This document shows, piece by piece, positions 1-64,000 of a stretch of 64,000 bases of DNA; position 1 is the stretch's first letter; the number at the start of each line of letters is the position of its first letter. The stretch comes from an uncultured cyanobacterium (GTDB lineage Bacteria > Cyanobacteriota > Cyanobacteriia > Cyanobacteriales > Nostocaceae), in assembly GCA_963706595.1 (NCBI GenBank), contig OY970166.1, positions 1,824,001 to 1,888,000 on the forward strand, given 5' to 3'. The notes beneath the pieces were generated by a model, which was not told where the DNA came from, did no database searches, and saw only the letters and a list, made by a program, of their open reading frames with translations. A program made the position numbers and the translations under genes.

Positions 1-681
1 GTGACAGTGGCAGGCGATCGCTTTAGTTTAGCTAGTGGTGAAATTATCAAATATCAACGTCGCCTGAATATCCGTTTGGGTTTAATCAACCGTGATGTGT
101 GCTGGCGAAGTCCAGCAGGTTCCACCTTAAACTTCCACTTTGAACGTTTTAGCAGTTTAGCAGATCAACATATTTCGGCAATTCGTTGTCAGATCACATC
201 TATAGACTTTCAAGGTGAGATTACAGTTGAAGTGGGATTTGATGCTCAACTGGATACCCAAGGTGTGCGACATTGGCGAACCTTGAACCAAGGAGGTATT
301 GAGCAGATTATCTGGCTGCAAAGTCGAACTATCCACTCAGGTATTCAACTAGGGATGGCGGCAAAGTTAGTGGTAGATGGTGAGGATACTGCACCCATAT
401 ATGTAGAAAATACTTCGGAATCTTCCAAGTTGGTCACTACTTTTGAGTTATTTCCCGGAAAAACAGTGGCTGTAGAAAAGATTGTCACCCTATTTACCTC
501 ACAAGACACAGAAATTCCCATCGCAGCAGCCCTACAAAGATTAGCTGATGAACCGAGATACAGTAAGCTACTAAATGCTCACACTGCGGCGGCGATGAAT
601 TCCCAGCAAGCAAACAGATTGATAGCGTCAGCTGGTGAAATTAATTCCTCGAAAAATATGAACATGAGAGCAAGCGTTTAG
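1..681 (+). pseudogene. Glycoside hydrolase family 65 (trehalose/maltose phosphorylase-like) N-terminal domain, apparently 3'-truncated; 5' end runs off window
   Basis: GH65 N-domain-like sequence (YQRRLNIRLGLINRDVCWRSP, FERFSSLADQH, EKIVTLFTS). Similarity ends at 'YSKLLNAHTAA', where the catalytic domain should start; a non-homologous tail and a repeat follow. Confidence 0.6.
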
Positions 682-711
682 AGGGTGTTTGAAAAGTCTA
701 ATTTATTAAAG

Positions 712-838
712 CCTTGGCGACTAGAAGTCGCGGCTATACAAACAAAGTCCACCTGCGTGGACTAATGAAGAATTAAGGTTTTCAAACCCACGCAGGTGGG
801 TTTCGCCTGTGTAGCCGCGATTTCCAATCGCCAGGGCT
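712..838. repeat. Nostoc-type palindromic dispersed repeat/MITE-like element
   Basis: Nested inverted arms ccttggcgactagaagtcgcggcta ... tagccgcgatttccaatcgccaggg, with internal hairpins gtccacctgcgtggac and aaacccacgcaggtgggttt. Confidence 0.65.
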
Positions 839-856
839 AGGTGCTGAATCAGATTT

Positions 857-1987
857 TTAAAGTGTGATGGGTGAATCTACATAAATTGTGGGTTCTTGCA
901 TTGTAAACTCAATGCCAAAAGTTACTAATTTTTTAGAAATCTTCTCATTTGCTAACTCCAATAAACGTTTACGTAATTGCAGAGAGTTATCACTAGAACC
1001 CAAAATAAAGAACGTCACTCTTGTTCGAGTTGTTTGCTTGACAGAATTATGATTTAAAAAAGTAATACTGGTGCTTCCGGGATCTATCCCAAACAGTGAG
1101 TTAGTACTTTCGGCTACTACTTGCTCAACTAAGGCTTTTTCTTGATGTTCTAGGACAGTAACAAAATCGAGGTAGAGTAAAACCATTACTTTCTTACCTC
1201 GCGTAATATTCTCAATTTCTAGATTTGCTAATATCGAATTGGGAATAATAAACAAGGTACTCTTCGCCGCAGTGCGAATTTTACTGGAACGAATTCCAAT
1301 TGATTCAACTCTGCCAAATAACCCTTCCGGAATTTGTCCAGATTTCTGTAACCGAATATATTCTCCGGGAATAAAGGGTCTATCTAAATACAAAACAATG
1401 GTTCCTAACAACTGCTCTAATGTCTTTTGTGCCGCAAAAGCGATGGCTAATCCACCGATACCAAAACCAGTTAATAAACCAACTAAATTAAATTGTTGAC
1501 TCTGGGCAAAAGCAATCATAGCAATAAAGCCAATCGTGACGTTTGCGAGAGTTTCAAAGACTAAAAGTAATTCGTCTACTTCCCTGCCCAATTTGCCCAC
1601 TAAGTCAATACCATATACTCGAATAAATTGCCGAAATAAACGAGAAAATAGCCAAGCTAGACTACTAATAACAGCTAAGTCTACAATGGGTAAAAGAAAT
1701 CTATATATAGATTGATATTCGATAATCCATGCTAAAGATAAGGAGATGAGAATTAAAGTACCAGAGATTCTAAATAAGTTTCTAATAGGTTCAATTAAAT
1801 TATTATAAATACTGGCTACCTGCTGCGGTGCAAAACGTCTAATTACAATTCGGATTATTGTTGGTGTATATCTTCCGGCTAGTATAGACAGGAGGATAAA
1901 CAATAAAAATAAGCCAAATCGGGATAGGAATAATATTGTGCTATCGCGCTGGAAAAAGTCCAGAATAATCTGTGAAATGTTATTCAT
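857..1987 (-). CDS. mscS: Small-conductance mechanosensitive channel (MscS family)
   Basis: N-terminal TM helices; GIGGLAIAFAAQKTL, DRPFIPGEYI, GRVESIGIRSSKIRT, IIPNS motifs. Confidence 0.9.
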   Translation of the reverse strand: MNNISQIILDFFQRDSTILFLSRFGLFLLFILLSILAGRYTPTIIRIVIRRFAPQQVASIYNNLIEPIRNLFRISGTLILISLSLAWIIEYQSIYRFLLPIVDLAVISSLAWLFSRLFRQFIRVYGIDLVGKLGREVDELLLVFETLANVTIGFIAMIAFAQSQQFNLVGLLTGFGIGGLAIAFAAQKTLEQLLGTIVLYLDRPFIPGEYIRLQKSGQIPEGLFGRVESIGIRSSKIRTAAKSTLFIIPNSILANLEIENITRGKKVMVLLYLDFVTVLEHQEKALVEQVVAESTNSLFGIDPGSTSITFLNHNSVKQTTRTRVTFFILGSSDNSLQLRKRLLELANEKISKKLVTFGIEFTMQEPTIYVDSPITL

Positions 1988-1992
1988 TATAT

Positions 1993-3090
1993 TTAAATCG
2001 TAATCGGTGAGTCAACGTAAATTGTTGGTTCTTCTATCTCAAATGCAATTCCATATTCTTTTAAATATTGAGTCATGCTTTGAGTAGCCAAATCTAACAG
2101 TTGACGACGTAATTCCATTGAAACATCTCCAGAACCTAAAATAAAGAAAGAAACTTGAGCTTGACTTTTATCTGGGTCTTCTAGATTATTGATATTCTTA
2201 AAGCTTACGTCTGTATTCCGGGAATCTAGTCCAAATATACCATTTGTACTTTCTAAAATAACCTGCCGAATCAGCGCTTTTTCTTCACTGCTGATGGCTC
2301 GATAAAAGGTCAAATACAGTATAGACATGACTTTTTTCGCTCCAGTGAAGTTTTCAATATTCACTTGAGTTAAGGAACTATTGGGAACTATGACGACGGT
2401 TCCTTTACCAGAGGTACGAATACGAGTGGATCTCAAGCCGATAGATTCAACTCTGCCAAAAGTACCGTCGGGAAGTCCGATATAATCATCAATGACGAAG
2501 GGACGGTCAAGATAGATAACTATACCACCTAAGACTTGCTCTAAGGTCTTTTGAGCCGCAAAGGCTACTGCTAATCCACCAATTCCTAAACTGGCTAGCA
2601 ATCCTAAAAGATTAATTTGATGACTTTGAGCATAGAGGAGAATAGCTACAACAATAATGATGATATTGGCTATCCATTTAAACAGGATGAGAAATTCACT
2701 ACTGATTTTTTGCCCAGTTTTAAAAGCAGCGTTTAATAGGTAAAAGTCAAAGAAGTTTTTAAAGAATTTAGAAGCTAATAAACTTGTGGCGATCGCTAAA
2801 GTTAAACTAATAATAATTTCTAAGGTTTTCGACCAGCTATTTTTCGGTAGTTGAATGGAAATAAACTCAACGAAAAAAATTACAGATACAGAAATTATTA
2901 AAATTTCATTAGGTTTAATTAACTTCTGGTAGATATCTTTAGTTTGGAAAAGTTTTAGTTGTTTCAAGAGTAATTTAAACCATCCAAAAGTTAACCGAAA
3001 AGTTACGAATATGAAGGCTCCAACGACTATTCCTATTAAGGCAATTGTGATCTCTTTAATCGTAATGATTTCTGGTAAAAAATCTAACAT
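1993..3090 (-). CDS. mscS: MscS family mechanosensitive channel, tandem paralog
   Basis: GIGGLAVAFAAQKTL, DRPFVIDDYI, GRVESIGLRSTRIRT, IVPNS; same C-terminus EPTIYVDSPIT as the neighbour; 5-bp gap. Confidence 0.9.
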   Translation of the reverse strand: MLDFLPEIITIKEITIALIGIVVGAFIFVTFRLTFGWFKLLLKQLKLFQTKDIYQKLIKPNEILIISVSVIFFVEFISIQLPKNSWSKTLEIIISLTLAIATSLLASKFFKNFFDFYLLNAAFKTGQKISSEFLILFKWIANIIIIVVAILLYAQSHQINLLGLLASLGIGGLAVAFAAQKTLEQVLGGIVIYLDRPFVIDDYIGLPDGTFGRVESIGLRSTRIRTSGKGTVVIVPNSSLTQVNIENFTGAKKVMSILYLTFYRAISSEEKALIRQVILESTNGIFGLDSRNTDVSFKNINNLEDPDKSQAQVSFFILGSGDVSMELRRQLLDLATQSMTQYLKEYGIAFEIEEPTIYVDSPITI

Positions 3091-4103
3091 TTATCCCATG
3101 AATGATGCAATTGTCTCTTTAATTCAATTCTGCACAACAGTCAGCGCTGACTACCTCTTGCAGAAGCGCCTCTAGTTATTGATTAGTTTCGCTCTCAGAG
3201 GCTTAGTCAACGACTAAATTTTGTTTCGCAATCAATATTACAATATTTAGTTACTCATTTGATTGCTGAGAAAATGCTATCCACAAATAAATACTGGATA
3301 GGTAGGCTACGGAGATAATGCAAATATTTAATATACAATTAAAGTCTTCCATGTTACTGAACTCAAGGTAAAAGTGTGTGAGAAGCTGGAGAATTTTAGT
3401 GGATGAACTTTTTCGGCAACATCCAAATTATGGGATGCTGAAAAATAAGTTTAAGTACAAATGCCTAAACTAAGCCAAATTAATTAGGTCAAGCAATTTT
3501 GGATTGGGGATTTTAGATTTTCGATTGATTCCACAGATAAATCTAGGAGCTTGTACTATTAAGGAACTATTGGTCGTTTAATAGATGAAACTACAAATTT
3601 AGGGCTGATTAGACACGGCTAACCCCCAGCAATTATTTATCCAAAATGAATGTACAAGCAAATACACTTTTTAACCTCACCTCAATTCGGCTGAGGTAGG
3701 TGGCTAAAGAGCTGTGATGACTTAAACTTGCCTAATATTTGACTAGCTTTTCACCAAAGCTTTGATTGTGCTGCTAGCCCCACACTGCTGTACAGACCAG
3801 CAGCGATAACCAGCTAGCTAGCATTGGTTAGCCTATGGGTTGATTATGTACGTTATTCTGATCTTTGCTATTTATTATAAATCTAAACTAGACTAAAGCC
3901 CAAAAAATAATTAAAAAATTTAGTCTTTAAGGCTGTTGTGCAGAATGTTGGATTGATGTGGTCGTGATGAAAATCGCAAAAAGTCTGTATTGAGCAGGCG
4001 ATCGCAATGCAAAACTAGTAAAATATACTGATAGCATTTGCTGTGTAGTTTTTCTCCAGTTTAGCTCAATGAGGGTAGGCGATCGCATTAATCCACCTCT
4101 AAC

Positions 4104-4283
4104 TCACTCACCACCAAAATCCTCAATTGTGTTACGTAACAAACCTTCCCGATGCTCATCTGCTTCCCGTCTAGTCTGAGAAACCCACTCTTGAGCATCT
4201 TCACCCAATAGCGGATAGGAGGCCATACTCTTTAAATCACTCCATTTGCTTTGGGATTGTGCTTGAATTTTGTGCTTTTTCAT
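4104..4283 (-). pseudogene. 59-codon ORF resembling the C-terminal half of a small cyanobacterial antitoxin
   Basis: Manual translation MKKHKIQAQSQSKWSDLKSMASYPLLGEDAQEWVSQTRREADEHREG...; below the ORF-track cutoff; in-frame stop just upstream suggests a remnant. Confidence 0.45.
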
Positions 4284-4300
4284 CCGTTATGATCATCAAT

Positions 4301-4654
4301 TTATTGATGTACAATAATAGCTTCTCGACTCATTTCAATGTAAGAGTGCTGTTGAAATAGTTCCACTATAGAGGGAAAATTAAGAGAAAAAAGATTTTCT
4401 AGTTCTGGATTTTTGATATTACCCGTCGTGATTAAAAGTAGTTTATAAGGTTGCTCAATTGTTAAAAAAGAGTCAACAAAATCATAATCTTTAGTGATTA
4501 AGATTCTATTTTGCTGAATTGAGATAGCATTTATTTCAATATCTGATGTAGCATTTTGCGCTGGTAAGTCTCTGGTATGGATTGTGTCGTAATTTGAGGC
4601 TCTGAGAAAGTTAGCAAGGCGGACTGGTAACTGAGCATCAACAATGAATTTCAT
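4301..4654 (-). CDS. DUF5615 PIN-like toxin
   Basis: MKFIVDAQLP...D.EI...RILITKDYDF signature; ATGA overlap with the upstream DUF433 gene. Confidence 0.85.
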   Translation of the reverse strand: MKFIVDAQLPVRLANFLRASNYDTIHTRDLPAQNATSDIEINAISIQQNRILITKDYDFVDSFLTIEQPYKLLLITTGNIKNPELENLFSLNFPSIVELFQQHSYIEMSREAIIVHQ

Positions 4655-4887
4655 GAAGCGATTTTATGAATGCTTTTGACTTGGCTGAGTCTTGCTGCAA
4701 ATAACAGAACAGCCAAAATATCTTCAGATTCTAAGTCGTCATAATCTGCCAATATTTCCTCAGTAGTCATGCCAGAACTGAGCATTTCTAGAATAAACTC
4801 AACTGGATAACGTAGTCCTCTAATGCAGGGTTTTCCGTGACAGATATGAGGGTTCAGGGTGATACGTGTTAGAAGTGTGTCATCCAT
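4651..4887 (-). CDS. DUF433 antitoxin
   Basis: RITLNPHICHGKPCIRGLRYPVEFILEMLSSGMTTEEILADYDDL; start moved to the ATG of MDDTLL. Confidence 0.88.
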   Translation of the reverse strand: MDDTLLTRITLNPHICHGKPCIRGLRYPVEFILEMLSSGMTTEEILADYDDLESEDILAVLLFAARLSQVKSIHKIAS

Positions 4888-4940
4888 GCTGTGAGATATC
4901 CACAAAAATGATCATCATCTATCAGCATATCATCAGGAGC

Positions 4941-5087
4941 TATAGGACTCATATTTGATTTATGAAACACAAGTAGGGTGTGTTCTCACGAAGTGGAACG
5001 CACCAAGACCACAGAAGACGGTGCGTAAAGCCATAACACACCCTACATATACTTAGATTTTTTCAATAATCAAATCGGATTCCTATA
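4941..5087. mobile_element. 147-bp MITE-like element enclosing a GTAGGGTG...CACCCTAC REP-like doublet
   Basis: Imperfect TIRs TATAGGACTCATATTTGATT / AATCAAATCGGATTCCTATA; identical copy (plus an insertion) at 32658-32911. Confidence 0.85.
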
Positions 5088-5259
5088 GAAAGTTAAACTA
5101 ACATTCAGCCATTGAGCGATCGCATCATCTAGGATAACTTTAGCTCAATGAGGTTAGCTCAATGAGGTCAGGCGATGGAACGTTGCTTAGTAGTATAATT
5201 TGAACATGGGTTTTAATCCATAACTATATCTCTTTTGCAAAGACCACTTTGATGTCAGT

Positions 5260-6189
5260 ATGAAAGTTGTATCTATTATTAACTACAAGGGTGGAGTTGG
5301 TAAAACCACTATCACCGCTAATCTAGGAACAGAATTAGCCTGTAGAGGTTATCGAGTGTTATTAATTGATGCTGATCCTCAGTGCAGTTTAACATTTTCT
5401 TTTTTTAACTCTTCCGAGCAATTGGACTGGTTTGAAGAAAAAGAATTGACATTAAAAACATTTTTTACTTCATTAATAAAGCCTATTCCCAACCCCAAAT
5501 CATTTGGTGACGTGAGGGTGAAGGTAAGTAAAATTAATAAAAAAATACAAGAACAGGGTGGAAAAGGTTCATTACACTTAATTGCTTCTCACTTAAAATT
5601 AATTAATATTGATATGGAACTTGCTGGTATCTTGGCAGGTGGAATTGGTAGACATGAACAAGCATCAAGATACTTCAATTGTTTTAGTTCAATTTCTCAA
5701 GGATTAGAAAAATTAAAGTCAAGTTATGACTTTGTTTTAATTGATTGCCCTCCCAATTTCAATATTGTCACTAAAACATCTATAGCAGCTAGTAATTATA
5801 TCTTAATACCATCAAGACCAGACCATTTATCAACATTAGGAATATCCTATTTGAAGGAAAGTGTTATGGAGTTTGTCGAAGAGTATAATGACTATACAAA
5901 ACAAGCTAACATTTCAGTAATTTATCCTAAAATTATTGGAGTAATATTTACAATGGTAAAAGTTCATGCTGGGCAACCAATTAATGCTCATCAAAGATAC
6001 ATGAATAATGTTGTAAAAGAACAAGAACTAAAGATTTTTGATGCTTTTATTAGAGAAAATCAAACTACATTTGCAATAGCTCCAGAAAATGCTATTCCTG
6101 TTGTTTTAAGTGCGGCTTCACCATCACATATTGTTCAAGAACTTAAAGAACTGGTAGATGAATTTGAATATTTGATTAATTTAGATTGA
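5260..6189 (+). CDS. ParA/Soj-family ATPase (accessory, AT-rich)
   Basis: INYKGGVGKTT deviant Walker A, LLIDADPQ, LIDCPP. Confidence 0.85.
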   Translation: MKVVSIINYKGGVGKTTITANLGTELACRGYRVLLIDADPQCSLTFSFFNSSEQLDWFEEKELTLKTFFTSLIKPIPNPKSFGDVRVKVSKINKKIQEQGGKGSLHLIASHLKLINIDMELAGILAGGIGRHEQASRYFNCFSSISQGLEKLKSSYDFVLIDCPPNFNIVTKTSIAASNYILIPSRPDHLSTLGISYLKESVMEFVEEYNDYTKQANISVIYPKIIGVIFTMVKVHAGQPINAHQRYMNNVVKEQELKIFDAFIRENQTTFAIAPENAIPVVLSAASPSHIVQELKELVDEFEYLINLD

Positions 6190-6200
6190 TAGAAAATACT

Positions 6201-6800
6201 ATGGATAATTACCAAGTTAACAACGAACATCACAATGATATTCCAAAGGAAGTAATTGAATTATTCAGAAAACAATGGATAAAATTTAATGATGATCAAA
6301 AAAATGATATTTTGCAAGGTAACGCTCAACTTAGGGTAAATTGTTTTTATCCAAAAGCTGTTAGAAAGAAAGATATTTCATCTCGCAAGCCTATTGATAA
6401 AACTCATCAACATGAAAATTTAGACTATACTCAACTTTCACAAAGATTAGATGAGTTAAATTCAAAAGAAGAGGGAATAGACTTTTTGAAATCGTCTTTC
6501 TCTACAAAAAAATCTCTAGAGTCTTTTGCAAAATTTTTGAAAATCTCGACACAAAAACAAAATCTACAAGAACTGAGAGAAAGTATTGTTTCTGCAACAA
6601 TAGGTTATCGGTTAACAATACAGTTTATTGAAAAAAGAAGAAGACCAAAACTAGAGGATGAATTTTTAGATGAAAATGAAAAATTTACTCAAGTAGTTAA
6701 ATTTTGTATTTTTATTGATCTGGAATTGTATTTTCTTCTTCATATTGAGCTATTGCTTGTTCAATTATTTCATTACTCACATCTGTTAGATCAGACTTAG
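6201..6800 (+). CDS. Hypothetical protein coupled to the ParA-like gene; 3' end overlaps the antisense toxin gene
   Basis: AT-rich ORF directly after parA; the last ~30 codons are antisense to the toxin gene and look like read-through. Confidence 0.5.
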   Translation: MDNYQVNNEHHNDIPKEVIELFRKQWIKFNDDQKNDILQGNAQLRVNCFYPKAVRKKDISSRKPIDKTHQHENLDYTQLSQRLDELNSKEEGIDFLKSSFSTKKSLESFAKFLKISTQKQNLQELRESIVSATIGYRLTIQFIEKRRRPKLEDEFLDENEKFTQVVKFCIFIDLELYFLLHIELLLVQLFHYSHLLDQT

Positions 6801-7089
6801 AATAAATTGTAGTGAGTATAATTCCTTGAGCAGTTTTTAGATAATAAATTACTCTATATCCTCCACTTTTTCCTTTTTGAATATTAGTATTTTTAACACG
6901 AACTTTGAAAACTTGATATTTAATTCCCGCAATTCTATCTCCAGGAATTTCACCTGCTTGTAGTTGATCAATTAAAGGTTGAATATCACTACGAATGGAA
7001 CGATAGCGTTTAGCCAGTTCTCGCAAATCCTTTTGAAAACGAGGAGTAAGAGCAATTTCAATTGGTAGTGGTTCATTATTATTCTGCAT
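6712..7089 (-). CDS. RelE/ParE (HigB-like) type II toxin
   Basis: TPRFQKDLRELAKRYRSI...KVRVKN...GKSGGYRVIYY...TIYSKSD. Confidence 0.88.
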   Translation of the reverse strand: MQNNNEPLPIEIALTPRFQKDLRELAKRYRSIRSDIQPLIDQLQAGEIPGDRIAGIKYQVFKVRVKNTNIQKGKSGGYRVIYYLKTAQGIILTTIYSKSDLTDVSNEIIEQAIAQYEEENTIPDQ

Positions 7090-7333
7090 CTATCCCTTCC
7101 CACATTTGTGAAAGGGGTATAGTTTGTCCACTTAATGCTTCTTTTATTCCCTGATTAATACCTTCAATTACAATTTCTGTGGGTGTTTCTTCAAGAAATG
7201 AATTTTTCTCTAATTGGAAAATAGATTTTTGTAGCAATTGCAATGTATAAGTTTCCACAGAAAGACCTTGCTGTTGTGCTTCCTGTGTTAAATACTGTTC
7301 TAATTCTGGTGGTAAGCTGAGGATTAGTGTCAT
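7079..7333 (-). CDS. Cognate antitoxin
   Basis: MTLILSLPPELEQYL...GIKEALSGQTIPLSQMWEGIDAE; overlaps the toxin start; ATG at 7333 preferred. Confidence 0.8.
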   Translation of the reverse strand: MTLILSLPPELEQYLTQEAQQQGLSVETYTLQLLQKSIFQLEKNSFLEETPTEIVIEGINQGIKEALSGQTIPLSQMWEGIDAE

Positions 7334-7489
7334 AAGTCTATTGTGAGTGACTTTATATATTGTAAACCTGTAAAAACCAAAAATTAACCCCAAAATACCA
7401 ATGTGTGATGTTGGGTTTCTTTCCGTCAACCGAACCTACGACTTATAATTGATCGGATAACCTGCACATATAATCTTAGGCATGAGACT

Positions 7490-10411
7490 GTGACAGAACC
7501 TGGAAGCTACAAAGATACGGTAAACTTACCCAAGACTAAATTCGATATGCGGGCTAACGCTATCAAGCGGGAACCTGAAATCCAAAAATTCTGGGCGGAA
7601 AATAACATTTACGATCGCCTATCCCAAGAAAACCCCGGCGAATTATTTATACTCCATGATGGGCCTCCCTACGCCAACGGCTCGTTGCATATTGGTCATG
7701 CCTTAAATAAAATTCTCAAAGATATTATTAACCGCTACCAATTACTACAAGGGCGTAAAGTTAGATACGTGGCAGGGTGGGATTGTCACGGATTACCCAT
7801 TGAGTTGAAAGTTCTGCAAAAGATGAAGTCGGCAGAACGGCAAAGTTTAACGCCTTTAAAACTGCGGGAAAAAGCTAAAGAGTTTGCCCTAGCTACCGTA
7901 GATGACCAACGGGAATGTTTTAAACGTTACGGCATTTGGGGTGACTGGGAGCATCCTTATCTGACTCTGAAGCCGGAATATGAAGCGGCGCAAATCGGTG
8001 TGTTCGGTCAGATGGTGTTAAAAGGATACATCTATCGCGGTTTGAAGCCGGTTCACTGGAGTCCTAGTTCTAAGACGGCTTTAGCTGAGGCGGAGTTGGA
8101 ATATCCAGAGGGTCACACTTCGAGAAGTATCTATGCGGCTTTTCCCATTACCGGGCTGTCTGAGGCTGCTAAACCTGTGTTGGGTGAATTTTTGCCCCAT
8201 TTGGGTGTCGCTATCTGGACAACCACTCCTTGGACGATTCCGGGGAATTTGGCTGTGGCGGTGAATGGTGATTTGAATTATTCTGTGGTGGAAGCGGAAC
8301 CCCACCCCCCAACCCCCTCCCCGCAAGCAGGGAGGGGGAGTGAAGAAGGGACTGACGGGGTAAGGTTCCGTTACCTTATCGTCGCCGCAGATTTAGTAGA
8401 ACGTTTGTCAGCTACCCTTTCCACTCAGCTAACTGTAAAAGCTACGTTTAAGGGGCAGGTTTTAGAACATTCTACTTATCGTCATCCTTTGTTTGATAGG
8501 GAGAGTCCGGTTGTAGTGGGTGGTGATTATATCACTACTGAGTCGGGTACTGGGTTGGTACATACTGCACCGGGTCACGGTCAAGAAGATTACATTGTTG
8601 GTCAGCGTTATGGTTTGCCGATTCTTGCGCCTGTGGATGACAATGGTGATTTTACTCAGGAGGCGGGTGAGTTTGCTGGGTTGAATGTTTTGGGTGATGG
8701 AAATCAGGCGGTAATTGATGCGCTGACTGCGGCTGGTTCTTTGTTGAAGGAGGAAGCTTATCCTCACAAGTATCCTTATGATTGGCGGACTAAAAAGCCG
8801 ACGATTTTCCGGGCGACTGAACAATGGTTTGCTTCTGTGGCTGGATTTCGGGATGAGGCTTTAAAGGCGATCGCTACTGTAAAATGGATTCCAGCCCAAG
8901 GTGAAAATCGCATCAGACCAATGGTGGCTGAACGTTCTGATTGGTGTATCTCGCGTCAGCGTTCTTGGGGTGTACCCATTCCGGTTTTCTACGATGAAGC
9001 CACCGGGGAACCATTGCTGAATGAGGAAAGTATCAACCACGTCCAAGGAATTATTGCTGAGAAAGGTTCTGATGCTTGGTGGGAAATGTCGGTTGAGGAG
9101 TTATTACCAGAATCTTACCGCAATAATGGCAAGTCTTACCGCAAAGGTACAGATACAATGGATGTCTGGTTTGATTCTGGTTCATCTTGGGCGGCTGTAG
9201 CTAAACAGCGTCCAGAGTTGCGCTACCCGGCTGATATGTATTTGGAAGGTTCCGACCAACATCGGGGTTGGTTCCAATCCAGCTTGCTCACCAGTGTAGC
9301 GGTAAATGGTATTGCACCTTACAAAACTGTCTTAACTCACGGCTTTGTTTTAGATGAACATGGGCGAAAAATGAGTAAATCTGAGGGGAATGTGGTTGAC
9401 CCCCAAGTGGTAATTAATGGTGGGAAAGACCAGAAAAAAGAACCCCCTTATGGTGCTGATATCCTGCGGTTGTGGGCTTCTTCGGTAGATTATTCTTCTG
9501 ATGTGCGTCTGGGTGGTAACATCATTAAGCAAATGAATGATGTTAGAGGCAAGATTCGCAATACAGCGCGGTTCTTGTTGGGTAGCTTGCATGATTTTGA
9601 CCCGGTAAAGGATGCAGTACCTTTGTCAGATTTGCCAGAACTTGACCGCTATATGTTACACCGCATGACTGAGGTGTTTCAGGAAGTTACCGCAGCTTTT
9701 GACAGTTTCCAATTCTTCCGCTTTTTCCAAACTGTGCTGAATTTCTGCGTGGTGGATTTATCCAACTTCTATTTAGATGTTGCCAAGGATAGATTGTACA
9801 TCAGTTCCCCGGATGCTTTCCGTCGCCGCAGTTGTCAAACAGTTTTGCAAATTGCTTTGGAGAATTTAGCACGCGCGATCGCACCTGTTTTGTGTCACAC
9901 TGCTGAAGATATCTGGCAATTTATCCCTTACCAAACACCATGCAAATCAGTGTTTGAAGCTGGTTGGTTGCAAGTAGATGAAAAATGGCGGAATCCTGAA
10001 TTGGCAGAATTTTGGCAACAAATCCGCAAAATTCGCGATGATGTGAATAAGGTCTTAGAACAAGCCAGGGGAGAAAAAATGATTGGTTCTTCCCTAGAAG
10101 CAAAAATTCTGCTATATGTCAAGGATGAGCAATTGCGTTCTGCGGTAAAAGCCCGAAATCCGGAAATTAGTAATGGTATCGATGAACTGCGGTATCTGTT
10201 TATCACCTCCCAAGTGGAAGTATTAGACTCTGCGGAAGCTTTGCAAGGTTTGAAATATGATTTGCAGTCTGATAGCTGGGGAATTGCGGTAGTAGATGCA
10301 GAGGGGAAAAAGTGCGATCGCTGTTGGAATTACTCCACCCATGTGGGAGAATCAGCAGAGCATCCCTTGCTGTGTGAAAGATGCGTTCCAGCCTTAGCGG
10401 GAGAGTTTTAA
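7490..10411 (+). CDS. ileS: Isoleucine--tRNA ligase
   Basis: HDGPPYANGSLHIGH, GWDCHGLPIE, WTTTPWT, EGSDQHRGWF, KMSKS, C-terminal CDRCW..CERC Zn motif. Confidence 0.98.
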   Translation: MTEPGSYKDTVNLPKTKFDMRANAIKREPEIQKFWAENNIYDRLSQENPGELFILHDGPPYANGSLHIGHALNKILKDIINRYQLLQGRKVRYVAGWDCHGLPIELKVLQKMKSAERQSLTPLKLREKAKEFALATVDDQRECFKRYGIWGDWEHPYLTLKPEYEAAQIGVFGQMVLKGYIYRGLKPVHWSPSSKTALAEAELEYPEGHTSRSIYAAFPITGLSEAAKPVLGEFLPHLGVAIWTTTPWTIPGNLAVAVNGDLNYSVVEAEPHPPTPSPQAGRGSEEGTDGVRFRYLIVAADLVERLSATLSTQLTVKATFKGQVLEHSTYRHPLFDRESPVVVGGDYITTESGTGLVHTAPGHGQEDYIVGQRYGLPILAPVDDNGDFTQEAGEFAGLNVLGDGNQAVIDALTAAGSLLKEEAYPHKYPYDWRTKKPTIFRATEQWFASVAGFRDEALKAIATVKWIPAQGENRIRPMVAERSDWCISRQRSWGVPIPVFYDEATGEPLLNEESINHVQGIIAEKGSDAWWEMSVEELLPESYRNNGKSYRKGTDTMDVWFDSGSSWAAVAKQRPELRYPADMYLEGSDQHRGWFQSSLLTSVAVNGIAPYKTVLTHGFVLDEHGRKMSKSEGNVVDPQVVINGGKDQKKEPPYGADILRLWASSVDYSSDVRLGGNIIKQMNDVRGKIRNTARFLLGSLHDFDPVKDAVPLSDLPELDRYMLHRMTEVFQEVTAAFDSFQFFRFFQTVLNFCVVDLSNFYLDVAKDRLYISSPDAFRRRSCQTVLQIALENLARAIAPVLCHTAEDIWQFIPYQTPCKSVFEAGWLQVDEKWRNPELAEFWQQIRKIRDDVNKVLEQARGEKMIGSSLEAKILLYVKDEQLRSAVKARNPEISNGIDELRYLFITSQVEVLDSAEALQGLKYDLQSDSWGIAVVDAEGKKCDRCWNYSTHVGESAEHPLLCERCVPALAGEF
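8295..8370. repeat. Dispersed palindromic repeat inserted in-frame in ileS
   Basis: TIRs cggaaccccacccc / ggggtaaggttccg; same family as the intergenic copies near 10420, 27319 and 37670. Confidence 0.8.
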
Positions 10412-10419
10412 TAAAATAC

Positions 10420-10462
10420 AGAACCTCACCCCCAGCCCCTCTCCTTAGTAAGGAGAGGGGAG
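10420..10462. repeat. AACCTCACCCC...GGAGAGGGGAG dispersed repeat (relatives near 10590-10633, 27319-27357, 27778-27868, 37670-37743, 52081-52120)
   Basis: Near-identical hairpin cccctctccttagtaaggagagggg at several intergenic sites. Confidence 0.8.
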
Positions 10463-10509
10463 AATATCAAGTCTGGTTGAATACTTCCCAATACTTTTTG
10501 GTTAAGGAG

Positions 10510-10539
10510 TGTAGAGACGTTCCATGGAACGTCTCTACA
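10510..10539. repeat. Palindromic repeat TGTAGAGACGTTCCATGGAACGTCTCTACA (relative at 24227-24256)
   Basis: Perfect 30-bp palindrome; degenerate copy elsewhere in the window. Confidence 0.75.
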
Positions 10540-10673
10540 AGAGTTTTCTGCTCACGAATTTGCTGAACCGAACAGTATTAGAATACTTCCTACTCCCCTC
10601 CTCGCTTGCGGGGAGGGGCTGGGGGTGGGGTCTTATGATTGTGGTAATCGTAACTAATTAACCGGACTTGATA

Positions 10674-11558
10674 TTACAACTTCTGCAACAACTCCTGAGT
10701 TAACTGAAAAAATGCTTTAGAACCAGATGATTGCGGTGCAGTTAACACAACCGGCATAAAACTATCAACAGCCTTAGCCACATTCATATCAACTGGTATT
10801 TGTGCCTTACAGATTTTATCAACACCGAAATCTTCCACAACCCGGTGCATAACTTGTCTGTAATATCTGCCATTTAGCAGATTAGAACTAGCCATACTAA
10901 AGACAATTCCCAACATTTTGATATTTATCTTCGCTTCATGTTCGTGACTGTCTTTTAATTGAGCGATACGTCTTTCTAATAGCTGAATACCTACAACTGA
11001 CAAAGGTTCTGGTTTAGCAGGAAGAATGTAGAAATCACTTGCAGCTAAAGCACTACGAGTCAATAAATTATAGCCAGGCGCACAATCTAAAATGATGAAA
11101 TCATATTCCTCGCGCACTGGTTTGATAATATTATTAATCAAGACTCTTTCAAAGCGATTCCAAACAGTTTCAAAATCCGGTTCACCCAAAGCAGTTGCTT
11201 GTTGATGCAGCATTTCTGAGACTATAAATTCATCGTATAAATCAATGTCTCCGGGTAATAAATCTAGCCCAGCAAGATTACAAACTTGAGATTTGATAAT
11301 ATCATGAATTGTCAGTTTTGCTTCTGGTTCAGGGTTGATAACTTGGTCTATCAAATATCGAAACGTCTTGCGTTGTTTGCGAAGCTTGGCAAAGTCTAAC
11401 GGCGACATTAAACTAAGCGTAGCGCTGATTTGGCTATCTAAATCGAGGACAAGCACGCGCTTACCATGATTTTTAGCTAAACAAGTCGCGATATTGACGG
11501 TAAGGGTGGTTTTACCAACGCCGCCTTTCATATTTGCAGTCGCAATTACGTATCCCAT
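10674..11558 (-). CDS. parA: ParA family ATPase
   Basis: NMKGGVGKTT, VLDLDSQ, ILDCAPG. Confidence 0.88.
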   Translation of the reverse strand: MGYVIATANMKGGVGKTTLTVNIATCLAKNHGKRVLVLDLDSQISATLSLMSPLDFAKLRKQRKTFRYLIDQVINPEPEAKLTIHDIIKSQVCNLAGLDLLPGDIDLYDEFIVSEMLHQQATALGEPDFETVWNRFERVLINNIIKPVREEYDFIILDCAPGYNLLTRSALAASDFYILPAKPEPLSVVGIQLLERRIAQLKDSHEHEAKINIKMLGIVFSMASSNLLNGRYYRQVMHRVVEDFGVDKICKAQIPVDMNVAKAVDSFMPVVLTAPQSSGSKAFFQLTQELLQKL

Positions 11559-11716
11559 TAGTTAAGTCCTTTGTTGACGCGTTCCCATATCTAGGTAGCG
11601 TACACCTGTGCTGAATAATTAAAACTGCTATTAAATTTAATATTTTCCGTAATCTGAAAAATTAACGTTGTATCCATTGAGGCTGTTAGATTATAGCAGT
11701 AAGGTTTTCTTTAGGC

Positions 11717-11826
11717 GTAGCTTGGGTTGAGCAACGCGTCACCCAACGCTGGAGAGGATGTTGGGTTTGGTTACGTCAACCCAACCTACATTTTTTTGCC
11801 TCAAATTAGGTGTGTCACGCCAGTAG
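11717..11826. repeat. REP-like doublet (ttgggttga...tcaacccaacctac) plus one end of the CTAC-targeting MITE family
   Basis: Inverted arms; tgtcacgccagtag at ~11813-11826 is the reverse complement of the left end of the nested insert at 32760. Confidence 0.6.
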
Positions 11827-11837
11827 TAAGGTTTTAT

Positions 11838-14486
11838 TTAAACAGAAGGTATGCGAATATTTTTAGCGAATAAGCTTTGTAAGCGGTGTGTTTGAGCGCC
11901 CATTTGGTAAAGTAAATCACCTTTGCCTAACAGATAGGCGGCTGATGTTTCTGTACCTCCCAGGACAATTTTTGAGTCGGCTTCGCTAGCAGTTCGCAGG
12001 GCGACTCTTCCGGGTAAGTTGGAACGGATAATGGGGGTAACAATTCCGGCTTCTGGGCGTTGTGTGGCAATAATCAGATGAATGCCGGCGGCTCTGGCCA
12101 TTGCTCCCAAACGTTTTATACTTAATTCTAATACTTTGCGGATTTCTTTTTCTGCCATAAAGTCGGCATATTCATCAAAAATGCAGACAATTCGCGGTAA
12201 AATCTGGGAAGAACGTTGATTGTAGCTAGTTAAATCAGCACATTTGGCGTTCTCAAATTTTTGGTAACGAGATTCCATCTCTGCAACTAATTGTTCCATA
12301 AGTTCGACCGCGCGATCGCTATCTTTAACCACTGGTGAATATAACCAAGGCATTTTTTCAAACTCTGGAAATGTGACTCGCTTGGGGTCAACTAGGGCAA
12401 TTTTGAGATGTTGGGGAGAATGACGATATAGTAAACTGAGAAGGAGCGATCGCAAAAACTCACTTTTACCGCTTCCAGTTGTACCACCAACCAAAAAGTG
12501 ACAAGTATTCGGATCAGATAAATCAGCTTCTAGCAAATACCCCTCTATACTCACCCCCATTGCAATTTTTACAGGTACTGTGGGCGGTAAGAATTGCGGC
12601 TGAATATAGGCTTCAAAACTAGCAACTTGCCTATCTGGGCGTGGCAAATCAATACTAACATAACCAGCTTGGGGAGCAATCAAAGGCGGCTTTTCTAACC
12701 CCAACTGCACCTGTAAATCGGCTGATAATTTAATTATCGCATTAACTTTTACACCTTTTACACCCAGATGGGGTTTAAGCTTAACTCTGATAAAAGCTGG
12801 TCCCACAGCAGCCCCCAGGTAGTCAACACCAACATTAAAAGATTGCAGAGTCGTCACCAATTCTGCACCGATAACATCAGCATTTACAGATTCTGCTTCA
12901 TTCCTGATTATGGGAGTATCTTCTTCTATATTTTCCCCAGTCATATCTTGAGTAGAATTTGCATCTATACTCTTATCTTCAGAGAGTGAATTATCCACCT
13001 CATCTGCAACAGACGCAGTAAAAAAAGTTTGACACTTTTGCTGCTGGGGGCAAATTTCGCACAGATAAGATTGAGTTGTGGGTGGTGGCGCATTGGGTTG
13101 TGGTGGTTCCCAACTTAGCCATTGCTGCATCTGGAATAATTTGTGGGGAATCAATTGATTAACTGTATTTTCTAGCTGTTCCCAAGAGTATTTATATTCC
13201 TTAAACTCTGGTAAAACACAATAAACCGCCGAATCAACAGGTACTTTCTTCTTTTGCCATAGCATATAACTATAAAGTGAAACCTGGGCTAATTGTGATG
13301 ATGGGTCTACAGGCTGATAGGTTTTAAACTCTACCATACACAGACGATTTTGAGCAAAGTTAAAAACTAAACAATCAAATTCACCTCTTACCAGTTGCTG
13401 TGTGCCATCAGGTAAAGTAAAGTCATGCTCAATACTGCGTTCTTGAGATATAAAGGTGTTACTAATAACGGTTTCAGCATTGCAATACTGGCGATTAATA
13501 ATCAGCAATTCGGCAAAGCGTTTTATTAGTCCTTGTAAACCTTGCCAAACTTGTAGTAATGTTTGCCCGTGACTAGGGTTTTTATGGATTACTGTTTGCA
13601 GGTAGGGAAAAAATTCTAATTGATAAAATATTTGTTGCATTTGCGAGGAAACTTCCTCTAGCTTTAGCTGTCCTGCGGCTGGCTTTAATACTGCTTTGAA
13701 TCGTGGTTCAACCAGCGCTAATTTTACGAAATTATCTGCTAATTTATGAAAGGGGTTGCCAATACCATTAGCACTATTTGGTGGAAAAAATATGGCTTTG
13801 TCACCAAATTTATGATTTAAATAAAAAAGCCGTCCGCATTCAAAAGCAATTCTAACTTTAGTAACATTTAAAGGTGAATTTACAGATTTTTCTGTTATTG
13901 GATGTGAAATGTTATTTACCATATTAAAAATATTAGCTACAGTATGAGGTTCTGATATTTCTAGTAACTTTCTGTGTACAGCAGCCAAATAAACTGTATC
14001 CATTGCGGCATATTTTACTTGCTTTTGGCTCAGAGGACGCTTTCCCCAATCGCTGCTTCCTTCATCTGCATCGACATTGACAAAATGACAAAGTTCTGCT
14101 GCTAAAGTTTTAAGTTTTAAATTGGAAACTTCCAGGCGTTCACGAGTAATTTTTCTAGCTATTTGGTATGTACAAGTAATATTTTGTGCGAGTTTTTTGC
14201 CTAAATACTTGAGGTCAAAACCAGCATTGTGAAAAACCTTCTCAATATTGGAATTAATCATGATTTGGTTAATGAAATATTCTGCCAAATCAGGTTTATC
14301 TAATACATCGAGAAGATAAGCCGATACGCCTGTAGAATCTGTATGATCAGCCAATACCTGAATCAGCGATAATCTGGGATAGTGAGTAGTAAAATCGGCA
14401 ATTTCTGTATCTAACCACAGAGTTTTGTGAGATGTTAATGTGGAGATGAACTCCCGGATTTCTGTTGCTGTTGTCAGGTAGTGCAT
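11838..14486 (-). CDS. Fusion protein: DEDDy 3'-5' exonuclease + Cas4/AddB-like PD-(D/E)XK nuclease + FtsK/SpoIIIE ATPase
   Basis: Exo motifs LDTE, HNAGFD, YAAMD; nuclease motifs GEFD, VEFKT, QVSLY, with FECG and CEICPQQQKC cysteines; FtsK motifs GGTTGSGKS, IFDEYAD, IATQRP; no TM anchor. Confidence 0.85.
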   Translation of the reverse strand: MHYLTTATEIREFISTLTSHKTLWLDTEIADFTTHYPRLSLIQVLADHTDSTGVSAYLLDVLDKPDLAEYFINQIMINSNIEKVFHNAGFDLKYLGKKLAQNITCTYQIARKITRERLEVSNLKLKTLAAELCHFVNVDADEGSSDWGKRPLSQKQVKYAAMDTVYLAAVHRKLLEISEPHTVANIFNMVNNISHPITEKSVNSPLNVTKVRIAFECGRLFYLNHKFGDKAIFFPPNSANGIGNPFHKLADNFVKLALVEPRFKAVLKPAAGQLKLEEVSSQMQQIFYQLEFFPYLQTVIHKNPSHGQTLLQVWQGLQGLIKRFAELLIINRQYCNAETVISNTFISQERSIEHDFTLPDGTQQLVRGEFDCLVFNFAQNRLCMVEFKTYQPVDPSSQLAQVSLYSYMLWQKKKVPVDSAVYCVLPEFKEYKYSWEQLENTVNQLIPHKLFQMQQWLSWEPPQPNAPPPTTQSYLCEICPQQQKCQTFFTASVADEVDNSLSEDKSIDANSTQDMTGENIEEDTPIIRNEAESVNADVIGAELVTTLQSFNVGVDYLGAAVGPAFIRVKLKPHLGVKGVKVNAIIKLSADLQVQLGLEKPPLIAPQAGYVSIDLPRPDRQVASFEAYIQPQFLPPTVPVKIAMGVSIEGYLLEADLSDPNTCHFLVGGTTGSGKSEFLRSLLLSLLYRHSPQHLKIALVDPKRVTFPEFEKMPWLYSPVVKDSDRAVELMEQLVAEMESRYQKFENAKCADLTSYNQRSSQILPRIVCIFDEYADFMAEKEIRKVLELSIKRLGAMARAAGIHLIIATQRPEAGIVTPIIRSNLPGRVALRTASEADSKIVLGGTETSAAYLLGKGDLLYQMGAQTHRLQSLFAKNIRIPSV

Positions 14487-14516
14487 TGACTGAAATTTTA
14501 TAAGAAATAATTAACT

Positions 14517-16511
14517 TTAAGCAATCAAACAAATTAATTGGTCTTCTACCTTAGCTTTGTGGTTGATAATTTTTACTTTCCTTTCCTGACATAATAGGTC
14601 AATTAAGTGTTGAGTATCAGTTTCTTTTACATCAGGAAACTCTCTGGCTGCTTGTGAAATTAAAGTAGGAACACCCATGTAACCTTGGGTTTTGACTAGA
14701 TTCAATAAAAACTCTTTGACTGGTCTTAAATCTGGTTTTTCATTTTTAATAAATTTACTAGGTTTAGATTTAGGAACAATTTCTAAATCCTGCAATAAAA
14801 CACAATTTTGCAAAAGTTCAGACTGACGTATTAAAGTTTGCAATGTCTGCAAATTAATAGTTTTGTATCCAATAACTAATTCCTGCGAGAGTGCAGAATT
14901 AATCAAGTAATTGTAAGTAGCTAAGTAATGAACTGACTGAAGATTTGGTTTAATATGAATATGTTGAGTCTGGGAAAAAATCTGGCTGTAAATTTTATAT
15001 CCTGCAAGTTTTACTGTTCCTACATTACTAATTCTTATTAAGTAGAGTTTTTGGCAGAGATTTTGCTCAATTGCTCTTTGACAAGCATTCATCACATGAA
15101 AAAAACTTGCCATATTGGCATTTTCTGTCCATATTATTCCTATTCTTTCTCTTTGTTTAGGCTGTTGATAACTCAAGGAATAGCCAGTATATTTGCCTGA
15201 TATCAGTTTAGGTTTTACTAACTGTACTTCTAATGCTTCTAAAGCCACTTGCAACATCCGAATTAAATCAGGCGATGATAGCAAGGAAATTTTAGGTAAT
15301 TTTTCCTGAACTTTTTTATATTCTTGCTGCCATAGTAATTGAAACTCTGCTTGAGGATCTACTTTTGGTCTGCGACCATTAATACTATTTTTATATTTTT
15401 GATACTCACCCTTACCTAGAAGTAATGCATTTCTAGGGTTGGTTTTACCCCCTGGAAAATTGGTTTCTAAAATTTGGCGATTTAAAGGAGTAATAGGAGA
15501 TTCTGGTTGAGGTTTAGCTGCTTGATGTATTGCCTGTAATCTATACTGCCAAAGTGCCTCAGCTTGATTTAAGTCAATATTTTTAAGACTAACTAATTTA
15601 TCCATTCTAGCTTTATCAGACTGTGTAATACATTTCCAACTATGCCTCCAAGGATCTGTGACTATAGTAATTATAATTAGAAAATTCTGGATATTTTCAT
15701 TGTGAAGAGTAGTGTTTACATTAAATATTGCTTGTGGATTAGACAACCAATTTGGTATACTTTCAACCTGATCAAAACATAAAACAATTGGCTGAGTTGC
15801 AGTAGAAATCTTGCCAAAGTTTGCTAATATGTTTTTAGCTGCATCTTCTGTATCAATGCACTTTTTTATTTTTAAAGCTTGCATAGATTCTTCACTTAAA
15901 TCATCTCCTCGTAACCACTCACAGGCTAGGGGATAAAGTTCTGGATCTGTGAGGTAATGTAGAACTCCAAAAAAAATATCAGCATTATAAATGCTGGAAC
16001 TTTGATAGTTCTGCTTGAGATGTTTAATAAATTTTTGACGATCATTCAGCAATAATTCCCAAAAATTATCATTAAACAGCTTCTTTGTCAGGCTATTTTT
16101 TGTGAAAGCGGATAAACTTTTAAGCCAGAGAATTAACTGAGATTCTTGCTGTCCATCTGGTACTTGAATTAAACTATCTACTGTATAACGCAAGATATGT
16201 CGCCAGATGTAATCATTATCAACCCAAGGTCCTATATAAGCAAAAAAAGCTTTAGAATTGAGAGTGCGTTTTAGTCTACCTAAAAGATAGCTTTTGCCAG
16301 AACCTGAATCACCAACAAGTAAGATAGTTCTACTAAAATTATCTGTAGTTACTAAGTTGAGAACTTCTTCAATTTCAGTTATGGCTTCTTGATGAATTGA
16401 ATCAACTATAGCTTCTTTATCTTCGTCTTTGACCCAAAAATTCCCTGTCCTTGAATTTACACGGTCAAAGGGGTTAATTTCGCGCTTAATAATGTCGTCG
16501 ATAGATGCCAT
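14517..16511 (-). CDS. P-loop (AAA-like) ATPase, RcaG-like, with probable C-terminal winged helix
   Basis: Walker A GDSGSGKS, Walker B LCFDQVE; lies between the RcaD-like gene and the FtsK fusion. Confidence 0.75.
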   Translation of the reverse strand: MASIDDIIKREINPFDRVNSRTGNFWVKDEDKEAIVDSIHQEAITEIEEVLNLVTTDNFSRTILLVGDSGSGKSYLLGRLKRTLNSKAFFAYIGPWVDNDYIWRHILRYTVDSLIQVPDGQQESQLILWLKSLSAFTKNSLTKKLFNDNFWELLLNDRQKFIKHLKQNYQSSSIYNADIFFGVLHYLTDPELYPLACEWLRGDDLSEESMQALKIKKCIDTEDAAKNILANFGKISTATQPIVLCFDQVESIPNWLSNPQAIFNVNTTLHNENIQNFLIIITIVTDPWRHSWKCITQSDKARMDKLVSLKNIDLNQAEALWQYRLQAIHQAAKPQPESPITPLNRQILETNFPGGKTNPRNALLLGKGEYQKYKNSINGRRPKVDPQAEFQLLWQQEYKKVQEKLPKISLLSSPDLIRMLQVALEALEVQLVKPKLISGKYTGYSLSYQQPKQRERIGIIWTENANMASFFHVMNACQRAIEQNLCQKLYLIRISNVGTVKLAGYKIYSQIFSQTQHIHIKPNLQSVHYLATYNYLINSALSQELVIGYKTINLQTLQTLIRQSELLQNCVLLQDLEIVPKSKPSKFIKNEKPDLRPVKEFLLNLVKTQGYMGVPTLISQAAREFPDVKETDTQHLIDLLCQERKVKIINHKAKVEDQLICLIA

Positions 16512-16565
16512 AGTTAATTACCGTGAGAGAGCAAAATGATTTATGCAACACTAATTTATCTATTG

Positions 16566-17358
16566 TTAGTCCACTCTTATAAAGAACAAGGAACCACCAA
16601 CATTTTGAGGAATTCCAGCATTAATTTGTTCTGTAGTATAAGGTGTAGGATTCTAGCAATGAACTCAATTCAATTTTGTCAGTTCTTTGCAAGCGATACA
16701 GCGCCTGATCTAATTCATCTCGTGACAGGGGCGGTTGTAACTTCTGACGTAAATGAAAAATGGGTAAATAATTCTCTGTACCTATTTCTTTATCTAATTT
16801 CTGAATAGTTTGTAAGATATCTTCATCAGTGAGATGCTGAATTGGCTTGACTCGTAAATTCTGACGCAAAAACCGCAGGTAATTATTGAGTAAGTCCAGA
16901 TTGATGTTTGCTTTTCCTTCGGGGGTGTATTCATCCCGCAAATACTCAATTCCTCTTTGGGTTAGCCAAACCTCAGCTTGTGTCCTTTTCATTTTGATTT
17001 CAACTGAAATCAAGCCCCTATCACCCAGCGCTTTCAATATCGTGGTTCGTTCTGCTGCTTTGAGTGAGGTGATTTTGCTGGGGGCGATACCTGCACTTTT
17101 ACTTATCTTCTCCAGCACCTTGATTTCTTTATCTGTGATGGGTACTTGAGCCGAATCAAGTTTCAGCAGTGCCTGACCTGGAGCTAAAATTTTAACTGTG
17201 GCTATCTCACGAGAATAGTCTACCAGCTCGCGATCGCCTAAATTTTGACAAATTTTATCCTTACCCTTAAAACTTTTAAAGGGACTTCTACTCAGACTTG
17301 ACCGATAATTAGCACACCCCAACAAATTTAAAAGGAACTTTAACTCATTCGTATCCAT
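16566..17358 (-). CDS. rcaD: RcaD-like winged-helix DNA-binding protein; +1 frameshift near 16650
   Basis: MDTNELKFLLNLLGC...YLPIFHLRQKLQPPLSRDELDQALYRLQ. Removing one base gives a family-like end ...PTPYTTEQINAGIPQNVGGSLFFIRVD*. Name is from recall. Confidence 0.6.
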
Positions 17359-17476
17359 GCGTGTCAGCCTGCTTGTACATAACTCAACAATACTGTAGCT
17401 TGAATGGCACTAATTTACACATATTTTCCATAATAGCGATAATTGGTGCTATTAGCTACAGCCAGTTATGCAGACA

Positions 17477-18424
17477 TTAACCCCTGATTTGGCGCAACAC
17501 GTTAACAGCCTGACCCCTTAAGCCAACAGGTAACAACGACAAACCCAAGCCAGTCAAAGCCTTAGCAGTAGAAAAAGACCTCCCCGCCAAAACTAGTTCC
17601 TTCCCTTTTTGGGTTTCACCTTTCTCAATTAAACGCAAACCCAATACTAATTGGGCTTCAGCTAGGCGATTTTGTCTAACTTTTTCTAACTTATCTGAAT
17701 CAAACTGATAATTTTCTAAATACCGAATTTTATCAAATAAATAAGGAACTTCTCTATTAATACCTTGCTGCTCCGCATGGTATCTATATTCCATCAATAA
17801 CTCAGATAAATAATAACCTTTTTTATCAGCCAAAGCCAGCCGGACAAATAAATCATTATCTTCACAATTTTGAATATTGGGCAGCATAAAACCCACTTCT
17901 TGTAAAGTCTGACGACGAAATAAAGTTGCCCCAATTTGAAAACTTTGGTTGATAAAAACTACCTCTAATAAATTCTCTACTATCCCGGCTTTTAAATTAG
18001 CCCGACCCCAGCGACGAGAATTTTCCTGTGTCTTTGACTCATCCCGGATATTTTCAATATCAATTATCCAATGATCTGTACCCACAAAATCAATGCTAGA
18101 ATCTTGATCAAGTATTGCCGCAGTCTTTGCTAAAAAATTAGTTGTTAGCCGATCATCATCATCAAATTTAATAAAATATTCACCCTGCGCCGCATCAAAA
18201 CCAGAGCGCATATTATTGCTTTTACCAATATTTTGCGAATGACGGATATATTTAATCCGGTTGTCTGTGTACTGTGACATTAATTCAGGTGTGCCATCAG
18301 TTGAGCCATCATCACAAACAATTAGTTCAAAATCTTGATAAGATTGCTGAAGTACGCTTTCTATGGCGTAAGGCAGGAGATTTTGCCGATTAAATGTAGG
18401 AATGCAAACACTAATTTTAGTCAC
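17477..18424 (-). CDS. Glycosyltransferase family 2
   Basis: SVCIPTFNR, VCDDGSTD, KFDDDD, EDNDL. Confidence 0.9.
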   Translation of the reverse strand: MTKISVCIPTFNRQNLLPYAIESVLQQSYQDFELIVCDDGSTDGTPELMSQYTDNRIKYIRHSQNIGKSNNMRSGFDAAQGEYFIKFDDDDRLTTNFLAKTAAILDQDSSIDFVGTDHWIIDIENIRDESKTQENSRRWGRANLKAGIVENLLEVVFINQSFQIGATLFRRQTLQEVGFMLPNIQNCEDNDLFVRLALADKKGYYLSELLMEYRYHAEQQGINREVPYLFDKIRYLENYQFDSDKLEKVRQNRLAEAQLVLGLRLIEKGETQKGKELVLAGRSFSTAKALTGLGLSLLPVGLRGQAVNVLRQIRG

Positions 18425-18762
18425 AGGTATTACTTTTAAATAAAATTACAACTTCATCAGAGTTTTGAATATTACTTACTATTTTTAGATAGCAGACAAT
18501 ATAAATTCATCACGAACTGATACAATAACTAATAACCTTTATTTAACCTATAGTCTTCAGTAAAAGCAACAATTTATCTGTGAATATACACAAACTTCAT
18601 CATATTTGTCAAATATGTAATGTTCAGCGTTTAATTAGGGATTTTTCAGGAAAACTTGACAAAAAATCAATCAGAGATATTGATGATGACATTTAGCCTG
18701 AAATCACGGCATGGTATATGTGTCATATTTTAATTTAGTCCGATTTCCGGTTAATTGGTGAT

Positions 18763-20004
18763 ATGCACATTTTAATGCTGTCTTCTACCTTTCCCTATCC
18801 GCCAACACGGGGGGGAACTCAAGTGAGGACGTTTAATTTACTGAAATATTTGAGTCAACGTCATGTTATCACACTCGTGACTCAACGCGATGCCTGCGGC
18901 GATCTGCGCGATCGCGATGTGACGGAAGCTGAAATTGCCGAATTGCGGGACTGCGTAGATAATCTCGTTGTATTTGACCGTCCCCCAGATTCTGGCTCTG
19001 CATCGGGAATACTGAAGAAGATACAGCGCTTGAGCCAGTTTTACCTAGAGGGAACCCCTCCCAGCGTACTCAGCCGCTACTCCGTCCAGATGCAAGCATG
19101 GATTGATAACTTTGTAGAGCAGCAAAAATGTGATGTGATTACCTGCGAACATAGCGTCAATGAAATTTATGTGCGATCGCATTTTCAGAAATCTCTCAGA
19201 ACCATCGTCAATATCCATAGTTCTGTCTATGGTAGTTGTCTGAACCAGCTAACAACAGGCGTTTCTGAAAATAGACTCCGGGACAAAATTAATCTGCCGC
19301 TTTTACGTCGTTACGAACAAAGATATGGTGCGAAATTTTCAGCCATGGTTGTAACTACAGAAGATGATAAAAGTCAACTAGAAAAATTTCATCCTCAGAG
19401 GGAAATTACAATTATTCCCAATGGCGTTGATTTGCTGACATTTCCCAACCGTACAACTGATCCCGGAGGATATAAATTAGTATTTATTGGGGCAATGGAT
19501 AATTTAGCCAACATTGATGCTGTTTGCTTCTTCAGCAATCAAATTTTACCAGAAATTCAAAAACATTATCCCCAAACAACTTTTGATATTGTCGGTTCTC
19601 GTCCTGCGCCGGAAGTTTTAGCACTCACACAAAAACCAGGAGTTAATGTCACGGGAAAAGTGCCTTCAATGGTAGATTATTTACACAAATCAACAGTCTG
19701 TGTTGTGCCGATGCGGACAGGCTTTGGGATTAAAAATAAAACATTAGAAGCAATGGCCTCTGGTGTGCCGGTAGTAGCAAGCGATCGCGGTTTAGAAGGA
19801 CTAGCCATAGACACTCCAATCCGGGCATTACGTGCCAATAAACCAGCCGATTACGTCGCCGCCATTAGTCAACTCTTTGAGAGTCCCCAACTGCGTGATC
19901 AATTGTCCCATAACGGTAGACAACTTGTAGAAACCGAATTCACCTGGGCGATCGCCGGAAAACGTTATGAACAAGTTTGTTTGGGAGGTAATCATCAACA
20001 GTAG
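18763..20004 (+). CDS. Glycosyltransferase family 4
   Basis: PYPPTRGG, IPNGVD, GIKNKTLEAMASGVPVV. Confidence 0.9.
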   Translation: MHILMLSSTFPYPPTRGGTQVRTFNLLKYLSQRHVITLVTQRDACGDLRDRDVTEAEIAELRDCVDNLVVFDRPPDSGSASGILKKIQRLSQFYLEGTPPSVLSRYSVQMQAWIDNFVEQQKCDVITCEHSVNEIYVRSHFQKSLRTIVNIHSSVYGSCLNQLTTGVSENRLRDKINLPLLRRYEQRYGAKFSAMVVTTEDDKSQLEKFHPQREITIIPNGVDLLTFPNRTTDPGGYKLVFIGAMDNLANIDAVCFFSNQILPEIQKHYPQTTFDIVGSRPAPEVLALTQKPGVNVTGKVPSMVDYLHKSTVCVVPMRTGFGIKNKTLEAMASGVPVVASDRGLEGLAIDTPIRALRANKPADYVAAISQLFESPQLRDQLSHNGRQLVETEFTWAIAGKRYEQVCLGGNHQQ

Positions 20005-20595
20005 CCAGTAAAAAATTTAGAAAAAAAGGAGTGAGTAGCAGCGATCATATTTATACCGCCGCCATCACTCCTTTGACCTCGCGCGTTGATAAGCTGTTAT
20101 GCTTATTTCCAAATACAGCACATTAATTTCTAACTTTTATCTAACCAAAGTTCCTAATAATTGTTAAGGCATTAGGTGATTAACTATACTTTTAGCTTTT
20201 AAGAGAGAACAAATCAAAGCATATTCCTAGTGGCTGTGGTGAACGTAGAACTCAGCATCGGGGATTGATTGTATTCCCAAACACAAAATAACTTAAAATT
20301 AACCCTATACCTAAGTTAGTAGTAGACTGACTCCTGCGGTGGACGTTAGAGACAAAAATAGTAGTTACCGTCATAAATGAAGGCAATAATCATCACAAAG
20401 ATTAGATACAAAACAGTTAAAGAAAGTGTATTTTTTTTCGGACTGAGATATAGGGAAACAGAACTTAAGTTGGTAAAAATCCCTAAAAGCGCCTAAAATT
20501 CTGGTTCGTATCCATTTGGATATCAGAAAAAGTTGGCATTCCTCCTCATCAAGAAGCTGATAGTACAAGCATTCAAAGCCGGGGGCATATTGATT

Positions 20596-21015
20596 ATGGA
20601 CTGGTCTAAAAATCTACAGCAATTCCAAGAATTCGTATTATTCAAATTTCCCCAACCACCATACTTTTTACTTTTTATTGGCTTATTAATTAGCTTTCTT
20701 TGTGGATTACCATTTGCGATAACTCTACAACAACGAGTGCAAGATTGGATTCAAAATCATTCTCCTACCACTTTACCCAGATGGGCAAAATTTCAACTTT
20801 CAATTCCTTTTATCGGAACTGCCATTGGTGTTGCTATCACCTTAGCCTCCATGTTAGAAATTTTTGGTTTACCAACTCTACCTGCTTATTTGACATCTTT
20901 GCTAGTCACAGCTTTAGTGGCTGCATGGGTTTGGGCAGAAATCGGACACCTTTTAGGCAGAAGACTTTTACGTTCCTATTTAGCTAAGTCTTCAAAATTG
21001 TCTCACCAAAGGTAG
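20596..21015 (+). CDS. Hypothetical membrane protein
   Basis: Three hydrophobic segments; FPQPPYFLL motif; ATG at 20596. Confidence 0.65.
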   Translation: MDWSKNLQQFQEFVLFKFPQPPYFLLFIGLLISFLCGLPFAITLQQRVQDWIQNHSPTTLPRWAKFQLSIPFIGTAIGVAITLASMLEIFGLPTLPAYLTSLLVTALVAAWVWAEIGHLLGRRLLRSYLAKSSKLSHQR

Positions 21016-21368
21016 AAGTAAGTTTTAATCACAAACTGTAAACTTTTAAGAAGTTAAATATATGTAGACACATAAGAATTACCAATCGTTACTATAGAAG
21101 TTTCGCTCTGCCATCTTTAAATAGTTAATAATTTAGCGGAAATTGCAACATTTTCGTTACCCAAGTGCTGAAATACCGATTTTGTGGTAGGTTCAAGAAT
21201 TAGTAGAACACTTGAATATCTGCATCTATTCAGTGTTCTGAGGGGCAGCAATTGCAGCTGATGCAAAGTTTGATGATTGGACATCTTCAAAAGTGGCGCA
21301 ATTGATCTCAGTCTGGATCTAATGGACTTTTTTGCTCAACCTCTGCAAGCAAGTAGCGGGAATTTAAG

Positions 21369-22532
21369 GTGAACATAGAACAATTCATTCAACGCACAGA
21401 AGCACTGCACAGCCGTTTAGCAGATTTGTACCAAACCGCTAGCGTCTTACCTTGGATTCCACCCGAACTACTGCCTCAAGCTTTTAAGGAACTCTATAGC
21501 ACCTCCAAAATGGTGCAGTTAGCGGCAGAGGAACTTTATCAGCAAAATGAAGAACTGATCCAAACACGCAATTGGCTAGAAGCTGAACGCCAACGCTACC
21601 AAGATTTATTCGAGTTTGCACCAGACGGCTATTTAGTCACTAATGCCGAAGGAATCATCCAACAAGCTAATCTAGCCGCAGCGCAATTGTTCAACGTTTC
21701 TAGGCAATTACTCGTAGGTAAACCAATAGTTAATTTTATCCGCCTCGAAGAACGACAACCCTTTCGCTGTGAACTCAGCCAGCTATGCCAGACGGATAGA
21801 GTTAGAGAGTTAGTAGTGCGTCTGCAAAATAATCATGGCGAGTCTTTTGACGCAGCTTTCACAGTGGCTGTAGTGCGTAATCAACAGGGTAGCCCCAACT
21901 CCCTGCGGTGGCTGTTGCGTAATATCAGTGAACGTCAGAAAAAGAAAACAGAACAAATCGACAATCACAGTGATCTAATTCAGGATCGCCCTGTACATAA
22001 ACATCCTAAAGGAGAAACTATTCCTCTCAATCCTTTAGTCGTTTGGTATGTTCGCCAGGGCTTAGTTAAGCTCAATACTTTTTGTGAAACTGGCGAAGAA
22101 ATATTGATAGGACTAGCTACACAAGATATGGTCTTTGGCTCTAACATGACTTCTTTACCCATTTATCAAGCTACAGCTTTGTCAGATGTGGAATTAGTCT
22201 CAATTTACGTATCAGAAATAGCAGTCAACCCAATTTTGAGCCATATTTTATTACCAAAAATCAATCAACGCTTACAACAAACAGAATCTTTTTTAGTCAT
22301 TGCTGGTAAACGCCGGATTGAAGAAAGACTGTACCATTTCTTACAACTTTTAAAACAACAAATTGGCGAGCCTGTAGTGGGAGGAACTCGCTTAGGTGTT
22401 CGCTTCACTCATGAAGATATCGCTAGTGCTTGCTGTACTACTAGAGTGACAATTACCAGATTGATGGGAAAATTACAACAACAAGGTTTAATTAGTTTTG
22501 ACTCCAAAAAATATATTATTTTGAAAGACTAA
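21369..22532 (+). CDS. Coiled-coil + PAS + Crp/Fnr-type HTH transcriptional regulator
   Basis: RYQDLFEFAPDGYLVTN (PAS); FTHEDIASACCTTRVTITRLMGKL (Crp HTH). Confidence 0.85.
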   Translation: MNIEQFIQRTEALHSRLADLYQTASVLPWIPPELLPQAFKELYSTSKMVQLAAEELYQQNEELIQTRNWLEAERQRYQDLFEFAPDGYLVTNAEGIIQQANLAAAQLFNVSRQLLVGKPIVNFIRLEERQPFRCELSQLCQTDRVRELVVRLQNNHGESFDAAFTVAVVRNQQGSPNSLRWLLRNISERQKKKTEQIDNHSDLIQDRPVHKHPKGETIPLNPLVVWYVRQGLVKLNTFCETGEEILIGLATQDMVFGSNMTSLPIYQATALSDVELVSIYVSEIAVNPILSHILLPKINQRLQQTESFLVIAGKRRIEERLYHFLQLLKQQIGEPVVGGTRLGVRFTHEDIASACCTTRVTITRLMGKLQQQGLISFDSKKYIILKD

Positions 22533-22634
22533 GTTATTTATTTTGTGTAAATGCTGCTGGTATAGATCGCATATTTGAACTTGGGAAAGATGAGGGAGCA
22601 GGGAAAATATTTAATATTTTCCCGCTCACCCCCG

Positions 22635-23588
22635 TCATCTCCCTCGGCTGACTTCTAACATCAACTTTGAATCCCAAGTGTAGTAGCCAATTCTCTCAGG
22701 GACTCTAGAAAATCGCCCGGTGCGATAGCCTCGTGATAGTTCATTCAGCACTTTAGTTTTTACTTCTCGCACTTGCTGCTCATCTAGTTCTCCATAAAGA
22801 CCGGTGATGATGTCCGCAACACTAAAAACTCTTCCGGAATGTTTCTCTAAGAAATCGGAAAGAGCATCGATCAAAAATTGACCCTCAAATTCTGCCAGCA
22901 TGGGGACTACATTTGTATTCGCGGCTGGAAGCGGTTTTTTGTGTTTGTATTTGCCAGTTTGAGAGTAGCCTTTAGTCTTGTTGGAGTTGACTAAACTTAA
23001 GTTAAGAGTGTAGCAACCCGGCTCGTCAGGAATCCCCGCCCAAGCTTTTCTTTCTCTACCCTGTGTCAGTGAGGATTGGACTCTACCTTTGACAACTTTG
23101 AAGATGGGCGGGTCTAAATCTCCATAAAGCGATCGCACAATGAAATCGATATGACAAACAGCGCCAATATGTTCGTACAACAGACTCTTGATAGCTTCCA
23201 TGCGACTTTCATGTTGATACTCCGGTAGCATGGGAATATCTGGTACTTTGATTGATTTACTTTGATCCGAATCATTTATCTCCCAGTTGTCTGAGTCTTT
23301 AAGTTCAGACTGAGTAGAATTAAGACTTTGATCAGGTACGGATAAAAGTGAGTCCTTTTCAGGAGGTGAGGAGGAAACCTGTGGAAGCATCTTGACTTGT
23401 GCGCCATTAGTATTAACATCTGATGCACAAGAGCCGTTAGACAACAAAGCATCTACATGAGCGAGCTGCGATCGCGCCTGTGTGTATAAGCTTTCATACT
23501 CTTCTACGAGGCGAGCATAGTAGTCTCGTAATTCTAACAGTGGAGAGACAAAAGCTTCAGGGGGTTCTAATGGTAAGAGATTATTCAT
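22635..23588 (-). CDS. Hypothetical protein: coiled coil plus two internally repeated domains
   Basis: Internal repeat PML.E...LYG.L....VK..V...L..G....P...G.YT occurs twice. Confidence 0.7.
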   Translation of the reverse strand: MNNLLPLEPPEAFVSPLLELRDYYARLVEEYESLYTQARSQLAHVDALLSNGSCASDVNTNGAQVKMLPQVSSSPPEKDSLLSVPDQSLNSTQSELKDSDNWEINDSDQSKSIKVPDIPMLPEYQHESRMEAIKSLLYEHIGAVCHIDFIVRSLYGDLDPPIFKVVKGRVQSSLTQGRERKAWAGIPDEPGCYTLNLSLVNSNKTKGYSQTGKYKHKKPLPAANTNVVPMLAEFEGQFLIDALSDFLEKHSGRVFSVADIITGLYGELDEQQVREVKTKVLNELSRGYRTGRFSRVPERIGYYTWDSKLMLEVSRGR

Positions 23589-23599
23589 AAAGCTTTAAA

Positions 23600-23845
23600 T
23601 CATCCTAAATCGATATCACTTTTGTAAGTCATGGCTCTAGGTTTTGCTTTTTGAGATGACTGATGAGATTTTTTTGGTGCTTGCGGTGGTCGGCATTGCT
23701 CACAATATAATGGGCGCGGACCGAAAGTTTCCCGTTGTGTAGTTTGGTCGCATTGCTTACAGACAAAATGGAAAACACGAGTATGAATCTGTCTTTTATG
23801 CGCCCGGACAGTATATTCTCTAACATCAATGAACTTACTAGGCAT
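23600..23845 (-). CDS. Small Zn-ribbon-like hypothetical protein
   Basis: CKQC...CEQC; 11 bp upstream of the 317-aa gene. Confidence 0.7.
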
Positions 23846-24575
23846 AATCCAAAGGAGTGAATTTGATTCCTATCAATATAGCTATTCAAGCAAATTAAAT
23901 CGTATCCGTGTATCTTCGATTGTAAGTTTTATTCAAATCAGTGATTTTGGCTCAGAGTAACTAGCAAGTAACCAAGAGGCTATCTGCTTGAGATACATAT
24001 AGTTAATTATCACCATTCAAGTGTCGATCGCTTCTATACCTCTGAGGTACTAAATATAGAAAATTAGACATATTTCTCCAAAATTTATGACAAATTGGCG
24101 GGAGTGTTTATCTTGTACTTCAGTCCATCAGTTTTTATGCTGGTCAGCAAAGGTAATTAAAGACCATCTCACAATAGCAGGAGGCGGTAATCTGATTAAA
24201 CCCTCTTAGACATCTCCCATAAAAAATGTAGAGACGTTGTATCCAACATCTCTACAAAGGTTTACTATCCTGATCACAATATTTTTAGAATCTACCTTGC
24301 GAAAGATTTCAGGATTTCGTTTAGCTTAAAAAAGACACCTTGTAGTCAGGATTTATACCTTATACAAAGTGTCTGATTGTGAGAACTCAAGCTGACTCCA
24401 ACTGACAATTGATCACTAATTAACCAGATGGGACAGATTACCTACCACTGCCACGATCTCGCTTGATTGGATTAAGCCAGTGTAATTTACAACGGTTGAT
24501 AGAATTACTGAAATTTGTCACTTGATTACTTGGGTTTTTATCGAAACAAAAAAAAATATTATTCATCTGCTGAAT

Positions 24576-24887
24576 TTAAAAGTCTTGATTTTTAAATTTA
24601 CTAACTGAAGTAGTAAAGTCATAAATTGAATTTACCAGAGCTAGATGTTCTTGATTACTCAGATGGCAGTTTTTATAAGAATCATCTAAAAAATAGATCA
24701 GCGCCAAAGTTGCAGATTCTAGCTTTGCCCTTTTCCTTGCTGCCCTAATAGCTTGATATAGTTCGGGATAAATATGGTTATTGCTAATTCCTATTTGCTC
24801 ATCTGGCATCCAACACTTAAATGCATAACCTTCAGGCAATGGGATAACTTCAATTAACCAACCATGATATGAATCTTGCCATTTCAT
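24576..24887 (-). CDS. Hypothetical protein
   Basis: 103-aa ATG ORF with plausible composition. Confidence 0.55.
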   Translation of the reverse strand: MKWQDSYHGWLIEVIPLPEGYAFKCWMPDEQIGISNNHIYPELYQAIRAARKRAKLESATLALIYFLDDSYKNCHLSNQEHLALVNSIYDFTTSVSKFKNQDF

Positions 24888-25080
24888 TCACAATTCATCT
24901 CTTAGTTCAGTGATTAAGGTTTTTACTTGACATTTTTATATGTAAGGCGAATTATATAACCTATATATGTAATCCCTGTGCAGAATTTGTGTAGAATTTG
25001 GGTAGAAGAATTAAGTAACACTTTTTACATATTATCAACTACAAAGTGCTACAGTAATTGTACATAAAACCAGATAATTC

Positions 25081-25773
25081 CTATTTGAGGCGATAACCCA
25101 GTCCATGAACTGTTTGAATAAAATCTTCTGGCGCACCTAAAGCTCTCAGTTTTTGCCGGAGACATTTAATATGAGACCTGACAGTTTCCTCTACAGGAGA
25201 ATCATCCACAGACCAAACCTGCTCAATGATGCTAGAACGGCTCAACACCCTTCTGCCATTAGCAACCAATAATTCTAAAATGGCGTATTCTTTTGGTGTT
25301 AATGTTAAAGGGTGACTATTATAAATCACCTCATAGGTACTGGAATTAAGGTGCAATTTTTCCCAAGATAATGTTACTGTACTGACAGAACTACCTCGTC
25401 TGAGTAAAGCCCGTATCCGAGCCATTAACTCTTCTAAATCAAACGGTTTAGCCACATAATCATCGGCTCCTGCATCCAAGCCAGCTATCTTGTCAGCGAC
25501 AGTATCACGAGCGGTTAACATTAACACTGGTGCGCCACAATTGCGATGTGCAGGATGACTTGTGCCAGCAGTGCGTAAGCGTTGACAAAACCTGATACCA
25601 TCTAGTTTTGGCAGTGTGACATCCAGCAGCACCAAGTCATATTTCATCGATTCGGCTGAATTCCAAGCAGCTTCGCCATCTTTGGCAACATCTACTACAT
25701 ATTGCCTTCTAATTAACGCTTCTGTTAGTACTTCTGCCAGTTGGATATCATCTTCAACTACAAGAATTCGCAT
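25081..25773 (-). CDS. OmpR-family response regulator
   Basis: ILVVEDD, LLDVTLP, GADDYVAKPF, TVHGLGYRL. Confidence 0.93.
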   Translation of the reverse strand: MRILVVEDDIQLAEVLTEALIRRQYVVDVAKDGEAAWNSAESMKYDLVLLDVTLPKLDGIRFCQRLRTAGTSHPAHRNCGAPVLMLTARDTVADKIAGLDAGADDYVAKPFDLEELMARIRALLRRGSSVSTVTLSWEKLHLNSSTYEVIYNSHPLTLTPKEYAILELLVANGRRVLSRSSIIEQVWSVDDSPVEETVRSHIKCLRQKLRALGAPEDFIQTVHGLGYRLK

Positions 25774-25800
25774 AATATATCCTTTATTACGTAAAAACTA

Positions 25801-25863
25801 AAGGTTTGTAGTAAGGACTTTAGTCCTCAAATAAGGAAGGGCTGAGAGCAATTACTACGAACT
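25801..25863. repeat. Dispersed repeat with an inverted copy at ~34268-34326
   Basis: aaggtttgtagt.aggactttagtcct...aagggctgagagcaattactacga matches the reverse complement of the 34.3-kb segment. Confidence 0.75.
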
Positions 25864-25933
25864 TAATTACAACAATTTAACTGTAAGCGATTGTAATTAT
25901 AACGATTAAACGAGTTATTTTTTCACCAATTCT

Positions 25934-27316
25934 ATGAAACAGAAATTTATGAAATGGTCTTTCCCAGGAAAATGGATTATTGGCGGGTTTGGTTTAACCT
26001 TGTTGCTGATGGGTGTAGTTACCTTTGCTTCATTTAAAAGCACAACTGAAATCAAACAGGGGGCTGATAGGATACAAAATACTTATCAAACTCTCAATAC
26101 TTTGACCAACTTTTATGCGTCGATGACAGCCGCAGAATCAGCCCGGCGAGGATATATATTTTTAGGAAGTAGTCAAGATTTACAGCGACATCAAAATGAA
26201 GTAGCGAATATGCAAACTGAACTCAAGCTGTTAGAGGAACAAATACATCCTAGTTTGAGTCAACAAGAAAGATTTTCACAGTTGAATTTATTAGTAAATC
26301 AAAGATTAGCTCTTTTAGAAGAATCTATAGAACTTTATCAGACAGATAAAACGGCATTACAAATGCAAAATGATATTACTGAGCGTAGCGTTAAATTTAG
26401 AGAAGAAATACGTCCAGTGATAGCAGACATTAAAGCTGAAGAACAAAGTTATCTCAGAGCGACACTAGAGCAATCTCATGGTAGTATTAATTTCAGAATC
26501 TGGATCGAAATATTGGGGACAATTTTAAGTCTTGCCGTTATTTCTAGTTTATGTATTATCCTGAATCGTCAATGGGTAAAACACGATCAAATTGAGTCTT
26601 TAGAAGTTTCTCTGGCTCAACAAAAAGAATTCAGTGAGTTAAAAGTTCGCTTATTTGCGATGATTTCTCATGAGTTTCGCACACCTTTGAGTATTATTTT
26701 GCTGTCGTCGCAGTTGTTAAGTGAAACTCTGAAGGATGTGGTAGATGAGCAGCAGGTAAAAAATCTCTACCGGATTCAGTCTTCAGCTAAATTAATGAAT
26801 CATTTATTAACGGATATTTTAACTTTAACTAGGGCTGAAGCCGATAAACTAGATTACACACCTCAATTGATTAATGTCGAAAATTTTTGTTTGAATTTGG
26901 TAGAGGATTTACAGCTTTTTGGCACTACATCCCATGTTATAGAATTCAGAAATTATGGGCAGTGTTTCCGTGCTAATATAGATGAAAAGCTGTTGTACTC
27001 TATTTTGAGTAATTTACTATTGAATGCCATTAAATATTCCTTTGCTGGTGGTCATATATATTTAATTTTAAATTCTGAAGCTGAATATATAGTTTTTCAG
27101 GTAATAGATGAAGGTATAGGTATTCCACCAGAGGAACAACCAAAAATTTATGAGCTTTTATACCGATGTCAAAATGTGGAAAATATTGTTGGTATTGGTT
27201 TGGGTTTACCTGTGGTGAAAAAATGTGTGGAACGACATCAAGGTGAAATTACGATGAAAAGTGCTGTAGGTGTGGGAACAACTTTTACGGTGAGGATTCC
27301 GCATCAGAATAAATAA
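25934..27316 (+). CDS. CHASE3-domain sensor histidine kinase
   Basis: TM-AESARRGYI(CHASE3)-TM; SHEFRTPL, NLLLNAIKYS, DEGIGI, GLGL; divergent from the response regulator. Confidence 0.92.
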   Translation: MKQKFMKWSFPGKWIIGGFGLTLLLMGVVTFASFKSTTEIKQGADRIQNTYQTLNTLTNFYASMTAAESARRGYIFLGSSQDLQRHQNEVANMQTELKLLEEQIHPSLSQQERFSQLNLLVNQRLALLEESIELYQTDKTALQMQNDITERSVKFREEIRPVIADIKAEEQSYLRATLEQSHGSINFRIWIEILGTILSLAVISSLCIILNRQWVKHDQIESLEVSLAQQKEFSELKVRLFAMISHEFRTPLSIILLSSQLLSETLKDVVDEQQVKNLYRIQSSAKLMNHLLTDILTLTRAEADKLDYTPQLINVENFCLNLVEDLQLFGTTSHVIEFRNYGQCFRANIDEKLLYSILSNLLLNAIKYSFAGGHIYLILNSEAEYIVFQVIDEGIGIPPEEQPKIYELLYRCQNVENIVGIGLGLPVVKKCVERHQGEITMKSAVGVGTTFTVRIPHQNK

Positions 27317-27372
27317 AGAAACCTCACCCCAACCCTCTCCTTATTAAGGAGAGGGAGCCGGAACACAAAGAT

Positions 27373-27405
27373 AGATCCCCGACTTCTTCAAGAAGTCGGG
27401 GATCT
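27373..27405. repeat. 33-bp palindrome AGATCCCCGACTTCTT-C-AAGAAGTCGGGGATCT (identical copy at 45447-45479)
   Basis: Perfect 16-bp arms; two exact copies, each downstream of a gene. Confidence 0.85.
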
Positions 27406-27561
27406 GAGCCTCGCGAAATGATGACTGAGACACAAGTAAAAAATATTTTATCGGAATATTGTTGCAGACTTCCGATTTCGATATCAGCCTTCTGACAGTG
27501 TATGCTGCACAGTCGAGGCGTTTAGGCTGAGGATATCACTTGCATTGTAGAGGAATTGATT

Positions 27562-27771
27562 ATGCCTAGTGGTCACGCCAGTCATAAAGGCACTTCGGAT
27601 AAACCTAATACTAATACTGAAGGTCGGATGGATATTGCTGCTGATAAATCCATCGATCCTGATGAGGTTTTACCTGAAGGTGCTACTACAAATACAACCA
27701 GAACTCAAGAGTTTGTCGATTATCCTCCGGCTATTCAACGCCCTGGGGAGGATGTGAAAACGGAGGAATAA
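27562..27771 (+). CDS. Small hydrophilic hypothetical protein
   Basis: GAGGA RBS before ATG; 69 aa. Confidence 0.6.
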   Translation: MPSGHASHKGTSDKPNTNTEGRMDIAADKSIDPDEVLPEGATTNTTRTQEFVDYPPAIQRPGEDVKTEE

Positions 27772-27914
27772 AATACAGAACCTCTCTCCAAACCTCTCTC
27801 CTACAAGGAGAGAGGCTTTGAATTCTCCCCATTCCCTTGTAGGGAAGGGGGTTGGGGGGTTAGGTTTCTACTTGGTGAATCCTAGATTATGATTGCAGTT
27901 ATAGGAGGAAAATT

Positions 27915-28343
27915 ATGAGTGATTTTGGTAAGAAAAGGTTGGAGGCTGTTTTAGCGATCGCAACTTATTCTATAGGTAGTGGTACGGCTTCAGCTGCACC
28001 AACTCCAGGAGGGGAAATTCCTAGACAGTTGATTCTCACGGCTTCTGATATCCTCATGTATATCAGCATTTGGAGAATTTATTTTCAGGAAGATTTATCT
28101 CGTCAAGGTCTTTTAGATATTTTGGCAGAATTAGGTTTAGTGACGGTCAGCGCCGCCGGGACAGCCTATATAGTGACTAAAGCTAGTACGGCTATTTTGA
28201 AGGAAATTACTAACTGGACTGGACCTTTGGGGTGGGGTGTGACAGCTGCGATCGCAGGTTCCCTGAGTGGGTTATTTGGGGTAGTCTGGGCTTTATATTG
28301 CGATCGCCTGGCTTCGGAACGAAAACTTCAAAATCATACCTAA
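27915..28343 (+). CDS. Hypothetical membrane-associated protein (DUF697-like)
   Basis: AGGAGG RBS; Gly/Ala-rich hydrophobic helices. Confidence 0.6.
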   Translation: MSDFGKKRLEAVLAIATYSIGSGTASAAPTPGGEIPRQLILTASDILMYISIWRIYFQEDLSRQGLLDILAELGLVTVSAAGTAYIVTKASTAILKEITNWTGPLGWGVTAAIAGSLSGLFGVVWALYCDRLASERKLQNHT

Positions 28344-28346
28344 AGC

Positions 28347-29078
28347 TCATATTTCATCGGAAAAAGTCCCATTTTCGGCGCTGAATGGCGATGGTTCTGA
28401 CTGCAATTTAGTCTCAGGAATATTTTCTTCTACCTGATCGGTGTTGATGCGATCGCCATCTTTATCCTGATCAACAGCTTTCTGGAATCCTGGTTTTACA
28501 GATTTGAAATCCTGTTTAGTTTGTTCATAATCTTTTTGAATAAATTCCGTCGCTTGACTGATTTTTTCACTCAATCCTTCTGTATATTTCGGGGGATTTT
28601 GCACAGCTTTCTCTAAGACAATAACGCGCTTATCGCCTACACTCGAAATCATGATCGGTGCAAGTAAATATGTCCCTTCCATTAATCCCTGCCAACCATT
28701 CGGAGAGAACATATAATTAATCACATCTCCTGTTTCGCCATTGAATAACAAGTCAATGATTTTTCCGACTTTATTACCGCTATCCGACCACACCTCACTC
28801 CCCAGCACCGGGTTAACAGATTCAGTGATTTCTGAAGTGTGATTATCCTGATGGCTGACTAGAACGCTATCAGCACCAATCGCCTCAATTTGTTTCCAAG
28901 CAAAAGTTTTTTGCTTACTACCCAGCCATCCTGATTTACAGGTTAAACCCAAAATTCTTTGTGCCTGACTATCTACTAAAAGTCCTGACACACGACCAAC
29001 TTCTTCGACTGTTTCACGGTCAAGCACTAAACGTTTTAGCAAATCGCTGTGCTTTAAAACTTGAGATGGCGTAGACAT
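28347..29078 (-). CDS. PRC-barrel domain protein (two barrels)
   Basis: EEVGRVSGLLVD...AIGADSVLV and GNKVGKIIDLLF...SVGDKRVIV. Confidence 0.85.
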   Translation of the reverse strand: MSTPSQVLKHSDLLKRLVLDRETVEEVGRVSGLLVDSQAQRILGLTCKSGWLGSKQKTFAWKQIEAIGADSVLVSHQDNHTSEITESVNPVLGSEVWSDSGNKVGKIIDLLFNGETGDVINYMFSPNGWQGLMEGTYLLAPIMISSVGDKRVIVLEKAVQNPPKYTEGLSEKISQATEFIQKDYEQTKQDFKSVKPGFQKAVDQDKDGDRINTDQVEENIPETKLQSEPSPFSAENGTFSDEI

Positions 29079-29245
29079 ACTAAAAATACTTACCAAGTAT
29101 TAATGATTAATGATAACATTATACTCGCAATTTAATACCAATTTATCTGTATTAAGTTCTTGTGATTACCTGATCTTGACATTCTTGTAATTGCGAGTCA
29201 AATAATCCCAAGGCTAGTTACTGGAGTGAGAGGTCATAATTAACA

Positions 29246-29578
29246 ATGCGGATATTTTCCATTATTGCCATCTTGGTAGCATTATTAGCTGTAGTGTTTG
29301 CATTTCAAAATGCTGTTCCTATCAGCGTGACATTTTTCAATGTAATTTTTGAGGCTTCACTAGCAATTGTGCTAATTTTGACTCTGGGTCTAGGAATTTC
29401 AATAGGCTTACTAGTTTCAATTCCTAGTGTAATTCAACGAAATTTGCGAATTTCTAAATATAAGGGAAAAGTGGCTGAATTAGAGAATGAATCGCATAAA
29501 TATCTAGAAACAATCACCCATCAGCGACAAAGAATTGAAAACCTGGAAAGGCATCTAAATTTAAAGGAAAATCAATAG
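29246..29578 (+). CDS. LapA family (DUF1049) membrane protein
   Basis: VVFAFQNAVPISVTFF...SLAIVLIL followed by a coiled coil. Confidence 0.8.
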   Translation: MRIFSIIAILVALLAVVFAFQNAVPISVTFFNVIFEASLAIVLILTLGLGISIGLLVSIPSVIQRNLRISKYKGKVAELENESHKYLETITHQRQRIENLERHLNLKENQ

Positions 29579-29587
29579 GGAACGTCT

Positions 29588-32500
29588 CTAGAGGGGTTTC
29601 AGTTTACGCATATTTAAATTCTGTCGATGTCTAATTGGTATAACACCAGTTTTTGCAGGTGGGAAAGTCTGAATCTTTGTACTTTCGTTGAGGAGGAAGG
29701 GCAATAAAGCACCACTTCCAATTACAGCACTATCTACTATACTAATGGGGGTAATCTTTAACAGGTTTCTTAGCGGTGGGATGGCTACAGCTAAGAGTTG
29801 TACAGCAAATGAACCTGTAATGGCAGCATTTAAGTAAGGATTGTTGGGTAGTTTTTCTTGACTAAATATGCTGTGGGTTTCGGAACGGCTGCTAATTGTA
29901 TGCAGCAGTTGGGCGGTTGTTAAGGTCAGACAAGCAACTGTGCTAGCCCGCGCCCCGATGCCGTATTTGAGGATGGCATAGCTGTATGCTGCTAAGGTAC
30001 TGACAGATATTGTGGCTGACTCAAAGATAATTCTGCCAAAATCTGAGTTTTTGATGATTGGTTCATGAGGGTTGCGGGGTGGCTGACTCAATACGTCAGG
30101 TTCTGGTGCTTCCATAGCCAGGGATAAACCAGGGAAAATATCAGTGACTAAATTTAGCCACAGCAGTTGAATGGTATTCAAGGGTTGACCTAAACCAGCA
30201 GCTGTGGCGGTGGTCATGACCATGATTTCGCTGAGGTTGGTGGCGAGGAGGAAATGCACAGATTTTCTAATGTTGTTATAGATAGTCCGCCCTCGACTGA
30301 CAGCCATAATCATGGTTTCTAGTCGGTCATCTTCGAGGACGATATCTGCAACTTCACGCGCCACATCGGTTCCACCTTTACCCATTGCTACACCCACTTG
30401 TGCCGCCTTTAGTGCTGGTGCATCATTAATTCCATCGCCGGTCATGGCCACGACTTTTCCGGCTGCTTGCAAAGCCTGGACAATTTGCAGTTTATTACTA
30501 GGACTGATGCGGGCAAAAACGTTAACTTTTTCGCTGATTGCTGTCAGTGCCTCTGGTGTGAGATGATCAAGGTTAGTGGCATCGAGAATTTCTAGTTGGT
30601 CATTGCGACTCAATTCTAATTCTTGCGCGATCGCATCAGCAGTTGAACTTTGATCTCCGGTCATCATCACTGTTTCAATCCCAGCTTGATGAAACTCCCC
30701 AATCAATTTTTTCACACCAACTCGAATTGGGTCTGTCATCGCCACTAAACCCAGCCAGATCAGGTCTGTTTCATAATTATTGCCGTTGTGATCATGATCA
30801 ATATGGCTGTAGGCTACTCCCAAGACGCGCAGTGCTTTTCCAGCCAAGCTTTCGTTTTCCATTTCAATTTCCCGCCGATCTTTTGCTGTTAAAGGCACGA
30901 CTTGGCCATTCTTCATCCACCATTGACATATCTCAATCATTTCGGCGGGATTACCTTTAACTGCAATCAATTTGTGGTGATTGTCAATCTCATGAATTGT
31001 ACTCATGAGGTTACGGTTTTCGCTTCGCAAGTTGGTTTCTAGCAATTCATACTTTTGTCTGAGTTGAATAACATCAACTCCAGCACTAATTGCCAAATTA
31101 ATCAAAGCATTTTCTGTTGGCGAACCTGTAACCACATACTCACCATTCTCCTGTTGACTGACTTCACTTTCATTGCAGAGAACCGATATATGAATCAGCT
31201 TTAACAGTTCATCATTGCTATAGGGGTTAATATTTTCTGACCCCACTGTAATTTGTTGAGTGGTTGTCCGAATTTCCACCACTAACATTTTATTTTCGGT
31301 AATTGTCCCAGTTTTATCCAAGCAAATTGTCTGTACAGAACCCAAAGCTTCCACCGCGCTGAGACTGCGAACTAGGACATTATTCTTCCTCATTTCACGG
31401 ATACCTAAAGCGAGAGTTGTGGTAGCAATTGTGGGTAAACCTTCGGGAACCGCAGCTACTGCGAGAGATATAGATGATTGCATCATCGCCAAGAAACCAT
31501 ACCCTCGCAGCACTCCCAAACCAAAGACCAAACTGCAAATTCCCAAGCCGATTAAAACCAGTTGACTTCCCACCTGATCTAATTGTCTTTTTAGGGGAGT
31601 ATCTATAGAGGTAGCCTCATTCACAAGTTGTTGGATTTTGCCCATTTCTGTAAATTTACCTGTGGCTACCACCACAGCCAGTCCTTGACCGCCAGTAACA
31701 AAAGTCCCCTTATAAACCATGTTCAGGCGATCAGCTAAGGGGATGTTTTCACCAGACAAAGGCGCAATAGTTTTTAGAATGGGAATACTTTCGCCAGTCA
31801 GAGCAGATTCGTCTACACTCAAGTTATCAGCTGCGATAATTCGGGCATCTGCGGCTATGTAACTACCAGATTTGATCCATAAAATGTCTCCGACAACCAC
31901 ATTTTCTGTAGGGATTTCTATCTGCTGATTTTCTCTAATTACCCCAGTTAATATTTGTTCTTGATTTTGGAGAGATTGAATTATTTTTGCTGATTGGCTT
32001 TCTGTGACGTATCCAATCGCTGCATTCAAACCAACCACACCCATAATCACGATAGCATCTATCATCCCGCCAGTTACAAGGGCAATTCCCGCCGCCGCCC
32101 CTAGTAACGCAACTGGCAAAGATTTAAACTGGTCAATTAAAATATTTGCAGAGGAACGGGTTGGGATTGCAGATAAGATATTATAACCATATTGAGTGAG
32201 ATTTATTGTGGCAGACTCATCAGATAATCCTGATGTTTTGGAAGTATTTAATGTATCTATAACTCTATCTACTGTAATTAAATGCCAATTATCGCTTTTT
32301 TGCTCTTTGGGATTCTGATTTTTTAAAGATTTTGGCAGGTTTTTGGTTTGAGATAAAGTAGACTTTTTCTGATAATTTTTGACAGTTTTATCAATGAGTA
32401 AGCCGATGTTCTGCCAGCTATGTTCAGCTTTGAAACTAACCAGAATATTACTCGTTAATGAATTAGCGCAAACATACAATATTTCTGGGTAATTGGCAAG

Positions 32501-32599
32501 CGATCGCTCCAAATATCGAGCTAAAGATGGTGAATGATAAAGTTGATTAACTTTGTATCTAGCTCTCCCTTTAACTTTAGTGTGTATTGCTTGAATCAC
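29588..32599 (-). CDS. Cation-transporting P-type ATPase (type II, Ca2+-like) with N-terminal HMA2-like domain
   Basis: TGES, PEGL, DKTGT, TGD, GDGIND, LWLNLVTD. Confidence 0.93.
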   Translation of the reverse strand: MIQAIHTKVKGRARYKVNQLYHSPSLARYLERSLANYPEILYVCANSLTSNILVSFKAEHSWQNIGLLIDKTVKNYQKKSTLSQTKNLPKSLKNQNPKEQKSDNWHLITVDRVIDTLNTSKTSGLSDESATINLTQYGYNILSAIPTRSSANILIDQFKSLPVALLGAAAGIALVTGGMIDAIVIMGVVGLNAAIGYVTESQSAKIIQSLQNQEQILTGVIRENQQIEIPTENVVVGDILWIKSGSYIAADARIIAADNLSVDESALTGESIPILKTIAPLSGENIPLADRLNMVYKGTFVTGGQGLAVVVATGKFTEMGKIQQLVNEATSIDTPLKRQLDQVGSQLVLIGLGICSLVFGLGVLRGYGFLAMMQSSISLAVAAVPEGLPTIATTTLALGIREMRKNNVLVRSLSAVEALGSVQTICLDKTGTITENKMLVVEIRTTTQQITVGSENINPYSNDELLKLIHISVLCNESEVSQQENGEYVVTGSPTENALINLAISAGVDVIQLRQKYELLETNLRSENRNLMSTIHEIDNHHKLIAVKGNPAEMIEICQWWMKNGQVVPLTAKDRREIEMENESLAGKALRVLGVAYSHIDHDHNGNNYETDLIWLGLVAMTDPIRVGVKKLIGEFHQAGIETVMMTGDQSSTADAIAQELELSRNDQLEILDATNLDHLTPEALTAISEKVNVFARISPSNKLQIVQALQAAGKVVAMTGDGINDAPALKAAQVGVAMGKGGTDVAREVADIVLEDDRLETMIMAVSRGRTIYNNIRKSVHFLLATNLSEIMVMTTATAAGLGQPLNTIQLLWLNLVTDIFPGLSLAMEAPEPDVLSQPPRNPHEPIIKNSDFGRIIFESATISVSTLAAYSYAILKYGIGARASTVACLTLTTAQLLHTISSRSETHSIFSQEKLPNNPYLNAAITGSFAVQLLAVAIPPLRNLLKITPISIVDSAVIGSGALLPFLLNESTKIQTFPPAKTGVIPIRHRQNLNMRKLKPL

Positions 32600-32657
32600 A
32601 GCAATTTTTTCTCCTGTAACGCCCCTATAAACTCAGCCTATTTTATTTATTTTAACT

Positions 32658-32911
32658 TATAGGACTCATATTTGATTTATGAAACACAAGTAGGGTGTGT
32701 TCTCACGAAGTGGAACGCACCAAGACCACAGAAGACGGTGCGTAAAGCCATAACACACCCTACTGGCGTGACAAGGCTAAAATGTTGCAATAGATTTTTG
32801 AGAAAATCGAGATAAATCAATGTTGTCTGCTTTTTCCTAATGCCCCATTTTAAGCTTGCCACGCTACTACATATACTTAGATTTTTTCAATAATCAAATC
32901 GGATTCCTATA
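32658..32911. mobile_element. Second copy of the 147-bp MITE, carrying a nested 103-bp MITE (32764-32866) with CTAC duplication
   Basis: Sequence identical to 4941-5087 except for the insert; insert TIRs match 17/21; flanked by CTAC on both sides. Confidence 0.85.
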
Positions 32912-33006
32912 TATGCTCAATCATTATTATAGTTACCAGATTCAACCTGATGAATACGTCAACGATTAAAACTTGCAAAACCTCACTATTCCTATAGTAT
33001 ACTTAC

Positions 33007-33552
33007 CTAATCTTTGGGTAAGCTTACTAATTTTAACTCGTCTTGATTATTAAGTTTCACAAAGCTATAAAAAGCAAACCATGCCAATATATACCAGGGA
33101 ATTTCTGCAAATTGCCAACCCTGTTTTAGCAATTGTCGAATAGCAAATAAACTCAAACTTAGAGGCACTAGCAACCGCAAATCTACAACACCATTTGTCA
33201 TTCTATCAACATCGGCATTCAAATCAGACATGACATTTACAAAATCCTGAGCCACCGAGGATCTACCATCTGTCAAATACTTCTGGGTAGTTTTATGCTG
33301 AAAACTCTGCCGTGTTTCTGGCGTAAAATTGGTATTTACTTCTGCTGCCTTATTTTCCAATTCCTCAATTGCTTCTCCAACTACTTCTTGACACCTTTCA
33401 AATAAAGCCATACCCTCTTTTATACTACTTCTGATGACAGGTTGTTTTACAGCTTCAGCAACAGGAATAATTAGAGGTGAGAAAATTATTGTTACCAGAC
33501 TATCGACAATTTCAGGGACATTAACTTGTTGCCAGTCGAAGGTAGATGTCAT
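33007..33552 (-). CDS. Hypothetical protein associated with the P-type ATPase (DUF5132/HMA2-cluster-like)
   Basis: C-terminal DLRLLVPL...IPWYILAWFAF motif; upstream of and co-oriented with the ATPase. Confidence 0.6.
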   Translation of the reverse strand: MTSTFDWQQVNVPEIVDSLVTIIFSPLIIPVAEAVKQPVIRSSIKEGMALFERCQEVVGEAIEELENKAAEVNTNFTPETRQSFQHKTTQKYLTDGRSSVAQDFVNVMSDLNADVDRMTNGVVDLRLLVPLSLSLFAIRQLLKQGWQFAEIPWYILAWFAFYSFVKLNNQDELKLVSLPKD

Positions 33553-33737
33553 CTGTAAATTTTCTCCGCAAGTAGGGCATCCATATATCAAGATTGATTA
33601 AATTTACTTTGATTTACATCAGCCTAAAGTCGCAAAATCAGATCCTATGTGGTTATTTTCGATGTAGTTTCTCCCTGGCAAACAACGGTTATTTTCCCCG
33701 CCTAGTGATAACATAACTTTTACAACGTCACAACTGG

Positions 33738-33841
33738 CTAGTACCGCAAGGCGGAAGTCAAAAGTCAAAAGTCAAAAAGCTTATAAAATGGGCTTTTCAT
33801 CGATTTTGAATGGTCTGTTTATTTACGCCGACTTGTACTAG
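33738..33841. mobile_element. MITE-like element with CTAGTAC/GTACTAG ends (degenerate relative near 55105-55225)
   Basis: ctagtaccgcaaggcg...tatttacgccgacttgtactag, with internal (aagtcaa)n. Confidence 0.65.
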
Positions 33842-33877
33842 GTTCAGTCCACTGCATAGCGTTGTTATCCTGCAAGG

Positions 33878-34189
33878 CTACCTTTGTGATTTCCGCCAAC
33901 CATTGGCGATCGCCTCTGACTCTGTACAAAACCACCTTTCTCCACGGGCTGGATTGATCACTGTTGATTCATAATATTTCATACCTGGAAGGTGATAGAT
34001 TTTACTACCTGTCTTCATGGAGATATTACCTTTGATATTGCATTCTGATTTTTTGTCTAATTTTTTAATTGATGTAATCAGAGAAGGAGAAGGACTAGGA
34101 CTTGACTTCATTGTAGGAAGGGCAACTACAAGCAAAATCCCGATAATAACAAAATTTGTGAATAGACCTTTCTTAATAAAAAGTTCCAT
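33878..34189 (-). CDS. Small secreted protein with CNIKGNIS...YHLPG...ERWFCTE domain (ExoI/nuclease-associated)
   Basis: Signal/TM helix followed by the conserved motif. Confidence 0.75.
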   Translation of the reverse strand: MELFIKKGLFTNFVIIGILLVVALPTMKSSPSPSPSLITSIKKLDKKSECNIKGNISMKTGSKIYHLPGMKYYESTVINPARGERWFCTESEAIANGWRKSQR

Positions 34190-34638
34190 GAAATAACCTC
34201 ATAAGGATTAAGTAAATTGGCGAGAATAAAGGTAACTATGTAAAGTAATGTAAAAATATGGTAATTTAGCTCGTAGTAATTGCTCTCAGCCCTTAATTCA
34301 GGACTAAAGTCCTGACTACAAACCTTTTACCTCTAGGGGTATACATGGAAAAAATAACATTTAGCAGAATTATACCTCTAGACTCAGGTAATTAATCACA
34401 AACATCCTTAATACTAATAAGAGGCTTTATAGCAATTATCCAAAATCGAGCCAGAAACATAAATTAATTCTAAGTTTCTTCATAATGAATTAAGAATTGC
34501 TATTACTAGCTTTTGGAGATTATGCCTAGTAATTTTTCCCAATGAAACCGAGCAAAGTTTTGATTACAAACTCGCTGCTCCATAGAATTTAAACTTCAAA
34601 GATGATTAGTCTAGAAAAGTGAGATACATAAAAGAATC

Positions 34639-35088
34639 ATGACAACTTCTACACACCGAGAGCAACAAATTCAAAAACTGCGTGAACTGATTGCAGATAT
34701 TAACTGTGGGATGTTAACCACAATTGATCAAAATGGCTGTTTGCACAGTTGTCCCATGTACAAAAGCGGTGATATTAGCACCGATGGCGCAATCTGCTTC
34801 TTTACCTCCGCCAATACTCAAAAAGCGAATGATATTAAACGCAATCAGCAGGTAAACATTAGTTTCACATCACCTGACCAGCAGCGATATGTTTCCGTAT
34901 CAGGTACAGCAGAACTGATTAAAGACTCTAACAAAATGCAAGAACAATGGCAACCAGAACTTGATACTTGGCTACCCAAAGGACTAGAGGAACCCGACTT
35001 AGTTTTACTCCAAGTAAATATTCACAAAGTAGATTATTGGGATACTCCATCAAGCATTCACCCCCAAACCATTGGAGTTAATTCCTGA
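34639..35088 (+). CDS. General stress protein, pyridoxamine 5'-phosphate oxidase-like (YdaG/GSP26)
   Basis: GMLTT...LHSCPM...YVSVSGTA...W.P.L..W.PKG.E.P...YWD. Confidence 0.85.
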   Translation: MTTSTHREQQIQKLRELIADINCGMLTTIDQNGCLHSCPMYKSGDISTDGAICFFTSANTQKANDIKRNQQVNISFTSPDQQRYVSVSGTAELIKDSNKMQEQWQPELDTWLPKGLEEPDLVLLQVNIHKVDYWDTPSSIHPQTIGVNS

Positions 35089-35153
35089 TAAATCCATCGT
35101 CAATTCGCTTCGCTCCAATTCAAAATACACAAATCGAAAAACCTTTCATTTAG

Positions 35154-35336
35154 GTAGGGTGTGTTATGGACTTTAGTCCTAACGCACCGATATAGCTGGG
35201 GAGTAGGGAGTAGGGAGTGGGGAGTGGGTTAAAAGCCGAATGGTGTCTAAGTTTGATTATCCGTTGATGTCTTAACCTCCTTGGCGGTTGCTATAATTTA
35301 GGATGGTGCGTTGCGCTGCGCGACAACACACCCTAC
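35154..35336. repeat. GTAGGGTG...CACCCTAC REP-like doublet containing a TATAGC/GCTATA-ended insert (35191-35295) with STRR heptamers
   Basis: Outer arms match the doublet in the 147-bp MITE; the inner segment has its own inverted ends. Confidence 0.7.
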
Positions 35337-35368
35337 AAAAAAAGGATTGGGAAGAAACGCATAGGGAA

Positions 35369-35839
35369 TCAAACGCTCACAGGCGCTTCCCTGGTATAGC
35401 GTCCCATTAGTTCTACAGCTTCTAAAATGTGACCTTTCATAGCTGCCAACAGTTCAGTTTTGCTCGCCCTTGGTGGCAATCCTAATAATTGATCAAGGGC
35501 GTAGAGTTTAAAAAAGTAGCGATGGGTTCCATCAGGTGGACAGGGACCACCATAACCCAACTCACCAAAATCATTTACCCCCTGAACACCGCCATGAGGT
35601 AAATGAGGCTCTTTTGTGATTCCTTCTGGTAGGTGACGCAGATTAGCAGGTAAATCGTAGACTACCCAGTGCGTGAAAGTTTCTTTGGGAGCATCAGGAT
35701 CTTCCATTACCAATGCAAAACTGACTGTCCCTGGGGGGGGACTATCCCAAGCTAGGGGAGGGGCAATATTTTCGCCATCGCAAGTGTATTTGAAGGGAAT
35801 TGTACTGCCGATGAAAAAAGCCAGGCTTTGAAGTTCCAT
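35369..35839 (-). CDS. YbhB/YbcL (PEBP/RKIP-like) protein
   Basis: EDPDAP..FTHWV, YGGPCPP, HRYFFKLYALD. Confidence 0.93.
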   Translation of the reverse strand: MELQSLAFFIGSTIPFKYTCDGENIAPPLAWDSPPPGTVSFALVMEDPDAPKETFTHWVVYDLPANLRHLPEGITKEPHLPHGGVQGVNDFGELGYGGPCPPDGTHRYFFKLYALDQLLGLPPRASKTELLAAMKGHILEAVELMGRYTREAPVSV

Positions 35840-35853
35840 AAGCGATGAATAAT

Positions 35854-36072
35854 TTAGTTTTTTTGGTTTAGTTCTAGTTCACCTTGGGGATAAGAATGTT
35901 CTATCTGTTGGTTTAAACTTTGGGCCATCTCCACGGCGACAAGAATTAATTGCTGTTCCATGCGTCCACTGCTGCCTTCATCACTGACTTTTGGGTAAAT
36001 ATGCGGGTTGGATAGCATGGCGGCTAACAACTGAGATGCCGTTTGTTTGAGTTGATCAACTTGTGAGTTCAT
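35854..36072 (-). CDS. Small hypothetical protein
   Basis: MNSQVDQLKQTASQLLAAMLSNPHIY...; sits inside a co-oriented cluster. Confidence 0.6.
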   Translation of the reverse strand: MNSQVDQLKQTASQLLAAMLSNPHIYPKVSDEGSSGRMEQQLILVAVEMAQSLNQQIEHSYPQGELELNQKN

Positions 36073-36082
36073 AGGCTTATTC

Positions 36083-36723
36083 CTACCAGCCCAATGGCGG
36101 TTCAATCATGGTCTGCTCTGACTTACCAGCCCGAACGCCTGGCTTATCAAAAATCTTGACGGTGGTGGCTTGGGTCCTTCTTCGCCTTCTACAAAGGAAA
36201 AATGCACGGCTGTGCCAATTTCTAAGCGCTCAAAGTCATGATGGATCACACTGTTACGGTGGAAGTAGATTTCATGACCGTCCAAAGTTTTCAAGAAGCC
36301 ATAGCCTCGATCTTTAAACAGTTTGGTGATTAGTGCGGTTGTTTCCTCCCCTTCTTCTTGATTGTGAGCGTAATCGCTTTCATGTTGGCGTTGGTTGAGT
36401 TTGACTAGTTGCTGACGCGCGGCATTGAAAGTATCTCGAATCACCGCGTCTAAAGGGTCGTATTGGTTACTTTCTGAGGGATTTCTTTCTGCTACCAGTT
36501 CGTGACCAGGCGGTACAGTCAGATCAATCCGCACGCGGTAAGGTGAACCACTGCGGGGGCGATCATGTACCTTTTCAATGGCAATATGGCAGCTACTGAT
36601 GCGATCGCAAACATTTTCTAGTTTGGCGATTTTTTCATGTACTAGGTGATCAATCGCAGTTGTTTTTTCAAGATTGCGATAAGTAATTTCTGGTGGTATT
36701 TTCATATTTTTGTCAGATTCCAA
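36083..36723 (-). CDS. HPF/RaiA ribosome-associated domain + cold-shock domain fusion; -1 frameshift near 36173
   Basis: RaiA-like N-terminus; CSD GYGFL..DGHEIYFHRNSV. Adding one C restores ...EEGPQATTVKIFDKPG...PPLGW*. Confidence 0.8.
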
Positions 36724-36774
36724 ATAGGCTATGGGCGAAAATCAATTTTGATATTCCCAAAGGCCAAAGCTGAT

Positions 36775-37437
36775 TTAGGTAAGAGATAATGGTTGATGGC
36801 TGTTTTGGGCTTTTGCTAGCAGCTGACGAACTTGATCATCTGTTGTTTGGGGAAAGTCTTCGTACCATAAACCCACACTATAAAAGGGGTCGGGTGTGGC
36901 AACGCAGACAATTTCATCCACCGCAACTTGTAACTCTTGGCAAGTGGCGCTAGCCGCTACGGGTACAGCAATGACAATTTTCGCGGGGTGCTGTCGCCGC
37001 ACAGATGCTACCGCCGCCCACATAGTTGCACCTGTGGCTAAACCATCATCTACTAAGATGACTATGCGTCCTTCTAAATCCAGGTCAGCGCGATCGCCTC
37101 GATAAAGACGTTCCCGACGTTCTAATTCTCGTTCTTCTTGCGCCGCTACTCTAGCAATTGTGTCTTCGGAGATGTTCACCAAGTTGATAATATGTTCATT
37201 AATAATCCGGACTCCGCCGGATGCGATCGCCCCCATTGCCAGTTCTTCTTGTTCAGGCACACCCAGTTTACGCACCACCAGCACATCTAAGGGTGCATTT
37301 AAGGCTTTGGCAACTTCAAAGGCAACTGGTACACCACCCCTGGGTAGAGCTAATATGATCGCATCTGAGCGATTAGCATAGTCTGCTAACTCTCCGGCTA
37401 AAATTTGACCTGCTATTATGCGATTTTTGAATAGCAT
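36775..37437 (-). CDS. Phosphoribosyltransferase family protein
   Basis: LPRGGVPVA, VILVDDGLATGAT. Confidence 0.9.
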   Translation of the reverse strand: MLFKNRIIAGQILAGELADYANRSDAIILALPRGGVPVAFEVAKALNAPLDVLVVRKLGVPEQEELAMGAIASGGVRIINEHIINLVNISEDTIARVAAQEERELERRERLYRGDRADLDLEGRIVILVDDGLATGATMWAAVASVRRQHPAKIVIAVPVAASATCQELQVAVDEIVCVATPDPFYSVGLWYEDFPQTTDDQVRQLLAKAQNSHQPLSLT

Positions 37438-37770
37438 GGTATTACTCTCCTGATATTTGTCTCAAAAATGAGGTTTTATATATTAACGGGCAATTTTTCC
37501 TCTAGATTTATTTCAGTGCCTAACTAGTGATGGTTACTCATACCAGTCATCCAGTCTTGCTACTATCTCTTAATTGATCATATAAAGCTATACATTAAAT
37601 GACCTCTGACTAACGAGGCGAGATCATCAATCTACCGATCTATCGAATGGAAGATATCCAGAAAATACAGAACCTCACCCCCAACCCCTCTCCTTAGTAA
37701 GGAGAGGGGAGACTTTGACGCAAGTCAAAGACGGGGTGAGGTCAATTCTCTACTCCTGATTCCCATGGAC

Positions 37771-38364
37771 TTACGGACGTTCTTCAATTACACGGTCAAT
37801 TAAACCGTATTCTTTGGCTTCAGCAGCAGACATGAAAAAGTCACGATCCATATCTTTTTCAATCTTAGATATATCCTGACCAGTCTTATCAGCATAAATA
37901 CCGTTTAGCTGGTGACGAATTCGCAGAATTTCTCTAGCTTCAATTTCGATATCGCTGGCTTGTCCACGAGTACCACCAGAGGGCTGGTGAATCATAATCC
38001 GAGAATGAGGCAATGCCATTCTTTTACCCTTGGTACCGGCTGCTAACAGGAATGATCCCATTGAGGCGGCTAAACCGACGCAAATTGTCACCACATCTGA
38101 TTTGATGTGTTGCATGGTGTCAAAAATTGCCATGCCGGATGTCACCATACCACCGGGGGAATTTATGTATAAATAAATATCCTTACCTGGATCATCTGAA
38201 TCCAGATACAGCATGACCGCGATAATTTGGTTAGCAATTTCATCATCAACATCTCGTCCCAGGAAAATAATCCGTTCCCGGTAAAGGCGATCGTAAATAC
38301 TAATCCAATCTGTATATTGTCCTCCGGGCATCCGGTAAGGAACTTTAGGAACACCTATAGGCAT
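37771..38364 (-). CDS. clpP: Clp protease proteolytic subunit (ClpP3-type)
   Basis: [17 protein letters not shown] (catalytic Ser), MIHQP, DRDFF. Confidence 0.95.
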
Positions 38365-38452
38365 CTTCGTTACTCCGCTTGTAATTTAGTCATTAGTCGT
38401 TAGTCATTAGTCATTGGTGAATTTCCCCAAGCAGAATGACTATCCACAGTAC

Positions 38453-39115
38453 TTAGAGAACACTGGCAGGTAAGGGGGGATTGGCGAGTTCTTCTTTCTC
38501 AAAAACTCGGTCAATCAAACCATATTCCTTGGCTTCATAAGGAGTCATGTATAACAGACGATCCATGTCCTTGGTAATTTTCTCAGGTGCTTTTCCTGTG
38601 GTACTAGCCAGAATATCAACTAAGGAAACTTTGTTGATCAGAACTTCCCTGGCTCGAATTTGAATATCCGTTGCTTGACCTTGGGCGTAGCTCTTCGGTT
38701 GATGCAGGATAATAGAGGAATGGGGCAAACTGGCGCGGCAACCTTTTGTGCCAGCACTGAGTAGCATCGCTGCCATACCCATGGCCGAACCAATACAAAT
38801 GGTGTGGATGGGAGGCTTGATGTATTTCATCGTGTCATAGATGGCGAAGGCTTCGGTTTCAAAGCCAATGGGTTCACCACTATAGCCGGAAGTACCCGTG
38901 GAGTTGATATAGATTTTAATGGGCTTTTCGGGGTCTTCGGACTGTAAATAAAGCAATTCGGCAATAATTAATTCCGTAACCGCCGGCACTAATGGCATTC
39001 CCAGATAGACAATTCGTTCCTTGATTAATAAGGAAGGTAAATCTGGCGGCGGTGTCCGGTAAAAACTATCACCTTGGTAAGGGGCTTGAACAGCCTTGAT
39101 GGGGGAATTGTCCAT
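38453..39115 (-). CDS. clpR: Non-catalytic Clp subunit ClpR
   Basis: RTPPPDLPSLL; catalytic Ser absent (GSAMGMAA); upstream of clpP3. Confidence 0.9.
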   Translation of the reverse strand: MDNSPIKAVQAPYQGDSFYRTPPPDLPSLLIKERIVYLGMPLVPAVTELIIAELLYLQSEDPEKPIKIYINSTGTSGYSGEPIGFETEAFAIYDTMKYIKPPIHTICIGSAMGMAAMLLSAGTKGCRASLPHSSIILHQPKSYAQGQATDIQIRAREVLINKVSLVDILASTTGKAPEKITKDMDRLLYMTPYEAKEYGLIDRVFEKEELANPPLPASVL

Positions 39116-39202
39116 AGCAACTGATCGCCTGAAAGTATGCCGTTAACTGTAATACATCCTAACGCGATGCTAGCCTACATCAAGTGTGGATTTCTCGCTA
39201 AT

Positions 39203-39376
39203 TGGTCATTAGTCATTAGTCATTGGTCATTAGTCATTGGTCATTGGGAAGTTACCGTCTTCTCCCCACTGCACCCTGCACCCTGCCCCCCTGCCTCTTT
39301 CCCCCCTGCACCCCTGCCTCTTTCCCCCCTGCACCCTGCACCCTGCCCCCCTGCCTCTTCTTCCCCACTCCCCATT
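39203..39376. repeat. STRR heptamer tracts (GTCATTA/G)n and (CCCTGCA/C)n; others near 38385-38418 and 56697-56760
   Basis: Visible tandem 7-mers. Confidence 0.85.
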
Positions 39377-39452
39377 GCTCTAATTTTTCCGTAGTGCTGA
39401 TGTGGCGTTTTGAAGTTATTTATATAAATATGCTAACTAGGAATTTTTGGTT

Positions 39453-40709
39453 ATGAAGGTCAATTTGCAGCCTACCTTGAATGATGGTAATTTGGACGCG
39501 CATCAACCGAGCAGTCAACGTCAGTTGGCAATGTCGATTTCGGCGATCGCGGAAATTGAAGACCGTAATATTCCACTGAATTTATGCTTAATTTTAGATC
39601 ATAGTGGTTCAATGCATGGGCGACCTCTCGAAACTGTGAAGCAAGCGGCTATTGGTTTAGTTGATAAACTCAAGCCAGGCGATCGCCTCAGTGTTGTCGC
39701 TTTTGATCACCGTGCTAAAGTCTTAGTCCCTAATCAAACCATCGCCAACCCAGAAAAAATTAAAAAACAAATTAACAGCCTAGCCGCCGATGGTGGGACG
39801 GCAATTGATGAAGGTTTACGTTTGGGCATAGAGGAATTAGCCAAGGGCAAAAAAGAAACTGTTTCTCAAGCCTTTTTATTAACTGATGGCGAAAATGAAC
39901 ACGGTGATAACCAACGCTGTTTAAAGTTTGCTCAACTGGCGACTGGCTATAATTTGACTTTGAACACGTTAGGATTTGGTGACAAATGGAATCAGGATAT
40001 TTTAGAAAAAATCGCTGATGCTGGCTTAGGTAGTTTGTCCCACATTCAAAAACCGGAACAAGCCGCAGATGAGTTTAACCGCCTGTTTAGCCGAGTGCAA
40101 ACAGTGGGATTAACCAATGCTTATTTGCTGATTTCCCTGATGCCTCATATCCGGCTAGCGGAACTCAAACCTATTGCCCAAGTTTCCCCAGACACGATTG
40201 AGTTACCCATACAGCCAGAAGCCGATGGACGTTTTGCTGTGCGCTTGGGTGATTTAATGAAAGATGCAGAGCGGGTGATATTGGCTAATATTTATCTGGG
40301 ACAGTTGCCAGAAGGTAAACAGGCGATCGCTCATGTCCAAGTCCGCTACGATGACCCGGCTCAAAATAAAATGGGTTTATTGACAGATAAAATCCCCGTG
40401 TATGCCAATGTGACTGGGGTTTACCAACCAGAGGTAGATTCGGGTGTGCAACAGTCTATTTTGGCCTTAGCCAAATACAGACAAACCCAGTTAGCTGAGG
40501 CAAAATTGCAACAGGGCGATCGCGCCGGTGCGGCGACAATGTTGCAAACTGCGGCGAAAACTGCTCTGCAAATGGGGGATCACAGTGCGGCGACAGTGTT
40601 ACAGACCAATGCTACTCAACTTCAATCTGGTGGTGACTTATCGGATAGCGATCGCAAGAAAACCAGAATTGTCTCAAAAACCGTGTTGCAAGATACTCCT
40701 CACCAATGA
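39453..40709 (+). CDS. vWA domain protein
   Basis: MIDAS LDHSGSM, GGT, LLTDG. Confidence 0.9.
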   Translation: MKVNLQPTLNDGNLDAHQPSSQRQLAMSISAIAEIEDRNIPLNLCLILDHSGSMHGRPLETVKQAAIGLVDKLKPGDRLSVVAFDHRAKVLVPNQTIANPEKIKKQINSLAADGGTAIDEGLRLGIEELAKGKKETVSQAFLLTDGENEHGDNQRCLKFAQLATGYNLTLNTLGFGDKWNQDILEKIADAGLGSLSHIQKPEQAADEFNRLFSRVQTVGLTNAYLLISLMPHIRLAELKPIAQVSPDTIELPIQPEADGRFAVRLGDLMKDAERVILANIYLGQLPEGKQAIAHVQVRYDDPAQNKMGLLTDKIPVYANVTGVYQPEVDSGVQQSILALAKYRQTQLAEAKLQQGDRAGAATMLQTAAKTALQMGDHSAATVLQTNATQLQSGGDLSDSDRKKTRIVSKTVLQDTPHQ

Positions 40710-42013
40710 AAGTTCAATTGCTCTGTGCCTTAAATGATACTAATGTTGATGCGGCTCAATCGAGCAACCAACGTCAACTATCTATTTCAATTTCTGCACT
40801 CGCTGGTGAATTTGATCAACATTTGCCACTCAACTTATGCTTAATTCTCGATCAGAGTGGTTCGATGCATGGTCAACCCATCGCCACAGTAATTCAGGCC
40901 GTAGAGCAATTATTAGATCGGCTACAGCCCAGTGATGGCGAAACGCCCACCTCCGGCGACCGCATTTCGGTTGTAGCTTTTTCTGGTTCAGCCCAAGTGA
41001 TTATCCCCAACCAAAAAGTCCAAGACCTCGAAGGTATTAAAGCCCAGATTAAAAAGAAACTCAAAGCTAGCGGCGGTACGGCAATTGCCGAGGGTTTACA
41101 ACTGGGAATCACAGAACTGATGAAAGGGACAAAAGGAGCAGTTTCCCAAGCATTTTTACTCACAGATGGTCATGGTGAAAGCAGTTTACGGATTTGGAAA
41201 TTTGAACTTGGCAAAGATGACAATAAGCGCTGTCTAGAATTTGCCCACAGAGCGACTAAAATCAACCTGACTATCAACACCCTTGGTTTTGGTAATGATT
41301 GGAACCAGGATTTATTGGAAAAAATTGCTGATGCCGGAGGTGGCACTCTCGCCTACATTGAGCGTCCTGAACAAGCATTAGACCAGTTTCGTCATTTATT
41401 GCGGCGCATCCAGTCTGTGCGGCTCACCAATGCCTATCTGTTGCTATCTTTGGTTCCTCATGTCCGCCTAGCAGAATTTAAACCCATTGCCCAAGTTGCC
41501 CCAGACACCATTGAGTTAGAAGTGCAAACAGAAACTCATGGCGGCTTTGCCGTGCGCTTGGGTGATTTAATGCAAGATATGGAACGGGTAGTTTTGGCGA
41601 ATATTTATCTGGGACAATTACCAGAAGGTAAACAAGTCATCGGACATTTACAAATCCGCTACGATGATCCATCTGTGAACCAACAGGACTTAGTGTCGCC
41701 GATGGTAGCGATATATGCAGATGTGGTCAAGCCCTATCAACCTGCGCTCAATCCCTCAGTACAACAGTCTATTTTGGCATTAGCCAAGTATCGACAAACT
41801 CAGTTAGCGGAAACCAAATTGCATCAAGGCGATCGCGCCGGTGCTGCGACAATGTTACAAACGGCTGCTAAAACCGCCTTACAAATAGGAGATCAAGGTG
41901 CAGCCACAGTGTTGCAAACTTCTGCGACGCGTCTGCAAGCAGGAGAAGAACTTTCGGAAGCAGACCTCAAAAAAACGAGGATGGTATCAAAGACAGTCTT
42001 ACAAGATTCCTAA
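40706..42013 (+). CDS. vWA domain protein, tandem paralog
   Basis: LDQSGSM, GGT, LLTDG; ATGA overlap; similar to the neighbour over its full length. Confidence 0.9.
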   Translation: MKVQLLCALNDTNVDAAQSSNQRQLSISISALAGEFDQHLPLNLCLILDQSGSMHGQPIATVIQAVEQLLDRLQPSDGETPTSGDRISVVAFSGSAQVIIPNQKVQDLEGIKAQIKKKLKASGGTAIAEGLQLGITELMKGTKGAVSQAFLLTDGHGESSLRIWKFELGKDDNKRCLEFAHRATKINLTINTLGFGNDWNQDLLEKIADAGGGTLAYIERPEQALDQFRHLLRRIQSVRLTNAYLLLSLVPHVRLAEFKPIAQVAPDTIELEVQTETHGGFAVRLGDLMQDMERVVLANIYLGQLPEGKQVIGHLQIRYDDPSVNQQDLVSPMVAIYADVVKPYQPALNPSVQQSILALAKYRQTQLAETKLHQGDRAGAATMLQTAAKTALQIGDQGAATVLQTSATRLQAGEELSEADLKKTRMVSKTVLQDS

Positions 42014-42160
42014 GCGTAGGGTGGGCATCTTTTTTGCCTACCCTTTCAATTCATGGTGTTGTTCATGGAGCTATACAGCAAGAATTATTCGACCACAGAT
42101 ATACACTTGGATACAAATGTACTGCTATACTCCGCAAGGTATTATATTTTTTCCCTGACC

Positions 42161-42634
42161 ATGACTAGCATGATTAAATTTCCTTGGCAGCAAGAGACTA
42201 TAATCATTCGCAGCCAACGCATTCTCAACAGTTTTCAGCATTGGCTAGGATATTCTTTGTTGAATGTGAGTGGTTCACCCGCAGAAATAGCCCAAGCGTT
42301 GTTTGAAGCACCTTTTATTTTAGCTGCTCACGGTACAGAAGCAAATCCGATTTTTAATTATGGAAACTGCAAAGCTTTAGAACAATGGGAAATGTCTTGG
42401 GAGGAATTTACCCGTACACCTTCACGAAAAACGGCTGAAGCGGTAGCACAAGAAGAACGCGATCGCTTGTTAGCAGAAGCAGCAACTAAAGGCTTTAGCT
42501 ATTTTTCCGGTGTGCGAATCACCAGCACAGGTAAACGCTTTCAAATCGAAGACGGTATTCTCTGGAATCTTTTAGATCAGCAACATCAGTATTGTGGTCA
42601 AGCTGCTGTCTACTCTAAATGTGAATTTATCTGA
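42161..42634 (+). CDS. MEKHLA domain protein
   Basis: LFEAPFILAAHGTEANPIFNYGN...PSRKTAE...GVRITSTGKRF. Confidence 0.88.
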   Translation: MTSMIKFPWQQETIIIRSQRILNSFQHWLGYSLLNVSGSPAEIAQALFEAPFILAAHGTEANPIFNYGNCKALEQWEMSWEEFTRTPSRKTAEAVAQEERDRLLAEAATKGFSYFSGVRITSTGKRFQIEDGILWNLLDQQHQYCGQAAVYSKCEFI

Positions 42635-42730
42635 CAAGACACTAATTCATTAAATAAATACAGATAAATCCGTACCTCAGTAGACTAGGAAACGCTATAA
42701 CTAACGATTGAGTCCCTAAAAACTTACTTA

Positions 42731-42913
42731 CTATTTTTTTCGAGCTTTCCAAGTCCCACCGTAAACATAAAACGGGTTATTTTCACTCACACCCGCCCAA
42801 CATTCACGACAAACAAAAATCCAGTCGCCTGCTTTTTCCAACTTCACCCTAAACAAAATCGGTGCAGATTGACTACACCGATTGCACAATTTCACTCTCA
42901 TAGCACCTGACAT
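42731..42913 (-). CDS. Small Cys-rich hypothetical protein
   Basis: CNRC...CREC...NPFYVYGGTWKARKK. Confidence 0.7.
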   Translation of the reverse strand: MSGAMRVKLCNRCSQSAPILFRVKLEKAGDWIFVCRECWAGVSENNPFYVYGGTWKARKK

Positions 42914-42918
42914 TTACC

Positions 42919-43995
42919 TCACGCCAAAGCTGAAGCTTGGGGTTTAGCAAAAATCATCCGTCCGGCGGAGGTTTGCAAAGCACTGGTGACAACTACTCGA
43001 ACTTCACCACCAACATAATTACTACCTTCCTCAACCACAACCATTGTGCCATCGTCTAGGTAGCCAACGCCTTGACTAGGTTCTTTGCCTTCTTTGAGAA
43101 TCTTCAGGTCAAGATTATCACCGGGTAAGTAAGTAGAACGCACAGCATTTACTAAGTCATTGACGTTCAAAACAGGCACTTTCTGCACACTGGCTACTTT
43201 CGATAAGTTGTAATCATTAGTTAGCAGTGTACCGTTGATTTCTTGGGCAAAGCGGACTAACTTAGCATCCACTGTGGCAATGTCTTCATAGTCAACGGGG
43301 TTAATTAAGATCCGGTCTGGGTACTCCTTCTTAATGCGCGTGAGAATTTCTAATCCGCGCCTTCCCCGTACCCGCTTTTGGTCTTTACTCGCATCGGCTA
43401 CTTGTTGCAATTCCTGCAAGACAAACTGGGGGACTAAAATTTGTCCTTCTAGAAATCCGGTTTCCAGTAGGGCTTCAATGCGACCATCAATAATGCAACT
43501 GGTGTCTAAAACTTTAGTATTGGCAGGTTTTAGCGTCCCTTCCACTACCATTGTCTCTACGGTGTTGGGATTAATGAACCGCAATAAACCCCGCCCGTGG
43601 GTATCGGCTAAATTCATCCCGGTGACAGCCAGCAAAATACTGCCCACAACTGCCACCAATGGCTTAATAAAGCCAAAATCCGGCGGGATAGGCAGCAAGA
43701 ATAATGGGGCTAGCATTAAGTTAGCTAGCAATAGCCCAATTACTAAGCCAATGGCACGAGTTAAAATCATTTCTAGGGGCATTTCTCGGACTTGTACTTC
43801 TAAGCGCCGATATGACGTTTGGAAACTCAGTCCGATAGCACCGCCAAGAATAGCGGCAAAGACGGCTACAACTAAGCGTAAAGCTTCTAAATTTGTGACC
43901 GCATCTAGGGAACCATCGGGTAGTAGTTCAATGCTATAGAACCCTATTCCCGCAGCAGCTAGGATGAATGAGATAATGATAATGGCATCAAGCAT
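42919..43995 (-). CDS. PIN/TRAM domain membrane protein (YacL-like)
   Basis: TM helices; VLDTSCIIDGRI, TNDYNL, GYLDDGTMVVVE. Confidence 0.92.
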   Translation of the reverse strand: MLDAIIIISFILAAAGIGFYSIELLPDGSLDAVTNLEALRLVVAVFAAILGGAIGLSFQTSYRRLEVQVREMPLEMILTRAIGLVIGLLLANLMLAPLFLLPIPPDFGFIKPLVAVVGSILLAVTGMNLADTHGRGLLRFINPNTVETMVVEGTLKPANTKVLDTSCIIDGRIEALLETGFLEGQILVPQFVLQELQQVADASKDQKRVRGRRGLEILTRIKKEYPDRILINPVDYEDIATVDAKLVRFAQEINGTLLTNDYNLSKVASVQKVPVLNVNDLVNAVRSTYLPGDNLDLKILKEGKEPSQGVGYLDDGTMVVVEEGSNYVGGEVRVVVTSALQTSAGRMIFAKPQASALA

Positions 43996-44238
43996 AGTTT
44001 TGTGGTTTTCCTGCGATTGTGTGATCCTATCAAGTCAAGTATTTTTCATCGGTAAGAGCGATTGATCAATCTTGACTTACACTAGGCGTTGAAGCAGGGA
44101 ATATCTGCAAATATTATAACCAAAGTGTTTTCTGTGAATATTTTGCATGATTTTGTGGTATAAAGATAATTTTTTGCAAAAAACTGCTTATTTTCGTTGT
44201 TTATAATTTTCAGTTAAATTAATTAATTCTTTCTCATA

Positions 44239-45420
44239 ATGAATCAAAAAGTTAATATATCGGGCATTACCAGTTCTGCTTATGTCCACATTCCCTTTTG
44301 CAGGCGGCGGTGTTTTTATTGTGATTTCCCTGTGTTTGTGGTGGGCGATCGCCTGCGGGGTGAAACATCTGGTACTATCTCTCAATATGTAGAGGTGCTA
44401 TGTCAAGAAATTGCCATGACGGCTGCATCTGGTGAACCTCTGAAAACAATTTTTTTTGGTGGTGGGACTCCTTCTTTACTATCTATAGAACAGTTACAAC
44501 AGATATTGGCAACGCTAGAAAAACATTTTGGGATTGCTGCTGGTGCAGAAATCTCTATGGAAGTAGACCCAGGCACGTTTGATTTAGCACATCTATCTGG
44601 CTATCGTAGCGTTGGCGTAAATCGGGTAAGTTTGGGTGTACAAGCGTTTCAACCCGAATTATTGCAGGTTGCGGGGCGATCGCACTCTGTTGTAGATATT
44701 CTCACATCTGTGGACTTAATTCACCAAGTAGAAATAGCCGAATTTAGCTTAGACCTAATCTCAGGTTTGCCGCATCAGTCTTTAGAACAATGGCAGGATT
44801 CTTTAAATCAGGCAGTAACGTTAACGCCTACTCACATATCTATCTATGACCTTACCATAGAAGCTGGGACGGCTTTTGGTCGTTATTACAAACCTGGGGA
44901 CAAGCCATTACCAACGGATGAAACCACAGTCAAAATGTACGAAACAGCACAGCAAGTTTTGACGAATGCTGGTTATGAACATTACGAAATTTCTAATTAT
45001 GCTCGTCCTGGGCATCAATGTCAGCATAATCGAGTGTATTGGGAAAACCGCCCTTATTATGCTTTTGGCATGGGTGCGGCGAGTTATATAGAAGGAAAGC
45101 GCTTCACTCGTCCGCGCAAAACTCAGGAGTATTACCAGTGGGTGAAAGCTGGGGGTGTAATTGATTGTGAAGTGACTCCAGTAGAAGAGGTATTATTAGA
45201 AACTTTAATGTTGGGGTTGCGGTTGGCTGACGGTGTGAGTTTGGCAATGTTGGCTGAAAAGTTTGGGGAAGGAAAGGTAAAAGAAATTCACCAATGTTTA
45301 CAACCTTATTTCGCTAAGGCTTGGGTGGAAGTTGTTGGGGAAAGGTTGCGTTTATCTGATCCCCAAGGGTTTTTGTTTTCTAATGTGGTTTTGGCTGATT
45401 TATTTGAAAAGTTGGGTTAA
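44239..45420 (+). CDS. hemW: Radical SAM heme chaperone HemW (HemN-like)
   Basis: YVHIPFCRRRCFYCDF, GGGTPS, YEISNYA, HNRVYW. Confidence 0.92.
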   Translation: MNQKVNISGITSSAYVHIPFCRRRCFYCDFPVFVVGDRLRGETSGTISQYVEVLCQEIAMTAASGEPLKTIFFGGGTPSLLSIEQLQQILATLEKHFGIAAGAEISMEVDPGTFDLAHLSGYRSVGVNRVSLGVQAFQPELLQVAGRSHSVVDILTSVDLIHQVEIAEFSLDLISGLPHQSLEQWQDSLNQAVTLTPTHISIYDLTIEAGTAFGRYYKPGDKPLPTDETTVKMYETAQQVLTNAGYEHYEISNYARPGHQCQHNRVYWENRPYYAFGMGAASYIEGKRFTRPRKTQEYYQWVKAGGVIDCEVTPVEEVLLETLMLGLRLADGVSLAMLAEKFGEGKVKEIHQCLQPYFAKAWVEVVGERLRLSDPQGFLFSNVVLADLFEKLG

Positions 45421-45576
45421 TTAACCGCCTTTGCGCGCGAAGGTTCAGATCCCCGACTTCTTCAAGAAGTCGGGGATCTATATCTATATTGGGATAATTA
45501 CTCGTTTCATGTATATTTGACCTAATCACCATGATTGCCAAAATAAAAAACCGAGGAAAGTTGTAGAAATGCTTAT

Positions 45577-45912
45577 ATGAAAATTCCGTCTGATGCTATT
45601 ATTGCGGACGAAAAAATCACCGGCTACTTATTAGTACCACGAGAACAAGATGATAAATCAAAGTTTCTTGCCCAAGCTGGATTTACACAAGAAAACCCAA
45701 AACTCTTACAAGCAGCAATTCGACAACTGGCAGATTCAACATTAGCAACAAAAGATAGAGATAATGAATATGGAGTGTTCTATCGCGTCACTGGTGAATT
45801 AATCGGCTTAAATCAGCGAAACTTACCAGTGATTACAGTTTGGCTACAAAGGACTGCTGACAGAAAGTTTCAATTTATCACACTCAAACCTAACAGGGAG
45901 ACTTTTCGATGA
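45577..45912 (+). CDS. DUF6883-like protein
   Basis: AII.DEKI.GYLL...DKSKFL..AGF; ATGA-coupled to the DUF4926-like gene. Confidence 0.7.
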   Translation: MKIPSDAIIADEKITGYLLVPREQDDKSKFLAQAGFTQENPKLLQAAIRQLADSTLATKDRDNEYGVFYRVTGELIGLNQRNLPVITVWLQRTADRKFQFITLKPNRETFR

Positions 45913-46154
45913 AATTTGAACTATACCAGCGTGTGGCTTTAAATCGTGACTTAAACGAATATCAGTTAAAACAAGGTGATGTGGCAACTTTAATTGATTT
46001 TGTTCCTCATCCTAGCAATGGTTCAGAAGGATGTGTTTTAGAAGTATTCAGTGCTATTGGTGAATCAATAGCTGTTGTCATCGTTCCCATAACTGATATT
46101 AAACCACTGAAAAATCACGAAATTTTAAGTGTTCGCTCTTTGGTGGAAATTTAA
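45909..46154 (+). CDS. DUF4926 family protein
   Basis: LYQRVALNRDL..LKQGDVAT...LEVFSAIGESIAVV. Confidence 0.78.
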   Translation: MKFELYQRVALNRDLNEYQLKQGDVATLIDFVPHPSNGSEGCVLEVFSAIGESIAVVIVPITDIKPLKNHEILSVRSLVEI

Positions 46155-46248
46155 TCTGTGCAGTAGCTCATTTTGACTCAATCTTTTATAATACGAGAAT
46201 CTGAGGGTTATTTATGTGAATGAATTAACACAGATATGCGGATATTTT

Positions 46249-46686
46249 TCAATTATTTGATTCTGGAAAAAAATCGGCTGATAAAATTTCTGTTAAGCTG
46301 TAACAACAAGTTTCAGGAAATAAAGATAAACCTGTTTCTTTTTCAGCGCTGATGGTAGCCAACGGATAAACTTTGTCTATAATTTCGGTAAGATGAGATT
46401 TCAGACTAGGATTTTCTTGCAGCAGTTGTTCTAAACGTAGACGTTGTTCTTTGATGGTTAATTGCCAACTGCGGGAACGGAGATTAGGCTGAAATTGCCA
46501 TTTAAGTAAGTGCATTATTAATATTTCTAATCTACTGGCTAATTGTCGTTTTTCAGACCGTCCCATATCTTCGATTTCTTCAGCAATTTTTAGCCAATCT
46601 AATTGATGTATTTGTCTTGTTCTCAACAGATGCGCTTGCTGTTGTGTCCAAGCATAAAAATCATTTTCATGGCTGGCTGGGTTCAT
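46249..46686 (-). CDS. DUF29 family protein
   Basis: DFYAWTQQQA..L...EEIEDMGRSEK...HLLKWQFQP..RSRSW...NPSL. Confidence 0.9.
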   Translation of the reverse strand: MNPASHENDFYAWTQQQAHLLRTRQIHQLDWLKIAEEIEDMGRSEKRQLASRLEILIMHLLKWQFQPNLRSRSWQLTIKEQRLRLEQLLQENPSLKSHLTEIIDKVYPLATISAEKETGLSLFPETCCYSLTEILSADFFPESNN

Positions 46687-46855
46687 AGTTTTTCAGTGAA
46701 TTGTATGGGGTTTCCGCGTCTGCTTGGGTACAAATATATATATCTGACTTGGGAGGACTTAATTTTTTAGCAATTATTTACAAATACCACTTGATTAAAT
46801 CGCTAGGATTATGTATTATATTAATTACTCATCCAAAAAATAAAAAAATATTTGA

Positions 46856-46870
46856 TCGCGCCAAGCGCGA
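46856..46870. promoter_or_regulatory. GC hairpin TCGCGC-CAA-GCGCGA downstream of the putative DGR variable region
   Basis: Perfect 6-bp stem with 3-nt loop ~60 bp past the corrected stop, after a pyrimidine-rich tract on the coding strand. Confidence 0.6.
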
Positions 46871-46927
46871 GACGGTAAGAAGGGCAAAGAAAAAAGAGCA
46901 GAGTGCAGAGGGCAAAAGAGCAAAGGG

Positions 46928-48929
46928 CTAAAGAGTCCTCGCCGCCGCACCACTACAGACAACCCGAAAACCGATATTGTTGTACGCGTAGTCTGGGTTG
47001 AAGCTGTTGCGACACGGCAGAACGACAGCAAGCAGGATTGTGGTTCCATGAACCACCGCGCAGCAGCCGGGATTGATATTGATTATCATTATCACTTAAC
47101 CAAGCGCTACCGTCTGCGGGTGCATTATTATAATTTTCGTGCCACTCATCCTGACACCATTCCCATATATTACCACACATATCAAATAAACCAAAGGGGT
47201 TGGCATCAAATTTTCCCACATCGGTTGTTTGCTCTCGATATTCACCCTTTGGCCCTTGACCATAATTGCCTGGGTAAGTGGTTCCTTGATAATCCCAGTC
47301 TGTCCCTCGGTAATTAGCTAAATCCGTGGTAATTGTGTCACCAAAATAAAACGGCGTAGTTCTTCCCGCCCGACAAGCATATTCCCATTCAGCTTCACTG
47401 GGTAAGCGATAGGTTTTTCCAGTCTTTTGAGATATTCGGGCGCAAAACTCAACCGCGTCATCCCAAGAAACAGATTCTACAGGTCGATTAGCACCTTTAA
47501 AATGGGATGGGTCGGGATTTAAATCAATCTTGACTTTATCAAAAGCAGCAACGACTGCCCATTGAGCTTGAGTGACGGTATATTTCTCCATGAAAAAGTC
47601 TTGAATGGTGACGCTGTGCTGAGGACTTTCAGACTCACGTCGTTTTAGCTCATTTTTTGGCGAACCCATGAGAAATGTACCCCCAGGAATTTTCACCATA
47701 TCTATAACCACACCATTACCCAAGTCTTCTGTAAAATACTCGGCGCGTCCCCGACTGCGGTTGATAATTTGCCCTTGAGCATCCACCTTCACTATGTCAA
47801 ACTCAAATTGATTGGCTAAGTTTGGTGGTATTGGTTCAGGTGCGGTTAGTTTTTGTTGACCAATAATCCTTTTTTCTATTGGTGCTACATCTTCATCTCT
47901 CAAACCTAAATGTTGCTGATACTCTCTGAGGACATTGAGAGTTCTTTCACTCAGGGTCGGCTCATCTGCAATTGTCTCAACCAAGGCTTGTTTATATTCT
48001 TCTAATTTACCCTGATACTCTTGATATGGTTTTTGAACTTCCGCTTCAATAGAATTAGCCACACCAGAGTCAAGCTTCAAGCGATGGCGGAATGAGTTTA
48101 ACAGGCGACGGGCTATAGGAGTAAACTCGCCAAAATCATCAATGAGGCGTTCAACTTCCTTGCGATACTTCAGCCTGGGGTCATCCTTGGGCGACTTCGC
48201 CAAAACAATCGGACTACCCCGGTTCAAGGAATACATCTGTGGTGTCATGGCGGGGGATACTTCTTGCACTTTGCTTTTCGCATACTCATGCAACTCATCT
48301 ACTGCAATCCAACCATCCCCGTTTTTATCGGCTGCGCCAGTCGAAATCCCTTCTACCAGATAATTAGTATAAATCCCAAAGTCTAAACTTTCGGACTCCC
48401 AAGCCTTTTGTGTAGAACTACAAGCTGTGAGAATTGCCGTTCCTTCACCCCCTAACTGCTGCTTCAGGTCAATATCCCCACTATCTCTGGGTGTCATACC
48501 ATCGGCAAAAGCAGCACTATGACAGCAATCTAAAATTACCACTTTTCTCTTAGACTTGCTGAGATACATATAACTATGTACAGTTTCTGCTTTTAGGGCT
48601 GTGGGGAGGTTTAATTCTCCTTGATTATTTTTTTGAGTGATGGGAGTCGAGAAGTAAAAATCACCATTTTCGACGGTCAGCCCATGACCAGCAAAATAAA
48701 AAAGTACCAAATCATCTTTTTGACGATTCTGATACAAGTTAAAAATAGCAGTTTCCATTTCTTGCCGTTGAGGATTTATCAGCACAGTGACATCCTTCTC
48801 AGCAAAATCACCCCTTTCTGGGTCTACCAAAACTCCCCGCATCGCCGCAACATCTTTCTCCGCTTTGGGTAGCTGTGCTAATGGTGGCTTATATTCACTA
48901 ATCCCTATCAGTAGTGCTATTTTCGCCAT
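46928..48929 (-). CDS. Caspase (peptidase C14)-linker-FGE-sulfatase/CLec protein, putative DGR target; +1 frameshift near 47015
   Basis: FAGHG / LDCCHS dyad; RLPSEAEWEYACRAG, GNIWEWC, LRGGSW. Removing one base restores ...CRSACRNSFNPDYAYNNIGFRVVCSGAAARTL*. Confidence 0.85.
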
Positions 48930-48930
48930 T

Positions 48931-49323
48931 TTAGCTGTTTGATGTATTGTTCAAAAAATCCTGTGCTTTTTGGATAGCCAATTCCAATTCTTGTGCATTG
49001 CTAACTTCTACGTGGAGTTTTCTGCCATCAGCCGCTTCCAGATCCAGCTTAAGTCTTTTGTTGCCGAAGCGATCGCCCAGAAATTTAAACACAGTCTTAA
49101 TATGCGCCGGGTTAACTTGTGCTTTTAACAACCCCCACACATAGCCGCTTATACTCCTTGTACCCTGGGGTGCGTTTTCCTCTGCGACTAAACCTGCATC
49201 TTCTACACCATCAACTTTTTTTAACTGGGGGAGCAAATTTTGGACTTTTTTTTGCAAATCCTCATCATCCAAACCCAGTTCAGTGAGAGAAATCGTCACC
49301 TGAACGTTAGATGTATTTACCAT
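48931..49323 (-). CDS. EACC1-like small protein coupled to the caspase
   Basis: 130 aa, ...APQGTRS...LLKAQV...F.FLGDRF...; 1 bp from the caspase start; family call inferred from context and recall. Confidence 0.6.
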   Translation of the reverse strand: MVNTSNVQVTISLTELGLDDEDLQKKVQNLLPQLKKVDGVEDAGLVAEENAPQGTRSISGYVWGLLKAQVNPAHIKTVFKFLGDRFGNKRLKLDLEAADGRKLHVEVSNAQELELAIQKAQDFLNNTSNS

Positions 49324-49692
49324 ATCAAGCGCTTAAATATAATTTAGAGTCATTTTAAACGATTGTATCCGTTTTTCTGAGTAGTTTACGAAATATTCAG
49401 GGAGAAAACGCTGAATTTGCACTGTAACCCACATTTGATGTTTATGGGCAGTTTCAGTTGTTCAGATGGCTGGTTTGTTTCTCTGTGCTGGCTGTTGTTT
49501 CCCAATTTTTATGAAACGAACCACATAAAGCCTTCCGCATAGCTAGAGCCTCCGGCACGCTACCGCGAACGCTTATGGCGCTAGCCTCTCCCTTTGGGAG
49601 AAGACACCAAGACACTAAGGAATTATGTATATTAATTTACTTCTAAACTGCTGTAATTGGGAATTTTGACTTCTGGCTCAGGCGTTTTAGGG

Positions 49693-51846
49693 TTAAATAC
49701 CCAGGAATAAATCCTTGTAAGCTTCAGCCAAATCAGGATTAATTGCCTGCACCTGGGTGAAATCAGCCAGGGCTAATCCCCATTTTTTCTGCTCCTTGTA
49801 AACAAGACCACGATTGATATAAGCTTCAGCTAAATCAGGATTAATTGCCAGCGACCGATTGTAATCAGCCAGAGCTAATTCCCATTTTTTCTGCTGATAG
49901 TAAACCAGACCGCGATTGATGTAAGCTTCAGCCAAATCAGGATTAATTGCCAACGCCTGATTGTAATCACCCAGGGCTAATTCCCATTTTTTCTGCACAG
50001 AGTAAACATGACCGCGACGGTTGTAAGCTAGATCATAAAAAGGATTAATTGCCAGCGCTCGATTGTAATTACCCAGGGCTAATTCCCATTTTTTTTGCTG
50101 AGAGTAAACATGGCCGCGATTCATGAACGCATTAGCCAAATTGGGATTAATGGTCAGCGCCCGATAGTAATCAACCAGGGCTAATTCCCATTTTTTTTGC
50201 TCATAGTAAACCAGACCGCGATTGATGTAAGTATCAGCCAAATCAGGATTAATTACGATTACTTGGTTGAAATCAGCCAGGGCTAATTCCCATTTTTTCT
50301 GCTCATAGTAAACATGACCGCGACAGATATAAGCATTAGCCAAATCAGGATTATTTCGCAGCGCCCGACTATAATCAGCGAGGGCTAATTCCCATTTTTT
50401 CTGCACAGAGTAAACATGACCGCGTTTGTAGTAAGCTAGATCATAAAAAGGATTAATTGCCAGCGCCCGATTATAATCAGCGAGGGCTAATTCCCATTTT
50501 TTCTGCACAGAGTAAACATGACCGCGACAGATATAAGCATTAGCCAAATCGGGATTAATTTGCAGCAACTGATTGTAATCAGCCAGGGCTAATTCCCATT
50601 TTTTCTGGACAGAATAAACATTACTGCGATTGTTCTCAGCATCAGCCAAATCAGGAATTGCCAGCGCCCGATTATAATCAGCGAGGGCTAATTCCCATTT
50701 CTCCTGCTGCTTGTAAACGTTACCACGTTTGTAGTAAGCTAGATCATGAATAGGATTAATTGCGATCGCCCGATTATAATCAGCCAGGGCTAATTCCCAT
50801 TTTTCCTGCTTCTCGTAAACATGACCACGACAGATGTAAGCTACAGCATTATCAGGATTAATTTGCAGCACCTGGGTTAAATCAGCCAGTGCTAATTCCC
50901 ATTTTTCCTGGTTATTGTTAACATTTTTCCCGTGCCAAGATGACGGGGTAACTGCTGGACTCACAGGACGCAAAGCATGAATAACTTCTGCAACCGACTG
51001 AAAACGGTCTTTGGGGATGGGATGGGCTAACTTGTTCAGAATTTTACCCAATTTATCACTAACCACATTCCCATTCAAGTAATCCCGCCATACCCATTCT
51101 CCTTCTAGGTGACTATATAAATAAAAAGGGCTAACTCCTGTTAATAAATGTAGACAAGTCACCCCTAAACTATATAAATCACTGACAAAAAAGGGTTTCC
51201 CCATAGACTGTTCAGGAGCGCAATATTCCGCCGAACCGATAATTGTTCCTATAGCTGTGCGTTGCTGTTGCTTTACTACCTTGGCCGCGCCAAAGTCTAC
51301 TAAAAATAACTTGTTGTCACTGCTGCGCCGGATGATACTCTCTGGTTTAATATCTCGGTGAATTACTTGTTTACTGTGGACAAATTCTAGGATTTCTAAT
51401 ATTTCTAGCAATAATTCTCTAATCTGTTTTTCGCCAAATACACCATTATTATCTAACTCGGCTTGTAGGGTGTTTCCTTGCACAAATTCTTGCACTAAAT
51501 ATTGACGATTATCTACGATAAAATAAGCCATCAACTCAGGAATTTGTGGATGTTTCCCTAACTCTTCTAATCGTTGTGCTTGCTGTGCAAATAACCCGGA
51601 TGCTTTTTCAATGCTATCTGTCCCTTGCGCCTGGGGTAAAAACTGTTTGATTACACAATAGGGTTGGGACGGTTGATTTTGATCTGTAGCTAGAAATGTG
51701 CGACCAAAACCACCTTGACCTAAAATTGAGCGGGGTATATACCTTTCTGTCAGCATTAACTTACTACCGCATTTCTGACAGTATTTAAAATTGTCAGGGT
51801 TAGGGTGCAGACAGTCTGGGTTCAGACAATAGATCATGTTCATCAT
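49693..51846 (-). CDS. Ser/Thr kinase(-like) protein with N-terminal 4-Cys motif and 12 TPR units
   Basis: [32 protein letters not shown]; 12 x KW(E/G)LAL units. Confidence 0.9.
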   Translation of the reverse strand: MMNMIYCLNPDCLHPNPDNFKYCQKCGSKLMLTERYIPRSILGQGGFGRTFLATDQNQPSQPYCVIKQFLPQAQGTDSIEKASGLFAQQAQRLEELGKHPQIPELMAYFIVDNRQYLVQEFVQGNTLQAELDNNGVFGEKQIRELLLEILEILEFVHSKQVIHRDIKPESIIRRSSDNKLFLVDFGAAKVVKQQQRTAIGTIIGSAEYCAPEQSMGKPFFVSDLYSLGVTCLHLLTGVSPFYLYSHLEGEWVWRDYLNGNVVSDKLGKILNKLAHPIPKDRFQSVAEVIHALRPVSPAVTPSSWHGKNVNNNQEKWELALADLTQVLQINPDNAVAYICRGHVYEKQEKWELALADYNRAIAINPIHDLAYYKRGNVYKQQEKWELALADYNRALAIPDLADAENNRSNVYSVQKKWELALADYNQLLQINPDLANAYICRGHVYSVQKKWELALADYNRALAINPFYDLAYYKRGHVYSVQKKWELALADYSRALRNNPDLANAYICRGHVYYEQKKWELALADFNQVIVINPDLADTYINRGLVYYEQKKWELALVDYYRALTINPNLANAFMNRGHVYSQQKKWELALGNYNRALAINPFYDLAYNRRGHVYSVQKKWELALGDYNQALAINPDLAEAYINRGLVYYQQKKWELALADYNRSLAINPDLAEAYINRGLVYKEQKKWGLALADFTQVQAINPDLAEAYKDLFLGI
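49715..50910 (-). repeat. ~102-bp tandem coding repeat (TPR array)
   Basis: gctaattcccattt recurs every ~102 bp. Confidence 0.9.
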
Positions 51847-52178
51847 GTCTGGGGGTGAGGATTGTGGGGATTAGGTGAGGGTGGTGATATTTTGCTACGC
51901 AAAAGCATTATACACAAAATTTGAGTGTTATTAGCTACGCCGCTACTGCAAAAGCGATACTCTCAAGAAATACATTTTAAAATCGTTACCAGATAAAAAT
52001 TTCCTGTTTTCACATATTTATGAAACGAACCACGTTATCGCTAGCCTCTTTCTTTGGGCTACGGTGTACACACATCATGAGACCCCACCCCTAACCCCTC
52101 CGGTGCAAGCGAGGAGGGGAACTAGATTTCCGCTTAAATCTTGTTTTTAAGTCAATTAATTTTGCAGAATATACATAC

Positions 52179-53910
52179 CTAAAAACCCAAGTCAGCTTTT
52201 GCTAATTCTGCCGCAGCGAATACTTCTGCATCTGGTTTTTCTTCCCAAGCGGGGTCTCCGATTTCTGCATAGAAGGTTGCGTCATAAGGACGAGTTTTCA
52301 CAACCACCGGCATGGGGACGGCATGACCTAAAATTAAAGCTTGTTGCTTTGAATCTAATTTGGCTAATACTGACCGCAAACCACCCGCACCAGATACACC
52401 TGTAAAAATAGCATCAATATCTTTATCATCATTGAGCAAAGCGGTGATTCGTGTGCCAATTTGAGACATCACTTCATTATCAATCCCGGATGGACGTTGG
52501 TCTACAACTAACAAAGTTACAAAATATTTTCGCAGTTCTCTGGCGATAGTTCCAAAGATTGTACTTTGTACCACTCCTGGGTCTAGAAAACGGTGCGCCT
52601 CTTCAATTGTAATCATTAATGGTGTGGGGCGATCGCATGGATTTTTGCTTTGTAAAAATGTATCGGCTTTTTTGACATAATGTGCATGAATTCTTCTGGT
52701 GATCATGTTAGTCACCAACATATAAGAAAGCATATTAGACTGAGAACCAAATTCTATAACTACGTTCTTCCCAGCTTCCAAAGACTGCACAATTTTACTA
52801 ATATAATTCTGTGGGCAAACTCCGCGCATATACTTTAAACTATCCATGCGGAGAAGTTTACGCTGTAATCCCATAATCGAACCTTTATGTCCCCGCTTTT
52901 CGTCGCAGAACATTTCGATTTCTTCGTTAGTCATATTCAGCAACTGGACAATCCAAGATTTGCCAAATTCGCTATATAAAATATTCGCATTATCCAAAGC
53001 TGCATCCGATAAGCCTAAATCTCGACTGCATAACTTGATATCTTCAACTTCCACTTGCTCATAACTCAAATATAGTTCTTGAGCATCACGCACACCCCGA
53101 CGTTTTGTCGATTCAGGATCAAGGGTGTAGACTTCCACTTTACCAGGAAATAGTTGCTTTAAGCCTTTAACAGGTACTAACATTTTTACCTTCGGCTACC
53201 GCTTCCCAGCCATACTCCGAGTGCATATCAAATATCAAGTTTACTGCCGCATTTTTACGGATAACCCCAGCTAAAAGTAAGCGGGTGAGGAAGGATTTAC
53301 CAGTCCCAGATTTACCAAATACGCCATTACTGCGTTCAACAAAGCGGTTTAAATCGATACAGACAGGTACATCCATATCTAAGGGTTTACCGATAGAGAA
53401 GTTTCGCCGTTGGGGGTCATCTTCCCAACCAAATACGCGGCGAAAATCATCCACACTGGCTTCGTAAACTTGGCTAAAGTGACTGGGAATCGTCTTCACC
53501 GGGAGTAATTCCATAGTCGTACTAGTTTGAGCCTGAAATGACGCTAAACCAGTTGCTGATGGGACAAAACCGTTAGCCGCTTTACCATTACTTGACGACA
53601 AAGATTCATCAGATTCGGGTGTGAACATCAACATCGGCGAGAGGTTAATCGTCCCATAAGTACCACTACCTGCTAAAACTTCTCGTAAAAAAGTGTCTTC
53701 CCAATTGGGGGGACTAGCAATAATGCGATCATTCGCAGTTCCCAATGCTACATCAGTCAGCATACAGAAAAAGCGCGATCGCAGTCCATGCACAACTAAA
53801 AATTTACCCACCCGCATATCTTCAACAGAAATATCCGGGTGTAGTCGTACTTCTAATCCCCCAGTCAAAGAACCTTGGATGACTGAACCTAATGGTTGTG
53901 CCGAATTCAT
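52179..53910 (-). CDS. herA: HerA-like helicase/ATPase (HAS barrel + FtsK/HerA), split by a +1 frameshift near 53173
   Basis: LGSVIQGSL (HAS), GKSGTGKS, FDMHSEYG, IEEAHRF, DQRPS. Removing one base gives GKNVSTVKGLKQLF. Confidence 0.82.
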
Positions 53911-54046
53911 ATCTTAAGTGCTGAGAACTTGATCATAAGTCTCTATAGTTATGGTTTCCGATCAATGAACCACAGAGGCACAGAGAATACTGAGGAGTCA
54001 GGAAGAGAGAGATTTTTTACAGTCCCTTAGCTTATCATCTCATCAT

Positions 54047-54838
54047 CTAGTCAATTTGAATAGAAGTCGGTGCTGATCCAGTGGTCGGTAAACTAATTAA
54101 TGGTTTACGAAATTGAGCATACAAGCGATCGCGCCAAGTAAAGAAGGGTTCATAATTGGGATTATCTGCCAATCCTGGGACACCTTTACCTCTGAGACTT
54201 GCTGGTAAATCAAGATAAGGGGCTTCGGGGAACTTCAACAATATAGATAAACTAGCCACTGCTAAGTCAGCTAAGGTTGGCTCGTCTCCGGTTAAATAGG
54301 GACTATCGGCTAATATTAGTGTTAACGATTCTAAGTCTTGTTTCAAGTCCGCGATCGCTGATTTAATCACATCTGGACTATAACCCACCCCAAAACCCAA
54401 AACAGTCAACACATCACTGGGTACTCCAGCCACAAGAGTTTTGAAGATATCAGGTGTGGAATTCGGTAATAAGGACTTGCGGAAATTTTGGTCTTGACTA
54501 ATAGCCGAAAACAGCGCCTTTCTCCCTTTGACACCAATGGACTCATCAGCCCATTCTTCCATCAATAAGCATAAACCCCGTCGCTTCGGATCTTGAGGGA
54601 TGAGTGGGCGTTCAGGATATTCTAAGTCTAAATATTTAGCAATTTCCGTAGAATCAACAATATATCTATTACCGTCTTTTAAAACTGGCACTTGCTTTTG
54701 TCCAGTCAGCCGGAACAAATCTACCTGTCCCATTCCCGGTGTAACTTCTATTTTACGGTAATCTAGCCCTTTATAATCTAGGATTAACCGCACTTTTTCT
54801 GAGTAATGAGATAATTCCCATTGGTATAATTCTAGCAT
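54047..54838 (-). CDS. Glutathione S-transferase family protein
   Basis: SHYSEKVRLILDYKG, QVPVL, DSTEIA, PTLADLAV. Confidence 0.9.
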   Translation of the reverse strand: MLELYQWELSHYSEKVRLILDYKGLDYRKIEVTPGMGQVDLFRLTGQKQVPVLKDGNRYIVDSTEIAKYLDLEYPERPLIPQDPKRRGLCLLMEEWADESIGVKGRKALFSAISQDQNFRKSLLPNSTPDIFKTLVAGVPSDVLTVLGFGVGYSPDVIKSAIADLKQDLESLTLILADSPYLTGDEPTLADLAVASLSILLKFPEAPYLDLPASLRGKGVPGLADNPNYEPFFTWRDRLYAQFRKPLISLPTTGSAPTSIQID

Positions 54839-55330
54839 AATCTCTACTTTAAACAGATTCACTGCACAACGCTCTCATTGTATCTTTAGTTCAAGTAATT
54901 TTCCTGAGAAATTCAGCAATTCATCTCAAAAACTTGAAACAAAATCGGCTATTTTTGCTTCATCGTAGGTAATTACGTGATTTTTATCAAAAACTTATTT
55001 TCTGAATGATTAAAATCTCAAATAAACCAAGTTTATGAATAAATATACTCAAGTGACCTGACTTTGAGATTCAGGTGTGGAAAAACATAAAAAATAAGAT
55101 TACATAGTACCGCAAGGCGTTCGTCAGCAGAGGCATATTGCAATACGCCCGAACAACAGTCAAAAAGTTGACTTTATAGGTTGTTGATTGATTTTAGATA
55201 GTTGTGCTATTTACGCCGTGCTGTAATCGTCATTTTCACCAATAATCTAGATGCTAAATTGAGATATTTGGCGTAGCGAAGTGTTATAAATCTTTATGTG
55301 ACCTGTAAAACTGAAAGACAAACAAGATTT

Positions 55331-56038
55331 ATGAAGGCAAATTACAGCAAATTGTTGACCAAGTTGGCAGGAGTAGTAGGGTTAGCGAGCGTTAGTCTCC
55401 TGATCACTCTACCATCTGGAGCCAATGAGTCAACCAATAATTTATTAGCACAGGCAGGTAGTGGACGACTCAATCCCAGACCTAGTATTTTCAATGAGCC
55501 TCCCTATAACCGTGGTCCACGGACTGAGCCGACTGAGCCGACTGAGCCGACTACTCCTGGTCCACGCACTCCCAGAGAAACACCTCCCGCAACGCCTCCG
55601 GGAGCAGGGACACCTGGCACTCAAAATCAAACCTTGTTATCATTGGCAGAGTCTAGCCCTAACTTTAAAACCTTAACTGCCGCTTTAAAAGCAGCCGGAT
55701 TGACAGACGCTTTGCAAGGTTCAGAGAACCTAACAGTTTTTGCTCCCACTGATGCTGCATTTGCCAAATTACCCGCAGATGCTGTGAGAGATTTGTTGAA
55801 GCCAGAAAATAAAGAAGTTTTGCTGAAGCTATTAACTTACCATGTGGTCAGTGGTACTGTTCTATCCACTGACTTAGAATCTGGCGAAGTAAAAAGCCTT
55901 GAAGGCGGTGCAATCACTGTCAAAGTGAGTCCTAATGGTGTAATGGTGAATGATGCCAACGTAGTTCAGGCAGATATTAAAGCTAGTAATGGTGTAATAC
56001 ACGCGATTGATCAGGTGATTTTGCCTCCTGACTTGTAG
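55331..56038 (+). CDS. Secreted fasciclin (FAS1) domain protein
   Basis: Signal peptide, Pro/Thr linker, TVFAPTDAAF, NGVIHAIDQV. Confidence 0.92.
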   Translation: MKANYSKLLTKLAGVVGLASVSLLITLPSGANESTNNLLAQAGSGRLNPRPSIFNEPPYNRGPRTEPTEPTEPTTPGPRTPRETPPATPPGAGTPGTQNQTLLSLAESSPNFKTLTAALKAAGLTDALQGSENLTVFAPTDAAFAKLPADAVRDLLKPENKEVLLKLLTYHVVSGTVLSTDLESGEVKSLEGGAITVKVSPNGVMVNDANVVQADIKASNGVIHAIDQVILPPDL

Positions 56039-56088
56039 TTTTCCAGCAGAGGTTGAATCGCGATCGCGATTCAAATCCTAGCTAAGAT

Positions 56089-56126
56089 AAAATCCCGTTC
56101 AGATATTAAATCTGGGCGGGATTTTT
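56089..56126 (+). terminator. Intrinsic terminator after the fasciclin gene
   Basis: aaaatcccgttcagat...atctgggcgggattttt hairpin plus T run. Confidence 0.7.
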
Positions 56127-56337
56127 CTGTAATCGTCATCCTGAAATATCTACCAAAAGGGGGTAGACTTATAAACAGAAATAGACGTTAGCTTAACATA
56201 ACTTTTTATAACAGTTTTTTGAGCTTTCCCCCTGATATTTAAAATTATGTGTCACAATCACAAGATGAGAATTAATTCGGCGACAGCGTTTGTTTTTAGT
56301 ATTGACAGGCTTTTTTCTTGTGGTATTTACAGACTTA

Positions 56338-56378
56338 TCTCCGAAATCTAAATCTCTACATCTTTGCGATTTTGGAGA
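56338..56378 (+). promoter_or_regulatory. rbp 5'-UTR stem (TCTCCGAAAT / ATTTTGGAGA) overlapping the RBS
   Basis: Complementary boxes; the TCTCCGAA box is recalled from cold-inducible cyanobacterial rbp leaders. Confidence 0.65.
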
Positions 56379-56384
56379 CAATCA

Positions 56385-56690
56385 ATGTCAATTTATGTAG
56401 GCAATCTCTCTTACGACGTTACCCAAGAAGCTCTAAGTGGCGTGTTTGAAGAGTATGGAACTGTAAAACGGGTGCAAATACCTACTGACCGTGAAACAGG
56501 TCGTGTACGTGGTTTTGCTTTCGTTGAAATGGGTTCAGACGCTGAAGAAACAGCAGCCATTGAAGCGCTAGACGGTGCTGAATGGATGGGACGCGACCTG
56601 AAAGTTAATAAAGCTAAACCCAAAGAAGACAGAGGTGGTTCCTTTGGTGGTAGCCGGGGCGGCGGCGGCGGCTCCCGTAACCGCTACTAA
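56385..56690 (+). CDS. rbp: RRM RNA-binding protein with Gly-rich tail
   Basis: MSIYVGNLSY (RNP2), RGFAFVEM (RNP1). Confidence 0.95.
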   Translation: MSIYVGNLSYDVTQEALSGVFEEYGTVKRVQIPTDRETGRVRGFAFVEMGSDAEETAAIEALDGAEWMGRDLKVNKAKPKEDRGGSFGGSRGGGGGSRNRY

Positions 56691-56791
56691 GAGGTAGGGA
56701 GCAGGGGAGCAGGGGAGAAAAACTTTCCAGTACACAGTCCCTAGTCCCTAGTCCCTAATTCCCACGATTTAAAACCGGGGATTAAATACTT

Positions 56792-56829
56792 AAACTCCGA
56801 ACATGGACTCAGCCTGTTCGGAGTTTTTT
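56792..56829 (+). terminator. Intrinsic terminator after rbp
   Basis: aaactccgaaca...tgttcggagtttttt. Confidence 0.75.
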
Positions 56830-56923
56830 AATTTTTATAGATTAGGACATTATTGAGTCCTGAAAGCCTTGAAGCAACTTGGTTTTTACTCAGGAATCAG
56901 AACTCAGCACAAACCTAATAAAT

Positions 56924-57094
56924 TTAGAGGATACCCCAGAAGTGGAGAAAGCCTTGACCGGAGAACACTTCTAATAGAATAGCGGATACAAAACCAATCA
57001 TGGCAAAGCGACCGTTCCAGTTTTCGCTTTGGGAAGTGAATCCCCAGCGTAAAGCGTTAGGGTCGTTTGAAGCTACATTCTTAGTATCTGGCAT
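56924..57094 (-). CDS. hli: High-light-inducible protein (one-helix CAB/ELIP/HLIP), missed by the ORF track
   Basis: Manual translation ...[19 protein letters not shown]...[11 protein letters not shown] (56 aa). Confidence 0.93.
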
Positions 57095-57134
57095 AATTAA
57101 TATTCCTAGTTTTTATGTGGCAAAAATTGCTGCT

Positions 57135-57152
57135 TATGTAAACTAATGTAAC
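57135..57152 (-). promoter_or_regulatory. HLR1 (RpaB-binding) box
   Basis: Minus strand GTTACATT-AG-TTTACATA matches (G/T)TTACA(T/A)(T/A)-N2 repeat; upstream of hli. Confidence 0.85.
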
Positions 57153-57229
57153 AGATGTTTACGAAAATGCAATACAAAAACCCAACTTTAATTGAGGTAA
57201 TTACCGTACACGGTCATCAGTTTCAGTGA

Positions 57230-58747
57230 CTATGCGCGCGTATAACGATGTTTCACGCCAATGGGGAAATATTCTGCATCACCCATTGGGGCTAGTGTGA
57301 TTTGTGGGGTTTGATATTCTGGGGAAACATAGTTGGCAAACTCGCTGTTGAGGCGCAACAGTTGCGAAAGAATTGAGGATGTTATGGCTTGTCTCTTGTC
57401 TTCACCACTTTCTACCCCTGGCGCTAATTCTACAACTATAGACAAAAATCGGTTTTGATCTGCATCTTCTTTGACCTGTAACACGAACTTCCCCGTTACC
57501 CACTCAGGAATTCTGCCTTGTTCTAATCCCACTGTCACATTTTCGGGATAAATATTCGCGCCAAAGTAGGAAACTGTAAAGTTAGAGCGTCCGAAAACAT
57601 AGACAAAAGGTAAGGGATGAATTCCTCTGGGTAACTGCTGAGTCTGAGAACGCAGATGTTCCACAGGATCAAATCCCCACTCTGCCAAGAACTCAAACAT
57701 GGCATCATAACTAATGATCCCGCCAGTATCCATGATGTTATAGCGGATCAAAGGAATGCCATTATCTCCAGAAAATAATAGTATGTTGTTCTCAACTTCA
57801 AATAAGCGACTGCTGGGGTCGTATTGTACCAATGTGGGTAAGCGAGATTCCCCAAATAAAGCTTTGGCTGCATCTGGATGTTCTGCGAGGAACCGACGAA
57901 TGCAGATACTCAAGGGTGTTTCATTACCCAATACACCTGCGTCCGCAGTACCGTAGAGTGATGCAGAGTCGTAGCAGGGATTTTGCGCCCCAACTCTCTC
58001 ACCCACCAAACTCCGCCATTCTTCGCTGAATACTTCTCCCGCCATCACTAATTTAATCTGATATTGCTGCCACTCCACACCCAGAGTAATACCAGTATCA
58101 ACTACATCTTTCAGAAATGGCGGATATCCTAGTAACACTACTTGATCAAAAGCTGCACCGATTTCCTGGACAATCCGCAAAATTTCTGATTTATTGTTAC
58201 CAGGGGTAATTACAGTCAGGGGATAGCCTTTACTGGCAAGATAGCGACAGCAATTAGTGGTAAACATTCCACCTACCCAAGTGCCTAATGAGAAACAAAT
58301 TATAGCTAGAGTCCGTCTAGTATCTGCATAAAAACTATCATGAAAAATCTGCTCAAATCGTGTAGCAATTTGTAGTTCATCAGTGAAGAAACGCGGCCAA
58401 AATGTGGGTTTACCGGTGGAACCGGAGGAAGCAGCGATCATATCGCAGGCTTCTAACTTTCCATAGCGGCACAATTGGGCTAAAGAATAACGCGATATAT
58501 AATTTTCTTTGTTAATTACAGGTAGTTTCTGAAAATCCGCAAATGTTTGGATAGCGGTGGGGTCAATTTGTTGTGCTGCTAAAAAAGCTTGGTAAGCAGG
58601 TACATTGGCAGCGACATCGTAAAATAAATTTAAGGCTGTTGTTGGGCTGGGAAGATTTCGATGTTGTTGGAGTAGTGTTTCCAAGGGAGTAGATACAAAA
58701 TGTGCAAATGCCTGAATGGCTCGCGTTGTTTGTGATTTGTCGTTCAT
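57230..58747 (-). CDS. Phenylacetate--CoA ligase (PaaK-like) family protein
   Basis: SSGSTGKPT, YGTAD, IRYNIMD, FGRS. Confidence 0.85.
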   Translation of the reverse strand: MNDKSQTTRAIQAFAHFVSTPLETLLQQHRNLPSPTTALNLFYDVAANVPAYQAFLAAQQIDPTAIQTFADFQKLPVINKENYISRYSLAQLCRYGKLEACDMIAASSGSTGKPTFWPRFFTDELQIATRFEQIFHDSFYADTRRTLAIICFSLGTWVGGMFTTNCCRYLASKGYPLTVITPGNNKSEILRIVQEIGAAFDQVVLLGYPPFLKDVVDTGITLGVEWQQYQIKLVMAGEVFSEEWRSLVGERVGAQNPCYDSASLYGTADAGVLGNETPLSICIRRFLAEHPDAAKALFGESRLPTLVQYDPSSRLFEVENNILLFSGDNGIPLIRYNIMDTGGIISYDAMFEFLAEWGFDPVEHLRSQTQQLPRGIHPLPFVYVFGRSNFTVSYFGANIYPENVTVGLEQGRIPEWVTGKFVLQVKEDADQNRFLSIVVELAPGVESGEDKRQAITSSILSQLLRLNSEFANYVSPEYQTPQITLAPMGDAEYFPIGVKHRYTRA

Positions 58748-58893
58748 GACGTTTATTGTTACTTGTTGCCAGTATTTTAGTTATTATCAGATTTATTCAA
58801 ACTTTTGCTCTGGGAAGTGTCGGGACGATAACCGTAACTGGAACTGCATCAGTTGTAGTAAGTTAATAAAACCTTAGTTGAGCCTTCAGCATC

Positions 58894-60585
58894 ATGCAGG
58901 TATATTGCAGTAAACAACACGGAAACAACGGTGGGAACCGTTTTTGTATCCACTGTGGTGAGCCATTACCTCTGGTTTTTGGGCAGGTTGTAAATAATCG
59001 TTATCAGATTATCCGGCAATTAGGTCAAGGCGGTTTTGGCCGCACTTATTTGGCGGAAGATTGCCATAAATCCCGGCAAACTTGTGTGTTGAAGGAATTT
59101 GCGCCTCAAGTGCAAGCACAGCAGGATTTAGAAAAAGCTAAAGAATTATTTGAGCGCGAAGCCAATGTTCTAAAAACACTCCAACATCCCCAAATTCCCC
59201 GTTTTCACGCTTCGCTGCAAGTGGAGATAGGGAGTAAAGATTTTTTCTTTTTAGTGCAAGATTATATCGATGGTGACAATTATGATCAATTGTTAGAGCA
59301 GCGCCAAAGCCAGGGAAAAGCTTTTAGTGAAGAGGAGGTGGTAACTCTACTGCAACAGATTTTACCTGTGTTGTCCTATATCCACTCACGAGATGTTGTT
59401 CACCGTGATATTTCTCCTGATAATTTGATTTGGCGGCGTGCTGATAATTTGCCGATGTTGATTGACTTTGGTGGTGTGAAGCAATTGCCGGCGGCTCAAG
59501 GTTTTTGGTTTACTCAGTTGGGTGGGAATAATACTTTATTAGGTAAAAAGGGCTACGCGCCGGAGGAACAGCTACGCCAGGGTAAAGTATTTTTTAATAG
59601 CGATTTATATGCTTTGGCGGTTACAGTTTTAGTGTTGCTTACAGGTAAAGAACCACAAAAACTCTACGACAGCTATCAAGGTGTTTGGTACTGGGGAAAG
59701 GAAATTAAAGTCAGTAGTCAATTGGAGTTGGTGTTAAAAAAGATGCTGGCTTATAAGCCGAGCGATCGCTATGAAAGAGCCGACCAAATACTCCGCGATT
59801 TACCCTCTGCTATAACCCGCAAACCCTACAATACTTATGTTACCAAGCTGAAGACTATGGTGGTGGCTCCGGGACTAAAACGCGCTCATAATCTCATCAG
59901 TAAATTCCATAGTAAAACGCCAGGAGTTAATCAAACTATCACTATGCCAGTTTGGCTGCGCCCTTTTGCTGTGAGTCTTGGGGGAACAGCTTTAGTTGTT
60001 TTAACTGGCGCAGGTACTTGGGCCGTGGTAAATTCGATAATTCGTAGTGTCGCTTCCATCACCGTACCCACAATTACCCTACCTTCACTTCCTAGTTTAC
60101 CCAATCCTCTGGGGAGTCCAGGCGGTGAGAAAGGTTCTAATGATATCAGCCAAATTTTAACCCGCCGCCAACAGCTAGAAATACCCGAAGTGTTTTTTAC
60201 TCAGTTTGTCGATAATTTATTTTATGCTGAAAACCCAGATTTAAATAGACGCAGCCTCACGAATGGGTCAGAAGATGCAGCATTAAGGGCTGAATGGGTT
60301 GGCATTGCCAGAAACTTATTAAATCAAATAGAACAGGCTAATATCAGTACAGCGTCTCGTCGGCAACTGGGACGCTATAGTTCACAAAATGAGAGAATTT
60401 GGAGACAACAAGCCAGAGCAGGAGAATGGAGAAATTATACAATTGACCAACTTAACCAAGATACAAATGAAAAATTTGATCGGTTGTTTCCAGGACAACA
60501 GCGTGGGAAACTGAATCAGCAAACTTTCGGTCAACTGTGGTATGCGATCGCATCTGATCAAGTCAGTAAGGTAAAAATTAAATAA
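58894..60585 (+). CDS. Membrane Ser/Thr protein kinase
   Basis: [24 protein letters not shown] segment. Confidence 0.92.
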   Translation: MQVYCSKQHGNNGGNRFCIHCGEPLPLVFGQVVNNRYQIIRQLGQGGFGRTYLAEDCHKSRQTCVLKEFAPQVQAQQDLEKAKELFEREANVLKTLQHPQIPRFHASLQVEIGSKDFFFLVQDYIDGDNYDQLLEQRQSQGKAFSEEEVVTLLQQILPVLSYIHSRDVVHRDISPDNLIWRRADNLPMLIDFGGVKQLPAAQGFWFTQLGGNNTLLGKKGYAPEEQLRQGKVFFNSDLYALAVTVLVLLTGKEPQKLYDSYQGVWYWGKEIKVSSQLELVLKKMLAYKPSDRYERADQILRDLPSAITRKPYNTYVTKLKTMVVAPGLKRAHNLISKFHSKTPGVNQTITMPVWLRPFAVSLGGTALVVLTGAGTWAVVNSIIRSVASITVPTITLPSLPSLPNPLGSPGGEKGSNDISQILTRRQQLEIPEVFFTQFVDNLFYAENPDLNRRSLTNGSEDAALRAEWVGIARNLLNQIEQANISTASRRQLGRYSSQNERIWRQQARAGEWRNYTIDQLNQDTNEKFDRLFPGQQRGKLNQQTFGQLWYAIASDQVSKVKIK

Positions 60586-60673
60586 TCCATACTTCCTTAA
60601 TGGTAAAATCCCTTAGATTTATCTGTGGGGTAAATCCAAAATCTAAAATCCAAAATTCTATGACTCATAACTT

Positions 60674-62776
60674 ATGCATACAAATAATACTATTCAACCG
60701 GGTCTAACTTTAAGCGATCGCTATGTAATTGTCCGTCAAATTGGTCAAGGTGGTTTTGGACGCACTTATTTAGCCGAAGACATTAACCGCTTTCGGGAAC
60801 TTTGTGTTTTAAAGGAATTTTCCCCTCAAGTTCAAACTGACTACGTTGTGCAGAAAGCCGAAGAATTATTTGAGCGCGAAGCTAGTGTTCTCTACAAGCT
60901 GCAACATCCCCAAATTCCCCGCTTTCGGGAACTGCTGCGAATTAACTTAGAAGGTAAAAAATACCTGTTTTTGGTGCAAGATTATGTCGAAGGACAAACT
61001 TACAATTCTTTATTAAATACGCGTAAGCAGCAAGGGTTGCGGTTTACTGAGTCGGAAATCCGGCAATTGTTAGGACAAATTCTGCCAGTTTTGGAATATA
61101 TCCACTCAATGGGCGTAATTCATCGGGATATCTCGCCAGATAATTTAATGCTTCGCACCATTGACCAATTACCAATATTAATTGATTTTGGCGGTGTGAA
61201 ACAGGTAGCAGCAACCGTGGCTTCGGAATATTACCAACCGGAACAATATGCATCTCCCCCATCACCCACTTTATTAGGTAAAGTCGGTTTTGCACCTCCA
61301 GAACAGATGCAAACGGGTTTGGTGTCTACTCACAGCGATTTGTATGCTTTGGCTGTGACAATGCTAGTTTTATTGACAGGTAAACAGCCGCAAGAACTGA
61401 TTGATAATTATAATTTGACTTGGCAATGGCGACGAGAAGTGAGTGTCAGTCAGGCTTTGGGGCAAATATTAGATAAAATGCTATCTCCTAGACCAGGCGA
61501 TCGCTATCAATCAGCGAGTCATGTATTGCAAGCCCTCTACTCGCCACCAGTCAGCTATCCCCCCACTCAATATCCCCCCACTCAACATCCCACTACCCCA
61601 CCACCAACATCTGCTACAGTTGCTGTTTCTCCAGCTTCCCCAGTAGCGCGTCCAGCTTCCCCATCCGCCTCATCTCCCTCCTCGTCTCCTCAACCAACAT
61701 CCTGGTTAACACCAGTCACAGGAATGGTAGCAGTCCTGTTAGTTGTGGGTACAGTGGGAGGAATTTGGTGGGGAGTCAGTAGTGGCGATCGCAATCCTGG
61801 AGAAGTCAAACCCACACCCACCCCCACGGTTGACCAGCCCACTGATTCCTCAGCGAAATTTTCCGCAGCAGAACGTCAGCGCAAGCAAAGATTAGACAAT
61901 CGCCGTCAACAATTGGGTATTGATTCCAGATTTTACGTCAACTTGGTAAATCAAGACTTTTGGGACAATAACCCCAGTTTACGGGGAAGCACTCTCAGCG
62001 AAGACCCGAAAGATGAAAGTTTGCGCACAGAATGGGATGAAACAGCCGCCGAATTACTAGAAAAACTGGCTCCATTGAGTAATGGGGCGCGTCAGCAATT
62101 AGGAACTTATACAGCAGCAGAACGCGAACGTTGGCGAGTTGAAGCCAACAAACTCAATGTTAGTAGTACTGCTTTATATGATTTAGGAGATGCTGCCTTT
62201 TTTAACAAATTTCCAGAACAACGGGGAAAAGATTTTATTAATCAACCCATTGGGCAAATTTGGCATGGATTTGTTAGCGATAAACTCAATGCTTTGATTT
62301 CTCGCACAGCTTTGGAAAGAATTACCTTTGATGCAGGTGCTACTAGCAGAACCATGAGGGGAAATCTGCAACCTGCTGTTCACCCGGCTGGTGGTAAAAT
62401 TTTTATTGCTAACTTGGCTCAAAATCAACTGATGACAGTCAAGCTACAAGCCAGTTCTCAAGTTTTGCTATCAGTATACTCTCCCTCTGGTAAATTCAAA
62501 ATTTTAGAAGATTCTACAGAACGGGATTTATCAACTAAATTACCAGAATCGGGATTTTATGAGTTTGTGATTGCTTCCACAGCATCAGAACCACTCAGTT
62601 ATCAACTCAGTATTGCGGCGGAAAATCCCACACCAGAACCCACACCCACACCTACACCCACACCTACACCCACACCTACACCCACACCTACACCCACACC
62701 TACACCCACACCTACACCAGAGCCTACGCCTACACCTACACCTACACCTACACCTCCGGAAACTGAGTCCAACTGA
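60674..62776 (+). CDS. Membrane Ser/Thr protein kinase with C-terminal (PT)n tail
   Basis: [24 protein letters not shown] segment; ACACCC/ACACCT repeats near 62630-62755. Confidence 0.92.
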
Positions 62777-62811
62777 AGTTAATTGCACAGACGCACAGAA
62801 GAGGAGTTAAG

Positions 62812-63300
62812 GAGTTACCCGATGGCAAAATAGTAGTAATTGCTGGGGAACATGAAGATTTTTATGACCCAGATTTTTGTATTTATAATGATGTAATTGT
62901 TGCTCAAGGTGATGGTGACTTCCAAATTTATGGTTATCCAGAAGATGTTTTCCCGCCCACTGATTTTCATTCAGCAACATTGGTAGGAGAATACATATAT
63001 ATTATTGGCAGTTTAGGTTATCTAGACAAGAGAATTTGCGACCATACGCCAGTTTATAGACTCCATTCTCAGACTTTCACGATCGAAAGAGTTGAGACTT
63101 CTGGGGAAAATCCAGGATGGATTCATAAACACACAGCCTGCTATGAAGAACCCAATAAAATCTGTATTAGTGGGGGTGATATTTTCACGATAGTGAATCA
63201 AGAGCAACAGTATTTAGATAATACCAATAGCTACACTTTGGATTTAAAAAATTTTCGTTGGACTCGCGTGATTCCATTAGATAAAACTGAGTATAAATAG
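62812..63300 (+). pseudogene. 5'-truncated fragment of a kelch/beta-propeller-like protein
   Basis: Frame reads ELPDGKIVVIAGEHEDFYDPDFCIYNDV...PPTDFHSATLVG well upstream of the tracked start, with no ATG after the in-frame stop at 62764. Confidence 0.6.
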
Positions 63301-63407
63301 CGACAATGGCTTCCAGGATTTGATAGGCGATCGCATAAGACTTCACGCTATACTTTACCCGATAGCTAGACATTCTCTAATCATTGACAAGCAAAGGGTG
63401 ACATCTC

Positions 63408-64000
63408 ATGACTCGGACTATTTCTCAATTTATCGAAGAGAATTTTTTACATTTTAACGCCGCCGCCCTGGTTGATGCGGCTAAAGCATACAAAGCCCAT
63501 CTTGAGGATAACGGTAAGATGATGATTACTCTGGCTGGAGCCATGAGTACAGCCGAATTGGGGATATCTTTAGCCGAAATGATTCGCCAGGATAAGGTGC
63601 AGATTATTTCGTGTACAGGGGCGAATCTGGAAGAAGATATTATGAATTTGGTAGCCCATAATCATTATAAGCGTGTCCCTAACTATCGAGACTTAGGCCC
63701 TGAAGATGAATGGCAACTTCTGGAACAGGGGTTTAATCGAGTAACTGATACTTGCATTCCCGAAGAAGAGGCTTTTCGGAGAATACAGAAGCACATTTTC
63801 CAACAATGGAAAGAAGCGAATGACAAAGGGGAAAGATATTTTCCTCATGAATTCATGTATAAGATGCTTCTATCTGGCGATATGGAACAATATTATCAAA
63901 TAGACCCCAAAAATAGCTGGATGTTGGCGGCTGCACAGAAAGGATTGCCAATTGTTTGTCCTGGTTGGGAAGATTCCACAATGGGCAATATTTTTTCTTC
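63408..64000 (+). CDS. Deoxyhypusine synthase-like (homospermidine synthase family) protein, runs off window
   Basis: Manual translation MTRTISQFIEENFLHFNAAALVDAAKAY...LAGAMSTAELG...SCTGANLEED...PGWEDSTMGNIF. Confidence 0.88.
   Translation, partial: MTRTISQFIEENFLHFNAAALVDAAKAYKAHLEDNGKMMITLAGAMSTAELGISLAEMIRQDKVQIISCTGANLEEDIMNLVAHNHYKRVPNYRDLGPEDEWQLLEQGFNRVTDTCIPEEEAFRRIQKHIFQQWKEANDKGERYFPHEFMYKMLLSGDMEQYYQIDPKNSWMLAAAQKGLPIVCPGWEDSTMGNIFS

Follow-up and report, generated by a model that had tools for sequence, protein, structure and literature searches.

Gene content and order of the locus

Three adjacent minus-strand genes lie within the window, the whole 64,000-nucleotide stretch of Nostocaceae DNA that was analysed. 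Their called open reading frames (ORFs) span 16621-17358 (g1, 245 aa), 14517-16511 (g2, 664 aa), and 11838-14486 (g3, 882 aa), and these coordinates, with the corrected end of g1, bear out the preliminary description of three co-oriented genes separated by 54 bases (g1-g2, once the g1 frame is corrected) and 30 bases (g2-g3). Pfam, folds, and motifs likewise agree with its anatomy of a winged-helix-like protein, a Walker ATPase, and a fusion of exonuclease, nuclease, and FtsK motor. The features are:

17359..17500, minus strand: upstream of g1, candidate promoter region (RNA-library contigs of a relative stop there)
16566..17358, minus strand: g1, RcaD orthologue, three tandem winged-helix domains and a conserved C-terminal tail (called ORF 16621-17358; AF2 model of an orthologue; NCBI naming)
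16641..16651, minus strand: g1 frameshift site (tblastn frame switch; one extra base at 16651 relative to four related sequences)
14517..16511, minus strand: g2, RcaG orthologue, ORC/Cdc6-clade AAA+ ATPase (Pfam, AF2, Foldseek, VIA)
15522..16394, minus strand: g2 AAA+ core, aa 40-330 (AF2 model, Foldseek, VIA)
14877..15275, minus strand: g2 inserted alpha/beta domain, aa 413-545 (secondary-structure order; column counts)
14520..14765, minus strand: g2 C-terminal winged helix, aa 583-664 (structure matches, VIA)
11838..14486, minus strand: g3, exonuclease-nuclease-FtsK fusion, 882 aa (Pfam, PADLOC, NCBIfam, homologue domains, alignment)
13959..14483, minus strand: g3 DEDDy 3'-5' exonuclease domain, aa 2-176 (PF01612, E 9e-30)
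13017..13889, minus strand: g3 Cas4/AddB-like PD-(D/E)XK nuclease with four Cys, aa ~200-490 (PF12705 in homologues; motifs)
12642..12872, minus strand: g3 FtsK-alpha domain, aa 539-615 (PF17854, E 5e-8)
11841..12575, minus strand: g3 FtsK/SpoIIIE motor, aa 638-882 (PF01580, aa 638-811, E 1e-41)
10674..11558, minus strand: ParA-like ATPase, 294 aa, downstream neighbour conserved in Nostocaceae (Pfam; synteny)

As aligned, the catalytic residues of g3 are all invariant or nearly so, an observation new in this analysis. Exonuclease residues D26, E28, D91, Y159, and D163 were each kept in 86 of 87 rows, the remaining row being gapped, and nuclease residues D371, E386, K388, Q401, and Y405 in 87/87; the same held for C476, C479, and C485 of the cysteine cluster (C217, 86/87) and for the motor's Walker A K674 and Walker B D771-E772. 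The middle nuclease was assigned from PF12705, found in most listed homologues, and from the D/ExK, QxxxY, and Cys motifs of g3, and it matched PADLOC Cas4_II weakly (E 0.006). The PADLOC run called for earlier, taken as HMM matches with no system rules applied, gave domain-level matches on the g3 motor, to SspH models over the C-terminal part only (aa 490-865, E 8e-67) and to mad8, but none for g1 or g2. Domain calls found neither a membrane nor a gamma domain in g3, and the chain ends with the motor. Against the FtsK equivalog g3 scored 148 bits (cut-off 1566), and against NCBIfam plasmid TraB it matched weakly (E 2.6e-11, 42.7 bits, cut-off 800). It is the sole FtsK_SpoIIIE match above cut-off in the source genome.

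The RcaD and RcaG orthologues and their predicted contact

The first two genes had been likened to RcaD and RcaG, and correctly so: g1 and g2 are orthologues of these two proteins of Calothrix/Tolypothrix PCC 7601. The g1 orthologues carry the NCBI name 'transcription factor RcaD', and in one genome (G205) the Tolypothrix protein P0125, at 285 aa of the published RcaD length, lies directly upstream of g2 and g3 orthologues with gaps of 33 and 23 bases. Identities of g1, g2, and g3 to these counterparts are 68%, 67%, and 75%. Judged by its length and the naming of its relatives, P0125 is probably RcaD, and its sameness with the 2002 deposit is putative. RcaD has been reported to bind the phycocyanin (cpc2) promoter and to alter red-light phycobiliprotein operons, and RcaG may aid this binding (Noubir et al. 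2002, via PMC2799420); gel shifts showed DNA binding by an RcaD homologue from Lyngbya (PMC2799420). This literature presents the pair as chromatic-acclimation regulators, and the PMC2799420 passages leave the third gene unmentioned.

The product of g1 had no match in Pfam and nothing in Foldseek at E <= 1e-3. The AF2 model of an orthologue (L031, pLDDT 85.8) contains three winged helices, with winged-helix matches at Z 7-8.4 and no specific DndG, SspB, or FokI likeness among the matches listed. The conserved tail, YTTEQINAGIPQNVGGSLFFIRVD, sits outside the frame of the called ORF and ends at 16566. The frameshift proposed earlier was confirmed both by tblastn with four orthologues, which followed one frame as far as 16651 and a second between 16640 and 16569, and by the extra base at 16651, absent from 4/4 aligned sets (contig sets of relatives, one from DNA and three from RNA libraries). 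We rejected programmed frameshifting on account of this absence. Because the out-of-frame tail is still open and orthologue-like (17-18 of 24 positions identical to three orthologues by tblastn, 13 of 23 to the fourth), the change seems to be recent or artificial.

The ATPase g2 has a Walker A motif of GDSGSGKS (K73) and a Walker B motif of CFD-Q, and matched Pfam AAA_16 under Pfam's cut-off. Its AF2 model (pLDDT 87.9, pTM 0.89) gave 25 Foldseek matches at E <= 1e-3, led by ORC3, Cdc6, and ORC4 (E 7e-5 to 1e-3), and VIA matched it to Orc3 (Z 15.4, rmsd 15.2, 300 aligned), Cdc6 (Z 14.1, rmsd 4.0, 242 aligned), and TnsC (Z 13.5). Residues 583-664 resembled the cullin WHB and MecI winged helices at about Z 10-11.4 in VIA. 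The insert at aa 413-545 is ordered alpha-beta-beta-beta-alpha-beta, has conserved columns at G458, W461, E463, and R493, and is without the (D/E)xK lysine; we regard it as a candidate inactive restriction-endonuclease-like domain. An ESM Atlas feature search with the insert returned scores of at most 0.89 and nothing nameable, and comparison with the g3 nuclease profile gave an hhalign probability of 0.2. A paralogue of g2 gave a P-loop-only match to DndF (E 2.5e-4).

Modelling of the complex, another check that had been proposed, went as far as a g1-g2 contact supported for one pair, from locus L153. Its ipSAE was 0.72, with 0.01 for the best of 3 controls; the mark used was attained by 116/157 solved complexes and 2/215 mismatched pairs, counts that are rough here, as our own alignments were used. 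Runs shared at least 77% of contacts, and partner pLDDT was at least 78. In this model RcaD touches RcaG with its third winged helix and C-terminal tail, and the tail lost to the frameshift holds 6 of the 19 modelled g1 interface residues (273-277 and 281). Independently of the model, we compared pairs of loci whose g3 sequences are 80% or more identical: identity of the g1 tail was 0.83 between loci with the same g2 lineage (150 pairs) and 0.56 between loci with different ones (123 pairs), with g3 parts unchanged between the two classes. This co-variation, first described here, fits and supports the tail as an RcaG contact, though a recombination tract extending into the neighbouring end of g1, rather than co-adaptation, could also account for it.

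Since the insertion takes away a tail that contacts RcaG in the model, the cassette of the source genome may be impaired, provided that the extra base is no assembly artefact. We think it possible, if rather doubtful, that the cassette there is a decaying relic with a real and disabling frameshift. The base that all four related sequences lack, the interface residues that go with the tail, and a same-genus genome from which most of g3 is gone all point that way; an assembly error could explain the first of these (a search of sequencing runs found none from the source strain, the best share of words being 0.30), and the tail has stayed open and orthologue-like beside an intact g2 and g3.

Distribution, exchange of g2, and surroundings of the cassette

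Conservation of the trio was checked across genomes, as the preliminary description had advised. In a 201-genome phylum sample, 24 genomes carry a full or near-full g3, and 22 of these have the three genes side by side; among 72 further loci with at least 3 kb of upstream flank, g1 and g2 immediately precede g3 in 70. This is far beyond chance. Matching stretches in one-genome-per-species contigs numbered 320, bloom-forming and symbiotic Nostocales included. The distribution is nonetheless patchy: about 35 of 61 Nostocaceae genomes had a strong FtsK-family match and about 26 did not, and three genomes retain remnants of g3 at the conserved locus. One same-genus genome has g3 reduced to its exonuclease domain, and in relatives, a same-genus genome among them, we found a ParA/ParB-like cassette in place of g3, which is also new here.

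The g2 sequences form three deep lineages (support 0.94, 0.98, and 0.74) that are mixed within g3 groups, and mean pairwise identity was 0.56 for g2, 0.64 for g1, and 0.71 for g3. Spearman correlations with the neighbouring ParA gene were 0.72 for g1 and 0.79 for g3, a tracking that looks like vertical descent. The g2 lineages appear to have been swapped between otherwise vertically inherited loci, a pattern new in this analysis.

In Nostocaceae the trio is flanked by glycosyltransferases, the ParA-like gene, and IleRS, and its position between a glycosyltransferase and the ParA-like gene is fixed across the family. Outside this syntenic locus, 89 ORFs flanking trios (and a lone g3) were for the most part housekeeping genes, and no integrase, transposase, or restriction-modification family occurred among them; neither there nor in the Nostocaceae flanks did we find a defence island or mobile element around the cassette, and the cassette has no modification enzyme or other evident self-protection. 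The ParA-like gene is 76-94% identical across relatives and is retained in L062-L068, which are without the trio. It was considered as a fourth component and is probably none, since genomes that have lost the trio keep it at 84-95% identity.

Two RNA-library contigs from a relative, 6784 and 6783 letters long, each cover g1-g2-g3, which hints weakly at one transcript over the trio, as such libraries can contain DNA. The contigs continue beyond 11600, enough to reach the ParA-like gene if collinear. At the other end, long contigs (records 15 and 19) stop at 17471, followed by some 30 loose letters, which puts their ends about 140 bases ahead of the g1 start codon, so region 17359..17500 is a tentative candidate promoter, contigs being unable to reveal starts. 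A promoter scan was at chance level (20 sites, 20.7 expected), and the two intergenic gaps held no terminator-like site.

Proposed function and comparison with known systems

The trio had been described as unrecognised among named systems, a claim that did not hold: Rakesh, Aravind and Krishnan (Nucleic Acids Res 2024, PMC10853773) had already predicted this architecture, from genome comparison, as Orc/CDC6-coupled HerA/FtsK capture systems. We suggest, with a probability of about 0.5, that the trio is one cassette encoding a DNA capture-and-degradation machine of this kind, most likely directed against incoming DNA. RcaD, with three winged helices, and RcaG, an ORC/Cdc6-type ATP switch, would form a complex, RcaG bringing a winged helix of its own and, as an insert, a nuclease-like domain that is probably dead. 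The complex would recognise a DNA molecule or feature and then recruit or license g3, which would form an FtsK-type ring and pump double-stranded DNA, while its Cas4/AddB-like Fe-S nuclease and DEDDy 3'-5' exonuclease degrade the pumped DNA and together could remove both strands. The most likely target would be incoming plasmid, phage, or transforming DNA. The earlier preference for DNA targeting over transcription control is favoured by the invariant catalytic residues and the patchy, decaying distribution, but the flanks are housekeeping, and the defence role is a prediction in PMC10853773 as it is here.

An unlikely but serious alternative is an endogenous machine for DNA-end processing or chromosome maintenance, in which g3 would act like a fused HerA-NurA or AddAB with RcaD-RcaG as loader, resecting breaks or clearing and trimming chromosome copies in polyploid filamentous cells. 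The vertical descent of g1 and g3 and the housekeeping flanks are in keeping with it, as are the lone status of g3 among FtsK_SpoIIIE matches, the source genome (94% complete) having no RecC and just three small PDDEXK_1 proteins, and the ParA-like gene next door, which may be on the same RNA contig; a review describes true FtsK as mostly lacking in cyanobacteria (PMC7766704). However, the cassette is dispensable, with no strong FtsK-family match in about 26 of the 61 Nostocaceae and with remnants and truncations even within the same genus, lineage swapping of g2 would be unusual for a repair factor, and the ParA-like neighbour outlasts the trio.

Less probable still is a vertically inherited DNA-surveillance machine of filamentous cyanobacteria, different from an ordinary mobile defence gene set. 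Its ORC-like ATPase, exchanged among three ancient lineages together with the RcaD tail that binds it, would license g3 to destroy chosen DNA, maybe including chromosome copies of the cell itself that are damaged or in excess; this would provide a link to the light-acclimation phenotypes of rcaD mutants. That RcaD and RcaG are chiefly phycobiliprotein-operon regulators, with g3 a mere neighbour or minor accessory, is highly improbable in our view. The reported cpc2 promoter binding and operon effects, the Lyngbya gel shifts, and the NCBI label are what a regulator would lead one to expect, but the P0125-encoding genome carries the full trio, the genes adjoin in 70/72 and 22/24 cases with invariant g3 catalytic residues, the cassette also occurs in genera with no seen link to chromatic acclimation, and an rcaD insertion could be polar on g2 and g3. 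We give hardly any credence to the idea that the trio serves an integrated mobile element for transfer or segregation, with g3 as a DNA translocase of FtsK/TraB type, for which there are the weak TraB match (42.7 bits against 800) and the description of such neighbourhoods as mobile in PMC10853773, since the locus is fixed across Nostocaceae, the examined flanks have no integrase, relaxase, transposase, or repeat-bounded element, and two active nucleases would destroy the cargo.

If the capture-and-degradation reading is true, the chromatic-acclimation 'regulators' of twenty years would be the half that does the recognising in a DNA pump armed with nucleases, and the old rcaD phenotypes would have to be looked at again, polar effects on g2 and g3 being one thing to consider. 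The widespread cassette could restrict plasmid uptake and genetic tractability. The trio offers an experimentally reachable example of the 'HerA/FtsK capture' prediction: the truncations and the ParA/ParB-like cassette that replaces g3 provide natural knock-outs, and what determines the specificity of the ORC-like subunit could emerge from its natural allele swaps.

Several known machines resemble parts of the trio. HerA-NurA and AddAB/RecBCD couple a ring or helicase motor to nucleolytic degradation of both strands, and the Fe-S PD-(D/E)XK nuclease type is common to AddB and Cas4. We draw here a likeness of working, not of membership: g3 has its FtsK-type motor and both nucleases in one chain, the trio is without NurA or a helicase, and we know of no Chi-type control in it. 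Cellular FtsK/SpoIIIE has FtsK-alpha and the motor in common with g3, which differs in having an exonuclease in place of the N-terminal membrane anchor, in lacking the gamma domain, and in being absent from many relatives. DndFGH and SspFGH, like the trio, join an FtsK/HerA motor on a large nuclease-bearing protein to ATPase and DNA-binding partners; only the g3 motor matches (SspH), however, g1 and g2 having no match at E <= 0.01 to the PADLOC SspF/SspG or DndF/DndG HMMs, and the cassette is without phosphorothioate genes.

The closest comparison is with the capture systems themselves. The main text of PMC10853773 names neither cyanobacteria nor Nostoc, though its supplement may list these loci, and our search of the RcaD/RcaG literature did not bring that paper up. 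Its neighbourhoods are described as mobile, whereas the trio locus is fixed with housekeeping flanks, though presence/absence and allele swapping occur; and it describes the winged-helix protein as rapidly evolving, whereas in the trio g2 is the fast, swapped part. Common to both are an AAA+ ATPase of the ORC/Cdc6 family that ends in a winged helix and carries an insert, an active restriction-endonuclease-fold nuclease (two families in PMC10853773), an FtsK domain with FtsK-alpha (one subset), a separate multi-winged-helix protein, and, as in a subset of the published systems, a 3'-5' exonuclease on the same chain as the FtsK motor. In the published systems the insert, between AAA+ core and winged helix, is an inactive restriction-endonuclease-like domain, for which aa 413-545 of g2 are a candidate; the separate protein of a subset has 2-4 winged helices with kinship to DndG/SspB/FokI, where the g1 orthologue model has three and no such specific likeness among the matches listed. 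On this domain content, the trio fits the predicted Orc/CDC6-coupled HerA/FtsK capture kind.

Anatomy of the trio and its RcaD/RcaG genes

We resolved the cassette into three genes, the last of which encodes several domains:

11838-17358, minus strand: the trio g1-g2-g3, three open reading frames (ORFs)
16566-17358, minus strand: g1, RcaD orthologue
14517-16511, minus strand: g2, RcaG orthologue, an ORC/Cdc6-type AAA+ ATPase
11838-14486, minus strand: g3, fusion of exonuclease, Cas4-like nuclease and FtsK motor
g3, aa 2-176 of 882: 3'-5' exonuclease domain (PF01612)
g3, aa 539-615: FtsK-alpha domain
g3, aa 638-811: FtsK/SpoIIIE motor

Spacing is 30 bases between g2 and g3, and 54 bases between g1 and g2 once a frameshift in g1 is corrected. 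A Cas4/AddB-like nuclease sits between the exonuclease and FtsK-alpha domains of g3; its motifs are evident on inspection (D371, E386-x-K388, Q401-xxx-Y405, C217...C476-xx-C479-x5-C485), the Pfam threshold for PF12705 was not reached by the window's own copy, and this family is present in most g3 homologues among the 120 matches listed. In the window's genome (completeness 94%), g3 is the sole FtsK_SpoIIIE match above cut-off, PDDEXK_1 was found only in three small proteins, and RecC had no match; a passage of a review (PMC7766704) treats cyanobacterial 'FtsK' candidates as HerA-clade YjgR proteins. The 664-aa g2 carries the Walker A motif GDSGSGKS with sub-threshold matches to AAA_16 and NACHT, and g1 gave no family match in domain or profile searches.

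Predicted folds extended these assignments. The AlphaFold model of g2 (pLDDT 87.9, pTM 0.89, 38-row alignment) resembles ORC3, Cdc6 and ORC4 (Foldseek, 25 matches at E <= 1e-3), with VIA-align Z scores of 15.4 for Orc3, 14.1 for Cdc6, 13.5 for TnsC, 12.2 for MuB and 11.5 for BrxC, and of 10-11 for its C-terminal winged helix. The lid and this winged helix are separated by an alpha/beta insert (aa 413-545), whose element order within the whole-g2 model, alpha-beta-beta-beta-alpha-beta, is that of the restriction-endonuclease fold; this candidate nuclease-like insert has no (D/E)xK lysine. In 36 of 38 rows the Walker B aspartate is followed by Q or by N, which hints at a slow, switch-like ATPase. 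The model of a g1 orthologue (pLDDT 85.8) contains three winged helices, with winged-helix matches at Z 7-8.4 (aa 49-123 and 181-271, and MarR-type chains within 1-152) and zero Foldseek matches at E <= 1e-3.

RcaD, a 285-aa protein, is reported from Noubir et al. 2002 (PMC2799420) to bind the cpc2 promoter, and RcaG is reported there as the ATPase downstream of it. Orthologues of g1 carry the NCBI name 'transcription factor RcaD'. Genome G205 encodes P0125 (100% match), a protein of 285 aa recorded for Tolypothrix strains, and there it is followed after 33 bases by a g2 orthologue (692 aa) and after a further 23 by a g3 orthologue (853 aa), between the same glycosyltransferase and ParA-like genes that flank other trios. 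Because P0125 precedes both orthologues, the published pair would, on sequence grounds, be the first two-thirds of the trio, with P0125 as the putative 2002 RcaD. The preliminary description had pointed to this likeness, and had read three co-oriented genes with gaps of 54 and 30 bases, a wHTH-like protein, a 664-aa P-loop ATPase and an exonuclease-endonuclease-translocase fusion; the ORFs, orthologue alignment, domain matches and models bear out this anatomy, and the likeness to RcaD/RcaG also holds.

Distribution and turnover of the locus

The trio is patchy across the phylum and tightly co-conserved where it occurs. Full or near-full g3 was found in 24 of 201 evenly drawn genomes and in 0 of 73 from the largest sampled family; the three genes are adjacent in 22 of these 24, the g1-g2 pair being separate from g3 in G071 and G162. 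A scan of one-genome-per-species contigs gave 320 matching stretches, from which 78 loci were retained (Nostoc, Scytonema, Tolypothrix, Fischerella, Rivularia, Dolichospermum and similar names). Upstream flank of 3 kb or more is available for 72 loci, and in 70 of them g1 and g2 lie immediately upstream of g3; of the other two, locus L081 gave no g1 match, and in L085 g3 is truncated and g2 sits 6 kb from it. Each catalytic residue of g3, whether in the exonuclease, the nuclease, its Cys cluster or the motor, is retained in 86-87 of 87 aligned trios, at least four of which are duplicated contigs. Trios in G038 and G200 are without an intact exonuclease part, and ORFs of 1774-1815 aa in G004, G196 and G198 match the g3 motor only (37% identity), their size being consistent with SspH/DndH-type proteins of PADLOC's 1766-position model.

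In Nostocaceae the trio occupies a single locus, flanked on one side by a GT2 glycosyltransferase gene and on the other by a ParA-like gene encoding 294 aa (window 10674-11558, minus strand). As descriptive figures, related genomes not being independent, pairwise identity tracks that of the ParA-like neighbour with Spearman values of 0.79 for g3, 0.72 for g1 and 0.19 for g2; across the 136 pairs whose g3 identity is 85% or more, that of g2 ranges from 0.44 to 1.0; and the g2 tree splits deeply into three clades (support 0.94, 0.98 and 0.74), within each of which both main g3 groups are mixed. The g2 divergence extends over the entire gene. The lone RcaG paralogues that remain at the trio locus in L065-L067, like the one lying upstream of g1 in L032, belong to g2 clade A, and paralogous loci (L056, L057, L058; also L059-L061) hold an RcaD-like gene then one or two RcaG-like genes, with no FtsK gene. 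A stand-alone 324-aa ORF outside the window (G000:C1:1655258-1655791) is 56% identical to the g3 exonuclease domain, and ORFs resembling it, mostly about 300-325 aa, occur in many sampled relatives; such a gene may be the source of the exonuclease fused in g3.

The cassette is dispensable: a strong FtsK-family match is present in about 35 of 61 Nostocaceae genomes; at the locus, all that is left of g3 in three genomes of one genus is a C-terminal remnant of 120-214 aa; and G252, from the same genus as the window, has intact g1 and g2 with only the first 186 aa of g3. There and in six other loci without intact g3, a divergently oriented gene pair fills the space:

L158 2478-4417 (G252); also L062, L063, L064, L066, L067, L068: replacement pair, displacing g3 or the whole trio

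The pair comprises a ParA fusion of ~455 aa with an N-terminal nuclease-like HSDR_N domain and a 192-aa ParB_N/Rho_N protein, and in G252 it leaves only the exonuclease domain of g3. Elsewhere the fusion is 59-67% identical to the G252 copy, and a ParB_N protein (40-68% over partial alignments) accompanies it in five of six loci, L062 having no ParB_N match of at least 40%. The pair was found in 0 of 21 intact-trio loci examined and may represent either a competing system or a selfish insertion.

Downstream of the trio, the spacer between the IleRS and ParA-like genes (window 10400-10677) holds short dispersed repeats, pieces of which (~25-90 bases) recur dozens of times across G252 at 82-100% identity, and a 13-pair palindrome (10510-10539) resembling a two-way terminator. 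Two ParA-family ATPase genes (5260-6189 and 10674-11558) lie on opposite strands within 6 kb and flank the IleRS gene (7490-10411), which is compositionally distinct (GC 0.47, GC skew 0.16; flanks about 0.34-0.42 GC).

The g1 tail, its modelled g2 contact and the frameshift

Modelling of the G205 g1-g2 complex supports binding, with a score of 0.72 against 0.01 for the best of three controls; 116 of 157 solved complexes pass the binding mark, as do 2 of 215 mismatched pairs, counts that apply only roughly here because we supplied our own alignments. Runs share at least 77% of contacts, with partner pLDDT of at least 78. In the predicted interface, g1 residues 217-281, which belong to its third winged helix and tail, contact g2 close to Walker A (68-69), at 284-293 and 310-311, and in the lid (351-368).

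Identity of g1 parts within and between g2 clades (locus pairs sharing g3 identity of 80% or more, drawn from 74 loci after removal of duplicates)
Part of g1; same clade (150 pairs); different clade (123 pairs)
First winged helix; 0.85; 0.82
Second winged helix; 0.82; 0.80
Third winged helix; 0.88; 0.80
C-terminal tail; 0.83; 0.56

Parts of g3 show unchanged identity between the two kinds of pair. This pattern fits a g1 tail co-adapted with g2; alternatively, a recombination tract could have carried the adjacent g1 end along.

The segment removed by the window's frameshift is exactly this clade-dependent tail. Four orthologues follow one g1 frame to 16651 and another over 16640-16569, the corrected frame recovering the conserved C-terminal tail, so the correction in the preliminary description stands. 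A search for sequencing runs of the window's strain found none (best share of words 0.30). In four of four related runs from other strains (one DNA set and three RNA-library sets), one base at 16651 is missing from the contigs, and we therefore regard the 1-base insertion as private to the window. Since the out-of-frame tail is still open and orthologue-like (17-18/24 identical to three orthologues, 13/23 to the fourth), the insertion is either a recent change or an assembly error. It is rather doubtful that this strain's copy of the cassette is truly crippled.

Likely role and predicted capture systems

We suggest, with a probability of about 0.5, that the trio captures and degrades incoming DNA. 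Outside the syntenic locus, the 89 ORFs that flank eight trios and one lone g3 are mostly housekeeping genes, with no integrase, transposase or restriction-modification families among them. An endogenous DNA-processing role is an unlikely alternative of some weight. Primary transcription control, to which the reported promoter binding by RcaD would point, is highly improbable beside a gene carrying two nucleases and a DNA motor, and a mobile-element role is less probable still. Two RNA-library contigs of a relative, from two studies (6784 and 6783 letters), span g3, g2 and g1, proving neither transcription nor one shared transcript; they stop some 140 bases ahead of the g1 start and, at their opposite end, extend 986 letters beyond the compared stretch, with room for the ParA-like gene if collinear.

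The preliminary description regarded the trio as a candidate undescribed system, a claim overturned by the 'Orc/CDC6-coupled HerA/FtsK capture systems' of Rakesh, Aravind and Krishnan 2024 (PMC10853773), in which this architecture was already predicted. Neither cyanobacteria nor Nostoc is mentioned in its main text, and a literature search on RcaD/RcaG did not lead to it. As described there, the systems consist of an Orc/CDC6 ATPase whose winged helix is preceded by an inserted inactive nuclease, together with an active nuclease and a HerA/FtsK domain, in some cases with FtsK-alpha; subsets have a protein of 2-4 winged helices, or an FtsK component carrying a fused 3'-5' exonuclease. The systems are proposed there to intercept invading DNA, a role put forward as a prediction. 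The trio is a member of this already predicted kind, whose role is itself still a prediction.
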